DNA from: Escherichia coli | Lineage (GTDB): Bacteria > Pseudomonadota > Gammaproteobacteria > Enterobacterales > Enterobacteriaceae | Length of the DNA: 64,000 bases | NCBI RefSeq assembly: GCF_013122565.1 | Contig: NZ_CP053258.1 | Reading direction: 5' to 3' (one strand) | Shown: piece after piece, positions 1 through 64,000 of the stretch | Position numbering within the stretch: the stretch's first letter is position 1 | How the letters are laid out: the number at the start of each line of letters is the position of its first letter | The notes under the pieces: generated by a model | Told to the model about the DNA's origin: nothing | The model's database searches: none | What the model saw: the letters and a program-made list of their open reading frames with translations, nothing else | Translations under genes and position numbers: made by a program

Positions 1-576
1 GTCTGGTTCCGCTACCGCGTTACTGGTAATACTGTCGAAAATTTTGTCGCCTGTATGTCCTATCACCATCGAACGCGAAGCATCGACCTGTTGCTTAATA
101 CTTTCTGTTCCGCCGACATAATCACCGTTAGCCTCACTAAACGGCGCAGTCTCTGTTTTATAACCGGCAAAAATGTAGCGCCCGTTACCGTCAGTGGTGT
201 TCGCCAGATTCAGCAACTGGTCACGAAGCCCCTGAATATCCGTAGCCAGCGAGGCCCGGTCATCGTCACTCAAGGTGCCATTGCTGGCGTAGACAATTTT
301 TTCCTGAGCATTCTGGATAGCAGTGGTGACCTGGCTAAGTACACTCTCTTCCAGTGAAACTTTTTGAGTGGCGAAAGTACGTGCCAGCGTGTACTGGCTG
401 TTTTGCGCCTGTGCCTGGGAGAGAACAACAGCTTGTGATGCAGCAATGGGATCGTCTGAAGGGTTAACGACTCGCTTACCCGTCGACATCTGTTCGCCGT
501 ACTTCATCCATTCTGCCTGAGAATTGGTGATGCCGCGCATGTTTTGCTGGTACATCATCTGGGTACTGAAACGCAT
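1..576 (-). CDS. flgL: Flagellar hook-associated protein 3 FlgL, N-terminal portion (gene continues beyond window start)
   Basis: Minus-strand translation from ATG at 574-576 reads MRFSTQMMYQQNMRGITNSQAEWMKYGEQMSTGKRV..., matching FlgL N-terminus; lies 12 nt downstream of flgK stop, as in the flg operon. Confidence 0.85.
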   Translation of the reverse strand, partial: MRFSTQMMYQQNMRGITNSQAEWMKYGEQMSTGKRVVNPSDDPIAASQAVVLSQAQAQNSQYTLARTFATQKVSLEESVLSQVTTAIQNAQEKIVYASNGTLSDDDRASLATDIQGLRDQLLNLANTTDGNGRYIFAGYKTETAPFSEANGDYVGGTESIKQQVDASRSMVIGHTGDKIFDSITSNAVAEPD

Positions 577-587
577 TTTATCTCCCC

Positions 588-2231
588 TTAGCGAATGTTA
601 ATCAGCGCATCAAAAATCGCGTTTGCCGTCTGCAGAACCTGCGCATTCGCCAGGTAATACTGCTGAAAACGTTGTAGATTTCCGTACTCCTCATCGAGAT
701 TGACACCGGAAATCGACTGCTGCTGATTGGAAAGCTGCGTCACCACATTACCTTGCGTGGTGCTACTGGTTTTCAACGTCGCGGTTTTATTACCGATATC
801 ACTCACTAACGAGGCATAAGCGTCGTTAAAGGATTTCGCTCCGCCCACCGTTTTACTGTTGCTTTGCAGATCCAGCAGGGCCTGACCGTTGCGGTTGTCG
901 CTATCACCCGCATCTTCTTCGCTCGCCATCGCGATTTTCGCTTCGTCGGTGATTAATACATCCATGTTGACGATGGCGTCACTTACTGGTTTCAGCGTGA
1001 AGCTGTCGTTAACGGCAGGCGTTCCTGTAAACGTCAACTCCAGACCATCAAATGCCACTTTACCGTTGGCATCCGGCGTCACCGTAAAAGTGGTATTGCT
1101 GGCAAGGCGGGTGACCTGCCACTGATTATTATCGAACGAGATTTTGTAATCTGTCGCCAGTACCGCGGAGGCATCAGTTACCGTGGCACCGATCGCAACG
1201 TCACCTTTGTTTTTCGTGTTTTGCAGAACCGCGGGCTTACCGATAGCAAAGAAATCTTCACCAGCATCGCCGTTGGCATCAAATCCGGCTTTGTGTTGGC
1301 TGTTGAAAGCCTCAGCAAATGCCAGCGCCAGTTGTCCAAGCGTATTACGCGTCTGGTCCAGATCCTGAGAACGGAATGTCAGAATGCCGCCCAGCGACCC
1401 GGTATTCAGTAATTTCTCCGGGATCTCAATATTGCCTGCCGCCCCATCAACATAAGCGACAGTCGTACGAGAAGGATCGGCGCTGGAAGGAACTGCCGCC
1501 AGTTGCCGCGCCGTACTTCCCTGAACCAGTGAGTAACCATTGGCCATCGTGATGTTATAAGTGCCGCCATCCTGAACGCTGACTTCTACACCAACAATCT
1601 GGTTTAATTCGCTCACCAGTTGATCGCGTTGATCCAGCAGATTGTTAGGTGACGCCCCTGCCCCCACGCCTGTCAGACGCGAGATTTGATCGTTCAGGCT
1701 GGCAATTTGTTTAGCGTAATTGTTGATCTGATCAACGCTGGCACCTATCGCGATATTGACCTGTTTGTCCTGGTCGCGCAGATATTGGTCGGTGGTTTTA
1801 AACTGATTCACCAACCCTTCTGATTTCCCAATCAGCGCCTGGCGCGCTGCCGGGTCTTCCGCGTTACTCACCAGCGTTTGCAGGCTGGTGAAGAAATCCT
1901 GCATCTGTGTTGCCAGCGAAGAGGTACTGGTGGAGAGCATATTGTCGATTTTCGACATCTGCTCATAGCGGGCAGTCAGGCCGCTACTTTGCGTCTGCGC
2001 CGCACGTAACTGGTTGGTAATAAACGCATCATACTCACGCTGCACACCAGAAACGTAGACACCATTGCCAACCCAGCCGCCAGCGCCCAACGTGCTATTG
2101 GCCTGCGCCATAATAGTGGTTTGGCGGGTATATCCGGCAACGTTATAGCTGGAGATATTATTACTTGCCGTATTTAACGCCGCCTGGGCCGCGTTCAGTC
2201 CGCTCATGGCGTTATTGATCAAGCTGGACAT
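588..2231 (-). CDS. flgK: Flagellar hook-associated protein 1 FlgK (547 aa)
   Basis: ORF translation MSSLINNAMSGLNAAQAALNTASNNISSYNVAGYTRQTT... with conserved C-terminus; synteny flgJ-flgK-flgL. Confidence 0.95.
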   Translation of the reverse strand: MSSLINNAMSGLNAAQAALNTASNNISSYNVAGYTRQTTIMAQANSTLGAGGWVGNGVYVSGVQREYDAFITNQLRAAQTQSSGLTARYEQMSKIDNMLSTSTSSLATQMQDFFTSLQTLVSNAEDPAARQALIGKSEGLVNQFKTTDQYLRDQDKQVNIAIGASVDQINNYAKQIASLNDQISRLTGVGAGASPNNLLDQRDQLVSELNQIVGVEVSVQDGGTYNITMANGYSLVQGSTARQLAAVPSSADPSRTTVAYVDGAAGNIEIPEKLLNTGSLGGILTFRSQDLDQTRNTLGQLALAFAEAFNSQHKAGFDANGDAGEDFFAIGKPAVLQNTKNKGDVAIGATVTDASAVLATDYKISFDNNQWQVTRLASNTTFTVTPDANGKVAFDGLELTFTGTPAVNDSFTLKPVSDAIVNMDVLITDEAKIAMASEEDAGDSDNRNGQALLDLQSNSKTVGGAKSFNDAYASLVSDIGNKTATLKTSSTTQGNVVTQLSNQQQSISGVNLDEEYGNLQRFQQYYLANAQVLQTANAIFDALINIR

Positions 2232-2264
2232 GGAGGTTCCTTATAAGCCTTTAATTACAGAGTA

Positions 2265-2291
2265 TTATCGGCAGCGACCCGCCGGACTTGA
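2265..2291 (-). promoter_or_regulatory. Candidate sigma28 (FliA) class 3 promoter for flgKL: TCAA-N15-GCCGATAA on minus strand
   Basis: Reverse complement of 2265-2291 reads TCAAGTCCGGCGGGTCGCTGCCGATAA; -10 element is a perfect GCCGATAA, 15-nt spacer, lies in the flgJ-flgK intergenic gap. Confidence 0.6.
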
Positions 2292-2296
2292 GTTAT

Positions 2297-3238
2297 TCAG
2301 AACAGATTATCAATGTTCATGCTGTAGGTTTTGCTCACCTTGTCGCTTATCGATTTCATCTGCTGAATCATGTTGGTGAGTTTACGGGCATAGTGAGGAT
2401 CGGTGGCATAGCCCGCGTCCTGTAGGGCCTGCGCCCCCTGCTCCGCACTCGCGGCGGTCGTCACGGCGGCGTAGCGCGGGTTACGTGTTAACAGCCCAAC
2501 GTAATCCGACAATGCTTCCAGATACGAGCTGTAGACCCGAAACTTCGCTTTTACTTTCTTCGCTTCGCCGTTTTCATATTCAGTCGTGGTAATTTCAGTG
2601 ACTGGCCCTTTCCAGTTGCCAGAGGCTTTGACACCAAACAGGTTATAGCTCGGCTCGCCGTTTTCGCGGCGGATTTGTCGTTGCCCCCAGCCAGATTCCA
2701 GCGCCGCCTGAGCGAGGATCAAATGATGTGGCACACCGCTTTGCTGGCTTGCCAGTTGGGCGGGCAGCGAGAGTTGCGCGAGGAATGCTTTACTGTCACC
2801 CGGCAGCGAATCATCGTAGTTACGTGGTACGGCCTTTTGCACCAGCTGAGAAAGCGTCTGATTTTGATAACGCACCACGGTTTCGAGCGGGAATTTCATC
2901 GGTGCTGCTGGCGTGGGCTCCTCTGGCAATGGTTGTTCTGGCATCATCTGTTTAACCATCATCTCTGCAAGCCCCAGACCTTTGCCCGCCGTCATCTGTT
3001 GGGCAATCTGCTGGTCATACATACTGGTATACAGGCGAGTGTGCTCGCTGCTGAACAGGCCATCTTTTGGTAAAGCGTCGCGCATGCTTTTCAACATCAT
3101 CTGCACGAACATCCCTTCCACCTGACGGGCCACCGGACGGATATTTGCCGCCGGATCTTCGCCCGCTTTCGCCTTTAGTTCGTTGAGTGATTGCGCATCC
3201 CAGGCCGCACTTGCCAGTAGTTTGCTGTCGCTGATCAT
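2297..3238 (-). CDS. flgJ: Flagellar rod assembly protein / peptidoglycan hydrolase FlgJ (313 aa)
   Basis: ORF contains [53 protein letters not shown]...; start chosen at ATG overlapping flgI stop (ATGA) rather than the longer track ORF. Confidence 0.9.
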   Translation of the reverse strand: MISDSKLLASAAWDAQSLNELKAKAGEDPAANIRPVARQVEGMFVQMMLKSMRDALPKDGLFSSEHTRLYTSMYDQQIAQQMTAGKGLGLAEMMVKQMMPEQPLPEEPTPAAPMKFPLETVVRYQNQTLSQLVQKAVPRNYDDSLPGDSKAFLAQLSLPAQLASQQSGVPHHLILAQAALESGWGQRQIRRENGEPSYNLFGVKASGNWKGPVTEITTTEYENGEAKKVKAKFRVYSSYLEALSDYVGLLTRNPRYAAVTTAASAEQGAQALQDAGYATDPHYARKLTNMIQQMKSISDKVSKTYSMNIDNLF

Positions 3239-4335
3239 CAGATGATTTCCAGTTTTGCCCGCAGACATCCCGCACTTTGCATTGATTGCAGTATGGACAT
3301 CAGATCCATCGGCGTAGCGCCCAGCGCATTGAGCGCGCGCACCACGTTATTGAGGCTGGCGCTGGAACGTACGCTTTGCAGCGAACCGCCGCTCTGGCGT
3401 AAATCGATCTGCGTTTGTGGAGTAACCACAGTCTGTCCACCACCAAACGGTGTATCTGGCTGGCTGACATTGGCCTGACGATTAACTGTTACTGAGAGAT
3501 TCCCCTGCGCTACCGCGCAGCTGTCGAGGGTCACTTCGCGATTCATCACCACCGAACCGGTGCGCGAGTTAATCACTACTTTAGCGTCCTGCGGGGTGAC
3601 ATTAACATGCATATTCTGAATATCGGCAAGGAAGCGGACCTGGGAACTGTTGCCACTCGGTACGCGCACCTGAATAGTCCGCGCATCTAACGCGGTGGCG
3701 CTGCCATATCCACGCACGCGGTTGATGGTGTCAGCGATTTGCTGCGCCATGCTGAAATCTTCGTCGTTAAGTTGCAAATTAAGGGTATTCCCGACGCCAA
3801 ACTGGCTGGGCAATTCACGTTCAATAACCGCACCATTGGTGATCCGTCCACCGTTCAGTTGGTTAACCTGAACACTGCTACCGCCAGCGGAGGCTCCTGC
3901 GCCGCCAACCAGAATATTGCCCTGCGCCAGCGCATACACCTGACTGTCAACGCCCTTAAGCGGTGTCATCAACAACGTACCTCCACGCAAGCTTTTGGCA
4001 TTTCCCATGGAAGAAACCACCACATCGATGGTTTGCCCCTGACGTCCAAACGGAGGAAGTGACGCTGTCACCATTACCGCAGCGACGTTTTTTAGCTGCA
4101 TATTGGTGCCCGTCGGAACGGTAATTCCCAGCTGTGAGAGCATGTTATTAAGCGTTTGTGTGGTAAACGGCGTCTGGGTTGTCTGGTCACCGGTGCCATC
4201 CAGCCCCACCACCAGACCATAGCCAATCAGTGAGTTTTGCCTTACCCCCTGAACACTGGTGAGATCGCGAATACGCTCAGCCTGAGCCGCCGTCGTGACC
4301 AGTAGAAGAATTAATGCAGAGAGAAATTTAATCAC
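3238..4335 (-). CDS. flgI: Flagellar P-ring protein FlgI (365 aa, GTG start)
   Basis: Translation (M)[30 protein letters not shown]... with signal peptide; synteny flgH-flgI-flgJ. Confidence 0.93.
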
Positions 4336-4346
4336 CACAGCCTCAC

Positions 4347-5045
4347 TTACATTGGCGACAGGTTAAGGAAGAAACGCTGCAACCAGCCCATATTTTGCGC
4401 TTCGTTAATGTAGCCATTGCCTACGTATTCAATGCGCGCATCCGCCACCTGAGTAGACGGTACGGTATTGCTGCCGCTGATAGTGCGTGGATTAACCACG
4501 CCAGAGAAGCGAATAAATTCGGTACCCTGATTAATGGCAATCTGTTTTTCACCCACCACATGCAGGTTGCCGTTGACCAGTACCTGGTCAACCGTCACCG
4601 TCAACGTGCCGCTAAAGGTATTGCTGGCATTGGCCCCGCCCTTTCCGTTGAACGTGTTACCACCGGAGGCTTCGACATCGGCACGAGCGTTACCAAACAG
4701 CCCCTGCAAATAGCGCGGCACAGTATCAAAGCCAAAATTAGTTTTACCGTCACGGCTGGCATTCGCAGAGGAGCTTTTGCTGGCGCTGACGTTCTCCTGC
4801 AACACGATGGTCAGCGTATCGCCAATATTGCGTGGTCGACGATCTTCAAACAGCGGTTGATAGCCATAGTTAATCGGCTGAGCAGACTGGAAAATAGAAC
4901 CGTTGGCGACGGGCGTCGGACCGGGAACCGGTTGTGCACTGGTCGCCCCCTGCACCAGCGGCGTGGAGGGTATCCAGGCGCAGCCGGTTAGTGAAAGCAC
5001 CAACAAGCTGGAAATGGCATAAGTATGCGCAGCGTTTTTTTGCAT
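4347..5045 (-). CDS. flgH: Flagellar L-ring lipoprotein FlgH (232 aa)
   Basis: Translation [22 protein letters not shown]... (lipobox LTGC); internal start preferred over longer track ORF. Confidence 0.92.
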
Positions 5046-5097
5046 GGCTATCATCTTCAAAAATCAGTAAACCGGTGAACCTGCCACCGGTTAAGCC

Positions 5098-5898
<801 letters not shown>

Positions 5899-5920
5899 TT
5901 AGTGACAAAGTGCATATGTC

Positions 5921-6030
<110 letters not shown>

Positions 6031-6051
6031 ACTTGTCATGTATCCTTTCAA

Positions 6052-6807
6052 TTAACTCATCGACAGCAGTTGGTTGGCACGGCCTGCGTTATCATCGACG
6101 CTGCTGATCACCTTCATCTGCATTTCAAAACGCCGCGCGCTGGCAATCATGTCGCTCATTGCCGCAACGGCATTAACGTTACTGCCTTCCAGAACCCCCG
6201 ACATCACACGCAAGGTTGGATCTGCCTGCAGTACCGGTCCACGCGTGGCCTGGGTTTCTGCGCTTAAACGAAAAATGCCGTCGTCACCGCGCTGCACTTC
6301 GCTGCCCGTGGCTTTCACCAGCTTCAGACGCCCCACTGGCGCAACCGTATTTGCCGGATCGCCCGGATTCAGCGCCGAGATTGTGCCATCGGCAGCAATA
6401 GTGATTTCCGCCCCTTCCGGCACAGCAATTGGCCCAGCCTCGCCTATCACCGGATGCCCCTGAATTGTCAGTTGCCCGGTGGGATCAACCTGAATGCTGC
6501 CATTACGCGTATACCCTTCGCTGCCGTCAGCGGTCTGCACGGCCAGCCAGCCATCCTGCTGCAACGCGACGTCCAGCGGGCGCGAGGTGTAATCCATTTT
6601 TCCGGGCGTCATATCTGCGCCCGGCGTTGACGCCGTGACCAACGTGCGCGTGGGCAGAGAAAGCCCTTCCACTGGCACCGCGCGTAAAGCATTCAACTGC
6701 GCGCGAAAACCGGGCGTTGAGGCATTGGCCAGATTACTGGCGGTTACCGCCTGTTGATTCAGTGTCTGGCTGGCTGCTCCCATCGCGGTATAAATTGCGT
6801 GATCCAT
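6052..6807 (-). CDS. flgF: Flagellar proximal rod protein FlgF (251 aa)
   Basis: Translation MDHAIYTAMGAASQTLNQQAVTASNLANASTPGFRAQLNALRAVPV...; synteny. Confidence 0.95.
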   Translation of the reverse strand: MDHAIYTAMGAASQTLNQQAVTASNLANASTPGFRAQLNALRAVPVEGLSLPTRTLVTASTPGADMTPGKMDYTSRPLDVALQQDGWLAVQTADGSEGYTRNGSIQVDPTGQLTIQGHPVIGEAGPIAVPEGAEITIAADGTISALNPGDPANTVAPVGRLKLVKATGSEVQRGDDGIFRLSAETQATRGPVLQADPTLRVMSGVLEGSNVNAVAAMSDMIASARRFEMQMKVISSVDDNAGRANQLLSMS

Positions 6808-6826
6808 TGAGCTATCCCGTCAGCGA

Positions 6827-8032
6827 TTAGCGTAAGTTAACCAGCGTGTTGAGGATCTGGTCCTGGGTTTTGATGGTCTGGGCGTTAGACTGATAGTTAC
6901 GCTGGGCAACGATCATATTGACCAGTTCTTTACTGAGATCGACGTTGGACGCTTCCAGCGCACCGTTGGTCAGGGTGCCAAAGTTTCCCGTCCCGGCTGT
7001 CCCCAACAGCGCCACGCCAGAAGATTGCGTCGCAGACCAGACGTTGTCGCCTTCGGATGCCAGACCTTCGTTGTTGGCAAAGTTCGCCAGTACAATCTGC
7101 CCCAGCAGTTGGGTTTGTTCGTTGGAATAGTTGCCGACAACCGTACCGTCATCATTGATTTGATAACTCACCAGATCCCCCGGTTTGTAGCCGTTCTGGG
7201 TGGTTGCCACAATGTTGTTAGCGCCGGTATTTTGCTGCATGGAGTTGAGGAAGCTCAGGCTAAACGTGGCGGGTTCTGCGCCGTTAATTGCGCCAGTGGT
7301 AATATTCTCTGTTGGATTTGAGGTCAGAACGCCATTGGAATTAAACACCAGCGTCATTGCATGGTCAGCTGTGCCTGTTGGATCACTGCTATCCTGGGTG
7401 TAGACCTGCCAGTTATTATCCCCGGTCTTCACAAAGTACACGCTCATGTCATGAGCATTACCCTGACTGTCGAAAACAGTCACCGAACCTTTTTTGTTAT
7501 AGCTATCCGCATTGCTGGCATCAAATGCGTTAACAGTAGGAAGCGGATCACTGGAATTCAGGTTGATCTGCATCGACGCCGTGGTGGTAGTTTTCGCTGC
7601 CATCAGGGTATTCGGGATCGAAATATTGGTCGGATTCGCCCCTTGCTGAATAGTCGGCGGCGTACCGGTTGCCGGGTAACCCGTCAGCTGTAAACCTTGC
7701 ATATTCACCAGGTTACGGTTTTCATCCAGCTTAAATTGTCCGTTACGGCTGTAGAACACCGAACCGTTGCTGTCTACCAGACGGAAAAAACCGTTCTGGC
7801 TGATAGCAACGTCCAGACCACGCCCGGTGTTGGTGGTCGTGCCATCGGTAAAGTCCTGAGTGATACCGGCAACTTTTACCCCCAGTCCCACTTTCGAACC
7901 GGCAAACATATCGGCAAAAGAGGCCGTGCCTGATTTAAAGCCGTATGTGGCGGAGTTGGCGATATTGTTGCCAATAACATCGAGGTTGGTGGCGGCAGCG
8001 TTTAATCCGCTAACCGCTTGAGAAAAGGCCAT
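6827..8032 (-). CDS. flgE: Flagellar hook protein FlgE (401 aa)
   Basis: Translation MAFSQAVSGLNAAATNLDVIGNNIANSATYGFKSG... and conserved C-terminus ...QDQILNTLVNLR. Confidence 0.95.
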   Translation of the reverse strand: MAFSQAVSGLNAAATNLDVIGNNIANSATYGFKSGTASFADMFAGSKVGLGVKVAGITQDFTDGTTTNTGRGLDVAISQNGFFRLVDSNGSVFYSRNGQFKLDENRNLVNMQGLQLTGYPATGTPPTIQQGANPTNISIPNTLMAAKTTTTASMQINLNSSDPLPTVNAFDASNADSYNKKGSVTVFDSQGNAHDMSVYFVKTGDNNWQVYTQDSSDPTGTADHAMTLVFNSNGVLTSNPTENITTGAINGAEPATFSLSFLNSMQQNTGANNIVATTQNGYKPGDLVSYQINDDGTVVGNYSNEQTQLLGQIVLANFANNEGLASEGDNVWSATQSSGVALLGTAGTGNFGTLTNGALEASNVDLSKELVNMIVAQRNYQSNAQTIKTQDQILNTLVNLR

Positions 8033-8056
8033 GACTGACTCCTGAAATGTGAAGGC

Positions 8057-8752
8057 TTAAATTATCTGCCGTACTTCGTCGAGGGTGGTGGTGCCGTAAG
8101 TGCCGAGATCCAGCGTATTACCTTTGTTGCCGCGGATCACACCCTGCACCAGAGCAAACTGCAGCGGCTGGGCAACCAGTTGTGTACCACCGTTACTGGC
8201 GCTAATCGCTACGTTGTAAGAACCGTTCGGCGCAGTGCTGCCGTCAGTCAACGTACCGTCCCAGGTGAAACTGTGGACTCCGGCGGTCAGTTCACCAATA
8301 TCAATGGTGCGCACAACCGCGCCATTTTTATCGGTGATGGTGGCCGTAACTTTGTCTGCCGCCTGTTGCAGCTCAACACCAAACGGCGTGGTCGTGGTCA
8401 CAGCCCCTTCTTCACTGCCGGTTCCCGCAAGAACAGTGGTGCCGGGGATCATCACGCCGTGACCGATCAGGTTACTGGCCTGTAACGACTGGCTGTTATC
8501 AATCTGTCCGGAAATAGATCCGAGCGTGGTATTGAGTTTTTCAATCCCGCTGACCGTGCTGATTTGTGCCAATTGCGACGTCAGCTCGTTGTTTTCCATT
8601 GGATTGGTCGGGTCCTGGTTTTTCAGCTGCGCCACCAGCAAAGTCAGAAAACTGCTTTGTAAATCTGCGGCGTTGCTGCCCGTGAGCGAACTACTGCTGG
8701 TGGTACTGACGCCGGTATTTGTCGGATCGGTGGTGGTTACCGCAATGGACAT
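8057..8752 (-). CDS. flgD: Flagellar hook capping/assembly protein FlgD (231 aa)
   Basis: Translation MSIAVTTTDPTNTGVSTTSSSSLTGSNAADLQSSFLTLLVAQLKNQDPTNPM... Confidence 0.95.
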   Translation of the reverse strand: MSIAVTTTDPTNTGVSTTSSSSLTGSNAADLQSSFLTLLVAQLKNQDPTNPMENNELTSQLAQISTVSGIEKLNTTLGSISGQIDNSQSLQASNLIGHGVMIPGTTVLAGTGSEEGAVTTTTPFGVELQQAADKVTATITDKNGAVVRTIDIGELTAGVHSFTWDGTLTDGSTAPNGSYNVAISASNGGTQLVAQPLQFALVQGVIRGNKGNTLDLGTYGTTTLDEVRQII

Positions 8753-8763
8753 AGCTTTCTCCT

Positions 8764-9168
8764 TTATTGACCGAGCGTAAGGGTTTTCAGCATCATGCTT
8801 TTCACCGTGTTGAGCACTTCAACATTGGCCTGATAGCTGCGTGACGCCGACATGGTGTTAACCATCTCTCCGACGACATCAACGTTTGGCATTTTCACGT
8901 AACCCTTTGCATCCGCCAGCGGATTACCCGGTTCATAAACCAGTTTGTCCGGGGCCTGACTTTCTATAACATCGGCAACCTTTACGCCGCCTGTCGCAGC
9001 ACCTGGTGCAGCGTTAACCTGGAATACCACCTGTTTTGCCCGATATGGCTGTCCATCGGGACCGGTCACGCTATCAGCATTCGCCAGATTACTGGCCGCC
9101 ACGTTCAGGCGCTGGGACTGGGCAGTTAACGCCGACCCGGCGATATCAAAAATATTCAGCAGTGCCAT
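8764..9168 (-). CDS. flgC: Flagellar proximal rod protein FlgC (134 aa)
   Basis: Translation [46 protein letters not shown]... Confidence 0.95.
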
Positions 9169-9171
9169 CCG

Positions 9172-9588
9172 TTAATTTCCGCTCTGTAAAACGTTCATCA
9201 TGCCTTTGATTTGCCCGCTCAACGCGCTAAGGCTCATCTGGTATTGCAGGCTGTTATCGGCAAACTGGGTACGTTCGCGATCCATATCGACGGTATTACC
9301 GTCAAGCGAAGGCTGGTCCGGAATACGGTATTGCAGTTCTGCGGTAGGAGGCGTCAGCGCCTGCGCCGGAATGTGTTGCGTTGAGGTCATCGTCAGTGCA
9401 ACCACGCTGGTTGCATCCCGTCCACGTTGCATGACTTTTTTAAGTTCACTGGCAAAATCGATATCGCGCGCCTGATAACCAGGGGTATCGGCGTTGGCGA
9501 TGTTTGCTGCCAGCACTTCCTGACGCTGGGCGCGCAGATTGAGCGCCTCTTGTTGAAAACGTAAGGCGGCGTCGAGCTTATCGAGCAT
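9172..9588 (-). CDS. flgB: Flagellar proximal rod protein FlgB (138 aa)
   Basis: Translation [45 protein letters not shown]... Confidence 0.95.
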
Positions 9589-9742
9589 ATCTCCTCCGCA
9601 GGTATCAAAATTCTGCCATCAGCTTAAATGCCTTTACGCGCGCGTTATCGGCGGAATAAACGCAAAATGGGTCGCTATTTATGCCGTTGATGGTCATTGC
9701 GGACAGGTACAATTCACGTTGTAGAAATGGCTGGGGGCGAAA
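9589..9742. promoter_or_regulatory. Divergent flgB / flgA promoter region (flagellar class 2, FlhDC-dependent by analogy)
   Basis: 154-bp gap between divergently oriented flgB (minus) and flgA (plus) start codons; individual FlhD4C2 boxes not resolved by eye. Confidence 0.6.
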
Positions 9743-10402
9743 ATGCTGGCAATAAAACGTAGCGTGGCGATCATCGCGATACTGTTCAGTCCGTTAAGTG
9801 CGGCGAGCAATCTCACATCGCAATTGCAAACCTTTTTTAGCGCCCAGCTCGCAGGGATAAGTGATGAGGTTCGTGTTTCTATTCGTACAGCGCCCAATCT
9901 ACTACCGCCGTGCGAGCAGCCATTGCTTTCGATGAGCAATAATTCCCGCTTGTGGGGCAATGTGAATGTGTTGGCACGCTGCGGTAACGACAAACGATAT
10001 TTACAGGTTAATGTGCAGGCCACAGGAAATTATGTGGTTGCCGCGATGCCCATTGTGCGAGGAGGAAAGCTGGGAGCTGGCAATGTCAAACTGAAACGCG
10101 GACGGCTGGATACCTTGCCACCGCATACGGTGCTGGATATCAATCAACTTGTTGATGCCGTTAGCCTGCGCGACCTATCACCCGATCAACCTATCCAGTT
10201 AACCCAGTTTCGCCAGGCATGGCGGGTAAAAGCGGGACAACGCGTCAACGTGATCGCCAGCGGTGATGGGTTTAGCGCCAACGCAGAAGGTCAGGCGCTG
10301 AACAATGCAGCCGTCGCACAGAATGCGCGGGTGCGCATGGTATCTGGACAGGTAGTCAGCGGCGTTGTTGATGCAGATGGGAATATTCTTATAAACCTGT
10401 AA
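9743..10402 (+). CDS. flgA: Flagellar P-ring assembly chaperone FlgA (219 aa)
   Basis: Translation MLAIKRSVAIIAILFSPLSAASNLTSQLQTFFSAQLAGISDEVRVSIRTAP... Confidence 0.93.
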   Translation: MLAIKRSVAIIAILFSPLSAASNLTSQLQTFFSAQLAGISDEVRVSIRTAPNLLPPCEQPLLSMSNNSRLWGNVNVLARCGNDKRYLQVNVQATGNYVVAAMPIVRGGKLGAGNVKLKRGRLDTLPPHTVLDINQLVDAVSLRDLSPDQPIQLTQFRQAWRVKAGQRVNVIASGDGFSANAEGQALNNAAVAQNARVRMVSGQVVSGVVDADGNILINL

Positions 10403-10407
10403 GCTGT

Positions 10408-10434
10408 TAAAGATTACCCGTCCCTTGCCGATAA
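10408..10434 (+). promoter_or_regulatory. sigma28 (FliA) class 3 promoter upstream of flgMN, perfect consensus TAAA-N15-GCCGATAA
   Basis: TAAAGATTACCCGTCCCTTGCCGATAA read directly, about 44 nt upstream of the flgM ATG. Confidence 0.85.
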
Positions 10435-10477
10435 ATAAGCAACACATGATAAAAGCGCCCTCAATGAGGAATAAACC

Positions 10478-10771
10478 ATGAGTATTGATCGCACTTCGCC
10501 TCTGAAGCCCGTAAGCACCGTTCAACCGCGCGAAACCACTGACGCGCCGGTAACGAACACCCGGGCGGCAAAAACAACAGCATCCACCAGCACCAGTGTG
10601 ACGTTAAGCGACGCGCAAGCAAAACTGATGCAACCCGGCAGCAGTGATATCAATCTTGAACGTGTCGAAGCGTTAAAACTGGCGATTCGTAACGGTGAAC
10701 TAAAAATGGACACCGGCAAAATTGCCGATGCGCTGATCAACGAAGCGCAGCAAGACTTGCAGAGTAATTAA
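10478..10771 (+). CDS. flgM: Anti-sigma-28 factor FlgM (97 aa)
   Basis: Translation [34 protein letters not shown]...[38 protein letters not shown]. Confidence 0.95.
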
Positions 10772-10775
10772 TCGT

Positions 10776-11192
10776 ATGACGCGTCTTGCAGAGATCCTCG
10801 ACCAGATGTCCGCTGTGCTTAACGATCTCAAAACGGTAATGGATCAAGAGCAGCAACATCTCTCTATGGGGCAGATCAACGGCAGCCAGTTGCAATGGAT
10901 TACAGAACAAAAAAGCTCACTGCTGGCAACGTTGGATTACCTCGAACAGTTACGCAGGAAAGAACCCAATACTGCAAATAGCGTTGATATTAGTCAACGC
11001 TGGCAGGAAATTGCTGTGAAAACGCAGCAACTACGCCAAATGAATCAACATAACGGCTGGTTACTGGAAGGACAGATTGAGCGCAATCAACAGGCGCTGG
11101 AAATGTTGAAACCGCATCAGGAACCGACGCTATATGGGGCGAACGGCCAGACCTCAACAACCCATCGCGGCAGCAAAAAGATTTCGATCTGA
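10776..11192 (+). CDS. flgN: Flagellar export chaperone FlgN (138 aa)
   Basis: Translation MTRLAEILDQMSAVLNDLKTVMDQEQQHLSMGQINGSQLQWITEQKSSLLATLDYLEQLRR... Confidence 0.95.
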   Translation: MTRLAEILDQMSAVLNDLKTVMDQEQQHLSMGQINGSQLQWITEQKSSLLATLDYLEQLRRKEPNTANSVDISQRWQEIAVKTQQLRQMNQHNGWLLEGQIERNQQALEMLKPHQEPTLYGANGQTSTTHRGSKKISI

Positions 11193-11201
11193 AGATTATC
11201 T

Positions 11202-11222
11202 CCGGCCTGCACTGCAGGCCGG
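11202..11222. terminator. Bidirectional hairpin terminator between convergent flgN and murJ
   Basis: CCGGCCTGC-ACT-GCAGGCCGG perfect 9-bp stem between flgN stop (11192) and murJ stop (11232). Confidence 0.7.
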
Positions 11223-11231
11223 AATGTATTG

Positions 11232-12854
<1,623 letters not shown>

Positions 12855-12876
12855 CTACCGCCAGATGTTACAGGGT

Positions 12877-13800
12877 TTATTCACTCATCGCATCGCGCCA
12901 GATCTTGTCAACGATACGTTGCGCCAGCACTGCCTGTTCGCCGGCGGTTTGCGGAACTGTCTGATTTTGCACACATTCAATGAAGTGCCGCGCACAGCCG
13001 ACAAATCCACGTTGCTCAAGAGTGCTCTGCCAACCAGGAATCGGTTTATTCACTACACCCTGCCCACGCTCCTCACGCCATTCGCGCATATCCGTAATGT
13101 CGATGAGCGCACCGTCAGTCACGGCCTGCACGGTTTCACGCTGACTTCCGGCACGGCGATGCATACAGGTGGTGATCTGCAAAGGACCAGCCGAAAAATG
13201 GTGCTCGGCAAACAGCATTTCGCCAGCGTCGTTAGTCAGTAGCGTACCGCCATCCAGAGAGGCTTTGCCGCCCGACAACCACAGCGCGGTATCCACCACA
13301 TGCAGATAATCATCCAGCAACGTGAAATAAAGATCGTGTGGCCCGACACTATTGCTACGATGTTTATCCATTCTTAGCGAGGCTGCGGTGGCGAGTTGCG
13401 TTTTTAACTCTCCGTAGAGTGGTGCGAAACGACGGTTAAAACCGACCATCAACGTCAGTTTTTTCCGCGCCGCCAGTTCCACCAGCCGTTCAGCATCGCG
13501 CAGATTTTCTGCCAGCGGTTTATCGACACAGACATGTACACCCGCATTGAGTAACGTACTGACCACGTCAAAGTGGCTGGCGGTGCTGGAATGCACAAAA
13601 ACCGCATCGCAACTGGCGGCAAGGCTGGATAACGAATCGGCATAAGGAATGCGCCAGCTGTCACAAATTGGCAAGGCTTTCGCGCGCGTAGGCGACCAGG
13701 CTCCCTGTAACGTCCAGTCAGACGCTGCTGCCAGCACCGGTAACCACGCTTTTTGCGCAATGCCGCCTAATCCCACTACGCCGATACGTAATTTTTTCAC
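12877..13800 (-). CDS. yceM: Gfo/Idh/MocA-family oxidoreductase YceM (MviM), 307 aa, GTG start
   Basis: Translation (V/M)KKLRIGVVGLGGIAQKAWLPVLAAASDWTLQGAWSPT... with Rossmann GxGxxG; start 1 nt after yceH stop. Confidence 0.88.
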   Translation of the reverse strand: MKKLRIGVVGLGGIAQKAWLPVLAAASDWTLQGAWSPTRAKALPICDSWRIPYADSLSSLAASCDAVFVHSSTASHFDVVSTLLNAGVHVCVDKPLAENLRDAERLVELAARKKLTLMVGFNRRFAPLYGELKTQLATAASLRMDKHRSNSVGPHDLYFTLLDDYLHVVDTALWLSGGKASLDGGTLLTNDAGEMLFAEHHFSAGPLQITTCMHRRAGSQRETVQAVTDGALIDITDMREWREERGQGVVNKPIPGWQSTLEQRGFVGCARHFIECVQNQTVPQTAGEQAVLAQRIVDKIWRDAMSE

Positions 13801-13801
13801 T

Positions 13802-15044
<1,243 letters not shown>

Positions 15045-15279
15045 TCTATACCTACTCCTTCCCGTAACGTCTTTAATACGCTGTAAGTATTACTATACCT
15101 GCGCAACCAGACCCTGTGAAAAGTCCAAAATGCCATTTTCTGCATTATTCACATATTTGATAAAAACTCTCTATCAAAGCGACGTTTTGATAAAAAAATA
15201 TTGTCCCCGAAGTGATGGGAAAAGTCTTAGCGGCAATGCAGAATAGAAAGTGCTCATCTTTTATTTCCCGGGAGGGGAA

Positions 15280-16488
15280 ATGTCCCGCGTGTCGCAGGCG
15301 AGGAACCTGGGTAAATATTTCCTGCTCATCGATAATATGCTGGTCGTGCTGGGGTTCTTTGTTGTCTTCCCGCTGATCTCTATCCGCTTCGTTGATCAAA
15401 TGGGCTGGGCCGCCGTCATGGTCGGTATTGCCCTCGGCCTACGCCAGTTTATTCAGCAAGGTCTGGGTATTTTCGGCGGCGCAATTGCCGACCGCTTTGG
15501 TGCCAAACCGATGATTGTTACCGGTATGCTGATGCGTGCCGCCGGATTCGCCACAATGGGTATCGCCCACGAACCGTGGCTACTGTGGTTTTCATGCCTG
15601 CTTTCGGGACTCGGCGGCACGTTGTTTGATCCGCCGCGTTCGGCGCTGGTGGTGAAATTAATCCGTCCACAGCAGCGTGGTCGTTTTTTCTCGCTGTTGA
15701 TGATGCAGGACAGTGCCGGTGCGGTCATTGGCGCATTGTTGGGGAGCTGGCTGTTGCAATACGACTTTCGCCTGGTCTGCGCCACAGGGGCAGTTTTGTT
15801 TGTGCTGTGTGCAGCGTTCAATGCGTGGTTGTTACCGGCATGGAAACTCTCCACCGTACGCACGCCCGTTCGCGAAGGCATGACCCGCGTGATGCGCGAC
15901 AAGCGTTTTGTCACCTATGTCCTGACGCTGGCGGGTTACTACATGCTGGCTGTACAAGTGATGCTGATGCTGCCAATTATGGTCAACGACGTGGCGGGCG
16001 CGCCCTCTGCCGTTAAATGGATGTATGCCATTGAAGCGTGTCTATCGTTAACGTTGCTCTACCCTATCGCCCGCTGGAGTGAAAAGCATTTTCGTCTGGA
16101 ACACCGGTTGATGGCTGGGCTGTTGATAATGTCATTAAGCATGATGCCGGTGGGCATGGTCAGCGGCCTGCAACAACTTTTCACCCTGATTTGTCTGTTT
16201 TATATCGGGTCGATCATTGCCGAGCCTGCGCGTGAAACCTTAAGTGCTTCGCTGGCGGACGCAAGAGCTCGCGGCAGCTATATGGGGTTTAGCCGTCTGG
16301 GTCTGGCGATTGGTGGCGCTATTGGTTATATCGGTGGCGGCTGGCTGTTTGACCTGGGCAAATCGGCGCACCAACCAGAGCTTCCGTGGATGATGCTGGG
16401 CATTATTGGCATCTTCACTTTCCTTGCGCTGGGCTGGCAGTTTAGCCAGAAACGCGCCGCGCGTCGTTTGCTTGAACGCGACGCCTGA
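15280..16488 (+). CDS. mdtH: MFS multidrug efflux transporter MdtH (402 aa)
   Basis: Translation [57 protein letters not shown]...; internal ATG chosen over track start at 15250. Confidence 0.92.
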
Positions 16489-16551
16489 TTTGATACTCCC
16501 CCCTGACTCCTCCATACTGAAAGTGAACTGACAGCCAAATGGAGGAGTCAC

Positions 16552-17199
16552 GTGAAGCTATACATTTACGATCACTGCCCTTACTGCCTCAAAGCCCGCA
16601 TGATTTTCGGCCTGAAAAATATCCCCGTCGAATTACATGTTCTGCTCAACGACGACGCAGAAACACCCACCCGGATGGTCGGTCAAAAACAGGTTCCCAT
16701 TCTGCAAAAAGATGACAGCCGCTATATGCCAGAAAGCATGGACATCGTTCACTATGTCGATAAACTCGACGGCAAACCGTTACTGACCGGCAAACGTTCC
16801 CCTGCCATTGAAGAGTGGCTGCGCAAGGTCAATGGCTACGCCAACAAACTGCTGTTGCCGCGTTTTGCCAAATCGGCATTTGATGAGTTTTCTACTCCCG
16901 CCGCGCGCAAATATTTCGTCGACAAGAAAGAGGCCAGCGCGGGTAATTTTGCCGACCTGCTGGCCCACTCTGACGGTCTAATTAAGAATATCAGCGATGA
17001 TTTACGTGCGCTGGACAAACTGATCGTCAAACCGAACGCCGTGAATGGCGAACTTTCGGAAGATGATATTCAGCTATTTCCGCTGCTGCGTAATCTGACG
17101 CTGGTAGCCGGAATCAACTGGCCAAGCCGCGTTGCTGATTACCGCGATAATATGGCGAAACAGACACAAATCAATTTGTTATCATCAATGGCGATTTAA
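16552..17199 (+). CDS. grxB: Glutaredoxin 2 GrxB (215 aa)
   Basis: Translation MKLYIYDHCPYCLKARMIFGLKNIPVELHVLLNDDAETPTRMVGQKQVPILQKDD... with CPYC active site. Confidence 0.95.
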   Translation: MKLYIYDHCPYCLKARMIFGLKNIPVELHVLLNDDAETPTRMVGQKQVPILQKDDSRYMPESMDIVHYVDKLDGKPLLTGKRSPAIEEWLRKVNGYANKLLLPRFAKSAFDEFSTPAARKYFVDKKEASAGNFADLLAHSDGLIKNISDDLRALDKLIVKPNAVNGELSEDDIQLFPLLRNLTLVAGINWPSRVADYRDNMAKQTQINLLSSMAI

Positions 17200-17332
17200 T
17201 CCTGACCCGCCGCGGCAGCCTGTATTCGCGGGTTGCCGCCGTTTTCAGTTTTTTCTGCTGGCGAGTTTATCGCTGGTGACACATGCTGCGTTGTGTCAGG
17301 ATATTGACGCAGATTTCATGTCGAGGACTACC

Positions 17333-17893
17333 ATGCACAAGTTTTTATTTGCCGCTGCATTGATCGTCAGTGGCCTGCTCGTTGGCTGTAATCAACTCAC
17401 CCAATACACCATCACCGAACAAGAAATTAACCAGTCGCTTGCGAAACATAATAATTTCTCAAAAGATATCGGTTTACCCGGTGTGGCTGACGCCCATATT
17501 ATTCTGACAAACCTGACCAGCCAAATTGGTCGCGAAGAGCCGAATAAGGTTACCCTAACCGGAGACGCCAATCTGGACATGAACTCCCTGTTCGGTAGCC
17601 AGAAAGCGACCATGAAACTGAAGCTGAAAGCGCTGCCCGTGTTTGATAAAGAAAAAGGCGCGATCTTCCTGAAAGAGATGGAAGTGGTCGATGCGACGGT
17701 ACAACCGGAAAAAATGCAAACGGTGATGCAAACGTTGCTTCCCTATTTGAACCAGGCATTACGCAATTACTTTAACCAGCAACCTGCTTACGTCCTGCGC
17801 GAAGATGGCAGCCAGGGCGAAGCAATGGCGAAAAAACTGGCGAAAGGCATTGAAGTGAAGCCAGGCGAAATTGTCATTCCGTTTACGGATTAA
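17333..17893 (+). CDS. yceB: Lipoprotein YceB (DUF1439), 186 aa
   Basis: Translation MHKFLFAAALIVSGLLVGCNQLTQYTITEQEINQSLAKHNNFSKDIGLPG... (lipobox LVGC); ATG at 17333 preceded by GAGGA; longer track ORF overlapping grxB rejected. Confidence 0.9.
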   Translation: MHKFLFAAALIVSGLLVGCNQLTQYTITEQEINQSLAKHNNFSKDIGLPGVADAHIILTNLTSQIGREEPNKVTLTGDANLDMNSLFGSQKATMKLKLKALPVFDKEKGAIFLKEMEVVDATVQPEKMQTVMQTLLPYLNQALRNYFNQQPAYVLREDGSQGEAMAKKLAKGIEVKPGEIVIPFTD

Positions 17894-17899
17894 TCACGA

Positions 17900-17924
17900 G
17901 GGCGCATTTGCGCCCTTTATTTTT
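17900..17924 (+). terminator. Rho-independent terminator after yceB
   Basis: GGGCGC-ATTT-GCGCCC hairpin followed by TTTATTTTT. Confidence 0.8.
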
Positions 17925-17931
17925 CGTGCAA

Positions 17932-17947
17932 AGGAAAACGTTTCCGC
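17932..17947. promoter_or_regulatory. PurR operator (pur box) in pyrC promoter region
   Basis: AGGAAAACGTTTCCGC, palindromic around central CG (AAACGTTT core), about 50 nt upstream of pyrC ATG; matches PurR box consensus ACGCAAACGTTTGCGT. Confidence 0.75.
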
Positions 17948-17998
17948 TTATCCTTTGTGTCCGGCAAAAACATCCCTTCAGCCGGAGCATAGAGATTA

Positions 17999-19045
17999 AT
18001 GACTGCACCATCCCAGGTATTAAAGATCCGCCGCCCAGACGACTGGCACCTTCACCTCCGCGATGGCGACATGTTAAAAACTGTCGTGCCGTATACCAGC
18101 GAAATTTATGGACGGGCTATCGTAATGCCCAATCTGGCTCCGCCCGTGACCACCGTTGAGGCTGCCGTGGCGTATCGCCAGCGTATTCTTGACGCCGTAC
18201 CTGCCGGGCACGATTTCACCCCATTGATGACCTGTTATTTAACAGATTCGCTGGATCCGAATGAGCTGGAGCGCGGATTTAACGAAGGCGTGTTCACCGC
18301 TGCAAAACTTTACCCGGCAAACGCAACCACTAACTCCAGCCACGGCGTGACGTCGATTGACGCCATCATGCCGGTACTTGAGCGCATGGAAAAAATCGGT
18401 ATGCCGCTACTGGTGCATGGTGAAGTGACACATGCAGATATCGACATTTTTGATCGTGAAGCGCGCTTTATAGAAAGCGTGATGGAACCGCTACGCCAGC
18501 GTCTGACTGCGCTGAAAGTCGTTTTTGAGCACATCACCACCAAAGATGCTGCCGACTATGTCCGTGACGGAAATGAACGGCTGGCTGCCACCATCACTCC
18601 GCAGCATCTGATGTTTAACCGCAACCATATGCTGGTTGGTGGCGTGCGTCCGCACCTGTATTGTCTACCCATCCTCAAACGCAATATTCACCAACAGGCA
18701 CTGCGTGAACTGGTCGCCAGCGGTTTTAATCGAGTATTCCTCGGTACGGATTCTGCGCCACATGCACGTCATCGCAAAGAGAGCAGTTGCGGCTGCGCGG
18801 GCTGCTTCAACGCCCCAACCGCGCTGGGCAGTTACGCTACCGTCTTTGAAGAGATGAATGCTCTGCAGCACTTTGAAGCATTCTGTTCTGTAAACGGCCC
18901 GCAGTTCTATGGGTTGCCGGTCAACGACACATTCATCGAACTGGTACGTGAAGAGCAACAGGTTGCTGAAAGCATCGCACTGACTGATGACACCCTGGTG
19001 CCATTCCTCGCCGGGGAAACGGTACGCTGGTCCGTTAAACAATAA
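17999..19045 (+). CDS. pyrC: Dihydroorotase PyrC (348 aa)
   Basis: Translation [52 protein letters not shown]... (HxH metal-binding motif). Confidence 0.96.
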
Positions 19046-19081
19046 AAATCGTAGCTTCCTGTTGTCATTAGGTTATTTTAC

Positions 19082-19097
19082 CTGTATAAATAACCAG
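19082..19097. promoter_or_regulatory. LexA (SOS) box upstream of dinI
   Basis: CTGTATAAATAACCAG (CTG-N10-CAG) about 20 nt upstream of dinI ATG. Confidence 0.85.
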
Positions 19098-19118
19098 TAT
19101 ATTCAACAGGGGGCTATT

Positions 19119-19364
19119 ATGCGAATTGAAGTCACCATAGCGAAAACTTCTCCATTGCCAGCTGGGGCTATTGACGCCCTGGCTGGCGAACTTTCCCGCC
19201 GTATTCAGTATGCGTTTCCTGATAATGAAGGCCACGTATCGGTACGTTACGCCGCAGCGAATAATTTATCGGTTATTGGCGCAACAAAAGAAGATAAACA
19301 GCGCATTAGCGAAATTCTCCAGGAAACGTGGGAAAGCGCCGATGACTGGTTTGTCAGCGAATAA
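19119..19364 (+). CDS. dinI: DNA damage-inducible protein DinI (81 aa)
   Basis: Translation MRIEVTIAKTSPLPAGAIDALAGELSRRIQYAFPDNEGHVSVRYAAANNLSVIGATKEDKQRISEILQETWESADDWFVSE; internal ATG within longer track ORF. Confidence 0.95.
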   Translation: MRIEVTIAKTSPLPAGAIDALAGELSRRIQYAFPDNEGHVSVRYAAANNLSVIGATKEDKQRISEILQETWESADDWFVSE

Positions 19365-19385
19365 TATGCAGTGATTTTTGTTTTT

Positions 19386-19410
19386 GCCGGGTCGCCCCGG
19401 CTTTTTTATT
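19386..19410 (+). terminator. Rho-independent terminator after dinI
   Basis: GCCGGG-TCGC-CCCGGC hairpin followed by TTTTTTATTTT. Confidence 0.8.
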
Positions 19411-19653
19411 TTACTTAAAAATTTTGAGTACAAAATTTCTACACTCCCTCAAAATAATTGCACAATATGCTAAAAAAATATGAATGACATGCTGTTTTAT
19501 TGTTCATATAAATCTTAAAAGCAGAAATTTATCTGTTCCCCCCTTTAAAAATTCGGTGAATACCCTTATTTATTGGTATACTGAAGTTGCTTCAGATAAA
19601 AACGCATTGAACCTCGAATAACGTTGTCTAGTAACACGAATTAGGGGGCCATG

Positions 19654-19908
19654 ATGGAAAAAAATAATGAAGTCATTCAGACTCATCCGCTCGTAGGGTG
19701 GGACATCAGCACCGTTGATAGCTATGATGCGCTGATGTTGCGTTTGCACTACCAGACCCCAAATAAGTCCGAGCAGGAAGGGACTGAAGTTGGTCAGACG
19801 CTCTGGTTAACCACTGATGTTGCCAGACAATTTATTTCGATATTAGAAGCAGGAATCGCCAAAATTGAATCCGGTGATTTCCCGGTAAACGAGTATCGGC
19901 GTCATTAA
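19654..19908 (+). CDS. bssS: Biofilm regulator BssS (YceP), 84 aa
   Basis: Translation MEKNNEVIQTHPLVGWDISTVDSYDALMLRLHYQTPNKSEQEGTEVGQTLWLTTDVARQFISILEAGIAKIESGDFPVNEYRRH; RBS AGGGGG upstream. Confidence 0.9.
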   Translation: MEKNNEVIQTHPLVGWDISTVDSYDALMLRLHYQTPNKSEQEGTEVGQTLWLTTDVARQFISILEAGIAKIESGDFPVNEYRRH

Positions 19909-20022
19909 CATGACATGACCATCCACCCAAAAGGCACCTCACCGGTGCCTTTACCATTTCTGGGTTGTATATCTGCATTCAGTTAATTACTCTGCTTAAA
20001 CCATGAGAGCAGAGAGAAAAAA

Positions 20023-21141
20023 ATGAAATACGATCTCATCATTATTGGCAGCGGTTCCGTAGGCGCTGCCGCCGGGTATTATGCAACCCGCGCCGGTTTA
20101 AACGTGCTTATGACCGACGCCCATATGCCACCACATCAACACGGCAGCCACCACGGCGATACGCGATTAATTCGCCATGCTTATGGTGAAGGCGAAAAGT
20201 ATGTCCCGCTGGTCCTCCGCGCGCAAACGCTGTGGGATGAGCTCTCCCGCCACAACGAAGATGATCCCATTTTTGTACGCTCTGGTGTCATTAACCTCGG
20301 TCCGGCTGACTCCGCATTTCTCGCCAACGTCGCCCACAGCGCCGAACAGTGGCAACTCAACGTTGAAAAGCTCGATGCGCAAGGGATTATGGCCCGCTGG
20401 CCAGAAATACGCGTCCCGGACAACTACATCGGCTTATTTGAGACTGATTCCGGCTTTTTACGCAGCGAACTGGCGATTAAAACCTGGATCCAACTGGCGA
20501 AGGAAGCGGGCTGTGCGCAGCTGTTCAACTGCCCGGTCACCGCAATTCGTCATGACGATGATGGCGTAACTATTGAAACGGCTGATGGTGAGTATCAGGC
20601 GAAAAAAGCGATTGTCTGCGCGGGAACATGGGTAAAAGACCTACTCCCGGAGTTGCCTGTCCAGCCCGTTCGCAAAGTATTTGCCTGGTATCAGGCCGAT
20701 GGGCGCTATAGCGTGAAGAATAAGTTCCCGGCGTTTACCGGTGAACTGCCCAATGGCGATCAATATTATGGTTTTCCGGCAGAAAACGACGCGTTGAAGA
20801 TTGGCAAACATAACGGAGGCCAGATTATCCATTCAGCGGATGAACGTGTTCCGTTTGCGGAAGTGGACAGCGATGGTTCGGAAGCCTTCCCGTTCTTGCG
20901 CAATGTATTGCCGGGCATCGGTTGCTGCCTGTACGGAGCTGCCTGCACCTATGATAATTCGCCTGACGAAGATTTTATTATCGATACCCTACCCGGCCAC
21001 GATAATACACTGCTCATTACCGGCCTGAGTGGGCACGGTTTTAAATTTGCGTCAGTTTTAGGGGAAATAGCTGCCGATTTTGCGCAAGACAAAAAAAGCG
21101 ATTTTGATTTGACGCCATTCAGGCTTTCCCGCTTCCAATAA
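20023..21141 (+). CDS. solA: N-methyl-L-tryptophan oxidase SolA (372 aa)
   Basis: Translation [57 protein letters not shown]... (FAD-binding GSGSVG). Confidence 0.95.
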
Positions 21142-21150
21142 TCATCATTA

Positions 21151-21175
21151 CGGCCTCCAGAATGAGGCCGTTTTT
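21151..21175 (+). terminator. Rho-independent terminator after solA
   Basis: CGGCCTC-CAGAAT-GAGGCCG hairpin followed by TTTTT. Confidence 0.8.
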
Positions 21176-21188
21176 ACAGGAGTATTTA

Positions 21189-21302
21189 ATGCGTCGGCTG
21201 TTGCACTATCTCATCAATAATATTCGCGAGCATCTGATGCTTTATCTTTTTCTCTGGGGATTGTTGGCAATTATGGATCTGATCTATGTGTTTTATTTTT
21301 AG
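21189..21302 (+). CDS. yceO: Small hydrophobic protein YceO (37 aa as read here)
   Basis: ATG at 21189 gives [37 protein letters not shown]; position between solA and yceJ matches K-12 yceO; too short for the ORF track. Confidence 0.6.
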
Positions 21303-21562
21303 TTTTCCGCACTGACATAAACTGACAAATATTTAATCTCCCTTTCATTTAGCGTGAAAAATTGAATGAGATTATTCCTGCTTCTACAGCACTCACCAGA
21401 CATCTCTGATGCTGAACCCACTAAACTTATGAAGATTATTTCATTATTAATTCAAAATTATTGAAATAAAAATAAATATCATTCAATTTGTTATTTTTGT
21501 GTTGCATTTCATTTTCCGACACGCCATTTTCTTTCTCTCGCAAATTCGTTTTGGATGCACTT

Positions 21563-22129
21563 ATGTCATTCACAAATACCCCTGAACGCTATGGTGTTAT
21601 ATCTGCGGCCTTCCATTGGCTAAGCGCAATTATTGTCTACGGCATGTTTGCTTTAGGTCTGTGGATGGTCACACTCAGTTATTACGATGGCTGGTATCAC
21701 AAAGCACCCGAACTGCATAAAAGCATCGGTATTTTGTTAATGATGGGGCTGGTTATTCGCGTTCTGTGGCGCGTCATATCTCCACCGCCGGTTCCGCTGC
21801 CGAGTTATTCGCCCATGACTCGTCTTGCCGCAAAAGCTGGACATCTCACATTGTACCTATTGCTGTTCGCCATCGGCATCAGCGGTTATCTCATATCAAC
21901 TGCCGATGGTAAACCGACCAGCGTTTTTGGCTGGTTTGACGTGCCCGCGACCCTTGCCGACGCTGGCGCACAGGCAGACTTTGCCGGTGCCCTGCATTTT
22001 TGGCTCGCGTGGAGCGTCGTAGTACTGTCCGTTATGCACGGATTTATGGCCCTGAAGCATCATTTCATCGATAAAGACGACACTCTGAAGCGCATGCTGG
22101 GAAAGTCGTCATCTGACTATGGAGTATAA
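21563..22129 (+). CDS. yceJ: Cytochrome b561-family protein YceJ (188 aa)
   Basis: Translation MSFTNTPERYGVISAAFHWLSAIIVYGMFALGLWMVTLSYYDGWYHKAPELHKSIGILLM...; internal start within longer track ORF. Confidence 0.88.
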   Translation: MSFTNTPERYGVISAAFHWLSAIIVYGMFALGLWMVTLSYYDGWYHKAPELHKSIGILLMMGLVIRVLWRVISPPPVPLPSYSPMTRLAAKAGHLTLYLLLFAIGISGYLISTADGKPTSVFGWFDVPATLADAGAQADFAGALHFWLAWSVVVLSVMHGFMALKHHFIDKDDTLKRMLGKSSSDYGV

Positions 22130-22132
22130 AAA

Positions 22133-22708
22133 ATGAAAAAAAGCCTGCTTGGTTTAACCTTCGCGTCCCTGATGTTCTCTGCCGGTTCAGCGGTTGCCGC
22201 CGATTACAAAATTGACAAAGAAGGTCAGCACGCCTTTGTTAATTTCCGCATCCAGCACCTTGGCTATAGCTGGTTATACGGCACCTTTAAAGATTTCGAC
22301 GGTACTTTTACCTTTGATGAAAAAAATCCAGCTGCCGATAAAGTGAATGTGACAATTAACACCACCAGCGTCGATACTAATCACGCCGAACGCGATAAAC
22401 ATCTTCGCAGTGCAGATTTCCTCAATACCGCAAAATATCCACAGGCAACATTCACCTCCACCAGCGTGAAGAAAGACGGTGACGAACTGGATATTACCGG
22501 CGATCTGACGCTGAATGGCGTAACCAAACCCGTCACGCTGGAAGCGAAATTAACTGGTCAGGGCGACGACCCGTGGGGTGGTAAACGTGCTGGCTTCGAG
22601 GCCGAAGGCAAAATTAAGCTCAAGGATTTCGATATCAAGACAGATTTAGGTCCAGCTTCTCAGGAAGTGGATCTGATTATTTCAGTGGAAGGCGTACAGC
22701 AGAAGTAA
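22133..22708 (+). CDS. yceI: Periplasmic polyisoprenoid-binding protein YceI (191 aa)
   Basis: Translation [66 protein letters not shown]...; 3 nt after yceJ stop. Confidence 0.93.
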
Positions 22709-22720
22709 GAGAGAAATGTT

Positions 22721-22741
22721 GCCGGATGGCACGCATCCGGC
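22721..22741. terminator. Bidirectional hairpin terminator between convergent yceI and trhO
   Basis: GCCGGATG-GCACG-CATCCGGC hairpin. Confidence 0.65.
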
Positions 22742-22749
22742 AATGAGAT

Positions 22750-23802
22750 TTATTCTGTGGGATCAGGAATGCCCAGTGTTGTATTCAGACGTCCACGAGA
22801 CTTATTAAAGATCTTATTGCCATTTTCACGTCCTGCCCGACGGCGTCGCTGTTCTTCTGGCGGTAACGCGCTTTCTTCACAGCAAATCTCACTACAACAA
22901 CCTTTGTATTTTTCCGCACATACTGGACACTGAATAAAAAGCAGGTGGCAACCATCATTTTTACAGTTGGTATGGCTGTCGCACGGCGCACCGCACTGGT
23001 GGCAATGCGCGATAATCTCATCAGATATACGTTCGCCCATCCGCTCGTCAAAAACAAAATTTTTGCCAATAAAACGCACCGGTAAACCCTGCTCGCGCGC
23101 CTTGCGGGCGTATTCAATAATTCCGCCCTCGATATGCCAGACTTTATTGAATCCGTTATGTTTCATCCAGGCACTGGCCTTTTCACAACGAATGCCGCCG
23201 GTGCAGTACATAACGATTTTTTTATCTTTATGTGCCTGCATCATCTCGACTGCTATTGGCAGCTGCTCACGGAAGGTATCTGCCGGAATTTCCAGCGCGT
23301 TTTCAAAGTGCCCCACTTCATACTCATAGTGGTTACGCATGTCGATAAACAATGCATCGGGATCGTCAAGCATGGCGTTCACTTCCGCCGCTTGCAGATA
23401 CTCACCCACATTGCTGGCATCAAAGTGAGGATCGTCAATACCGTCGGCAACGATACGATCGCGGACCTTCATGCGCAGTACCCAGAAGGATTTCCCGTCA
23501 TCATCCAACGCGATATTCAGGCGTAAGCCATCTAAAGCCGGGTCGAAGCCATAGAGCTGTGCGCGAAATGTTTCAACATTGCTCGCAGGTACGCTGATTT
23601 GCGCGTTAATGCCCTCATGCGCCAGATACACTCGCCCAAAAACATCCAGCGCGGTAAACAGCTGATATAAAGCGTCACGGGTCGCCTTAGGATCGGCGAT
23701 GTGGAAGTACTTATAAAACGAAATGGTGGTTCGCGGTTCGCTCTCAGCCAACATTTTGGCTTTTAACGCGTCGTTGGAAATGCGGTTGTGTAACACTGGC
23801 AT
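22750..23802 (-). CDS. trhO: tRNA uridine(34) hydroxylase TrhO (YceA), rhodanese domain, 350 aa
   Basis: Translation [52 protein letters not shown]...[14 protein letters not shown]... Confidence 0.9.
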
Positions 23803-24026
23803 GGTGTACGGTTCCTGCGAGATGGGAAAGTAAAAATCCGCGGCATGATATAGCAATTATCGATAATTAACATCCACACATTTTACGCTACATTTGCGCA
23901 TTAAAAATTATTTGTTATTTACAAGCGCGGCAATTTCGCCCAGTCTTCAGCCACAAATTTTGGTTGCGGGCGAAAAAATGCGACAATACATACAATTGCC
24001 CGAATAGGTTGAAAAACAGGATTGAT

Positions 24027-24947
24027 ATGACGAATCTACCCAAGTTCTCCACCGCACTGCTTCATCCGCGTTATTGGTTAACCTGGTTGGGTATTGGCGT
24101 ACTTTGGTTAGTCGTGCAATTGCCCTACCCGGTTATCTACCGCCTCGGTTGTGGATTAGGAAAACTGGCGTTACGTTTTATGAAACGACGCGCAAAAATT
24201 GTGCATCGCAACCTGGAACTGTGCTTCCCGGAAATGAGCGAACAAGAACGCCGTAAAATGGTGGTGAAGAATTTCGAATCCGTTGGCATGGGACTGATGG
24301 AAACTGGCATGGCGTGGTTCTGGCCGGACCGCAGAATCGCCCGCTGGACGGAAGTGATCGGCATGGAACACATTCGTGACGTGCAGGCGCAAAAACGCGG
24401 CATCCTGTTAGTTGGTATCCATTTTCTGACACTGGAGCTGGGCGCGCGGCAGTTTGGTATGCAGGAACCGGGGATTGGCGTTTACCGCCCGAACGATAAT
24501 CCACTGATTGACTGGCTACAAACCTGGGGCCGTTTGCGCTCAAATAAATCGATGCTCGACCGCAAAGATTTAAAAGGCATGATTAAAGCCCTGAAAAAAG
24601 GCGAAGTGGTCTGGTACGCACCGGATCATGATTACGGCCCGCGCTCAAGCGTTTTCGTCCCGTTGTTTGCCGTTGAGCAGGCTGCGACCACGACCGGAAC
24701 CTGGATGCTGGCACGGATGTCCGGCGCATGTCTGGTGCCCTTCGTTCCACGCCGTAAGCCAGATGGCAAAGGGTATCAATTGATTATGCTGCCGCCAGAG
24801 TGTTCTCCGCCGCTGGATGATGCCGAAACTACCGCCGCGTGGATGAACAAAGTTGTCGAAAAATGCATCATGATGGCACCAGAGCAGTATATGTGGTTAC
24901 ACCGCCGCTTTAAAACACGCCCGGAAGGCGTTCCTTCACGCTATTAA
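24027..24947 (+). CDS. lpxL: Lipid A biosynthesis lauroyl acyltransferase LpxL (HtrB), 306 aa
   Basis: Translation [70 protein letters not shown]...; internal start within longer track ORF. Confidence 0.93.
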
Positions 24948-24954
24948 ATCTCCC

Positions 24955-24985
24955 ATGCCGGATGCTTCAGAATGGCATCCGGCAT
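24955..24985 (+). terminator. Hairpin immediately downstream of lpxL (possible terminator/stabilizer, no U-tract)
   Basis: ATGCCGGATGC-TTCAGAATG-GCATCCGGCAT inverted repeat 8 nt after lpxL stop. Confidence 0.35.
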
Positions 24986-25118
24986 TACCACAGCAAATCC
25001 CCCTGATTTAGCGATAAAAGCTCTCTGGATTGCGCCCCCTGGAAGTCGGGCGCATAATTAGTGTGCTTATCTTTTCTTCTTATGTTCACCGCGCCTGGCG
25101 CACCAACAGCGGATTGCT

Positions 25119-26345
25119 ATGTCACCCTGTGAAAATGACACCCCTATAAACTGGAAACGAAACCTGATCGTCGCCTGGCTAGGCTGTTTTCTTACCGGTG
25201 CCGCCTTCAGTCTGGTAATGCCCTTCTTACCCCTCTACGTTGAGCAGCTTGGCGTTACCGGCCACTCCGCCCTGAATATGTGGTCCGGTATTGTCTTCAG
25301 CATTACATTTTTATTTTCGGCCATCGCCTCACCGTTTTGGGGTGGACTCGCCGACCGTAAAGGCCGAAAACTCATGCTATTACGCTCTGCTCTCGGCATG
25401 GGCATCGTGATGGTGTTGATGGGACTGGCACAAAATATCTGGCAGTTTTTGATCCTGCGGGCGCTTCTTGGTTTACTTGGCGGATTTGTCCCCAACGCTA
25501 ATGCTCTTATCGCCACACAAGTACCGCGTAATAAAAGCGGCTGGGCGCTGGGTACGCTCTCCACAGGCGGCGTTAGCGGTGCGTTGCTCGGCCCAATGGC
25601 TGGCGGCCTGCTCGCTGATAGCTACGGCTTACGTCCGGTATTCTTTATTACCGCCAGTGTGCTCATACTCTGCTTTTTCGTCACCCTGTTTTGCATCCGA
25701 GAAAAATTCCAGCCGGTCAGCAAAAAAGAGATGCTGCACATGCGGGAAGTGGTGACATCACTTAAAAACCCGAAACTGGTACTCAGCCTGTTTGTCACTA
25801 CGTTAATCATCCAGGTGGCGACGGGCTCAATTGCCCCTATTCTGACGCTGTATGTCCGCGAACTGGCGGGTAACGTCAGTAACGTCGCTTTTATCAGTGG
25901 CATGATCGCCTCGGTGCCAGGCGTGGCGGCTCTGCTGAGTGCACCACGACTCGGCAAACTTGGCGATCGAATCGGCCCCGAAAAGATCCTGATTACGGCG
26001 CTGATCTTTTCTGTACTGCTGTTGATCCCAATGTCATACGTTCAGACGCCATTACAACTTGGGATTTTACGTTTTTTGCTCGGTGCCGCCGATGGTGCAC
26101 TACTCCCCGCCGTACAGACACTGTTGGTTTACAACTCAAGCAACCAAATCGCCGGGCGTATCTTCAGCTATAACCAATCGTTTCGTGATATTGGCAACGT
26201 TACCGGACCATTGATGGGAGCTGCGATTTCAGCGAACTACGGTTTCAGAGCGGTATTTCTCGTCACCGCTGGCGTAGTGTTATTCAACGCAGTCTATTCA
26301 TGGAACAGTCTACGTCGTCGTCGAATACCCCAGGTATCGAACTGA
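25119..26345 (+). CDS. mdtG: MFS multidrug efflux transporter MdtG (408 aa)
   Basis: Translation [64 protein letters not shown]... Confidence 0.93.
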
Positions 26346-26427
26346 TTTTTCGCCTTTCATACTTGCAAAAGCGGAGAATCAGCTATCCTTTTCCCTGAAA
26401 CCTCATCAACTCAAAGGGAGAATCGTG

Positions 26428-26802
26428 ATGACCATGTACGCAACGCTTGAAGAAGCCATTGACGCTGCACGCGAAGAATTTCTTGCAGACAACCCCGGCA
26501 TCGACGCCGAAGATGCGAATGTGCAACAGTTCAATGCCCAAAAATACGTTTTGCAAGACGGCGACATCATGTGGCAAGTTGAGTTTTTTGCCGACGAAGG
26601 GGAAGAAGGTGAATGTTTACCTATGCTTAGCGGTGAAGCCGCGCAAAGTGTTTTTGATGGCGACTATGATGAGATAGAGATCCGCCAGGAGTGGCAGGAA
26701 GAGAATACATTACATGAATGGGACGAGGGGGAATTTCAGCTTGAGCCACCGCTGGATACTGAGGAAGGACGGGCAGCAGCTGATGAGTGGGATGAACGTT
26801 AA
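26428..26802 (+). CDS. msyB: Acidic protein MsyB (124 aa)
   Basis: Translation MTMYATLEEAIDAAREEFLADNPGIDAEDANVQQFNAQKYVLQDGDIMWQVEFFADEGEEGE... Confidence 0.92.
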   Translation: MTMYATLEEAIDAAREEFLADNPGIDAEDANVQQFNAQKYVLQDGDIMWQVEFFADEGEEGECLPMLSGEAAQSVFDGDYDEIEIRQEWQEENTLHEWDEGEFQLEPPLDTEEGRAAADEWDER

Positions 26803-27030
26803 TCACTCATACGGGCCATGATGAATGTCGATCGGCAGCAGTAAAGTATCAAAAACCAGGGAGAATGGCAGATCAAGGATTGTGACATAACGCCAGGCGG
26901 AGTCACGCACATCCCATTGCACACCGGGATAATATTGGTTGCCATGCCCCTGCCCCGGTATAGTGCGGCTAATGATGCTGCCACAGCCACTCAGCAAGGT
27001 CACCATGATGCTCACCACAATTAAACGCAT
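26803..27030 (-). CDS. yceK: Lipoprotein YceK (75 aa)
   Basis: Translation MRLIVVSIMVTLLSGCGSIISRTIPGQGHGNQYYPGVQWDVRDSAWRYVTILDLPFSLVFDTLLLPIDIHHGPYE (lipobox LSGC). Confidence 0.88.
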   Translation of the reverse strand: MRLIVVSIMVTLLSGCGSIISRTIPGQGHGNQYYPGVQWDVRDSAWRYVTILDLPFSLVFDTLLLPIDIHHGPYE

Positions 27031-27046
27031 TTGATACCTCTTCCGT

Positions 27047-27080
27047 AAAAAAATACCGGCATAACGCCGGTATTTTTATT
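27047..27080. terminator. Bidirectional hairpin terminator (A-tract / stem / T-tract) downstream of opgGH operon
   Basis: AAAAAAATACCGGC-ATAAC-GCCGGTATTTTTATT. Confidence 0.7.
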
Positions 27081-27094
27081 GGCTCGTTGTTTTT

Positions 27095-27195
27095 GCCGGA
27101 TGTGGCGTGAACACCTTATCCGACCTACAAAATCTTGCAAAATCAATAAATTGCAGGACCGATGTAGGCCTGATAAGCGTAGCGCATCAGGCAAC
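27095..27195. repeat. BIME: two REP units in inverted orientation between opgH and yceK
   Basis: GCCGGATGTGGCGTGAACACCTTATCCGACCTACA and GATGTAGGCCTGATAAGCGTAGCGCATCAGGCAA. Confidence 0.8.
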
Positions 27196-27202
27196 TACGT
27201 TT

Positions 27203-31385
<4,183 letters not shown>

Positions 31386-31667
31386 TCAGCACGCTGGCTC
31401 ATGGATTAAGCACCTGATTGCAACCGTTTTCACTTTCCGTGCTTCTCCTAAAGACAGAAGCATCGACTTCGTGTAGGGTTTGCCAGCAAATTTATTTATC
31501 ATCCGTCTTACAGACGCTTCCATTCTGGTTAGTGGTAGCGATGATGCTATGCATAAAAACCTTGAAGCCTGCGCCTGGCGCGGTCAGGTCGGTGTCGCTA
31601 TGGCAACAAGCCTAAAGGCATAACCCGACAGGGATAAGACGAAAAATCCGAGATTAGTTAACCATAT

Positions 31668-32825
31668 ATGAATCCAGTACCCGCGCAACGTGAATATTTC
31701 CTCGACTCCATCCGCGCCTGGCTGATGTTGTTAGGGATCCCTTTTCATATTTCTTTAATCTATTCGAGCCATACATGGCATGTGAATAGCGCCGAACCGT
31801 CATTGTGGCTGACCATTTTTAATGACTTTATCCACTCGTTCCGCATGCAGGTATTTTTCGTTATATCCGGCTACTTTTCCTACATGCTTTTTTTACGCTA
31901 TCCCTTGAAAAAATGGTGGAAAGTACGTGTCGAACGTGTAGGTATCCCGATGTTAACAGCCATCCCCCTACTGACATTGCCGCAATTTATTATGCTGCAA
32001 TACGTCAAAGGGAAAGCGGAAAGTTGGCCTGGGCTGTCATTGTATGACAAATATAATACGTTAGCCTGGGAATTAATATCACACCTGTGGTTTTTACTGG
32101 TGTTAGTGGTCATGACGACGCTGTGCGTATGGATATTTAAACGCATCAGAAATAATTTAGAAAATTCCGATAAAACGAATAAAAAATTCTCGATGGTAAA
32201 ACTATCGGTGATTTTTTTGTGCCTCGGCATCGGTTATGCGGTAATAAGAAGAACGATTTTTATTGTGTATCCGCCCATTCTGAGTAATGGCATGTTCAAT
32301 TTTATTGTCATGCAAACGCTATTTTATTTACCGTTCTTTATCCTCGGCGCACTGGCTTTCATTTTCCCTCATCTTAAAGCCTTGTTTACCACGCCGTCTC
32401 GTGGCTGTACCCTCGCTGCAGCATTGGCGTTTGTCGCTTATTTACTCAACCAGCGCTATGGCAGTGGCGATGCCTGGATGTACGAAACCGAGTCGGTGAT
32501 CACCATGGTCCTCGGTCTGTGGATGGTGAATGTGGTCTTCTCCTTTGGCCACCGTTTGCTTAACTTCCAGTCAGCGCGGGTGACTTACTTTGTTAACGCA
32601 TCGCTGTTTATCTATCTGGTTCACCACCCGTTAACGCTGTTTTTCGGCGCGTACATTACACCGCACATCACCTCCAACTGGCTTGGTTTTCTCTGTGGCC
32701 TGATATTCGTAGTAGGGATTGCGATAATTCTGTATGAAATTCATTTACGCATCCCGTTACTGAAGTTTTTGTTCTCTGGGAAACCGGTTGTTAAGCGTGA
32801 GAACGATAAAGCACCAGCCCGTTAA
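31668..32825 (+). CDS. opgC: OPG succinyltransferase OpgC (MdoC), membrane acyltransferase-3 family, 385 aa
   Basis: Translation [70 protein letters not shown]...; divergent from opgGH. Confidence 0.9.
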
Positions 32826-32832
32826 GCCACGC

Positions 32833-34263
32833 TTACAATAACCATTCCACGGGCAATATCGACGCCAGTCTGACCATAACCCGCTTCCAGAAACTGGTGG
32901 CGGGTTCTTTTTTGAGAATAATCTCTTTCTTTGCATGACGATCAACCCAGTTGATCCGTCCCCACCTGTCCAGACGGAGCTGCCAGGCCGCATCATACTG
33001 GCTCTGAATAAAGCGTTTATCAATTAACTGTGCCAGCGTTTCGCTCTCTATCACGAAGCCCATTTCAGTATTGAGCAATGTTGAACGCGGATCGAAATTG
33101 AAAGAGCCGATAAACACCGTTTTACCATCGATGCTAAAGGTTTTAGCATGCAGGCTGGCACCGGAATTACCGGTTATGCCGCGATCGTGTAACGTACTAC
33201 TTTGTTCACGCGTCGGCTTGAGTTCATATAATTCCACGCCATAGCGGAGCAATTTTTTGCGCCAGCGCGCGTATCCGGCATGGACGACAGCAACATCGTT
33301 AGCGGCAAGAGAATTGGTTAGGATCGCAATCTTTACCCCTTTTCTCACCATCCGTAAGAGTTGCGCCACACCTGCGCGTGTCGGTACAAAATAGGAAGAG
33401 ATAATATCGATGCGTTCACTGGGTGAGCCCATGATATCGAACAGGCGCTGCGGTAACAGTGAATGCCGTTTTGCCTTGCCCTCCCCTTTCGCCGGATCAT
33501 CACTTAATAAACGTGTTTTCGCCCAGATAAGCGGCAACGTTCCATCAACCAGATGATTTATAAACGGACTGGATTCCATTTTGCGTAAATAACGATGCGT
33601 CATGGCATCGTTATGCCAGGAGGCGGGTAACTCGATGCGATCCGCCATTTCACCTTCCGGGACATCCAGCACCTGCTGTAAGGGTGAAACCGATTTGCAA
33701 TACCAGTAGCGGGCGAAATCATCGGCAACGTCCTCTACAACTGGTCCTATTGCCATGACATCTAAATCCGAAAAAAGTGGCTCTTCCCCTGCCCCAAAAT
33801 AGGCATCACCAATATTTCGTCCTCCCACCAGCGTCACCACACCATCGACAGTGAAACTTTTATTGTGCATACGGCGATTGAGACGGGAAAAGTCGGTGAT
33901 ATAACCAAGCGGACGCAGCAAGCGAAACGAGAAAGGATTAAAAAGCCGGACTTCAATGCGGGGATGACTGTCAAGCAAGCGTAAAATGTCGTCAAGTCCG
34001 GGCGTATTGTTGTCGTCCAGCAACAAACGGACGCGAACGCCACGCTTTGCTGCGGCTAACAGGGCGGAAAACAGTAACCGACCCGACATATCGTCCTGCC
34101 AGATGTAATACTGAACATCCAGCGTATGCTCTGCCATTTCGGCCAGACGATACCGGGCGGCAAACGCATCCAGACTTTTCTCCAGAGGAAAAAGGCCACA
34201 CTGACCGGGATGTTGCGAACACAGTGGCAGCACCGCGCTCGCCAGCCGGGGCAAATCATTCAT
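32833..34263 (-). CDS. clsC: Cardiolipin synthase C ClsC (YmdC), two PLD HKD motifs; start uncertain (ATG at 34263 chosen; longer ORF to 34323 possible)
   Basis: Translation ...[58 protein letters not shown]...HNKSFTVDG...HAKTFSIDG... Confidence 0.85.
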
Positions 34264-34789
34264 CTCCTTGTTGGGTAAGGAGTCTTTCGTATAGGTGGGC
34301 GTTTTCTTCATCATAACAGACAAAGTATACCTGTTCGGGTAAAGCGTGACGGGTAATAAATTCTGAAACGGTTTTTACTGCGATTTCAGCCGCTGCCGCA
34401 CGAGGGTAACCATAAACCCCAGTACTGATTGCAGGAAAAGCCACTGACGTATAGCTGTTTGCCGCCACCAGTCGTAGGCTATTGAGATAGGCATCCTGCA
34501 AAAGCTGGTCTTCGTTTTGTTCACCACCACGCCAGACTGGCCCGACGGTGTGCACTACGGCTTTAGCGGGAAGATCGCCTGCAAGCGTAATAACGGCATG
34601 CCCCGTAGGGCAATCGCCCTGTTGTTGCCTGACTTTTAAACATGCATCAAGCAGGGCCGGACCCGCTGCGCGATGAATGGCCCCATCGACGCCGCCGCCT
34701 CCCATTAATGACGGATTAGCCGCATTCACAATCACATCAACGGCCAGTTTGGTAATATCACCCTGCACAACATGAATACGCGTTTTCAT
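34256..34789 (-). CDS. ymdB: Macro-domain O-acetyl-ADP-ribose deacetylase YmdB (177 aa)
   Basis: Translation [68 protein letters not shown]... Confidence 0.93.
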
Positions 34790-34883
34790 AACGCCTCCTT
34801 ACACCTTCTTGTTTCTTAAGTGTACAGCAGGCTTTTTGGTTAAATCGCATTTTTCTGCTCAGCAACGTGAGTTGTTCAGAAAC

Positions 34884-35226
<343 letters not shown>

Positions 35227-35244
35227 TGAGGGTTGTGTTATCCC

Positions 35245-35648
<404 letters not shown>

Positions 35649-35706
35649 ATTCTTCTCCCGAAAAAAAACAGGGCTTACGCCCTGTTTCTGTAATACAAAT
35701 GATGTA

Positions 35707-36162
35707 TTAGTACTGATGAGCGGTCGCGTTGTTACCAAAGCCAACCTGAGTCACGTTGACGGAGGAGTTAGATGCAGTCTGGTCAACTGCAGCACCGTTG
35801 CCACCACCGAACTGTTTAACCGTCATTTCAGAATTTTTGCCGTTCCACTGATCAAGAGTAGCGCTGTTACCGAAGCCACGTTGGGTCAGATCGATTGAGC
35901 TGTCATCCGAGCCCTGACCAACATCTGCACCATTACCGCCGCCATGCTGGGTAATAGTCAAGTCAGAGTTACGGGCATCAGTTTGCAGAGCAAGTGCAGA
36001 GTTACCGCCACCGTACTGGTAAATGTTCAGCTCAGAATTTGGGCCGCTATTATTACCGCCACCACCGTGGTTACCGCCGCCGCCGTACTGAGGAACAACA
36101 CCTGCCAGAGCGCTACCGGAGAATACGATTGCTGCAATTGCTGCTACTTTTAAAAGTTTCAT
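35707..36162 (-). CDS. csgA: Major curlin subunit CsgA (151 aa)
   Basis: Translation MKLLKVAAIAAIVFSGSALAGVVPQYGGGGNHGGGGNNSGPNSELNIYQYGGGNSALALQTDARNSDLTITQHGGGNGADVGQ... with five imperfect amyloid repeats. Confidence 0.96.
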   Translation of the reverse strand: MKLLKVAAIAAIVFSGSALAGVVPQYGGGGNHGGGGNNSGPNSELNIYQYGGGNSALALQTDARNSDLTITQHGGGNGADVGQGSDDSSIDLTQRGFGNSATLDQWNGKNSEMTVKQFGGGNGAAVDQTASNSSVNVTQVGFGNNATAHQY

Positions 36163-36202
36163 GTAAAACCCCCATCGGATTGATTTAAAAGTCGAATGGA
36201 AA

Positions 36203-36658
36203 TTAACGTTGTGTCACGCGAATAGCCATTTGCGACTGTCTCTGCACTACAATTGCCGTTTTTTGAGTACCATACTGTGTAATATTTGCTTTATTACCAG
36301 AACCTTTCTGGATAATCATCGCAGTATTACCATAAGCACCTTGCGAAATACTGGCATCGTTGGCACTGCCCGCCTGATCAATATATGCAAGGTTATAATC
36401 TCCTGTCTGGTCAATCTTTGCCCGGTTGCTACTACCTTCTTGCGCAACAACCGCCAAAAGTTTTGAGCCTCCCTGCCGTAACTGAGCACTATTATTAGTC
36501 CCAGCTTGACCAATTATGGCTGCCTGATTAAATGAAGACTTACTCAATTCATTTACCGCGAAGTTATATTCTGAATTAGCTAAATCATAACCTGCTGCGG
36601 CTGCAATCCCAGGCGCACCCAGTATTGTTAACATCATAAATAACAATTTGTTTTTCAT
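36203..36658 (-). CDS. csgB: Minor curlin nucleator subunit CsgB (151 aa)
   Basis: Translation MKNKLLFMMLTILGAPGIAAAAGYDLANSEYNFAVNELSKSSFNQAAIIGQAGTNNSAQLRQGGSKLLAVVAQEGSSNRAKIDQTGDYN... Confidence 0.94.
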   Translation of the reverse strand: MKNKLLFMMLTILGAPGIAAAAGYDLANSEYNFAVNELSKSSFNQAAIIGQAGTNNSAQLRQGGSKLLAVVAQEGSSNRAKIDQTGDYNLAYIDQAGSANDASISQGAYGNTAMIIQKGSGNKANITQYGTQKTAIVVQRQSQMAIRVTQR

Positions 36659-37410
36659 GTTGTCACCCTGGACCTGGTCGTACATTTAAGAAATTAAATC
36701 ATTTCAACTTGGTTGTTAACGCAACCTGTATTTTGTTAACGCTGCGTTACGATGGAAAGTATGTCTGCGGAAATATTTTTAATAACTCACCCGCGCGTTG
36801 TATTTTTCTTTTTTTGTTCATACCAAAGTATTAAAAGCCACGTAAATACGCTGTTATCTACGCAAAAAATATTTTGTTTTCTTTTAAATCTCCGTTTCCG
36901 CTATCAAAAATCACCAGACAGTCATTCTTCTTGCCCGTCGCTGATTGCTGCGATATGTCTTGCGCACAAGCCGTGACAAACCTCGTCTTTTTGCAGTAAA
37001 AAATTGTCCACGGAGGTGTGGAGAAAAAACAACAACTTTTTACATGACGAAAGGACTACACCGAAATATTTTTTATATGCATTATTAGTAAGTTATCACC
37101 ATTTGTATGATTTTTTAAAATTGTGCAATAAAAACCAAATGTACAACTTTTCTATCATTTCTAAACTTAATAAAACCTTAAGGTTAACATTTTAATATAA
37201 CGAGTTACATTTAGTTACATGTTTAACACTTGATTTAAGATTTGTAATGGCTAGATTGAAATCAGATGTAATCCATTAGTTTTATATTTTACCCATTTAG
37301 GGCTGATTTATTACTACACACAGCAGTGCAACATCTGTCAGTACTTCTGGTGCTTCTATTTTAGAGGCAGCTGTCAGGTGTGCGATCAATAAAAAAAGCG
37401 GGGTTTCATC
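36659..37410. promoter_or_regulatory. csgBAC / csgDEFG divergent intergenic regulatory region (about 750 bp, AT-rich)
   Basis: Long AT-rich gap between divergent csgB and csgD start codons; by established knowledge of the csg locus this carries the sigmaS-dependent csgD and csgB promoters and multiple regulator sites; individual sites not resolved by eye. Confidence 0.7.
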
Positions 37411-38061
<651 letters not shown>

Positions 38062-38065
38062 AGCC

Positions 38066-38455
38066 ATGAAACGTTATTTACGCTGGATTGTGGCGGCAGA
38101 ATTTCTGTTCGCCGCAGGGAATCTTCACGCCGTTGAGGTAGAAGTCCCGGGATTGCTAACTGACCATACTGTTTCATCTATTGGCCATGATTTTTACCGA
38201 GCCTTTAGTGATAAATGGGAAAGTGACTATACGGGTAACTTAACGATTAATGAAAGGCCCAGTGCACGATGGGGAAGTTGGATCACTATAACGGTCAATC
38301 AGGACGTTATTTTCCAGACTTTTTTATTTCCGTTGAAAAGAGACTTCGAGAAAACTGTCGTCTTTGCACTGATTCAAACTGAAGAAGCACTAAATCGTCG
38401 CCAGATAAATCAGGCGTTATTAAGTACGGGCGATTTGGCGCATGATGAATTCTAA
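38066..38455 (+). CDS. csgE: Curli secretion specificity factor CsgE (129 aa)
   Basis: Translation [80 protein letters not shown]... Confidence 0.94.
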
Positions 38456-38479
38456 ATAAAAAATTGTTCGGAGGCTGCA

Positions 38480-38896
38480 ATGCGTGTCAAACATGCAGTA
38501 GTTCTACTCATGCTTATTTCGCCATTAAGTTGGGCTGGAACCATGACTTTCCAGTTCCGTAATCCAAACTTTGGTGGTAACCCAAATAATGGCGCTTTTT
38601 TATTAAATAGCGCTCAGGCCCAAAACTCTTATAAAGATCCGAGCTATAACGATGACTTTGGTATTGCAACACCCTCAGCGTTAGATAACTTTACTCAGGC
38701 CATCCAGTCACAAATTTTAGGTGGGCTACTGTCGAATATTAATACCGGCAAACCGGGCCGCATGGTGACCAACGATTATATCGTTGATATTGCTAACCGC
38801 GATGGTCAATTGCAGTTGAACGTGACAGATCGTAAAACCGGACAAACCTCGACTATCCAGGTTTCGGGTTTACAAAATAACTCAACCGATTTTTAA
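38480..38896 (+). CDS. csgF: Curli assembly protein CsgF (138 aa)
   Basis: Translation [71 protein letters not shown]... Confidence 0.94.
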
Positions 38897-38922
38897 GCCC
38901 CAGCTTCATAAGGAAAATAATC

Positions 38923-39756
38923 ATGCAGCGCTTATTTCTTTTGGTTGCCGTCATGTTACTGAGCGGATGCTTAACCGCCCCGCCTAAAGAAGCCGCCAGA
39001 CCGACATTAATGCCTCGTGCTCAGAGCTACAAAGATTTGACCCATCTGCCAGCGCCGACGGGTAAGATCTTTGTTTCGGTATACAACATTCAGGACGAAA
39101 CCGGGCAATTTAAACCCTACCCGGCAAGTAACTTCTCCACTGCTGTTCCGCAAAGCGCCACGGCAATGCTGGTCACGGCATTGAAAGATTCTCGCTGGTT
39201 TATACCGCTGGAGCGCCAGGGCTTACAAAACCTGCTTAACGAGCGCAAGATTATTCGTGCGGCACAAGAAAACGGCACGGTTGCCATTAATAACCGAATC
39301 CCGCTGCAATCTTTAACGGCGGCAAATATCATGGTTGAAGGTTCGATTATCGGTTATGAAAGCAACGTCAAATCTGGCGGGGTTGGGGCAAGATATTTTG
39401 GGATCGGTGCCGACACGCAATACCAGCTCGATCAGATTGCCGTGAACCTGCGCGTCGTCAATGTGAGTACCGGTGAGATCCTCTCCTCGGTGAACACCAG
39501 TAAGACGATACTTTCCTATGAAGTTCAGGCCGGGGTTTTCCGCTTTATTGACTACCAGCGCTTGCTGGAAGGGGAAGTGGGTTACACCTCGAACGAACCC
39601 GTTATGCTGTGCCTGATGTCGGCTATCGAAACAGGGGTCATTTTCCTGATTAATGATGGTATCGACCGTGGTCTGTGGGATTTGCAGAACAAAGCAGAAC
39701 GGCAGAATGACATTCTGGTTAAATACCGCCATATGTCGGTTCCACCAGAATCCTGA
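38923..39756 (+). CDS. csgG: Curli secretion channel lipoprotein CsgG (277 aa)
   Basis: Translation MQRLFLLVAVMLLSGCLTAPPKEAARPTLMPRAQSYKDLTHLPAPTGKIFVSVYNIQDETGQFKPYPASNF... (lipobox LSGC). Confidence 0.96.
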   Translation: MQRLFLLVAVMLLSGCLTAPPKEAARPTLMPRAQSYKDLTHLPAPTGKIFVSVYNIQDETGQFKPYPASNFSTAVPQSATAMLVTALKDSRWFIPLERQGLQNLLNERKIIRAAQENGTVAINNRIPLQSLTAANIMVEGSIIGYESNVKSGGVGARYFGIGADTQYQLDQIAVNLRVVNVSTGEILSSVNTSKTILSYEVQAGVFRFIDYQRLLEGEVGYTSNEPVMLCLMSAIETGVIFLINDGIDRGLWDLQNKAERQNDILVKYRHMSVPPES

Positions 39757-39766
39757 CAGATAAAAA

Positions 39767-39795
39767 TGCCGGAATTAATAATCCGGCATTTTACT
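39767..39795 (+). terminator. Rho-independent terminator after csgG
   Basis: TGCCGGA-ATTAATAA-TCCGGCA hairpin followed by TTTTACTGTTT; second hairpin AAAGCGTGAG-TGCCCC-CTCACGCTTT at about 39805-39838 overlaps ycdZ stop. Confidence 0.75.
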
Positions 39796-39820
39796 GTTTA
39801 AGCGAAAGCGTGAGTGCCCC

Positions 39821-40312
39821 TCACGCTTTATTTTTGATTTCCTGCTCACGGTGAGCCGTCTTTGCACTACGCGCCGCCAGCCACAGGCCGCTGTTTTTCA
39901 TTGCGTAACCAAATACCAGCCCAAGCGCCAGCGAAGGTAACACCAGTTTCCAGTCACCCTGCCCGGCAAACGTCGCGCATGCGCCTATAAACGTCCCCGG
40001 AACAAATGAAAGCAGCAGCTGTTTGGCCTGAATACACATCAGAAACGCGACAATACCGGTTATGACATAACCGAGAATTTCCAGATGTGGTGCCAGTGCA
40101 CTACCGTAAATAATGACCATCGCCCACACCACGCCACTAAGCAGGGTTGCAGCGGAGATCGCCAGCCCTTTCAGCCCACCTTGCGGGCAGGCAAAGTAGG
40201 CCGTACAGCCCAGGAAGCCCGCCCAGCTTAGTAAGCCCAGGGAAACAGCCACCCATCCCCAGATACCGGAGAGAATGCCTGTTGTGATTGCAATAGAGAG
40301 AAGTATGTTCAT
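39821..40312 (-). CDS. ycdZ: Inner membrane protein YcdZ (DUF1097), 163 aa
   Basis: Translation MNILLSIAITTGILSGIWGWVAVSLGLLSWAGFLGCTAYFACPQGGLKGLAISAATLLSGVVWAMVIIYG...; internal ATG within longer track ORF. Confidence 0.85.
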   Translation of the reverse strand: MNILLSIAITTGILSGIWGWVAVSLGLLSWAGFLGCTAYFACPQGGLKGLAISAATLLSGVVWAMVIIYGSALAPHLEILGYVITGIVAFLMCIQAKQLLLSFVPGTFIGACATFAGQGDWKLVLPSLALGLVFGYAMKNSGLWLAARSAKTAHREQEIKNKA

Positions 40313-40413
40313 GCCGCGCATGATAGCAGAAAACGCGGCCATGAATGAGATCGAGCACACATTTTATGCAACAACAAATTATCCGTTGCAGTCATGAGTG
40401 ACGAAGATCACAT

Positions 40414-40968
40414 TTACTCTTCAGAATCCTCTTCCAGCTCGTCCCACATTGCACTAATGGCATCGCGGGTTAGCGGTGCCATGGTGCGCCAGAAAGGCGT
40501 GGTTGCATGGGCCTCCACTTTGCCAAGGAACGCGCCACACCAGGGTAACAGATACTCACTGAACAGTGTTTCCAGTGCTTCGCTCTCATCTTCCGTTGAC
40601 TGATCTTCCAGCCAGGAAGCCGCAAGCAGCAATGTGCCGATGTGATCGGCTGGCGTATCTGCTAATGGCATCCCTCGTTCAGAAAGAAAAGCGCGCACTT
40701 CCGCTTCCGTTGCGTCCTCAACCCATGCGCTACGATATGGCGGCACGGCACATTCATCGCCGATAAACAACGCATTGTAATCGGCAGAGACTTGCGCCAT
40801 ATCACAGCTTTTCTGTAAACGTGTCAGTAACTCATCCTGCTCCAGTGGCCAGTTCGCAGCCAGTTTCCCCTCACGAATCAGGGTAAACAACGGCACCAGT
40901 AAAGGATCTTGCGGTTGGCGGTAATAGAGCGAACCCAGCACACGACAGAGGATAGAAAACTCGTTCAT
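40414..40968 (-). CDS. ycdY: Redox enzyme maturation chaperone YcdY (TorD family), 184 aa
   Basis: Translation MNEFSILCRVLGSLYYRQPQDPLLVPLFTLIREGKLAANWPLEQDELLTRLQKSCDMAQVSADYNALFIGDE... Confidence 0.9.
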   Translation of the reverse strand: MNEFSILCRVLGSLYYRQPQDPLLVPLFTLIREGKLAANWPLEQDELLTRLQKSCDMAQVSADYNALFIGDECAVPPYRSAWVEDATEAEVRAFLSERGMPLADTPADHIGTLLLAASWLEDQSTEDESEALETLFSEYLLPWCGAFLGKVEAHATTPFWRTMAPLTRDAISAMWDELEEDSEE

Positions 40969-40991
40969 TAATATATTTCCATTACTAGTAA

Positions 40992-41729
40992 TTAAAGGTC
41001 TGCAAATTCCGCAATCGGTGCCATACCGCGAGATTCAAGGAAGTTCAGTAAGCGGCGCGGAGAAACATTCAAAATGCGCTCTGGCGGAAAATCTACCGCG
41101 TCGAGGATTTTAAGACACTCTTCAAATTCCCCCATGGTAAACGCGGTGTGAGAATCCGAGCCTAATGCCACCCAACCTCCAGCATCACGTACCGCTGCGG
41201 CTACCGCACGACAGTTGTCTTCACTGCCCTTACGTGAGTGTAAAAATGAGGAATTATTGATTTCCAGCGCCACCTGATGTTTCGCGGCTGCTTCAGCAAC
41301 GGCTTTAACATCTATTTCATATTTCGGATTTCCGGGATGGCTTATTATATGCACATTGCCGCTGGCGATAGTGGCGATCATCGCTTGTGTATTGGTCGCT
41401 TTATCATGTGGCGCAAAAACCGGCTCATGAAAACCGGCAATAATCAGATCCAGCGAGTCAAACATTTTACCGCTGCAATCAATTTCACCATCAACATTTT
41501 TAATGTTAGCTTCGATACCGCGCAGGATCCCTACCCCATCAACCACTCGCGGCCAGATACGCATGTTAATGAAGTGCCAGTGATGCGGCGCATCTTCCAT
41601 ATCCGGGCCATGATCGGTGATCGCAAAAAGTTTAATGCCCTTTTGTTTGGCCTGGGCAATGTAATCACTCAATGTGCTATATGCATGTGTGCTGGCAACG
41701 GTATGCATATGAAGGTCGACGGGATACAT
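40992..41729 (-). CDS. ycdX: PHP-domain zinc-dependent phosphatase YcdX (245 aa)
   Basis: Translation [75 protein letters not shown]... Confidence 0.93.
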
Positions 41730-41783
41730 AACTCTCTCCTGTATTCAATTCCCGCCAAGGATAGCAGGAATCCTGATGCTTTA

Positions 41784-42761
<978 letters not shown>

Positions 42762-42955
42762 TTATCGTTATCATCTACAAAGACCACCAGCATAACAAAT
42801 CCGTGGTCGGTGGCAAAAAAAGCAGATTTCGCTTATTAAAACTGCATATTGATTGAAGTTTGAATAAACGCGCGATTTTTTAAAAAAGTTTGTTGACCTC
42901 AGGTCATGATTTCCCTAAATTAGCGCCCGTTCCAGCAAGACAGGAACGACAATTT

Positions 42956-43043
42956 GGTGAGGTGTCCGAGTGGCTGAAGGAGCACGCCTGGAAAGTGTGT
43001 ATACGGCAACGTATCGGGGGTTCGAATCCCCCCCTCACCGCCA
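42956..43043 (+). tRNA. serX: tRNA-Ser (anticodon GGA), serX/serW type
   Basis: 88-nt sequence GGTGAGGTGTCCGAGTGGCTGAAGGAGCACGCCTGGAAAGTGTGTATACGGCAACGTATCGGGGGTTCGAATCCCCCCCTCACCGCCA with long variable arm, anticodon loop CUGGAAA, 3' CCA; divergent from ghrA as in K-12. Confidence 0.95.
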
Positions 43044-43050
43044 GATTACA

Positions 43051-64000: not shown

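Follow-up and report, generated by a model that had tools for sequence, protein, structure and literature searches.

Overlapping genes are common in the operons of Escherichia coli, where the literature puts the share of overlapping operon pairs above 30%, and a recent review lists −4, −1, and −8 as the spacings enriched in all prokaryotes, three in number. Translational coupling is most efficient at spacings of −4 to +3, and a deeper overlap cuts coupling faster than a wider spacing does. Huber et al. (2019) reported that four of five overlapping E. coli pairs are strictly coupled and that bioBF is uncoupled. Saito et al. observed that depletion of RRF leaves the ratios of downstream to upstream ribosome density unchanged, even at overlapping pairs, and they favor de novo initiation.

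We compared these systems with five tight junctions in the window, the whole 64,000-nucleotide stretch of E. coli DNA analyzed here (GCF_013122565.1, NZ_CP053258.1). Like trpB-trpA and the pairs of Huber et al. (2019), the window junctions connect co-directional operon genes through −1 or −4 overlaps, with the downstream Shine-Dalgarno (SD) sequence located inside the upstream coding sequence. Unlike the Huber et al. (2019) pairs, two of the window pairs have a spacing of −8 and, according to published data, their starts can work alone in vitro. The original prediction took the overlaps to indicate translational coupling. The overlaps are indeed real, the starts are correct, and the spacings fit, but overlap alone is no proof of coupling and independent initiation is seen in vitro. 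The reading that we prefer, with a probability of roughly 0.6, is partial, non-obligatory translational coupling at long-conserved, ordinary operon junctions, where we infer the effect of upstream translation in vivo.

An ORF map and similarity searches show that the window contains flgL, flgBCDEFGHIJ, murJ-yceM-yceH-rimJ, opgGH, ymdB-clsC, and the csg genes, extending to ghrA, with this chromosome segment reversed in orientation relative to K-12. A rare island begins after tRNA-Ser(GGA) (42956-43043) and is found in its entirety in 3 of 5426 complete E. coli genomes. Annotation was transferred from the best-matching genomes, and each gene was verified as an intact ORF in the window; the gene ends agree with the PGAP annotation of the closest genomes and with the curated K-12 record. 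The genes of all five junctions lie on the minus strand. Three of these junctions have the following features.

3236..3240, minus strand: flgI stop/flgJ start junction, TGATG, spacing −1, read directly
3238..4335, minus strand: flgI, P-ring protein, 365 aa, GTG start (Pfam FlgI, 3.8e-139, and annotation transfer)
2297..3238, minus strand: flgJ, rod cap/peptidoglycan hydrolase, 313 aa (Pfam Rod-binding and Glucosaminidase)
13798..13804, minus strand: yceH stop TAA, one base, yceM GTG start, spacing +1
13802..14449, minus strand: yceH (DUF480), 215 aa (Pfam DUF480, 2.3e-62)
12877..13800, minus strand: yceM, Gfo/Idh/MocA oxidoreductase, 307 aa (Pfam and annotation)
13807..13810, minus strand: GGAG SD sequence of yceM, within the yceH coding sequence, 6 nt before the GTG
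29739..29746, minus strand: opgG stop/opgH start junction, ATGAATAA, spacing −8
29739..31274, minus strand: opgG (mdoG), 511 aa (annotation transfer and K-12 annotation)
27203..29746, minus strand: opgH (mdoH), 847 aa (annotation, K-12 record, conserved MNK start)

The flgI/flgJ junction had been described as an ATGA at 3236-3240, implying a 4-nt overlap. These coordinates are correct, but the string is TGATG and the overlap is 1 nt: the flgI stop TGA occupies 3240-3238 and the flgJ ATG occupies 3238-3236, with one base common to both. An ATGA is also present at 3238-3235, but its TGA is out of the flgI frame. The other two junctions read as originally described. The opgG stop (TAA, 29741-29739) overlaps the opgH start (ATG, 29746-29744) within the 8-nt string ATGAATAA, and the yceH stop (TAA, 13804-13802) is separated by a single base (13801) from the yceM GTG (13800-13798). 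Spacings and junction strings at all three sites are identical to those in K-12, where nt 1137371 is common to flgI and flgJ, the opgG and yceH ends fall at 1110870 and 1126804, and the opgH and yceM starts at 1110863 and 1126806, respectively.

Such junctions are no more frequent in the window than is usual. Overlaps occur in 4 of its 56 co-directional neighbor pairs (5 of 56 if the PGAP start of clsC is used), and the spacing falls between −8 and +4 in 11 of the 56. The five junctions are typical, already annotated operon architecture, which permits linked translation without proving it, and the four of chromosomal type are the same as in the curated K-12 annotation. Overlap at the junctions leaves no space for a terminator or promoter between the genes. 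The flgBCDEFGHIJ and mdoGH genes are each co-transcribed.

The flgI/flgJ junction is strongly conserved. Within E. coli, the 51 nt around it are identical in 5362 of 5423 complete genomes. A degenerate pattern matching the conserved FlgI C-terminal motif, run against a single genome from each species, yielded 120 flgI loci, and a FlgJ-like ORF directly follows flgI in 112 of the 114 loci that have enough downstream sequence. We then recorded the first flgJ start codon at or after −8 in 111 loci, leaving out the window. This codon lies at −1 in 27 loci (20 TGATG, 7 TAATG) and at +1 in 22; 61 loci have it within −4 to +3 and 99 at or before +15. Two further Photorhabdus loci, in which a TTG at −4 lies ahead of the ATG at −1, bring the −1 count to 29/111. 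Every one of the 17 Enterobacterales loci sampled has the −1 overlap (E. albertii, Citrobacter, Pseudescherichia, Enterobacter, Klebsiella sp., Pantoea, Yersinia, Photorhabdus, Rahnella, Acerihabitans, Proteus, and one metagenome-assembled genome). Across the Enterobacterales, the flgI stop alternates between TGA and TAA, and the overlap is retained. The FlgJ N-terminus (residues 1-35) is conserved across genera.

An upstream ATG at 3268 was considered as the flgJ start and rejected: this codon is present only in E. coli and E. albertii, and in Yersinia the open frame reaches back only 16 nt, or 4 nt, from the flgI stop. The last four flgI codons show only a small per-position excess of SD-like sequence (z = 0.9-1.95, with species that are not independent). 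No test of flgI-flgJ coupling was found in the literature searched, and a paper on integration of the flagellar region makes no mention of overlaps.

Similar conservation is seen at opgG/opgH, where 5384 of 5424 complete E. coli genomes carry the same 51 nt across the junction. The string CCTGCCA-ATGAATAA is invariant in five opgGH lineages, while adjacent Leu codons and those following MNK differ. Every OpgH homologue down to 53% identity has an MNK N-terminus, and the TRAINSPOTTER N-terminomics table lists an OpgH N-terminal peptide at the annotated start. For YceM, positions 1-120 of the Pfam GFO_IDH_MocA profile align with residues 4-121, placing the Rossmann/NAD-binding domain from residue 4 onward; the yceM start is therefore not further downstream. 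None of the 120 flgI loci from other species extended as far as yceH/yceM.

The remaining two junctions of the original prediction are an 8-nt overlap between ToxR-like and ToxS-like genes and a 4-nt overlap between CbtA-like and YeeW-like genes.

52649..52656, minus strand: regulator stop/partner start junction, ATGAATAA, spacing −8
52649..53521, minus strand: ToxR/MarT-like membrane-anchored winged-HTH regulator, 290 aa (Pfam Trans_reg_C)
52168..52656, minus strand: ToxS/VtrC/FidL-like partner, 162 aa, N-terminal membrane anchor and beta-barrel
44532..44535, minus strand: CbtA stop/YeeW-like start junction, ATGA, spacing −4
44532..44906, minus strand: CbtA-family toxin, 124 aa (Pfam CbtA_toxin, 7e-61)
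44080..44535, minus strand: YeeW-like DUF5983 gene, 151 aa (Pfam DUF5983_N and DUF5983)

Kinch et al. (2022) described VtrA/VtrC, ToxR/ToxS, and MarT/FidL cassettes as co-component signal transduction systems in which the two ORFs commonly overlap in part, one example being the cat/atg overlap of MarT/FidL, and co-transcription of marT and fidL has been reported. The island pair shares this organization. A membrane-anchored winged-HTH regulator is followed by a membrane-anchored lipocalin-like partner, and the partner gene overlaps the regulator 3′ end in a shifted frame. The coordinates 52649-53521 and 52168-52656 give the overlap of 8 nt, again ATGAATAA, as predicted. The regulator comprises a Trans_reg_C domain (residues 35-109), a transmembrane segment (approximately 173-195), and a 95-aa Cys-containing tail, and its best PDB sequence matches are the DNA-binding domains of ToxR (8e-9) and CadC (5e-6).

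The 162-aa partner, with a transmembrane segment at residues 5-28, had no match in direct Pfam, NCBIfam, or PDB sequence searches. A profile built from three relatives retrieved about 40 proteins with lengths near 160 aa, and Pfam FidL_like matches 16 of the 35 members aligned; in contrast to the known cassettes, the island partner is tied to FidL_like via profile search only. Its AF2 model (pLDDT 92.7) gave as the four best PDB matches in Foldseek chains of ToxS (8u2f) and VtrC (5kew, 5kev), with E = 8e-3 to 5e-2, probability 0.99-1.0, and target-normalized TM-scores of 0.52-0.58. Like known co-component partners, the island partner has conserved N- and C-terminal cysteines: in the 35-member alignment C158 is invariant and C34 is at least 90% conserved, which fits a putative disulfide of the FidL-branch type between the first and last barrel strands.

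Only two distant partner homologues were found among 5.8 billion proteins (35% and 33% identity; loci L124 and L125). In both, the partner homologue follows a Trans_reg_C gene with the same 8-nt ATGAATAA overlap, and the atg is set inside a cat (His) codon as in MarT/FidL. This string is thus invariant in three lineages of the pair despite 33-35% protein identity. Within E. coli, the pair is present in 3 of 5426 complete genomes. The ToxR-like and ToxS-like labels hold, given the Trans_reg_C domain, the ToxR match, the FidL_like profile link, and the ToxS and VtrC chains as top structural matches. Based on sequence and the structural model, we assign the island pair to the ToxR/ToxS-type co-component sensors, as a new and divergent member with a predicted function.

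The CbtA-like and YeeW-like genes (44532-44906 and 44080-44535) overlap by the expected 4 nt, ATGA. A second ATG directly after the overlap (ATGATG) means that a −1 reading is also possible. The same 4-nt overlap and ATGATG are present in K-12, between the cbtA end at 2077943 and the yeeW start at 2077940. The CbtA_toxin domain, the YeeU antitoxin upstream, and the DUF5983 gene downstream reproduce the order and overlap of K-12 CP4-44, and the CbtA/YeeW module occurs in 4927 of 5426 genomes. The window cassette fits a CbtA/CbeA type IV toxin-antitoxin module with a downstream YeeW, as judged from domains and gene order. The window YeeW-like gene differs from K-12 yeeW in being a paralogue of about 86% identity without the native 3′ end, which was lost via a 291-bp deletion (relative to L002 5102-5392); its DUF5983 match ends at profile position 73 of 90.

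Published start-site data cover several of these genes. In INRI-seq, a purified system containing retapamulin translated synthetic mRNAs in which just 30 nt of native upstream sequence preceded 150 coding nt. The published table identifies peaks at the starts of flgJ (0, 7.4, 5.8, 10.0, and 6.4), opgH (23.5-33.1), yceM (32.6-41.4), and yeeW (9.2-16.2), the last being the K-12 paralogue of the window gene. An alternative flgJ start gave only a weak peak in one replicate. Initiation in this system proceeds without upstream translation, indicating that coupling at flgJ, opgH, yceM, and yeeW is not obligatory. The in vivo Ribo-RET data of Meydan record no peak for flgJ, opgH, yceM, yeeW, or clsC, apparently because of low expression.

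We estimated SD strength as the anti-SD duplex energy in the 20 nt upstream of 68 gene starts (median −5.9 kcal/mol). The genes downstream of the four overlaps have values of −3.3 (flgJ), −1.9 (opgH), −2.4 (ToxS-like partner), and −2.9 kcal/mol (YeeW-like), weaker than other window genes (Mann-Whitney p = 0.004, from only four genes). This weakness could merely mirror the coding constraint of the upstream gene. The GGAG of yceM has a duplex energy of −7.3 kcal/mol. We also folded the 120-nt junction regions; none of the five folds better than its dinucleotide shuffles (z = +1.2, +0.5, +1.35, +0.6, and −0.3), and local fold energies around the starts are close to the window median.

Several other explanations for the tight junctions were weighed against these data. 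The overlaps could be annotation artifacts, with the true downstream starts located further 3′, as the original prediction itself had allowed. In-frame alternatives exist at opgH ATG 29716 (codon 11, the only nearby one), flgJ GTG 3133 (codon 36), and yceM GTG 13776 (codon 9). Their use is contradicted by conservation, since Met11 of E. coli OpgH is Leu in other genera and the flgJ alternative would cut off 35 conserved residues, as well as by the observed MNK... N-terminal peptide of OpgH, by the YceM domain, whose GxGxxG strand would be cut, and by the INRI-seq peaks at annotated starts. We consider such artifacts extremely improbable. Coupling through RNA unfolding, in which the start is hidden in a hairpin that only a ribosome on the upstream gene opens, is one of two standard models, and the centroid fold of yceM does pair part of the region around its SD sequence. 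The folding results reveal no masking hairpins, leading us to reject unfolding as the main mechanism; isolated fragments also initiate in vitro. This model is very unlikely.

A stronger competitor, although still one we regard as rather unlikely, is that initiation is only ever independent, with free 30S subunits binding at each site and the overlaps arising as a neutral by-product of genome compaction. ATGA and TGATG readily arise from a start codon, upstream translation is not needed for the INRI-seq peaks at flgJ, opgH, yceM, and yeeW, and the unstructured junction regions suit de novo entry. Against this, flgJ and yeeW give low INRI-seq signals, and the SD sequences at the four overlaps are significantly weaker than those of other window genes. 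The junction strings are also invariant while flanking synonymous sites change, and the flgI stop switches between TGA and TAA with the overlap kept. These last two observations suggest a non-neutral constraint, part of which dual coding alone could account for. The combination of weak SD sequences and strongly conserved junctions favors some dependence on upstream translation. The −8 spacing of opgG/opgH and the island pair is outside the −4 to +3 optimum and counts against coupling.

In the partial, non-obligatory coupling that we prefer, a ribosome ending the upstream gene would already be over the next start, which lies within, or one base from, the stop. Upstream translation would then raise initiation at the weak-SD starts of flgJ, opgH, and the ToxS-like and YeeW-like genes, with the terminating ribosome or a subunit being reused or the region being kept open. 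The same weak-SD starts would also initiate alone at a low level. With its good GGAG, yceM probably initiates largely independently.

A further tight junction, ymdB/clsC, was absent from the earlier list.

34252..34314, minus strand: ymdB/clsC junction, with clsC start candidates ATG 34314 (−59), ATG 34263 (−8), and TTG 34254 (+1)

In the K-12 annotation, clsC (473 aa) begins at the TTG separated from the ymdB stop by a single base, and PGAP places its start at ATG 34314 (493 aa), producing a 59-nt overlap with ymdB. A second in-frame ATG lies at 34311. All five genera in which ymdB adjoins clsC have an in-frame ATG at the ymdB C(Y/F)D(D/E)E codons, and only three of those five have a clsC start near the ymdB stop; Salmonella and one other enterobacterium have no canonical clsC start there. 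In INRI-seq, the clsC start scored 0 in all five replicates, with no peak, though the RNA was abundant; the construct, based on the K-12 TTG, lacked the upstream ATG. No ClsC-specific NCBIfam model that would fix the start was found. According to reviews, ClsC output is higher "by an unknown mechanism" when the clsC clone includes ymdB, and ClsC depends on ymdB co-expression. We tentatively propose from the conservation pattern that the conserved clsC start may be ATG 34314, inside ymdB, rather than the K-12 reference TTG. Alternatively, clsC could be the one strictly coupled gene in the window.

The significance of the listed junctions is small. They confirm that the gene starts in the segment are correctly placed, and the segment fits the normal prokaryotic −1, −4, −8 pattern. 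For the island pair, the retention of one invariant 8-nt overlap in highly diverged relatives would fit matched production of both proteins, and in characterized relatives the two proteins form a 1:1 complex. If clsC does start at ATG 34314, clones of "clsC alone" designed from the reference annotation would lack the real start and the first 20 residues, and the mis-set start would explain the published dependence of ClsC on co-cloned ymdB; strict coupling would explain it too. The ymdB/clsC junction may offer a simple, testable explanation for an open question in E. coli cardiolipin synthesis.

Many β-proteobacteria end flgI with the same wording: the last four FlgI codons (L-E-V/I-I; window 3241-3252) read CTGGAGGTGATC among the flgI loci of other species (L004-L123). 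This is a perfect extended Shine-Dalgarno sequence lying a few bases upstream of flgJ, and where flgJ starts at a spacing of 0 to +3 the median duplex energy is -14.9. The E. coli counterpart is CTGGAAATCATC, a decayed form. Codons favoring the Shine-Dalgarno sequence show a small excess at the flgI end, with z = 0.9-1.95 per position for species that are not independent of one another. When the core flg region (1-25000) is compared with 5426 complete E. coli genomes, the best match reaches 98.9% identity, and the source lineage therefore has no close representative among them.

Two unrelated gene pairs share an identical 8-nt overlap, ATGAATAA, at 29739-29746 and 52649-52656. In both pairs, Glu is the last residue of the upstream protein and Met-Asn are the first residues of the downstream protein. 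The convergent genes msyB (plus strand) and yceK (minus strand) have contiguous stop codons with 0 bases between them (26802-26803), as in K-12.

The start of clsC is ambiguous at its junction with ymdB:
34252-34314, minus strand, ymdB/clsC junction
34256-34789, minus strand, ymdB
32833-34314, minus strand, clsC

The curated K-12 annotation places the start at a TTG at +1 (473 aa). PGAP instead begins the gene within ymdB, at an ATG that makes the two overlap by 59 nt and yields 493 aa. This upstream ATG is kept in 5 of 5 genera and is the sole canonical start in Salmonella. Published in vitro data, obtained with synthetic mRNAs carrying 30 nt of native upstream sequence (INRI-seq), record zero initiation at the K-12 start. 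The ambiguous start may be the reason that ClsC depends on ymdB, a requirement so far without an explanation. Enterobacterial ClsC proteins have no N-terminal lipobox; one is present (LTAC, LTGC, TSGC) in the homologues P0239, P0275, and P0277, from Burkholderiales, Achromobacter, and another proteobacterium.

The window also contains an island whose nearest match, at 99.5%, is a baboon isolate:
42956-64000, island adjoining tRNA-Ser(GGA)
52168-53521, ToxR/MarT-like regulator and FidL/ToxS/VtrC-like partner, a co-component sensor
55993-61190, fimbrial operon
Within the island, CP4-type module: DUF4942, YeeW-like, CbtA, YeeU, YeeT, RadC, antirestriction, DUF932
Also within the island: GTPase, IS66 remnants, ydeO-like fragment, zinc-ribbon pseudogenes

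Relative to strain PapRG-06-5 (L002 5102-5392), a 291-bp deletion at about 44097-44102 has eliminated DUF957 altogether and cut off the DUF5983/YeeW-like gene at its 3′ end, leaving the latter with a foreign C-terminus. The fimbrial chaperone ORF (56619-57329) has a possible ATG start at 56619, giving 236 aa; in a related strain, PGAP starts it at GTG 56763, and the resulting 188 aa looks short for a PapD-type chaperone.

The sensor pair lies in a stretch of 33.5% GC and occurs in only 3 of the 5426 complete E. coli genomes. Chaperone-usher fimbrial genes are found a few kilobases away both in the window and beside its distant homologue in Enterobacter hormaechei (L124), and the pair might regulate these nearby genes.

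Follow-up and report, generated by a model that had tools for sequence, protein, structure and literature searches.

Control elements of the flg region 1 genes in an Escherichia coli genome and their counterparts in K-12

In Salmonella enterica the flg genes were reportedly recognised by Gillen and Hughes in 1993 as overlapping operons, flgAMN with flgMN and flgB to flgJ with flgKL. At the flgA/flgB region of E. coli, Stafford and colleagues are said to have mapped the promoters flgAP1 and flgBP1 in 2005. Kutsukake & Ide (1995) and Wozniak et al (2010), as cited in PMC4183435, also describe the overlapping Salmonella operons, the logic of which is shared by E. coli: class 2 read-through is combined with an internal class 3 promoter for both flgM and flgK, and export of FlgM likewise couples transcription to assembly. 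The match of these class 2 promoters to the consensus is poor, and polymerase is recruited to them only through FlhDC (PMC4183435). In addition to flgAP1 and flgBP1, the gap between flgB and flgA has recently been described as containing a divergent pair of sigma28 promoters, flgBP2 and flgAP2, with one shared -35 element (Klimova et al, 2026; PMC12781870). The FlhD4C2 site covers both of these, FlhD4C2 occluding and repressing them, and opening of flgBP2 is poor in the absence of MarA, which binds between the elements of this promoter and distorts the base pair at -11 (PMC12781870).

The DNA analysed here is a stretch of 64,000 nt from E. coli, referred to as the window, and all coordinates are window positions. 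The flg genes and the control region between flgB and flgA are arranged as follows.

9589-9742, divergent flgB/flgA control region of 154 bp, from the ORF coordinates
9588-9172, minus strand, flgB coding sequence, with its ATG at 9588
9743-10402, plus strand, flgA coding sequence of 219 residues, with its ATG at 9743 and its stop codon at 10400-10402; opens the class 2 flgAMN operon
10478-10771, plus strand, flgM coding sequence, the anti-sigma28 factor
10776-11192, plus strand, flgN coding sequence, the FlgK/FlgL chaperone
588-9588, minus strand, flgBCDEFGHIJ and flgK coding sequences, with flgC to flgK following flgB down to 588; driven by the promoters studied here
1-576, minus strand, flgL, with 192 of its 317 codons present, cut by the start of the window

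The ORFs thus bear out the initial annotation, which had flgB and flgA diverging from a 154-bp gap, and the same 154 bp is present in K-12. The spacer between flgA and flgM is 75 bp. While the ORFs, the sequence features, the identity to K-12 and the conservation come from the present analysis, the binding and transcription data are those of published K-12 work on identical sequence, and this strain presumably behaves like K-12. Taken together, the interval very probably has the canonical layout of control elements for the flg region 1 genes of E. coli.

On alignment with K-12 MG1655 the 154-bp gap, the flgA-flgM spacer with its promoter and the flgK motif are all 100% identical, and the gap is also 100% identical in strain PT62. 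In the flgA/flgB region the gap itself is free of differences from K-12, and the first to appear are at two neighbouring bases in codons 4-5 of flgA. Near the flgK motif, but outside it, there are two substitutions: a G of the K-12 5' UTR is A here, and the other is at the 3' end of flgJ. The promoter elements, and their positions relative to flgM and flgK, are the same as those of the K-12 FliA promoters (PMC4183435). More widely, the region is matched in 5425 of 5426 complete E. coli genomes with a best identity of 99.6%; at an identity of at least 99%, the gap is found in 4165 of these 5425 and the flgM spacer in 5181. Even in the lineage of strain YZ22PE165, which is about 85-90% identical overall, the changes in the flgM spacer fall only in the sigma28 spacer and the UTR, and the gap retains TTATCGGC, GCCGTTGA and TACAAT intact, with the FlhDC box one base different.

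The 13 flg genes that are whole in the window, flgN through flgK, are all of full length relative to K-12 and free of stop codons and frameshifts. FlgN, M, A, B, C, D, E, F, G, H, I, J and K align end to end with 95-100% identity to their K-12 counterparts (FlgA 95.9%, FlgM 99.0%, FlgN 98.6%), FlgE having a single gap, 401 residues against 402, as it does in strain PT62. A Shigella origin with a decayed locus, considered because the best identity was only 99.6%, was rejected in view of the intact ORFs. The initial annotation had taken the promoter motifs to confirm that the locus is intact. For flgN through flgK this is upheld by the protein comparison, but the motifs alone are insufficient to carry it and flgL is truncated where the window begins. 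The control elements are of textbook type and intact, and the locus gives no argument against motility, although, with flhDC and fliA outside the window, motility is not established from it. The 3' end of flgL falls beyond the window, as would the FlgO sRNA that is annotated after flgL in K-12.

The gap contains an FlhD4C2 box with a clear sigma70 -10 element on the flgA side and a weak candidate on the flgB side.

9647-9688, FlhD4C2 box, a 42-bp imperfect palindrome with arms ATCGGCGGAATAAACG on the flgB side and CGCTATTTATGCCGTT on the flgA side and a 10-nt spacer
9708-9713, plus strand, sigma70 -10 element TACAAT of flgAP1 (class 2), about 19 nt past the flgA-side arm
9626-9621, minus strand, candidate sigma70 -10 element TAAGCT of flgBP1 (class 2), weak but the best hexamer at the expected position

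Of the 28 positions specified by AAYGSSNNAAATAGCG-N10-12-CGCTATTTNNSSCRTT, the box agrees with 24, where shuffled sequences gave a mean of 16 and a maximum of 21. The agreement is uneven, the flgA-side arm matching the FlhDC consensus at 14 of 14 positions and the flgB-side arm at 10 of 14. The flgA/flgB 42-mer in the FlhDC SELEX list (PMC9962212 Table 1) is the reverse complement of the box, and the FlhDC ChIP-seq peak centred at 1130152 in NC_000913.2 (fold above threshold, FAT, 13/16; PMC4183435) converts to about window position 9678, inside the gap. The conversion used an offset of 776, with which the centres of both sigma28 motifs, those of flgM and flgK described below, were reproduced to within one base. 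In a K-12 flhD deletion, flgA and flgB mRNA drop about 100-fold or more (PMC4183435). A scan of 9400-11400 for consensus sigma70 promoters found none in the gap; this is expected, as class 2 promoters are activator-dependent, and for such promoters the scan is uninformative.

To compare the locus across genera, species-representative genomes were scanned with a conserved peptide motif of FlgB, a probe selected without reference to the promoters, and flgB, flgA, flgM, flgN and flgK were found by tblastn in the 120 loci obtained. With no Salmonella sequence among these loci, the comparison at the level of bases is with Citrobacter, Enterobacter and others only. The distance from the FlhDC box to the flgB ATG is 58-60 nt in most of the enterobacterial loci, in which the flgA -10 element also keeps a constant offset, and GGTA(C/G/A)AAT about 19 nt after the box is kept in Escherichia, Citrobacter, Enterobacter and others.

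The sigma28 consensus used throughout is TAAA, 15 nt and GCCGATAA, equivalent to TAAAGTTT-N11-GCCGATAA, with 12 specified positions. Its -10 octamer also occurs within the gap, and the elements corresponding to flgBP2, flgAP2 and MarA are placed as follows.

9652-9645, minus strand, sigma28 -10 element of flgBP2, an exact GCCGATAA that points at flgB and has a poor -35 element
9683-9690, plus strand, sigma28 -10 element of flgAP2, GCCGTTGA, with 6 of 8 matches; the octamer targeted by a mutagenic primer in PMC12781870
9663-9671 (approximate), region likely to hold the -35 element common to flgAP2 and flgBP2, counted 11 nt inward from each -10 octamer
9653-9673 (approximate), MarA binding site inside the FlhD4C2 box, with limits extrapolated from the distortions reported in PMC12781870

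The exact octamer at 9652-9645 was overlooked in the initial annotation although it lies inside the very interval that was annotated. The -10 element of flgBP2 and its A-11 were placed from the supplement of PMC12781870, using the mutagenic primer in which GCCGATAA is changed and the oligonucleotide with a mismatch at -11 (TTATCGG to TTAACGG). This puts A-11 at 9648 and the start at about 9637, and by analogy with the numbering of flgBP2 the start of flgAP2 would be at about 9698. Transcript lengths of 141 and 116 nt on the flgB side and of 154 and 131 nt on the flgA side (PMC12781870) place the P1 starts downstream of the P2 starts by 25 nt for flgBP1 and 23 nt for flgAP1, from which transcription from P1 is likely to begin at about 9612 and 9721, respectively. 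The octamers mutated in PMC12781870, the T opposite A-11 and the surrounding sequence are the same in the window as in the K-12 fragment.

The distortions induced by MarA are 5 bp to each side of its site, one of them at -11 of flgBP2, which corresponds to 9648 (PMC12781870), and it is from these that the site was placed. A match by hand between the flgBP2 elements to the marbox consensus, AYnGCACnnWnnRYYAAAYn, reached at best 9 of 14 positions and failed to locate the site.

The description of the gap as a class 2 region in the initial annotation is therefore right as far as it goes, as seen from the FlhD4C2 box and the FlhDC peak, but the gap is not purely class 2, given flgBP2, flgAP2 and the MarA site (PMC12781870). 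In the mechanism proposed, one FlhD4C2 hexamer on the 42-bp box would recruit sigma70 RNA polymerase to two weak promoters set back to back, with flgBP1 driving flgBCDEFGHIJ(KL) and flgAP1 driving flgAMN. As flgBP2 and flgAP2 overlap the box, FlhD4C2 would at the same time shut both of them off, and MarA, bound between the elements of flgBP2, would help to open that promoter.

How much flgBP2 and flgAP2 matter in cells can be argued either way, and it is quite conceivable, if somewhat short of probable, that the gap is effectively pure class 2, the two sigma28 promoters being by-products of the FlhD4C2 half-site that carry little weight in vivo. The FlhDC palindrome has the -10 octamers of flgBP2 and flgAP2 as its outer arms, and the half-site SSCRTT resembles GCCGAT and GCCGTT. 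Nor does conservation single out sigma28, as TTATCG, which is conserved across genera, also overlaps the region where the -35 element of flgBP1 is expected. In K-12, FliA ChIP-seq gave no site at flgAP2 or flgBP2, and overexpressed FliA failed to restore either flgA or flgB in an flhD deletion (PMC4183435). On the other hand, the sigma28 holoenzyme transcribes both flgBP2 and flgAP2 in vitro, with mutations in the -10 elements abolishing this, and in vivo a lacZ activation dependent on both MarA and flgBP2 was seen when sigma28 was supplied without FlhDC (PMC12781870). Furthermore, the flgB-side arm departs from the FlhDC consensus exactly where GCCGAT becomes exact, at box position 2, which is T for A.

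The same substitution bears on a further proposal, that the flgB-side arm is a deliberately dual-use element in which selection maintains a hand-over from FlhDC and sigma70 to sigma28 with MarA. T for A is alone enough to convert the half-site complement GCCGTT into an exact GCCGATAA, and Escherichia, Citrobacter and Enterobacter all retain the core CGATAA. We regard this as rather unlikely, and it would be only a modest extension of the proposal of Klimova et al (2026). If it were true, the rod and hook genes would be re-expressed for flagellar repair after the levels of FlhDC fall. Under the canonical reading, the annotation usefully gains the recently described promoters controlled by sigma28 and MarA, which lie in the 'class 2' gap as well.

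Downstream of these promoters, each of the two transcription units contains a class 3 promoter.

10408-10434, plus strand, class 3 (sigma28) promoter of flgM, TAAAGATTACCCGTCCCTTGCCGATAA, with 0 mismatches to TAAA-N15-GCCGATAA in the pattern search
2291-2265, minus strand, class 3 (sigma28) promoter of flgK, TCAAGTCCGGCGGGTCGCTGCCGATAA, with one mismatch, TCAA(GTCC)-N11-GCCGATAA

Upstream of flgM the -35 element TAAA(GATT) occupies 10408-10415 and the -10 element GCCGATAA 10427-10434, which would place the start of the class 3 transcript at about 10442. The motif lies entirely inside the flgA-flgM spacer, beginning 6 nt past the stop codon of flgA, and ends at 10434. From there it is 44 nt to the A of the flgM ATG (10478), with 43 nt intervening, in agreement with the perfect motif at exact spacing, 44 nt upstream of flgM, that had been annotated. 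The near-consensus TCAA-N15-GCCGATAA that had been annotated on the minus strand at 2265-2291 was likewise recovered; it is in the flgJ-flgK spacer, about 33-34 nt from the flgK ATG at 2231. At N15 the flgM motif matches the consensus at 12 of 12 positions and the flgK motif at 11 of 12, and on re-inspection for point differences both -10 elements are exact. Both motifs are intergenic and oriented toward late flagellar genes, 33-43 nt ahead of them. In the window as a whole, TAAA-N15-GCCGATAA with at most one mismatch occurs four times against 0.32 expected, a number reached in 0 of 100 shuffles, and the octamer GCCGATAA occurs eight times against 2.1 expected. Folding of the predicted flgM 5' UTR (10442-10500) gave no structure beyond that of shuffled sequences (z = 0.28).

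The same two sequences have been shown to bind FliA in K-12. The ChIP-seq sites are the 28-mers TAAAGATTACCCGTCCCTTGCCGATAAA for flgMN and TCAAGTCCGGCGGGTCGCTGCCGATAAT for flgKL (PMC4183435 Table 2), with FAT values of 48 for flgM and 47 for flgK (Fitzgerald, Bonocora & Wade, 2014; PMC4183435). In SELEX in vitro with the RpoF holoenzyme, a peak of 15.0 was found in the flgA-flgM spacer and a stronger one of 27.2 in the flgJ-flgK spacer (Shimada et al, 2017; PMC5493296). Comparison with the mapped promoters, which had been suggested as a check, thus finds sequences identical to those of K-12, on which FliA and FlhDC ChIP-seq are available (PMC4183435), and the features are, as had been stated, the expected ones.

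In K-12 at mid-log in LB, deletion of fliA lowered flgM mRNA from 451 to 318 and flgK mRNA from 318 to 138 (PMC4183435), a small change, so that the class 3 promoters contribute little under those conditions. When fliA was overexpressed in an flhD deletion, flgM returned to wild-type levels or above (PMC4183435); the class 3 promoters become strong once FliA is abundant. It could be argued from this restoration, from the match at 12 of 12 positions at optimal spacing and from the FAT of 48 that most flgM mRNA comes from the perfect-consensus class 3 promoter, with read-through from flgA a minor source. This seems improbable, as most of the flgM transcript is still present without fliA while deletion of flhD cuts the flgA operon about 100-fold (PMC4183435), which makes most of the flgM transcript FlhDC-dependent under those conditions.

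In the canonical arrangement, FlgM made by read-through of flgAMN would keep sigma28 inactive until the hook-basal body is complete, whereupon FlgM would be exported and the sigma28 (FliA) so freed would fire the class 3 promoters of flgM and flgK, each in the spacer ahead of its gene. With class 2 read-through in addition to class 3 promoters of their own, flgMN and flgKL are transcribed twice over, and this double transcription would provide feedback on sigma28 activity and would also keep junction proteins and chaperone supplied independently of FlhDC.

Both class 3 promoters are conserved beyond Escherichia. Upstream of flgM, at least 11 of the 12 positions are matched at exactly N15 in 38 of 48 cross-genus loci, compared with 0.08% of shuffles. 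The genera with this motif are Citrobacter, Enterobacter, Pseudescherichia, Superficieibacter, Cedecea, Buttiauxella, Phytobacter and Siccibacter, together with Serratia, Edwardsiella, Brenneria, Sodalis, Photorhabdus, Xenorhabdus, Moellerella and Providencia. For the flgK promoter, 10 of 15 loci reach the same threshold (null 0). The TCAAG variant of the flgK -35 element is kept in Citrobacter, Enterobacter, Phytobacter and Superficieibacter, from which the near-consensus C is seen to be a stable feature rather than a sign of decay. In Citrobacter, Enterobacter and others the flgM -10 element is about 60 nt from the ATG, compared with 43 nt here, and often ends in G (GCCGATAG); the shorter flgM leader appears to be specific to Escherichia. 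The Citrobacter loci in which the 130 nt upstream of flgM contain a -10 element ending in G (GCCGATAG) are L016, L032, L065, L085, L115 and L116.

That the sigma28-like motifs are chance matches without promoter function can be dismissed as extremely improbable, for although matches at 7261-7287 and 21017-21043 show that near-matches can arise without function, the excess over expectation, the correct orientation and short distance to late genes of the flg motifs, their retention across genera and the strong FliA ChIP-seq and SELEX peaks on identical sequence have already refuted it. The flg control region in this genome is real, functional and already known, with nothing in it that departs from K-12, and its significance beyond annotation is small.

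The matches at 7261-7287 (plus strand, in flgE) and 21017-21043 (minus strand, in solA) are the one-mismatch motifs TAAA-N15-GCCGTTAA and TAAA-N15-GCCGGTAA, and both are antisense to the gene in which they lie. As promoters they were rejected; they are absent from the K-12 FliA ChIP-seq list and are probably chance, non-functional occurrences. Similarly rejected was an exact copy of GCCGATAA within flgB (9254-9261, minus strand), which is without TAAA at N15 and has no FliA ChIP site in K-12.

A further observation concerns the spacer between flgF and flgG (5881-6051). At 171 bp it has the same length as in K-12, with nearly identical sequence, and it contains a REP-like palindrome, GCCGGATAAGGCGTTTACGCCGCATCCGGC; in PT62, the closest complete genome, the spacer differs, being 137 bp long. 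The RpoF holoenzyme gave an in vitro SELEX peak of 6.7 in the K-12 spacer (PMC5493296), which may perhaps reflect the presence of GCCGGATAA, a sequence that resembles the sigma28 -10 element.

Elsewhere in the window, Rfam matches at the gathering score were found for the PyrC leader (17949-17998) ahead of pyrC, the ES036 (CssrF) sRNA (27129-27171) adjoining opgH and the ES056 sRNA (37264-37355) just upstream of the csgD ORF. The remnant of an integrated element lies within 42956-64000, adjoining a tRNA-Ser(GGA) gene at 42956-43043. Its genes encode a DUF4942 protein, a CbtA/YeeU toxin-antitoxin pair, an antirestriction protein, a DUF932 protein and a GTPase, and it includes IS66 fragments; a chaperone-usher fimbrial operon follows at 55993-61190. 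The part of the window from 40000 to 64000 is covered to at least 80% by only 3 of 5426 complete E. coli genomes, its best match being the baboon isolate PapRG-06-5 with 99.6%.

Follow-up and report, generated by a model that had tools for sequence, protein, structure and literature searches.

The 64-kb stretch of Escherichia coli DNA analysed here (the window) contains the yceB–pyrC intergenic region, a locus that is already characterised, and it is best explained by an intrinsic terminator of yceB, a weak pyrC promoter that carries a PUR box in its spacer, and a leader with a start-site switch; we put the probability of this overall explanation at roughly nine in ten. The dominant control of pyrC is the pyrimidine-responsive leader together with the start-site switch, directly downstream of the box. 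A sequence-only reading of the region had described a strong terminator closely followed by a palindromic pur box, and had concluded that pyrC is insulated from read-through and purine-regulated. What it observed is confirmed, and its interpretation is supported yet incomplete, because control by purines is weak, the operator falls short of the optimum, the leader is the main control, and the adjacency of terminator and promoter is probably incidental. The sequences, folds, conservation, K-12 identity and Rfam match given below are our own observations, to which a published RNA 3′ end is added. All essentials of the arrangement are already known, from a literature that began in 1987–1994 and from Rfam. 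Work on the pyrC promoter and leader is said to have been done by Wilson and colleagues in 1987 and 1992 and by Liu and Turnbough in 1994.

The two genes had been named correctly, as evidenced by the open reading frames, the matches to E. coli genomes and the K-12 record:

17333..17893, plus strand: yceB coding sequence, a lipoprotein of 186 aa with the stop codon TAA at 17891–17893 (open reading frame and translation; K-12 b1063)
17999..19045, plus strand: pyrC coding sequence, dihydroorotase of 348 aa

According to the surrounding open reading frames, they belong to the plus-strand series mdtH-grxB-yceB-pyrC-dinI-bssS-solA, and K-12 MG1655 has the identical gene order on the minus strand of its record, from which, together with an alignment, the coordinate conversion was derived (window position = 1140606 − K-12 coordinate). 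A 1-kb query spanning the locus found the yceB/pyrC annotation in 5,424 of 5,426 complete E. coli genomes, and a 120-bp query of the region was matched with at least 98% identity by 5,424 genomes. In this 120-bp region, about two-thirds of the E. coli genomes have at least two bases that are not those of the window, which therefore appears to carry a minority allele; a frequent class with two mismatches includes laboratory strains such as BL21-AI, and K-12 differs within the 120 bp at two bases, one in a yceB codon and one in the terminator loop. Over 17860–18010, the alignment with K-12 has three differences, two in the last yceB codons and one in the terminator loop, and from the T-tract to the pyrC ATG the bases are 100% the same. 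The PUR box is not displaced relative to K-12, as the spacer aligns base for base, and the claim of a pur box at pyrC thus withstands this comparison. Outside the Enterobacteriaceae and Erwiniaceae, the yceB–pyrC synteny is broken, as seen in Photorhabdus caribbeanensis (locus L024, 1070–3777), in which four identical-scoring tRNA genes replace yceB upstream of pyrC.

The yceB terminator and the adjoining pyrC promoter

The terminator follows a co-oriented gene, with only 6 nt between the yceB TAA and the hairpin stem, and consists of two elements:

17900..17915, plus strand: terminator hairpin GGGCGC-ATTT-GCGCCC (stem GGGCGC at 17900–17905, loop ATTT at 17906–17909, stem GCGCCC at 17910–17915), extendable to 17898–17917 via A-U and G-U pairs
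17916..17924, plus strand: terminator T-tract TTTATTTTT, 8 U in 9

Both had been located correctly, and the assignment is confirmed by a mechanical scan, by fold energy, by conservation and by Term-seq. The scan detects the hairpin with eight pairs, six of them G-C, but as it reports 9 sites in the window against 3.9 expected from shuffled sequence, the scan alone is weak and unspecific evidence. For the hairpin with its tail, the folding energy is −12.9 kcal/mol (z = −3.5), a value equalled by 3 of 200 shuffles, and for the hairpin with its flanks it is −16.1 kcal/mol (z = −3.9), which none of 200 shuffles attained. A Term-seq analysis of MG1655, grown in LB to an OD of 0.4, lists a 'primary' yceB 3′ end at position 1122685 of the minus strand, to which about 36,000 reads belong (Adams et al., 2021, PMC7815308, supplementary file 1). 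By coordinate mapping, this position, which was determined in K-12 and thus in another strain, is 17921 in the window, a U that lies 6 nt beyond the stem and inside the T-tract; the flanking sequence printed in the Term-seq table is the same yceB hairpin, and the register of the printed sequences was checked against the sgrS entry of the same table.

The GGGCGC/GCGCCC stem is constant in Escherichia, two Citrobacter and Enterobacter BIGb0383 despite five different loops, among them ATTT in the window, ATTC in K-12 and E. albertii, and TGAT and ATTA in Citrobacter. Non-homologous elements, also composed of a hairpin and a T-tract, are found 3′ of yceB in Kluyvera, Pseudocitrobacter, RIT691, Bisph1 and Klebsiella BIGb0407, and a strict scan detected no clean hairpin-plus-T-tract in seven of the 16 genera, including P. 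vulneris, ESNIH1, Superficieibacter, Ag1, MAG bran7 and Mangrovibacter. Judged by its G+C-rich stem, its U-tract, its position behind the stop codon and the mapped 3′ end, the element has what would be expected of an intrinsic terminator, and the terms 'strong' and 'insulated' seem reasonable for it. Transcription of yceB would accordingly be predicted to end at a Rho-independent terminator, with a 6-bp G-C hairpin, a U-tract, and release about 6 nt past the stem. As Term-seq does not separate termination from processing, and as a Rho-dependent region has been reported about 116 nt downstream, within pyrC, the hairpin might instead be an RNA-stabilising 3′ stem or a processing stop, and the 3′ end a product of exonuclease trimming of longer transcripts. 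We consider this highly improbable, as the geometry is the canonical one of an intrinsic terminator, with a 6-bp G-C stem, a U-tract directly behind it and the 3′ end 6 nt into this tract, and as hairpins with T-tracts recur at this place in other genera with unrelated sequences.

Two other structural possibilities for the intrinsic terminator were rejected. It is not bidirectional, since the 5′ side of the stem lacks an A-tract and a convergent gene is absent as well. The minimum-free-energy fold contains an outer pairing of CACGA (17895–17899) with UCGUG (17924–17928) that would enclose the U-tract, and this pairing was judged to be due to chance because Citrobacter has CCAGA there. As to neighbouring sites, a 12-bp stem with eight G-C pairs, GCGGCAGCCTGT-ATTC-GCGGGTTGCCGC, is found just past grxB (17212–17239, plus strand); it is followed by the poor T tail CGTTTTCAGT and, lying ahead of the start of yceB (17333), might terminate grxB transcription weakly. 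From the pyrC stop (19045) to dinI, the scan found no terminator-like site, and pyrC transcription may therefore run into dinI, which is followed by a clean terminator at 19386–19401 (GCCGGG-TCGC-CCCGGC with TTTTTTATTT). An rdlD-like Rfam match in the mdtH–grxB spacer (16505–16563, minus strand) is almost certainly noise, with 20.4 bits against a gathering score of 50 and an E value of 0.75.

Two bases past the end of the T-tract, a weak sigma-70 promoter of pyrC would begin. Its hexamers can be assigned as follows:

17926..17931, plus strand: pyrC promoter −35 region GTGCAA, matching the consensus in three of six positions and placed by its 17-nt spacing to the −10 hexamer
17949..17954, plus strand: pyrC promoter −10 hexamer TATCCT, conserved in nearly all loci

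With GTGCAA, 17 nt and TATCCT, the hexamers agree with the consensus in 7 of 12 positions, which is below the threshold of a simple promoter scan; the scan did not flag them, and the assignment therefore relied on spacing and conservation. With the −10 hexamer as the anchor, the pyrC upstream regions of 31 Enterobacterales loci reveal an architecture of (G/A)TGCA(A/T), a spacer of exactly 17 nt, TAT(C/G/T)CT, 6 nt, and a C-rich start region, with the alignments showing GCCGGAGC, which contains the Shine-Dalgarno sequence, downstream of the start region. The motif (G/A)TGCA(A/T) and the architecture are conserved in 29 of these 31 loci, and TGCAAA (17927–17932) is invariant in the alignment of 16 Enterobacteriaceae.

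The sequence-only reading had stated that the pur box follows the terminator within 8 nt, and this is true, as the seven bases CGTGCAA separate the T-tract from the 16-mer. It had also seen an example of regulatory packing here, of which the tight adjacency is real: a single nt lies between the T-tract and the −35 region GTGCAA, and 2 nt lie between the tract and TGCAAA. This applies to Escherichia and Citrobacter only, and in other genera the terminator, if present, lies 10–35 nt further upstream. The abutment thus appears to be a lineage-specific consequence of a short spacer, and the packing of terminator and promoter is probably incidental. It could be functional if the T-tract doubled as an A/T-rich, UP-like element of the weak pyrC promoter, to which an upstream element would be useful given its core hexamers. 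The T-tract reaches to 1 nt from the −35 region in Escherichia and Citrobacter, and in the other 12 Enterobacteriaceae genera, where the terminator is further off, the 7–10 nt upstream of the −35 region are A-rich (GAAAGAG, TAAAAGA). We nevertheless regard a UP-like role as rather unlikely, since A/T-richness before a −35 region is common and may be compositional, and since several genera have no recognisable terminator at this place.

In one of about 5,424 genomes, that of E. coli 2022H048 (locus L082, NZ_AP029609.1, ~1796–2481), an IS200C element with a frameshifted tnpA is inserted within the terminator T-tract, at a point that equals 17921/17922 of the window. At the left junction GCGCCCTTTATT is followed by GTGCAC, and at the right junction CCTCCGGCTATGCCGGAGGATA is followed by TTTATTTTTCGTGCAAAGG. 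The stem and TTTATT remain attached to yceB in this strain, and the hairpin of the IS end with a regenerated TTTATTTTT adjoins the intact pyrC promoter and box. With its T-tract regenerated beside the promoter, this insertion is uninformative on a UP-like role.

The PUR box in the promoter spacer

The box that had been noted in front of pyrC is indeed at the pyrC promoter; the sequence-only reading was silent on its location in the spacer, which it occupies completely except for the last of the 17 bases.

17932..17947, plus strand: PurR operator (PUR box) AGGAAAACGTTTCCGC, assigned by matrix score, conservation and promoter position, with published work naming pyrC among the direct targets of PurR

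For scoring, we used a PurR weight matrix built on the ChIP-chip data of Cho et al. (2011), in whose Table 1 there are 28 sites that bear the motif. The 16-mer AGGAAAACGTTTCCGC occurs once in the 64-kb window and is, with 16.5 bits, the best PurR matrix match on both strands. As 0.27 matches of at least 16.5 bits are expected per dinucleotide-shuffled window, which extrapolates to about 20 chance matches per genome, the score alone is not decisive, and it is the promoter position together with the conservation in 16 genera that makes the box more than a chance match. Two abutting PurR-like 16-mers on the minus strand (38020–38051; 14.2 and 14.4 bits) are probably chance matches, being sub-threshold and within csgD; the pair lies at the 3′ end of this coding sequence (37411–38061), and csgE starts at 38066.

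The score of the pyrC box is in the lower quartile of the 28 ChIP-supported sites (median 20.4 bits). Position 13 is C, and G is found there in 27 of the 28 sites, gadX being the other site without it; G13 is thus a typical rather than a strictly defining feature of PUR boxes. Due to the C at position 13, the GCAAAC motif is absent from both pyrC half-sites, and the box would be a low-affinity variant in which C replaces a near-invariant G. The box had been called palindromic, which says too much of an imperfect palindrome in which only five of eight pairs are complementary in the PurR register (G3/C14 and AAAC/GTTT). The conspicuous symmetry GGAAA-ACG-TTTCC has its centre one half-step off the PurR dyad.

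Since the box fills the promoter spacer, PurR that has bound its corepressor (hypoxanthine or guanine) would be expected to be in competition with RNA polymerase there and to reduce pyrC transcription to a modest extent. Steric occlusion of RNA polymerase at the spacer and the −35 and −10 flanks is the most likely mechanism, as we infer from the operator–promoter geometry, which is based on our sequence analysis and a review. In the literature searched, we did not find this geometry described explicitly for pyrC, nor did we find pyrC start coordinates in the Cappable-seq TSS supplements. Purine repression of pyrC reportedly is about two-fold in the primary papers. For PurR action itself we depend on the literature, in which pyrC is cited as a direct PurR-repressed target (two papers of 1990, one by Choi and Zalkin and one by Wilson and Turnbough), with reference to in-vitro PurR binding and purR-dependent repression at pyrC. 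The effect is described as modest, of about the size that purines have on carAB P1 (three- to four-fold) and much smaller than on the pur genes. A PurR ChIP-chip analysis detected 13 of 15 known targets, including pyrD, whose box has G13, but not pyrC, which the authors could not explain, and the pyrC transcript responded to purR in the transcriptome despite the missing peak (Cho et al., 2011). The claim that pyrC is purine-regulated therefore agrees with its citation as a direct PurR target, and it has to be qualified by the minor contribution of this control, the modest repression, the absence of a ChIP-chip peak and the non-consensus position 13.

The pyrC upstream loci that we compared included L016–L034, L061 and L075. 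In all 16 Enterobacteriaceae loci, a PUR box occupies the same promoter slot, with 15.9–18.6 bits in 15 of them and 10.6 bits in Enterobacter Ag1 (overall range 10.6–18.6 bits). The central CG and the AAAC/GTTT core are retained, position 5 being the only core position that varies, and this in a single genus; substitutions are mainly found at positions 2, 4, 15 and 16, which the matrix tolerates, and position 13 is C or A in all 16 genera, never G. This pattern of conservation supports a protein-binding constraint on the box. Upstream of pyrC in 17 loci of Yersiniaceae, Erwiniaceae, Pectobacteriaceae, Hafniaceae, Morganellaceae and related groups, there is no box above 6 bits, and in Yersinia, Rahnella, Pectobacterium and Brenneria the right half persists (CTTTCCGC or CTTTACGC, immediately 5′ of TTATCCT). 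In Vibrio hannami, the PUR box GCGTAAACGTTTGCGT upstream of pyrC is a consensus one, scores 21.6 bits and is followed by TT and TATACT, and in Photobacterium the box CAGCAAACGATTGCTT with 15.3 bits lies beside a −10-like hexamer.

The persistence of the right half in four genera without a full box, the lack of a PurR ChIP-chip peak at pyrC and the non-consensus position 13 in 16 of 16 genera would all fit with a 16-mer that is conserved mainly as a promoter spacer, with a negligible PurR occupancy in vivo and an almost irrelevant operator. We think that this is quite unlikely: conservation in 16 of 16 genera extends to the left half and the central CG, and substitutions mainly at tolerated positions would be unexpected without a binding protein; in addition, the literature cites in-vitro binding and purR-dependent repression, and two Vibrionaceae have a PUR box just 5′ of a −10-like hexamer at pyrC. 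A functional, if weak, operator agrees better with these points, and the distribution of boxes and half-boxes favours an old PurR–pyrC link that several families would have lost while keeping the right half as promoter spacer, although two outgroups are too few to decide against independent gain. A wider scenario, in which selection would keep the weak operator, the ancient PurR–pyrC link would be weakened in the Enterobacteriaceae and lost in sister families, and the T-tract of Escherichia and Citrobacter would have taken the place of an ancestral A-rich, UP-like stretch and may serve termination and promoter alike, is speculative, and we would lean against it as a whole.

The pyrC leader and the selection of start sites

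The account of pyrC regulation in the sequence-only reading was incomplete, as the CTP/GTP-dependent start-site switch and the leader that sequesters the Shine-Dalgarno sequence, which begins 2 nt past the interval considered there, were missed.

17949..17998, plus strand: PyrC leader, Rfam RF02372, 68.7 bits against a gathering score of 50
17961..17964, plus strand: alternative start sites CCGG, obtained by mapping a review (PMC6524683) on the sequence, which makes the exact bases probable ones

The match to RF02372 (PyrC_leader) is full-length, covering positions 1–50 of 50. In the leader, CCGGC (17961–17965) pairs with GCCGG (17981–17985), and the latter arm covers part of the Shine-Dalgarno sequence GGAG (17984–17987); both arms are invariant in 16 genera, and the length of the loop varies. 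The start-site switch is taken from the literature, according to which a low CTP/GTP ratio moves the start two bases downstream to a G, and the longer RNA, owing to its two additional C residues, can form a hairpin at the 5′ end in which the ribosome-binding site is sequestered (review PMC6524683). Our folding of the two RNAs, with −8.1 kcal/mol for the C-start RNA versus −3.0 kcal/mol for the G-start RNA, agrees with this mechanism. At high CTP, transcription would start at the C residues 17961/17962, and the CCGGC/GCCGG hairpin would hide the Shine-Dalgarno sequence; if the CTP/GTP ratio is low, transcription would start at G 17963, the hairpin would be too weak, and pyrC would be translated. 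At its gathering threshold, RF02372 recovers Citrobacter only among the 16 other loci that we scanned, and as it recovers only close relatives, it is unusable for tracing the leader in distant families.

A peak of a Rho-termination region lies at 18037 of the window (K-12 1122569, minus strand), 39 nt into pyrC. The upstream/downstream reads at this peak are 154/43 without bicyclomycin and 106/123 with bicyclomycin, and the Rho score is 4.16, with p = 1.5e-11 (Adams et al., 2021, supplementary file 2). The signal could reflect an action of Rho on untranslated, hairpin-forming C-start transcripts of pyrC in rich medium.

Comparison with known systems

Within about 100 bp, the region stacks a terminator, a repressor site in a promoter spacer, NTP-sensitive start selection and a translational hairpin, a textbook case of layered control. 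The significance beyond annotation quality is small, and it lies in real regulatory elements being recognisable from raw sequence. What is added is likewise small, namely the conserved sub-optimal operator position, the family restriction of the box and the lineage-specific abutment, and these additions could be of use in work on the evolution of weak cross-pathway operators.

Like the canonical Rho-independent terminators of E. coli, that of yceB has a G-C stem, a tetraloop and a U-rich tail, is located just past the stop codon, and has its 3′ end in the U-tract; unlike them, its T-tract nearly touches the −35 region of the next promoter. With consensus PurR operators, such as those of purT (ACGAAAACGTTTGCGT) and pyrD (CGGAAAACGTTTGCGT), the pyrC box shares the length of 16 bp, the central CG, AAAC/GTTT, G3/C14 and the overlap with the promoter, and it differs from them by C instead of G at position 13, by C instead of T at position 16, and by its 16.5 bits as compared to their median of 20.4. 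The leader has no differences from the PyrC_leader of Rfam. From the terminator stem to the pyrC ATG, with the exception of the loop base, the window is the same as the pyrC control region of K-12, from which it is distinguished by the loop ATTT in place of ATTC and by two synonymous-region changes at the end of yceB.

Follow-up and report, generated by a model that had tools for sequence, protein, structure and literature searches.

LexA operators follow the consensus TACTG(TA)5CAGTA, with a spacing rule for the CTG and CAG triplets (PMC6590174, PMC5999292), and dinI of Escherichia coli is counted among the genes with a 'known SOS box' (PMC6590174). LexA was shown to bind the dinI operator by electrophoretic mobility shift assay (EMSA) (PMC5999292). 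In Klebsiella pneumoniae, LexA ChIP covers dinI, whose box overlaps the mapped transcription start site (TSS), and LexA occupancy is lost after mitomycin C (PMC10907235). As for induction, a UV study names dinI among the most prominently induced genes (PMC3009722), and a ciprofloxacin study gives a log2 fold change of up to 3.70 for dinI, with the DinI protein signal also rising (PMC11002266). DinI has been described bound in the groove of the RecA filament (PMC9926225), and its effects on RecA filaments, stabilising as well as inhibitory, depend on concentration (PMC6590174).

Two further systems serve for comparison. In Salmonella, 19 bp separate the dinI box, with a heterology index (HI) of 4.0, from the ATG, and nalidixic acid induces the gene 22.8-fold; together with the dinI genes of the Gifsy prophages, the HI range is 3.9-5.3 and induction by damage is strong (PMC8072944). 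The second system is the transposable element IS10/Tn10, in which read-through transcripts sequester the translation signals and thereby protect the element from external promoters, as PMC13181058 reports, citing Davis, Simons and Kleckner 1985.

Here we analysed 64,000 nt of E. coli DNA (the window), which carries a dinI locus. The site in front of dinI is almost certainly the one LexA operator that this chromosomal E. coli gene possesses. This work covered its sequence, its score on a LexA matrix, how far it is conserved, its overlap with the promoter and the identity of the gene; LexA binding, induction by damage and the action of DinI on RecA were taken from the literature. This SOS operator is an already known, ordinary feature and not a new one.

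The dinI locus and its operator

A preliminary description of this DNA had placed a LexA box at 19082-19097, about 20 nt upstream of dinI, and had proposed SOS control of an 81-aa dinI lying inside a longer ORF. We read the sequence from 18700 to 19700. The 16-mer CTGTATAAATAACCAG occupies exactly this interval, with CTG at 19082-19084 and CAG at 19095-19097. The dinI ATG at 19119 lies 21 nt past the end of the 16-mer and 19 nt past the end of the full 20-mer ACCTGTATAAATAACCAGTA, so that the distance had also been given correctly. The 20-mer is an imperfect palindrome of 20 bp in which CTG and CAG stand exactly 10 bp apart. The published dinI 25-mer TTACCTGTATAAATAACCAGTATAT (PMC3009722, Table 4) is window 19078-19102, letter for letter. 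The proposed SOS control agrees with this identity, with the retention of the box across Enterobacteriaceae, and with the published EMSA and SOS induction. The 81-aa dinI is indeed internal, being the C-terminal part, from codon 45, of a 125-aa ORF (18987-19364). This longer ORF was rejected as a gene: its upstream ATG falls within the last part of pyrC, and the annotated and conserved start is 19119, with a proper Shine-Dalgarno (SD) sequence. RefSeq likewise annotates the 81-aa form. Coordinates of all features are collected in Table 1.

Table 1. Features of the dinI region, in window coordinates
Feature	Position	Strand	Basis or remark
pyrC (dihydroorotase), co-directional upstream gene	17999-19045	+	ORF list, annotation, Pfam
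Artefactual 5' part of the listed ORF 18987-19364, outside the gene	18987-19118	+	Overlaps the pyrC end in another frame
Predicted anti-SD arm GTAGCTTCCTGTTG (RNA GUAGCUUCCUGUUG)	19051-19064	+	Upstream of the probable start; overlaps the first three -35 bases
TTGTCA, predicted -35 hexamer for dinI	19062-19067	+	Own sigma-70 scan
LexA operator (SOS box), 20-mer ACCTGTATAAATAACCAGTA	19080-19099	+	CTG-N10-CAG core at 19082-19097
TATAAA, predicted -10 hexamer for dinI, within the left half-site of the operator	19085-19090	+	Own sigma-70 scan; columns invariant or nearly so
Predicted partner arm CAACAGGGGGCTAT (RNA CAACAGGGGGCUAU), covering the dinI SD	19104-19117	+	RNA fold
dinI SD AGGGGG, 5 nt before the ATG	19108-19113	+	Sequence; G-run conserved in orthologues
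dinI coding sequence, 81 aa and stop (TAA 19362-19364)	19119-19364	+	Pfam, PDB, K-12 identity, RefSeq
Intrinsic terminator of dinI, GCCGGGTCGCCCCGGC then TTTTTTATTT	19386-19411	+	Terminator scan; stem 19386-19401 and T-run

The encoded protein belongs to the DinI family (Pfam PF06183; E 2.1e-29, 102.1 bits against a cut-off of 24.2) and matches PDB entries 1GHH and 7YWA over residues 1-81, its full length. Compared with E. coli K-12 (W3110), the 25-mer, the whole pyrC-dinI intergenic region, the DinI protein and the neighbouring genes are the same, and operator and promoter are without differences. The strain differs by three changes within dinI, all synonymous, and otherwise downstream of the dinI stop codon. 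The window thus carries an intact textbook dinI operator identical to that of K-12, which serves as a positive control for motif calling.

The gene order is grxB-yceB-pyrC-dinI-bssS-solA, the proteins flanking DinI being dihydroorotase and BssS. An intrinsic terminator follows dinI, and the unit is therefore read as monocistronic. Of 5426 complete E. coli genomes, 5425 have a 501-bp region annotated as pyrC and dinI, with pyrC-dinI-bssS-solA as the gene order of the locus. A stretch of 80 bp that includes the box was at least 99% identical in 3737 records, and 100% identical in K-12-derived and O157:H7 strains among the matches listed.

Several other elements of the window should be mentioned. 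Rfam models scoring above their gathering score were the PyrC leader (RF02372) at 17949-17998, just before pyrC, and two sRNAs, ES036/CssrF at 27129-27171 and ES056 at 37264-37355. The region 42956-64000 holds a tRNA-Ser(GGA) gene (42956-43043) and, after it, a CP4-type island with a CbtA/YeeU toxin-antitoxin pair, an antirestriction gene, DUF932, IS66 remnants, a chaperone-usher fimbrial operon and a ydeO-like regulator. Positions 50001-64000 were covered to at least 80% in only 3 of the 5426 complete E. coli genomes, and the closest was PapRG-06-5 (baboon) at 99.6%.

Conservation of the box and its overlap with the dinI promoter

For comparison, one genome per species was taken, which gave 80 chromosomal dinI loci ranging from Escherichia to Kosakonia, Cedecea and Buttiauxella. 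All 80 have the box, and its CTG and CAG are invariant. At 76 loci, the best site within 150 nt upstream scored 21-28 bits and ended 18-21 nt (mostly 19) before the ATG; at the remaining four the box lies farther upstream, with leader insertions between box and SD. Loci that had appeared boxless (Trabulsiella, two Buttiauxella and three P2-type phages) all proved to have a box farther upstream in a wider scan. A site of at least 20 bits was present within 250 nt upstream in 87 of 87 loci of the first set (80 chromosomal and 7 phage), and none occurred elsewhere in the 240,914 flanking bases of these 87 loci. Column by column, conservation in 75 distinct orthologous sequences averaged 0.93 over the box, again with invariant CTG and CAG. 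In the same sequences, TGTTG of the -35 region and the SD were conserved and the 12-nt spacer was variable.

In Trabulsiella (L033:1419-1500 and L034), about 40 nt were inserted after the original G-run, so that box and ATG are 60-62 nt apart; the start codon has acquired a new SD (AAGGA), and the old G-run is kept beside the box. In Buttiauxella gaviniae and B. brennerae (L062:1356-1486 and L080), a 131-nt repeat separates the LexA box from the SD and the box lies about 145 nt from the ATG. The repeat looks ERIC-like, and each E. coli genome contains it 2-11 times with an identity of about 80-84%. Buttiauxella sp. B2 (L053) is without this insertion.

The boxes of the different genera vary at position 2 of the 20-mer. 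This position (window 19081) is C in E. coli, giving ACCTG against TACTG in the consensus. C at the equivalent position (ACCTG or GCCTG) was seen in Escherichia, in many Enterobacter loci and in a few others, for example Lelliottia and Cedecea; in the majority of the remaining genera the base is A (AACTG or TACTG). The C costs about 3-4 bits compared with the Citrobacter and Salmonella boxes and, judged by sequence, possibly makes a somewhat weaker operator. The chromosomal Salmonella box AACTGTATATATATACAGTA is nearer to the consensus, with 28.1 bits against 22.3 bits for E. coli on the same matrix, and in S. enterica arizonae (L024) box and ATG are as far apart as in E. coli.

Phage-borne dinI paralogues mostly have boxes as well (162 phage records found). 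Like the chromosomal gene, the DinI-like genes of temperate phages have a high-scoring box 13-20 nt before the DinI-family gene or before a small preceding ORF. Unlike it, several lambdoid phage dinI genes have two tandem boxes; these are 28 bp apart, start to start, in the lambdoid and Stx prophage copies L084:340-387 and L094:340-387, and a second palindrome is also visible in L092. The box of L093 (YYZ-2008) is weak (16.6 bits), and no recognisable box was found within 120 nt in the Stx2a phage copy L096. The P2-type phages differ in another way, their box apparently governing a two-gene unit at about 205-250 nt from the DinI-like start. In these P2/186-type phages, the DinI-like gene is without a box of its own and a near-consensus box of 23-28 bits lies farther upstream (L087:175-194, L095:176-195, L088:153-172 and L086:141-160). 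In L087 and L095, this box stands 19-20 nt upstream of a 60-aa ORF that directly precedes the DinI-like gene; the L095 copy of this ORF carries the annotation 'UV induction of prophage'. For L086 and L088, 41-45 nt separate the box from the tentative start. By sequence, the arrangement looks like a two-gene SOS unit, and it would correspond to the SOS operon of 186/P2-type phages linked to coliphage 186 Tum.

Our sigma-70 scan of 19000-19118 yielded a sole candidate of at least 9/12, TTGTCA-17 nt-TATAAA, which scored 10/12 and has its -10 hexamer within the LexA box. A first scan, which demanded T at the last -10 position, had returned no promoter on the + strand at dinI, because TATAAA ends in A. 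From the candidate promoter, transcription would start at about 19095-19099 (around 19097), that is, in the right half-site. Such a start within the E. coli box fits the overlap of the K. pneumoniae dinI box with a mapped TSS (PMC10907235). The LexA box therefore overlaps the promoter through the -10 hexamer, and probably through the start site as well. Since the operator covers the -10 and the probable start, LexA bound to 19080-19099 should sterically exclude RNA polymerase.

Taken together with the published work, this suggests the following course. In an undamaged cell, a LexA dimer binds the palindrome and should block the dinI promoter. On DNA damage, activated RecA filaments cause LexA to cleave itself, and the operator is vacated. 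A short monocistronic mRNA would then extend from about 19097 to the terminator, and 81-aa DinI is translated from AGGGGG-N5-ATG, after which it binds in the RecA filament groove and modulates the filaments. No data contradicting a LexA operator were found in this analysis.

The overlap raises an alternative, namely that the block is conserved solely as the dinI promoter, with its TATAAA and start site, and not for LexA binding. The -10 hexamer inside the box means that promoter constraint does add to the conservation of 20-mer positions 6-11. However, conservation reaches symmetrically to the right half-site CAGTA (19095-19099), which a -10 hexamer does not need, and the invariant bases are exactly the CTG and CAG of the dyad. 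In addition, phage dinI paralogues with different promoters also have high-scoring boxes, and both LexA binding (PMC5999292) and LexA ChIP (PMC10907235) have been published. We consider a purely promoter-driven conservation very improbable.

Matrix score of the operator against background

The pattern CTG-N10-CAG, quoted for the box in the preliminary description, is present, but it is not evidence by itself. The window contains 34 matches to bare CTG-N10-CAG, compared with 13.0 +/- 3.2 in shuffled sequences, an excess that is probably due to CTG and CAG codon usage. The stricter CTGT-N9-CAG occurs 10 times against 5.8 expected. Because these bare counts do not discriminate, a leave-one-out matrix was used instead. 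A log-odds matrix and the Berg-von Hippel HI were derived from 17 LexA boxes, that is, the 18 of PMC3009722 Table 4 minus dinI.

With this matrix, the dinI site scored 21.97 bits with an HI of 4.95. The check proposed at the outset, scoring against a LexA matrix, thus gave a high value (22 bits, HI about 5). In leave-one-out scoring of the 18 published boxes, dinI ranked 6th and surpassed recA, lexA, sulA and uvrB. For the E. coli dinI box itself, the published HI is about 6.2. Its HI here falls inside the range of proven sites, which PMC11002266 puts at HI < 15.

The dinI box alone reached 15 bits in the 64-kb window, where no other LexA site of at least that score was found. The runner-up, at 31660-31679, had 13.45 bits, 8.5 bits under the dinI site; it was rejected as a second LexA box, as it is without CTG and scores at the level of random sequence. 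The best site per random 64-kb sequence scored 13.3 +/- 1.9 with a maximum of 20.6 (200 first-order Markov sequences), and the dinI site exceeds all of these. For E. coli DNA, CTG-N10-CAG alone is consequently unusable as a criterion, with 34 matches in 64 kb and 1 of them real. That the dinI match arose by chance in an AT-rich intergenic region, without LexA function, is next to impossible: the abundance of the bare motif above the shuffles leaves the pattern alone with little information, but with the full matrix the site far outscores both the rest of the window and the random sequences, and its letters are those of an operator that has been studied by experiment. Moreover, 76 of 80 species keep an unchanged CTG and CAG at a constant spacing from the ATG, and 241 kb contained no site of at least 20 bits elsewhere.

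A predicted hairpin around the dinI promoter

Folding of 19030-19125 as RNA predicted a 14-bp stem between 19051-19064 and 19104-19117 (dG -26.7 kcal/mol, z -4.65). The promoter and the LexA operator lie in the loop of this hairpin; its left arm is upstream of the probable start and its right arm lies over the SD. Among the orthologues, the left arm has the consensus GCCCCCUGUUG, and the consensus GCCCCCTGTTG of the left-arm region is conserved though it is outside the -35 hexamer.

Because the left arm is upstream of the probable start and no terminator was predicted before dinI, both arms would be present only in transcripts reading through from pyrC. We therefore weighed an additional layer that is compatible with the LexA operator: in pyrC read-through RNA, the hairpin would hide the dinI ribosome-binding site, so that only LexA-controlled transcripts would be translated, in the manner of IS10. 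We put this forward tentatively and lean somewhat against it. The likeness to IS10/Tn10 lies in an inverted repeat with one arm ahead of the native start site and its second arm on the ribosome-binding site, such that only foreign read-through RNA would fold; the dinI locus shows this arrangement in prediction, with a presumed start site. Unlike the IS10 transposase gene, dinI is a chromosomal SOS gene, and its hairpin is purely predicted. The predicted hairpin is possibly the sole new item at this locus.

Several results speak for such a role. The stem is long and stable by the values given above, and the terminator scan predicted no intrinsic terminator in 19045-19118, between the pyrC stop and dinI. 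The C-rich GCCCCCTG just 5' of the -35 is conserved, which neither the -35 nor an A/T-rich UP element accounts for. The minimum free energy fold paired the SD with a segment upstream of the box in 75 of 75 distinct orthologous sequences (mean z -3.56; 70 of 75 below -2), although these sequences are related and the counts are not independent. By comparison, z was -0.73 +/- 1.33 for 33 control genes in the window; no control gene reached -3.5, and long-range SD pairing was seen in 6 of the 33. In the alignment, 72.4% of the cells were paired, compared with 34-59% for slid partners, and the covariation score was above all 500 shuffles, again for related sequences. One lineage (L052), whose SD is GGAGG, has the matching GCCUCU. 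The calculated cost of opening the SD and AUG was 12.7-20.3 kcal/mol in read-through contexts versus 7.5 kcal/mol in promoter-initiated transcripts.

Other results speak against it. The long-range helix was absent from the RNAalifold consensus. In the nine core pairs, changes are confined to one side, and the number of pairs with a change on both sides was not above that in shuffles. Even in the short transcript the SD would be only partly open (P unpaired 0.25), and the reading supposes both that transcription runs on from pyrC into dinI and that the dinI start lies where predicted. The phage paralogues are inconsistent, with duplex z values from +0.4 to -2.7. An anti-SD hairpin as a general trait of the DinI family was rejected on account of this inconsistency, the low permutation P being inflated by relatedness. 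As the main alternative, the hairpin could act on the pyrC mRNA instead, stabilising its 3' end or serving as an atypical terminator.

A literature search on pyrC-dinI read-through or a hairpin at the dinI SD found no description; early pyrC sequence papers may note dyad symmetry. If the hairpin does hide the ribosome-binding site in read-through RNA, a chromosomal stress gene would have a translational safeguard that keeps upstream read-through from bypassing its repressor. The hairpin would then guard an SOS modulator against leaky expression, on a principle documented so far mainly for insertion sequences, and would explain the tight SOS-dependence of DinI despite the lack of a terminator between pyrC and dinI.

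Within the loop, the fold contains an inner hairpin formed by an 8-bp inverted repeat, GGTTATTT at 19071-19078 and AAATAACC at 19088-19095, which is off-register from the LexA dyad. Since its left arm falls in the variable spacer, this repeat may be specific to Escherichia or due to chance.

Follow-up and report, generated by a model that had tools for sequence, protein, structure and literature searches.

A short hydrophobic reading frame between solA and yceJ in Escherichia coli is yceO, a conserved DUF2770 small-protein gene

The 37-codon reading frame at positions 21189-21302 (+ strand) of the window, the 64,000-nucleotide stretch of Escherichia coli DNA analysed here, is the already-catalogued E. 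coli gene yceO (b1058), whose product belongs to the DUF2770 family. The original prediction, that a small-protein gene sits here at the K-12 yceO position, is thus correct but ordinary. Taking all of the evidence together, we consider it likely that yceO is a core gene encoding a single-helix membrane protein, that its translation starts at the ATG at 21189 and that it is expressed by read-through from solA. The conservation data disfavour each of the rival explanations weighed below: a 46-residue product, a regulatory leader reading frame, a type I toxin and a chance open reading frame.

Read directly from the window sequence, the frame runs from ATG to TAG over 37 codons plus the stop. Upstream lies solA (20023-21141, + strand), encoding N-methyl-L-tryptophan oxidase, with 47 nt between its stop codon and the yceO ATG; downstream are yceJ (21563-22129, + strand) and yceI (22133-22708, + strand). 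With a hairpin stem and loop at 21150-21171, just past the solA stop, the placement of a short frame between the solA terminator and yceJ is confirmed. A mechanical list of open reading frames gives a longer version at 21162-21302 (46 aa), because there is an in-frame ATG 27 nt upstream of 21189. The length cut-off of the reading-frame track hides a real, conserved small-protein gene, which the earlier reader of the sequence recovered correctly.

Comparison with K-12 was exact. The K-12 yceO coding sequence (NC_000913.3, 1119307..1119447, minus strand) has 0 mismatches over 141 nt to window positions 21162-21302, and the MG1655 record describes yceO (b1058), between solA and yceJ, as ‘DUF2770 domain-containing protein YceO’. 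Gene order across pyrC-dinI-bssS-solA-yceO-yceJ-yceI-trhO is the same as in K-12, and of the 2,686 positions from solA to yceI (window 20023-22708) 49 differ from MG1655, none of them within yceO. The predicted equivalence to K-12 yceO therefore holds both for the sequence (141/141 nt identical) and for the matching order of its neighbours. The protein scored 79.9 bits against Pfam PF10968 (DUF2770; cut-off 25, E = 1.3e-22), above the gathering threshold and over the full model, with profile positions 1-36 (of 36) aligned to residues 1-36 of the 37-residue form; no NCBIfam model matched either the 37- or the 46-residue form. All of the DUF2770 signature residues (N10, N11, R13, E14, H15, W23 and D30) and the length of about 37 residues are present. 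Set against K-12 YceO, PF10968 and the PGAP ‘YceO family protein’, the window gene is no different in sequence, shares its neighbours and matches the Pfam model over its full length; the sole discrepancy concerns the annotated start, which gives 46 residues in the curated K-12 record and 37 according to PGAP, Pfam and our alignment.

Within the species, the 501 nt at window positions 21100-21600 were present in 5,414 of 5,426 complete E. coli genomes; in 3,498 of these the identity was at least 99%. Together with the differences from MG1655, top matches of 99.4% place the source of the window in an E. coli lineage other than K-12. Five of the 5,431 matching places were on plasmid-labelled records, and a few genomes had two such places.

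Length alone says little about a frame of this size: there are 300 ATG-initiated open reading frames of at least 37 codons in the six frames of the window, and the length of yceO is therefore not above chance. What distinguishes it from a chance frame is the combination of conservation, the Pfam match and published detection of the protein. For the conservation, one genome per species was scanned with the family alignment A1 and the best 80 of 102 matches were kept. The peptide pattern [YFL][LVF][IVM]NN[IV]REH served to pick out the loci, so the sample covers species that have kept yceO, and invariance of residues 7-15 among these loci is partly by construction. These best 80 of 102 matches span about 25 genera of Enterobacteriaceae; yceO was on the solA strand, 7-133 nt past the solA stop, in 80/80, and its frame was intact in 78.

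Substitution within the family was of the coding type. Pairwise diversity at codon positions 1, 2 and 3 was 0.31, 0.11 and 0.54, with a median dN/dS of 0.17; leaving out codons 7-15, which were used in locus retrieval, gave position diversities of 0.37, 0.13 and 0.56 and a dN/dS of 0.24. The remaining five frames contained stops in 57-77 of the 77 unique sequences. The outcome by which the original prediction would have fallen, a frame not conserved in other Enterobacteriaceae, was thus not what we found: all 80 loci have the reading frame, 78 of them intact, and they vary as coding sequence does. We conclude that yceO is a real gene, inherited vertically as part of the Enterobacteriaceae core genome and under purifying selection. 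That the frame is instead a chance one in the solA 3′ UTR, conserved as RNA or DNA, would accord with the 300 frames of such size in the window, but it is effectively refuted by the third-position-biased variation (dN/dS of about 0.2), by a frame that is open in 78/80 species while the others are closed, and by detection of the tagged protein.

The exceptions were few. In the type strain of Salmonella enterica subsp. arizonae, codon 23 of yceO has changed from Trp to a stop (locus L060, 3001-3069), and the gene is frameshifted in one soil metagenome-assembled genome (L075, 3001-3150). A Salmonella enterica cluster (P0104/P0125) carries a 48-residue form in which the C-terminus is altered and extended.

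The family is small. Searched exhaustively with HMMER, 1.84 billion cluster representatives yielded only 38 clusters, with source names from Escherichia, Salmonella, Klebsiella, Citrobacter, Cedecea and Enterobacter. A 241-residue repeat protein in the same search (P0107) was set aside as an apparent chance match of low complexity.

The 37-codon start at 21189 is better supported than the 46-codon one and is the most likely start, strongly supported if not proven. An AGGAG Shine-Dalgarno sequence lies at 21178-21182 (+ strand), 6 nt upstream of this ATG, and the duplex with the 3′ tail of 16S rRNA is worth -6.9 kcal/mol before the ATG at 21189 against -1.7 kcal/mol before the ATG at 21162. The latter codon (21162-21164, + strand), which is the curated K-12 start and probably not the native one, has no Shine-Dalgarno sequence and lies within the loop and 3′ arm of the solA 3′ hairpin (21150-21175, + strand). 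This hairpin consists of an 8-bp GC-rich stem (21150-21157 paired with 21164-21171), a loop at 21158-21163 and a T-run of five T at 21171-21175, and its fold is worth about -14 kcal/mol.

Comparison across species pointed the same way. Among the best 80 of 102 matches, the position of 21189 is occupied by ATG in most loci and by GTG in five; in three loci the aligned codon is not a start, but there is an ATG one codon upstream. By contrast, across the 80 loci the codon 27 nt upstream is ATG only in E. coli, Escherichia albertii and Escherichia sp. MOD1. Three further Escherichia loci have TTG in its place, and none of the loci outside Escherichia, again among the best 80 of 102, has a start codon at exactly this position. 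Position 1 of PF10968 falls on the Met encoded at 21189 and not on the upstream Met, and PGAP annotates in other E. coli a coding sequence exactly equivalent to 21189-21302 (114 nt, 37 aa).

The native product could conceivably be the 46-residue protein beginning at 21162, as K-12 annotates it, although we regard this as improbable. The ATG at 21162 does exist in the window, in E. coli at large, in E. albertii and in MOD1, the K-12 curated record in RefSeq and EcoCyc style (ATG 21162, 141 nt, 46 aa) adopts it, and the Storz-laboratory mass spectrometry study works with this 46-residue form of YceO (PMC12529367). Expression of the 46-residue reading frame from pBAD in that study yielded an 11-residue N-terminal peptide, but from a plasmid ribosome-binding site; because it comes from a plasmid construct of the longer frame, this peptide is uninformative about the native start. 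The TRAINSPOTTER supplements do not mention yceO. Against the longer product stand the weak ribosome pairing of a codon inside a strong hairpin, the TTG in other Escherichia and lack of a start beyond that genus, and the Pfam and PGAP starts at the Met of 21189; moreover, the nine extra residues merely translate the 3′ arm and T-run of the terminator. The 37-residue form is accordingly favoured over the 46-residue one in the K-12 reference and in the design of mass spectrometry standards.

The hairpin between solA and yceO is itself a constant of the locus. A GC-rich hairpin was present there in 80 of 81 sequences, the 80 hairpins representing 74 distinct sequences, and had a ΔG of -10 kcal/mol or lower in 79 of them. 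From the hairpin to the yceO start codon the median distance is 21 nt (17 nt in the window), and the T-tail varies from none to 7 of 8 and is often weak. A strict consensus terminator scan did not call the solA hairpin, owing to its strict T-run rule, and a consensus promoter scan found promoter-like sites to be no more numerous than in shuffled sequences. The sole operon-style juxtaposition was in Buttiauxella sp. A111 (L076, 2986-3003), where just 7 nt, and no hairpin, lie between the stop codon of solA and the start of yceO. Sequestration of the Shine-Dalgarno sequence by pairing of AGGAG with the body of the reading frame was considered and rejected: the fold was no better than shuffles (z-score of -0.99), and the pairing was absent from the centroid structure.

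We suggest that the solA hairpin is terminator-like and probably leaky. Since no promoter fits into the 17 nt between the hairpin and the start codon, transcription of yceO must start before the hairpin, and adjacent solA is the presumed source. The yceO mRNA would then result from transcription that continues from solA past a weak terminator, and its translation would initiate at the ATG at 21189 behind the AGGAG at 21178-21182. This arrangement suggests expression by solA read-through; the hairpin could instead terminate efficiently in vivo. The position of yceO behind the solA hairpin in nearly all sequences (80/81) makes co-expression with solA the first concrete functional lead for this gene.

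Read-through of a weak solA terminator would explain the very low level of YceO protein. Chromosomally encoded YceO-SPA was visible by immunoblot at a very low level, by estimate lower than that of a pBAD construct by a factor of 10,000 or more, and YceO was among the small proteins detected by top-down mass spectrometry (PMC12529367). Elsewhere in the literature, yceO is labelled ‘acid stress response’, with 1.95-fold regulation, in a 2′,3′-cNMP transcriptome, is a Tn-seq-type entry for gallium tolerance, acquired a mutation in a motility evolution experiment, was down-regulated in intracellular uropathogenic E. coli and responded oddly to induction of poly(A) polymerase. Other mentions of yceO in the literature are table entries without a mechanism, and a text search for b1058 and DUF2770 gave no relevant match.

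The description of the peptide as ‘mostly hydrophobic’ is a fair one, with an overall GRAVY of 0.96, but the two parts of the protein differ sharply. Codons 1-15 (21189-21233, + strand) encode the N-terminal portion of the helix, which is polar and basic (GRAVY -0.63) and includes R2, R3, R13, E14, H15 and the NN[IV]REH motif. Codons 16-37 (21234-21299, + strand) encode a hydrophobic, putative transmembrane segment (GRAVY +2.05) that includes W23 and D30. AlphaFold2, run with the family alignment, modelled a single helix over residues 2-36 at a mean pLDDT of 96, and by this prediction the hydrophobic helix is long enough to span a membrane. A profile search of the PDB with the family alignment matched no solved structure.

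Residues 16-37 would span the inner membrane, their C-terminal end facing outward, with Trp23 lying within the bilayer and Asp30 near the periplasmic end. By the positive-inside rule, the N-terminus of YceO would be cytoplasmic and the C-terminus periplasmic, with D30 close to the outer leaflet. In alignment A1, N10, N11, R13, H15, W23 and D30 are invariant and E14, Y19, L22 and Y33 nearly so; the seven signature residues are likewise constant or almost so across the 77 unique sequences, with D30 in all 77 and W23 in 70. Two clusters from the unbiased search, P0116 with NNIRTH and P0122 with NNVREN, differ at E14 and at H15, respectively, so that either residue can vary. N10, N11, R13 and D30 are retained even in these two clusters, and N10, N11 and R13 were found in every homologue examined.

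The genes downstream bear on a further possibility, that yceO is a cis-acting leader or upstream reading frame that regulates yceJ-yceI and whose peptide is itself unimportant. Such a role would fit a frame that precedes these genes on their own strand and has no obvious terminator past its stop. The peptide is, however, under purifying selection and has invariant residues, and a gap of 260 nt with conserved promoter-like blocks of its own precedes yceJ. Nor is the linkage obligate: yceO is retained beside solA in 14 species that have no yceJ-yceI (loci L005, L032, L050, L063, L066-L070, L073, L076, L078, L080 and L082), where trhO follows convergently, directly after yceO. Retention where yceJ-yceI is missing argues against an obligate tie to these genes and against a leader-peptide role, which we judge very unlikely. 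Species without yceJ-yceI include E. albertii, Klebsiella, Raoultella, Pluralibacter, Kosakonia arachidis and Buttiauxella; in Klebsiella spallanzanii the trhO reading frame overlaps the end of yceO.

The yceO-yceJ spacer (21303-21562) has a GC content of 31% and is 258-263 nt long in about 40 of the 65 loci that keep yceJ. An alignment across 11 genera contained invariant blocks in this spacer. Just past the yceO stop, at about 21311-21327, is a tandem TGAC(A) repeat with a 10-nt period, CTGACATAAACTGACAA. A further block comprises a palindrome-like sequence, TTCAAAATTATTGAA, followed by an AT-rich stretch that resembles a Fur box in Huaxiibacter and Lelliottia. Shortly before yceJ, GTTGCA is followed after 17-18 nt by CCATTTT, which is probably the yceJ promoter or an operator. 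In E. coli strain 23555 an IS5 element lies between yceO and yceJ (L084, 1374-2354), and yceO is intact and still with solA.

A small hydrophobic peptide kept almost silent could also act as a type I toxin. YceO would suit this role in its size, in having a single hydrophobic helix and in its extremely low native abundance. In these respects, as a small hydrophobic helical peptide of tightly limited expression, it is like Ibs, Ldr, TisB and Hok. It differs from them in being a single-copy core gene of fixed, deep synteny across about 25 genera and in having no detected antisense RNA: an Rfam scan of 20900-21700, which covers described antisense and sRNA families, gave at E ≤ 1 one chance lncRNA fragment only. 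The PADLOC defence models did not match YceO, and no toxicity was reported for the cells that were cultured with pBAD-driven YceO and collected for mass spectrometry (PMC12529367). We regard a toxin as highly improbable.

The preferred reading is that of a small membrane protein expressed by solA read-through, and within it lies a narrower proposal, that YceO is a dedicated partner of SolA rather than a free-standing small protein. We hold this to be unlikely; in its favour, the order solA-hairpin-Shine-Dalgarno-yceO is fixed (80/80 species) and survives the loss of yceJ-yceI. SolA, the fixed neighbour of yceO, is a flavoenzyme that we take to be soluble. Were the proposal true, all YceO would come from solA transcripts that escape a leaky terminator, giving a low, fixed ratio of YceO to SolA; at the membrane it might then anchor N-methyltryptophan oxidase or a transporter associated with it, or modulate either of them, and the yceO start in the K-12 reference would be nine codons too long.

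In E. coli, the single-helix inner-membrane proteins AcrZ, MgtS, MgrB, CydX and KdpF modulate larger partners in the membrane. By analogy with them, modulation of a larger inner-membrane protein is the most likely mode of action for YceO: its helix would bind and modulate such a protein, and the NNxREH face may give the specificity. YceO has no sequence similarity to these five proteins and is not encoded beside an obvious membrane-complex operon, but it resembles them in having fewer than 50 residues, one predicted transmembrane helix and low abundance; it was found by the same tagging approach and is listed alongside MgtS, CydX and MgrB (PMC12529367).

Follow-up and report, generated by a model that had tools for sequence, protein, structure and literature searches.

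The window analysed here, a stretch of 64,000 nucleotides, is a segment of an Escherichia coli-type chromosome whose orientation is reversed in comparison with K-12. On its minus strand, opgH (mdoH; positions 27203–29776) is followed by yceK (26803–27030), and both genes are supported by the ORF list, by the annotation beneath the BLAST matches, where opgH appears as mdoH, and by the alignment with K-12. The ORF list places the opgH stop codon TAA at 27203–27205 of the minus strand. The yceK ribosome-binding site GGAAGAGG was located on the same strand at 27043–27036 using the ORF, the annotation and the alignment, and the yceK ATG occupies 27030–27028. On the plus strand, msyB (26425–26802) converges on yceK. 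The spacer between opgH and yceK is 172 nt long in the window and, read along the opgH strand, consists of the TAA, 10 nt, a Z1-type REP unit, a 35-nt linker, an inverted Y-type REP unit and 17 nt, followed by a hairpin, a U7 tract ending at 27047, GGAAGAGG and the yceK start codon at 27030. The preliminary description had placed a terminator followed by a BIME of two inverted REP units downstream of opgH, at 27047–27195. Its coordinates are right to within a few bases and all of the parts are present, but their order has to be turned around: on the minus strand, from which opgH is read, the terminator follows the BIME.

The locus itself is widespread in the species. An 801-nt query found matches in 5425 of 5426 complete E. 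coli genomes (BLAST), with mdoH, yceK and msyB annotated beneath them. The best identity of this query among the complete E. coli genomes was only 98.9%, and the comparison of the window with strain EC1515 gave 98.7% identity across 26 kb with zero gaps; from these identities, the lineage of the window seems not to be closely represented in the E. coli genome collection. The opgH–yceK region aligns with K-12 at 98% identity, and K-12 carries the same element at this site, with its hairpin at about 1113546–1113562. A promoter scan reported no promoter-like sites in 26500–27700.

The two REP units were identified by a consensus search, a check that the preliminary description had proposed. The Z1-type unit GCCTGATGCGCTACGCTTATCAGGCCTAC lies on the minus strand at 27164–27192, shows 0 mismatches to the 29-nt Z1 consensus and begins 10 nt past the opgH stop codon; as RNA, its hairpin folds at -13.9 kcal/mol. 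The Y-type unit GCCGGATGTGGCGTGAACACCTTATCCGACCTAC lies on the plus strand at 27095–27128, inverted relative to Z1, and differs from the 34-nt Y consensus at 3 positions. Two of these three substitutions fall in stems, and each creates a G–U pair in the opgH-sense RNA, where the Y hairpin folds at -15.3 kcal/mol in comparison with -9.8 kcal/mol in the antisense RNA. The consensus strings for Y and Z1 follow the Gilson/Bachellier papers, and further copies found independently, both within the window and in K-12, support them. Shuffled windows gave no match in any of 100 replicates, in the Y search and the Z1 search alike, and the claim of two REP units in opposite orientation is thus upheld. 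The foot tetranucleotides on the plus strand are CTAC (27125–27128) for Y and GTAG (27164–27167) for Z1; the Y unit of K-12 has the foot GTGG instead. The spacer contains a single copy of the pair, one Y and one Z1, in an extragenic position between the opgH stop and the yceK start. The RNA of the whole spacer folds at -64.3 kcal/mol (z -5.4). Elsewhere in the window, hairpins resembling REP stems occur at 22720–22743 and 24956–24984, neither of them a full REP.

Between the two units lies a 35-nt L linker (27129–27163, with no strand assigned) that contains a small palindrome (TTGCAA...TTGCAG) and is common to the copies at flgF–flgG and at yaaX–yaaA of K-12, and also to the Rfam model RF02751; the K-12 linker sequence on the opgH strand is CAATTTATTGATT. 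A pattern search found at the centre of the linker, at 27141–27153 of the plus strand, an IHF core AATCAATAAATTG that matches WATCAANNNNTTR exactly. By itself the pattern is not significant, with 8 occurrences in the window in comparison with 3.5 expected, and it is therefore the position of the core, not the mere pattern, that counts: the predicted core sits where the BIME-1 family expects one (PMC3333891). On duplex DNA, the linker of the BIME-1 is an expected site for IHF. This core, which defines the subtype, is absent from the preliminary description.

By its published definition, a BIME-1 is built of z1 and y units that occur as one copy and are held apart by a long, well-conserved L linker, often with an IHF site (PMC3333891). 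The type is also known as RIP (repetitive IHF-binding palindromic element) and RIB (reiterative ihf BIME). The opgH–yceK element shares with it the inverted Z1 and Y units in single copy, the conserved L linker with the IHF core and the extragenic position at the 3' end of a transcription unit; we saw no structural difference, the Y unit carrying 3 substitutions. As every feature of the published definition is found here, the element is, as judged by its sequence, a textbook BIME-1 (RIP/RIB), and the pair together with its conserved long linker bears out the identification as a BIME made in the preliminary description.

The element belongs to a repeat family dispersed over the genome. The number of places matched by a 331-nt query around the opgH–yceK element has a median of 17 per E. 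coli genome, and the element aligns with a second one between flgF and flgG at 80% identity over 108 nt (E 1e-23). Within the first 50 kb of K-12, BLAST revealed two solitary Y units and, in the spacer of yaaX and yaaA, a third BIME-1-like copy. A REP has been annotated between these two genes in K-12; the copy of the RefSeq record NC_000913.3 used here has no repeat_region or REP features at either locus or in the first 50 kb.

The second element lies inside the flgB-J operon, between flgF (6052–6807) and flgG (5098–5880), both on the minus strand. The preliminary description had noted a REP cluster there, at 5921–6030, and a cluster is indeed present, although one of its units is degenerate. 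The element as a whole spans 5926–6023 and is nearly identical in K-12. Its Y-type REP (5926–5959, plus strand) has 1 mismatch to the 34-nt consensus and is identical in K-12, and its L linker (5960–5995, no strand assigned) aligns with that of the opgH copy. The linker contains an IHF-like core AATCGATAAATTG at 5972–5984 that has one mismatch and so fails the exact WATCAANNNNTTR pattern. The remaining unit, GCCTGATGCGCAAGTTTATCGGGTCTAT (5996–6023, minus strand), is collinear with the Z1 of the opgH copy and begins 28 nt past the flgF stop codon, yet only its 11-nt head matches Z1 in a blastn-short scan for degenerate REPs, and the search for consensus matches within 3 mismatches returned none for it. 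We consider a decayed BIME-1 the best description of this element, as far as its sequence goes. The RNA of the spacer is predicted to form one long imperfect hairpin of -62.7 kcal/mol (z -5.7). The BIME-1 allele at flgF–flgG is present in 3476 of the 5426 E. coli genomes, and the remaining ~36% match in the flanks only. One genome of this second group was inspected, O111:H8 strain 9662; its flg spacer has 137 nt and contains a GC-rich palindrome, which we take to be BoxC-like.

Downstream of the BIME-1 on the opgH strand, the hairpin at 27047–27077 (minus strand) was recognised as a putative intrinsic terminator from a perfect 12-bp inverted repeat, from folding and from conservation. Its stem is formed by AAAAAUACCGGC (27077–27066) and GCCGGUAUUUUU (27060–27049), closed by the 5-nt loop GUUAU, and the U7 tract lies at 27053–27047; the arms AAAAATACCGGC and GCCGGTATTTTT (27049–27060 and 27066–27077) are each 12 nt long and 100% complementary. 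A core stem of 7 bp (UACCGGC/GCCGGUA) is lengthened to 12 bp by A–U pairs. The predicted folding energy is -18.2 kcal/mol for the minus-strand RNA and -17.9 kcal/mol for the plus-strand RNA, with z of about -4.5 to -4.8, and not one of 200 shuffled sequences reached this stability. Read on the plus strand, the hairpin precedes UUUUUAUU (27073–27080), a U-rich tail arising from the A-tract, so that the structure of A-tract, stem and T-tract reported earlier holds. The minus-strand site went undetected in a consensus terminator scan, which gave only an odd plus-strand stem; we attribute this miss to the stem extension absorbing the U-tract.

To place the hairpin in a wider context, we collected 80 Enterobacteriaceae loci, one genome per species, by scanning with the C terminus of OpgH. 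A simple hairpin finder detected a homologous AAAATACCGGC...GCCGGTATTTTTTT hairpin in 73 of them. In the aligned hairpins, 91.4% of the cells form standard pairs, compared with 42–55% when the partners were slid, and the A-tract pairs are kept in 47–57 of 60 distinct sequences. Compensatory changes are found in both directions, from A–U to G–C in 11 sequences and from G–C to A–U in 5, and four pairs have changed on both sides. The fold energies, the 73 loci out of 80 and the compensatory changes all support the terminator of the preliminary description, and across these sequences the hairpin 3' of opgH behaves as a conserved intrinsic terminator. With rho-independent bidirectional terminators it shares the GC-rich stem, the 5-nt loop, the U7 tract, the A-tract upstream and the compensatory changes; it differs from the usual ones in standing only 18 nt upstream of the yceK start codon. 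Given this distance, yceK would have to use either read-through or an undetected promoter.

The comparison across genera also gives the relative age of the two parts. The opgH–yceK spacer is 147–172 nt long in six Escherichia representatives and mostly 56–100 nt elsewhere, and the hairpin lies 8–20 nt from the opgH stop in most genera but 100–125 nt from it in Escherichia. Among the species loci, the BIME was found only in Escherichia. As the spacer is longer in Escherichia and the hairpin stands near the stop codon elsewhere, the BIME would have been inserted later: the comparison indicates that the terminator hairpin is ancestral and the BIME-1 a later, Escherichia-specific insertion between the stop codon and the terminator. 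Within E. coli, at least 80% of the region is covered in 5362 of the 5426 complete genomes. Known from the slot alone, single REP-like units occupy the same position in Salmonella, Enterobacter hormaechei, Superficieibacter and Leclercia, and the slot of Buttiauxella noackiae holds a different, BIME-like inverted pair. Other genera have the terminator alone, and the BIME may thus add little.

Such an arrangement suggests several functions. Transcripts of opgGH would include the hairpins of Z1, linker and Y and finish at the terminator. Its stem, together with the hairpins of the two REPs, could block 3'-to-5' exonucleases and thereby stabilise the opgGH mRNA, the BIME and the terminator may jointly lower read-through into yceK, and the linker would bind IHF on duplex DNA. 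According to the account of Liang 2015 given in PMC12306157, REPs at most 15 nt from a stop codon stall ribosomes and lower upstream translation. At 10 nt from the stop, the Z1 unit of opgH falls in this class, and its stem could stall terminating ribosomes and lower opgH translation; the flg copy, 28 nt from the flgF stop, falls outside it. What the sequences show directly is the identity and layout of the parts, their predicted folds, conservation, covariation and distribution; that transcription ends at the opgH–yceK hairpin, that the mRNA is stabilised, that IHF binds and that translation is affected, we infer only by analogy with the published family.

Published data on other REPs indicate which direction an effect on expression could take. 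REP325 has a dual role as stabiliser and attenuator, and in 146 REP-containing tandem gene pairs the ratio of upstream to downstream expression is raised (bioRxiv 10.64898/2026.03.23.713779). The supplement of the same study flags flgF as REP-adjacent and lists baseMean values of 12031 for opgH and 275 for yceK, and of 45079 for flgF and 30173 for flgG (bioRxiv 10.64898/2026.03.23.713779). Combined with the gene lengths, these give rough per-nucleotide ratios of ~3.9-fold for opgH/yceK and ~1.5-fold for flgF/flgG, which are based on normalised mean counts over mixed samples with strandedness unchecked, antisense transcription overlapping yceK. Like REP325 in the yjdMN operon and the malE–malF REP, the flgF–flgG element lies between tandem genes, where upstream-biased expression is expected; it differs from them in having one unit decayed and in being absent from ~36% of E. 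coli genomes. At most, it may tilt expression modestly toward the upstream genes. The suggestion in the preliminary description that the flg cluster affects the mRNA stability of distal genes points the wrong way, as in published REP biology the proximal message is stabilised and the distal one attenuated. A literature search found no experiment on the opgH–yceK locus, nor REP or terminator work on mdoH, opgH, yceK, msyB or flgF, and the genes go unmentioned in the RepRanger supplements.

Our main reading, to which we give a probability of roughly 85%, is that the opgH 3'-UTR is a composite in which an Escherichia-specific BIME-1 has been inserted before an ancestral Enterobacteriaceae terminator, the functions proposed above included. 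In kind, the finding is already known: catalogues of REP/BIME elements in E. coli go back decades, and K-12 has this copy at the same site.

The strongest alternative holds that the BIME is a selfish, decaying remnant, once mobilised by a RAYT/TnpA-REP transposase, that it came to lie in a tolerant slot without serving either opgH or yceK, and that function is confined to the ancestral terminator. TnpA-REP has REPs and BIMEs as its substrates (PMC3333891). Over about 20 genera it is only the terminator that is conserved, and the slot before it holds differing REP-like inserts or none. Signs of decay are found within Escherichia, the element being scrambled in E. albertii, lacking Z1 in a record labelled E. 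coli E69 and having a shortened linker in SCPM-O-B-8794, and the flgF–flgG copy is half decayed, with other sequence in its place in ~36% of genomes. In an alignment of 11 non-independent sequences, eight at the E. coli level and three from other Escherichia species, no part of the spacer varies as much among the E. coli strains as the Y unit, where the window and EC1515 differ at 7 positions in 29 nt; this hypervariability and the decayed or truncated forms (E. albertii and two divergent Escherichia) argue against strong constraint on the BIME as a whole. On the other hand, the element is near-fixed in E. coli (the 5362 genomes above), and the Z1 unit is, like the terminator, almost invariant across the 11 sequences. 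The IHF core is retained in the eight E. coli-level sequences and has a mismatch in two of the three other species; in the O157 and Combat11I9 alleles, its variation is limited to the NNNN bases. Genome-wide data furthermore tie REPs to upstream-biased expression (bioRxiv 10.64898/2026.03.23.713779). We therefore regard a mere remnant as unlikely, though it retains an appreciable share of the probability.

The substitutions in the Y stem bear on the same question. They are mostly transitions that lead to G–U pairs in the opgH-sense RNA, and in one lineage a compensatory change from U–A to C–G is seen. This pattern is suggestive of constraint on the transcribed RNA and would thus speak against a selfish remnant, within a small, non-independent sample and with a mutational strand bias as the alternative. 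The G–U bias was considered as proof of RNA-level selection and dropped, since the 11 sequences are non-independent and a transcription-linked C-to-T bias of the coding strand would mimic it.

A further possibility, which we find very improbable, is that the linker encodes a plus-strand sRNA of the ES036/CssrF family. The Rfam model RF02751 of this family matches 27129–27171 on the plus strand with 47.9 bits, above the gathering score of 37.6. However, the model, only 43 nt long, in effect covers the L linker and the first letters of Z1, GTAGGCCT; any BIME-1 should therefore score, and the flgF–flgG copy falls below the threshold. The sRNA to which the family owes its name, cssrF, has a locus of its own in Shigella flexneri, flanked by dacB and yhbZ, and a length of ~290 nt (PMC3071730), and the promoter scan of the opgH–yceK region gave no promoter-like site in 26500–27700. 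As the 43-nt model coincides with the repeated linker and the cssrF locus is at dacB/yhbZ, we read the match as a cross-hit to the repeat, providing no evidence of an sRNA gene. Another repeat-derived model, RF02564 (naRNA4; CssrE), fits the Y hairpin with 35 and 41.8 bits, yet below its threshold of 59.5; membership in naRNA4 was rejected, the score being under the gathering threshold and the match covering the Y hairpin only.

Less probable again is that the element is a BIME-2, or an atypical BIME, with a strong DNA gyrase site. It does contain a Y REP, and within BIME-2 gyrase cleaves this unit preferentially, but it is for BIME-2 that gyrase enrichment has been reported (PMC6379681). In that type, Z2 and Y units are joined by a short S linker and repeated in tandem, and we rejected it here: the consensus search found no Z2 unit anywhere in the window, the linker is of the long L type, and the element is a single copy with no tandem array. 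Finally, chance matches or ordinary gene-specific hairpins are an explanation to which we give practically no weight, since it has in its favour only that short GC palindromes are common and is refuted by consensus matches of 29–34 nt with 0 expected by chance, by the median of 17 places per genome and by the paralogues that the window and the initial 50 kb of K-12 contain, including the 80% identical second element.

The composite reading leaves room for a second role of the terminator. In 79 of the 80 loci, yceK and msyB are convergent, and their stop codons are 0–7 nt apart in nearly all, the largest gap being 33 nt. As the stop codons abut, no terminator fits between the two genes, and the opgH hairpin is the first terminator-like structure that msyB transcripts reach. 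Given this abutment, and with an A-tract and a T-tract flanking it on opposite sides, the hairpin probably works in both directions and also terminates the plus-strand transcripts of mdtG–msyB. We put forward three linked ideas more tentatively, and as a set at somewhat worse than even odds: that the terminator is bidirectional, that yceK lies inside an antisense 3'-UTR overlap and that the slot before the terminator is a landing pad for REPs.

For annotation, the opgH–yceK and flgF–flgG spacers should be marked as BIME-1 repeats and not as new regulatory RNAs; beyond this, the importance of the finding is slight. The opgH locus gives a clear view of how a mobile REP pair has entered the space separating a stop codon from a terminator of far greater age, and the dimorphism of the flgF–flgG spacer could serve as a natural test of the effect of an intra-operon BIME on the expression ratios of flagellar rod genes. 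If the terminator is bidirectional, it would close the opgGH transcripts on one strand and those of mdtG–msyB on the other, and the small lipoprotein gene yceK would lie wholly within the antisense 3'-UTR overlap and be expressible only by terminator read-through. If the slot is a landing pad, the 8–20 nt between the stop codon and the terminator would recurrently take up REP-type elements, and each insertion could retune the read-through into yceK.

The spacer between flgF and flgG appears to occur in two alternative forms within E. coli. The form found in the window (positions 5881–6051, 171 nt) carries a BIME-1 remnant and was present in 3,476 of the 5,426 complete E. coli genomes, whereas in approximately 36% of these genomes the flgF–flgG match was confined to the flanks. 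One such flank-only genome was inspected, that of the O111:H8 strain 9662: its spacer (locus L085, positions 380–516) is 137 nt long and contains the palindrome CCCTCGCCCCTTTGGGGAGAGGGTTAGGGTGAGGGG, which we take to be BoxC-like.

Over most of window positions 1–32756, the nearest of the 5,426 genomes showed 98.7–98.9% identity, and the comparison with the E. coli strain EC1515 revealed zero indels in 26 kb. By contrast, a 331-nt flgF–flgG piece was 100% identical between the window and EC1515. The lineage from which the window derives does not seem to be represented among these E. coli genomes and may belong to Shigella. In the same pair, the Y REP unit downstream of opgH (27095–27128) is a local hotspot of polymorphism, with 7 of the 90 differences found in 8 kb clustering within 29 nt in this unit; the substitutions there are mostly G–U-compatible in the opgH-sense RNA. 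Other genera have REP-like inserts of their own in this same slot, after the stop codon of opgH and ahead of the conserved terminator, as seen in the opgH–yceK spacers of loci L037, L041, L031, L043, L078, and L079: a single REP-like unit in Salmonella, Enterobacter hormaechei, Leclercia, and Superficieibacter, and an inverted pair in Buttiauxella noackiae.

Positions 27129–27171 score above the gathering score of the Rfam family RF02751 (ES036/CssrF sRNA), the 43-nt model of which corresponds to the L linker of BIME-1. cssrF proper maps to dacB/yhbZ (PMC3071730). RF02751 probably cross-matches BIME-1 copies generally. Rfam hits that exceeded the gathering score were also obtained for the ES056 sRNA at 37264–37355 (119.7 bits), the PyrC leader at 17949–17998 (68.7 bits), and a long-arm tRNA of 85 nt at 42956–43040. 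Two short hairpins elsewhere in the window, TGCCGGATG-GCAC-GCATCCGGCA at 22720–22743 and TGCCGGATGC-n9-GCATCCGGCA at 24956–24984, resemble the outer REP stem; at both, the remainder of the REP unit is missing and there is no obvious T-tract.

The stop codons of yceK on the minus strand and msyB on the plus strand adjoin at 26802/26803, and the two genes are convergent in 79 of the 80 Enterobacteriaceae species loci (L004–L083), with a stop-codon gap of 0–7 nt in nearly all convergent loci and 33 nt at maximum. The earliest terminator-like structure downstream of msyB is the hairpin at 27049–27077. Because the stop codons of these convergent genes adjoin, the yceK and msyB transcripts must overlap.

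Follow-up and report, generated by a model that had tools for sequence, protein, structure and literature searches.

The window, a 64,000-nucleotide stretch of E. coli DNA, contains the two divergent curli operons in the same gene order as in K-12, with csgA and csgC on one side of the csgB–csgD gap and csgE, csgF and csgG on the other. csgB is on the minus strand, with its start codon at 36658..36656 and a 151-residue product that begins MKNKLL (MKNKLLFMMLTILG), while csgD is on the plus strand, with its ATG at 37411 and an open reading frame (ORF) of 216 residues. Since the CsgB start ends at 36658 and the csgD ATG lies at 37411, the non-coding gap comprises positions 36659–37410, or 752 bp.

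These are exactly the coordinates given in the first-pass annotation, which had described a gap of about 750 bp between divergent curli operons, intact, unusually long and AT-rich. Both the length and the composition were borne out. The gap is the longest in the 43 kb that is collinear with K-12; by the K-12 annotation of that segment, the longest gap is 754 bp, the next longest 393 bp and the median 56 bp. Smith et al. 2017 (PMC5745457) reported the K-12 region, at 754 bp and 65.5% A+T, to be the fifth largest in that genome of those lying between divergent operons; counting intergenic regions of every kind, it is thirteenth in size. The A+T content was 65.7% in the gap and 51.2% in the whole window. 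No other stretch of 752 bp in the core genome of the window (the part shared with K-12) is as AT-rich. The GC content drops to 0.228 between −180 and −1 from the csgD P1 promoter. In a scan of the window, GC values lower than that of the gap were found only in an island at 52–62 kb.

This island is part of a segment of about 21 kb (43048–64000) that is absent from the K-12 neighbourhood and starts right after the tRNA-Ser gene serX (42956–43040). At least 80% of the segment was found in only three of 5426 complete E. coli genomes: PapRG-06-5 (99.6%), A30 and JNE23-001. The annotation of those records describes a CP4-like island (GTPase, DUF932, antirestriction, toxin–antitoxin, JAB) that also includes a chaperone–usher fimbrial operon, with GC content down to 0.29. 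Elsewhere in the window, Rfam matches above the gathering score were found for the PyrC leader (17949–17998, 68.7 bits) and for the ES036/CssrF sRNA (27129–27171, 47.9 bits).

Comparison with K-12 MG1655

Positions 1–43047 of the window were collinear with positions 1140608–1097561 of K-12 MG1655, at 98.57% identity. The csgD–csgB region of K-12 (NC_000913.3, 1103197–1103950) has identical flanking genes in identical orientation, and the two sequences are 99.1% identical end to end, with a length of 752 bp in the window and 754 bp in K-12. They differ by five substitutions (window positions 36815, 36837, 36911, 37033 and 37037) and by two 1-bp deletions in homopolymer runs (about 36863–36870 and 36894–36898, the placement being alignment-dependent). 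There was neither an IS element nor a large indel, and the gap can be called intact, as had been claimed. All seven differences fall between −226 and −450 from csgD P1 in K-12 numbering; the sequence matches K-12 perfectly over the 373 bp nearest csgD and over the 156 bp nearest csgB.

The check proposed in the first-pass annotation, an alignment to K-12 with annotation of the known regulator sites, was run, and placed no indel or substitution in any mapped core site. The elements identical to those of K-12 include the csgD leader, P1, the OmpR D1 site, the MlrA palindrome, the H-NS and RcsB footprint intervals, the CsgD box and the csgB proximal region. At the protein level, CsgB is identical to its K-12 counterpart and CsgD (37411–38061) differs at three residues (S19P, S110A and R116H). 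As for the other curli proteins, CsgA, CsgE and CsgG are likewise identical, and CsgF (38480–38896) carries E63A. There were no nucleotide differences in csgB and one in csgA, well under the window-wide 1.4%.

Promoter and regulator sites on the csgD side

Ogasawara et al. 2025 (PMC12388358) number the promoter by their primers (−335/+67), which sets the csgD P1 start at position 37263; the 5′ end of the RNA-seq transcript ES056 lies one base further on. The elements on this side are listed below, with positions relative to P1 in parentheses:

36955..37071, plus strand: RcdA initial footprint interval (−308 to −192; positions from PMC3535384), which holds the substitutions at 37033 (−230) and 37037 (−226)
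37062..37290, plus strand: H-NS footprint interval (−201 to +28; positions from PMC12388358), 100% identical to K-12
37117..37151, no strand assigned: MlrA-binding imperfect palindrome AAAATTGTGCA-N12-TGTACAACTTTT (−146 to −112), from sequence, conserved across genera
37204..37219, plus strand: OmpR activating site D1, a tandem GTTACA-N4-GTTACA (−59 to −44, centre −51.5), from sequence, conserved and identical to K-12
37230..37257, plus strand: csgD P1 core promoter, with a −35-like TTGATT, a 16-bp spacer and a −10 TAGATT, in a block conserved at 95% or more
37252–37257, plus strand: csgD −10 hexamer TAGATT (−11 to −6), from sequence
37232..37316, plus strand: RcsB footprint interval (−31 to +54; positions from PMC12388358), identical to K-12

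The −35 and −10 hexamers of P1 are probable assignments, made from the position of the transcription start. The published location of OmpR D1 is −51 (PMC13304067), and the MlrA site has been described as a palindrome of about 33 bp between the IHF and OmpR sites (PMC3913822). In the csgD half of the gap, P1 would be driven by OmpR bound at D1 (about −51) and by MlrA bound at its palindrome (−146 to −112). The tract of 77% A+T on this side would be occupied by H-NS, IHF, CpxR, RstA and RcsB, to which it has been assigned by footprinting in K-12. Here and below, we infer binding and regulation by proteins and sRNAs in this strain from experiments on K-12 and Salmonella in the literature.

Consensus searches recovered little of this. 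A sigma-70 consensus scan of the gap missed the real csgD and csgB promoters and returned no more sites than were found in shuffled sequences. We take both to be weak, activator-dependent sigma-S/sigma-70 promoters, and the sigma-70 scan is therefore uninformative. There was no perfect match to the IHF consensus (WATCAANNNNTTR) anywhere in the gap, and the only matches to the CpxR consensus there had two mismatches, which is near background for AT-rich DNA; one of these overlaps OmpR D1 on the minus strand. Because the consensus scans miss the promoters and IHF, the assignment of those sites rests on identity with K-12 and not on motif evidence. The sole perfect match to the IHF consensus near the locus (TATCAAAATATTG) is located at 37653–37665, within the coding sequence of csgD, at roughly +390 relative to P1. 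For Salmonella, a review mentions an IHF site predicted inside the gene, at +273 (PMC13304067).

The csgB side

Three elements were placed at the csgB end of the gap:

36659..36680, minus strand: csgB translation-initiation region, column identity at least 80–95% in 76 species-level genomes, identical to K-12
36758..36763, minus strand: csgB −10-like hexamer CATACT, within an invariant block
36783..36793, minus strand: CsgD box CGGGTGAGTTA, upstream of the csgB promoter, at least 95% conserved in 76 genomes, identical to K-12

We take CGGGTGAGTTA to be the CsgD box by the consensus after Brombacher 2003, and CATACT is probably the −10 element of csgB. Together, the box and the csgB core promoter would form the means by which CsgD turns on the curlin genes.

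In the csgB leader region, a 10-bp sequence occurs twice without mismatch and in direct orientation, at 36713–36722 and 36733–36742; it reads TTGTTAACGC, or GCGTTAACAA when read in the direction of csgB. The copies are 20 bp apart and share an internal palindrome, GTTAAC. The one at 36733–36742, farther from the csgB start, is conserved across genera, the nearer one (36713–36722) less so. We know of no function assigned to this repeat.

Conservation across genera

A scan with the CsgD protein, using one genome per species, returned 80 loci, and the csgB–csgD gap could be delimited in 76 of them. The gap measured 733–802 bp in 74 of these 76 species genomes; the remaining two, both Kosakonia species (L082 and L083), had gaps of 586–589 bp that were without the MlrA palindrome. 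In the alignment of the 76 sequences, blocks conserved at 95% or more comprised the csgB translation-initiation region, the CATACT block, the CsgD box and the MlrA palindrome, followed by OmpR D1, the csgD −35/−10 elements, the 5′ arm of leader stem-loop SL1 and the Shine–Dalgarno sequence.

The spacing within each promoter is equally regular. The CsgD box is separated from the csgB −10-like element by 27 bp in every genus in which both anchors were found. On the csgD side, the distance from the MlrA palindrome to the −10 anchor (the 9-mer GCTAGATTG, which contains the hexamer) is 111 bp in 69 of 72 genomes, divided into 65 bp from MlrA to OmpR D1 and 46 bp from D1 to the −10 element. Phylogenetic footprinting arrives, by an independent route, at the same elements as experiments in K-12 and Salmonella.

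The central spacer

Most of the polymorphism within E. coli is concentrated in one part of the gap:

36839..37082, no strand assigned: central variable spacer, which holds all seven K-12 differences but those at 36815 and 36837

Identity of the spacer to the homologous interval was 0.73–0.74 within Escherichia and 0.59–0.62 for Citrobacter, and fell to 0.50–0.56 in Salmonella and 12 further genera, where the shuffled null was 0.51–0.54. The length of the spacer, on the other hand, was 243–255 bp in all 16 genera sampled. Likewise, the CsgD box and the csgD −10 element were 464–478 bp apart in 72 species genomes, with a standard deviation of 3.4. This narrow range suggests selection on the approximate distance between the two curli promoter modules. 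A limited literature search found no paper stating that the length of the csgB–csgD spacer is conserved, which is weak evidence of novelty.

We considered the possibility that the spacer is neutral filler, and that its near-constant length reflects a low rate of small indels. Identity between genera equals that of the shuffled null, only 1-bp homopolymer indels were seen within E. coli, and there was no clear 10.5-bp phasing in the spacer distances, all of which fit neutral filler, as does the fact that the species compared are phylogenetically non-independent. Furthermore, if length drifted at random by ±1 bp, with one indel for roughly every 13 substitutions, the spread could by a rough estimate come to about 4–6 bp, near the observed standard deviation of 3.4. 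However, the spread of the spacer length (3.4 bp over about 360 bp) is smaller than that of both leaders, which are conserved in sequence and yet vary more in length (standard deviations of 6.7 over about 166 bp and 8.2 over about 123 bp), and indels of 10 bp or more, which are present in the leaders, were absent from the spacer in 72 species from about 20 genera. We give the neutral explanation about an even chance of being correct.

The competing explanation is that the spacer of about 243 bp is constrained in length and not in sequence, the distance itself being under selection and the divergent promoters physically coupled. We put this forward tentatively, as something possible rather than probable. 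Selection on promoter distance would fit the proposal that MlrA, OmpR and IHF act on the distant csgB promoter as well, and that a DNA shape dependent on IHF and H-NS underlies bimodal expression (PMC12713406); IHF and H-NS could, for instance, fold the DNA into a looped or bridged nucleoprotein structure through which MlrA and OmpR reach csgB. If the length constraint is real, natural IS1 insertions in the spacer would be regulatory mutants.

Variation among E. coli strains

A search of 5426 complete E. coli genomes found the region in 5371, with the best match, at 100%, in the baboon isolate PapRG-06-5. For a closer comparison, the window and K-12 were aligned with five genomes sampled across the identity ranking, giving seven sequences in all. 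The gap was 752–755 bp long in the six sequences other than the window, and 25 of the 31 variable columns were located upstream of −160. Four alleles were private to the window among the seven aligned sequences (36837G, the deletion at 36894, 37033C and 37037T), while the other three differences from K-12 were common to most of the aligned strains. The window haplotype at 36855–36930 had exact matches in 20 of 5322 E. coli genomes.

Some E. coli strains, 2018-11-1BCC among them, carry IS1 within the central spacer; the duplicated target of 9–10 bp corresponds to window positions 36912–36921, and both promoters are kept. In one strain, an IS1-associated deletion has removed csgD together with the csgD half of the gap. 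The IS1 loci are those of E. coli 2018-11-1BCC (L094) and GmM062 (L093). The gap in the window contains neither an IS1 insertion nor an IS1-associated deletion.

A gap that looks intact might still behave unlike that of K-12, if lineage-specific variants had rewired or weakened curli regulation. The central haplotype of the window is rare, two of its private substitutions lie within the RcdA footprint interval and another precedes the CsgD box by about 44 bp, and cases are known in which a single-base change in the region altered curli expression (PMC13304067; bioRxiv 10.64898/2026.04.22.719398). However, all of the variants sit where the sequence varies freely from genus to genus, and csgBA expression was unaffected by deletion of rcdA in a recent systematic test (PMC12713406). 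The elements required for expression, namely the OmpR and MlrA sites, the IHF region, P1, the leader and the CsgD box, are all identical to K-12. We consider altered regulation in this lineage unlikely.

The csgD leader

The leader contains the following features, with the sRNA pairing sites and stem-loops numbered from the AUG:

37263..37410, plus strand: csgD 5′ untranslated leader, 148 nt (+1 to +148 from P1), length from PMC4152358, 100% identical to K-12
37313–37327, plus strand: pairing site for RprA nt 60–74 (−98 to −84), 15 pairs, 0/300 shuffles as high
37315–37330, plus strand: pairing site for McaS nt 40–55 (−96 to −81), 16 pairs, 0/300 shuffles as high
37331..37381, plus strand: stem-loop SL1 (−80 to −30), from the minimum-free-energy fold and the consensus fold
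37332–37350, plus strand: pairing site for OmrB nt 2–20 (−79 to −61), 19 pairs, 0/300 shuffles as high
37337–37350, plus strand: pairing site for OmrA nt 2–15 (−74 to −61), 14 pairs, 2/300 shuffles as high
37400..37426, plus strand: stem-loop SL2, which encloses the Shine–Dalgarno sequence and the AUG, from the consensus fold

SL1 and SL2 have been published as −83 to −28 and −10 to +16, respectively (PMC4152358). Covariation was assessed by aligning the leaders of 50 species-level genomes, which represent about 20 genera. In SL1, compensatory double changes were found at 12 of 26 pairs (7/7 in the apical helix and 5/7 in the basal helix), and 94% of the alignment cells were paired, compared to 38–50% when the 3′ partners were slid by 1–3 columns. 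The covariation score was 0.340, compared to 0.172 for shuffled alignments, and none of 500 shuffles scored as high. SL1 is thus backed by strong covariation across 50 enterobacterial species. The pairs of SL2 are nearly invariant, and covariation therefore gives no evidence on this stem-loop either way.

Examination of the csgD 5′ untranslated region for sRNA targets had also been proposed in the first-pass annotation. We scanned the leader for contiguous antiparallel pairing with OmrA, OmrB, McaS, RprA and RydC, using the sRNA sequences from K-12 and 300 shuffles. (An initial approach with ViennaRNA duplexfold, applied to whole sRNAs against the whole leader, yielded long gapped duplexes that were barely better than shuffles, and was replaced.) Complementarity to the K-12 OmrA, OmrB, McaS and RprA was found at the published sites, which place OmrA/B pairing inside SL1 and McaS and RprA directly upstream of it (PMC4152358, PMC3634460). 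The OmrA/OmrB site corresponds to the 5′ arm of SL1 and is conserved at 90% or more across genera, and the RprA and McaS sites overlap within 37313..37330, directly 5′ of SL1. SL1 and its flanks would thereby serve as pairing sites for the repressing sRNAs OmrA/B, McaS and RprA. For RydC, no contiguous run rose above the shuffled background in this ungapped scan, which is blind to an interaction that needs a pseudoknot to unfold; the published RydC–csgD interaction requires such unfolding of RydC (PMC4152358). GcvB, like RydC, has been reported to be an sRNA that acts on the csgD leader.

The leader also matched the Rfam family RF02752 (“ES056 sRNA”) at 37264..37355 on the plus strand, scoring 119.7 bits, where the gathering score is 43, over model positions 1–92. 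The K-12 coordinates of ES056 (Rau 2015, PMC4676190) map to −147 to −56 from the AUG, and its position relative to csgD is the same in the window and in K-12. ES056 is a curated Rfam family, the match is far over the gathering threshold, and the RNA was detected by RNA-seq as a discrete transcript of 92 nt (PMC4676190), as would be the case if 37264–37355 were an independent gene for a trans-acting sRNA. However, its 5′ end coincides with the csgD P1 start, one base past 37263, and its 3′ end, at −56 from the AUG, lies inside the apical helix of SL1, where a terminator scan came up empty; the RNA-seq study itself reports none of the Rho-independent type for its novel transcripts (PMC4676190). 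Moreover, RprA and McaS reportedly cause decay or premature termination of the leader (PMC4152358, PMC3634460), which would yield such a fragment. We consider an independent sRNA gene very unlikely; in our reading, ES056 corresponds to the initial 92 nt of the csgD leader and is a fragment of it rather than a gene in its own right.

Small open reading frames and terminators in the gap

Mechanical ORFs of 41–74 residues exist in the gap, such as one of 74 residues with an ATG start at 36752–36976 on the plus strand, but an unannotated small protein-coding gene is highly improbable: the 74-residue ORF sits in the part without sequence conservation across genera and is frameshifted in K-12 by two 1-bp indels, giving a 64-residue product with an unrelated C-terminal half, and the other ORFs have TTG starts in AT-rich sequence and overlap footprinted DNA. 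The small ORFs were rejected because of the frameshift between the window and K-12, and no conserved small ORF was found in the gap. Two terminator-like hairpins, at 36711–36726 on the plus strand and 37022–37007 on the minus strand, were also discarded; neither is conserved, and the second is broken by polymorphisms within E. coli.

Discussion

The gap at 36659–37410 almost certainly serves csgBAC and csgDEFG as a common control region, in a wild lineage of E. coli that is closest to the baboon isolate PapRG-06-5. The literature on the csg region supports the claim of the first-pass annotation that it is among the most heavily regulated intergenic regions in E. coli. What we describe is already known biology in its ordinary, intact state, and the original observation brings nothing new on the system. 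Commitment of E. coli to a biofilm of curli and cellulose is decided at this region, and its intactness indicates whether a wild strain can regulate biofilm formation like K-12; at the level of sequence, it indicates that this strain can.

The corresponding region of Salmonella enterica, between csgD (agfD) and csgB, has the same architecture and spacing as the window. It shares the conserved blocks, and its OmpR D1 site is at about −51. The gap in S. diarizonae is 760 bp. Salmonella SL1 has been retained through compensatory changes. The central spacer, however, cannot be aligned to that of the window (identity 0.54, compared to 0.53 for the null), and the Salmonella leader diverges from that of the window in the first 55 nt or so and in the RprA/McaS region. 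Differences in regulation have also been described: in Salmonella, the effects of H-NS and RcsB are the opposite (PMC12388358), and McaS is absent (PMC3634460).

The csgD leader also resembles those of rpoS and flhDC, which are likewise long and structured and have overlapping sites for several Hfq-dependent sRNAs (PMC4152358, PMC3634460). Unlike in those leaders, the sRNAs that target csgD all repress, and OmrA/B act at a distance, in SL1, rather than at the Shine–Dalgarno sequence (PMC3634460).
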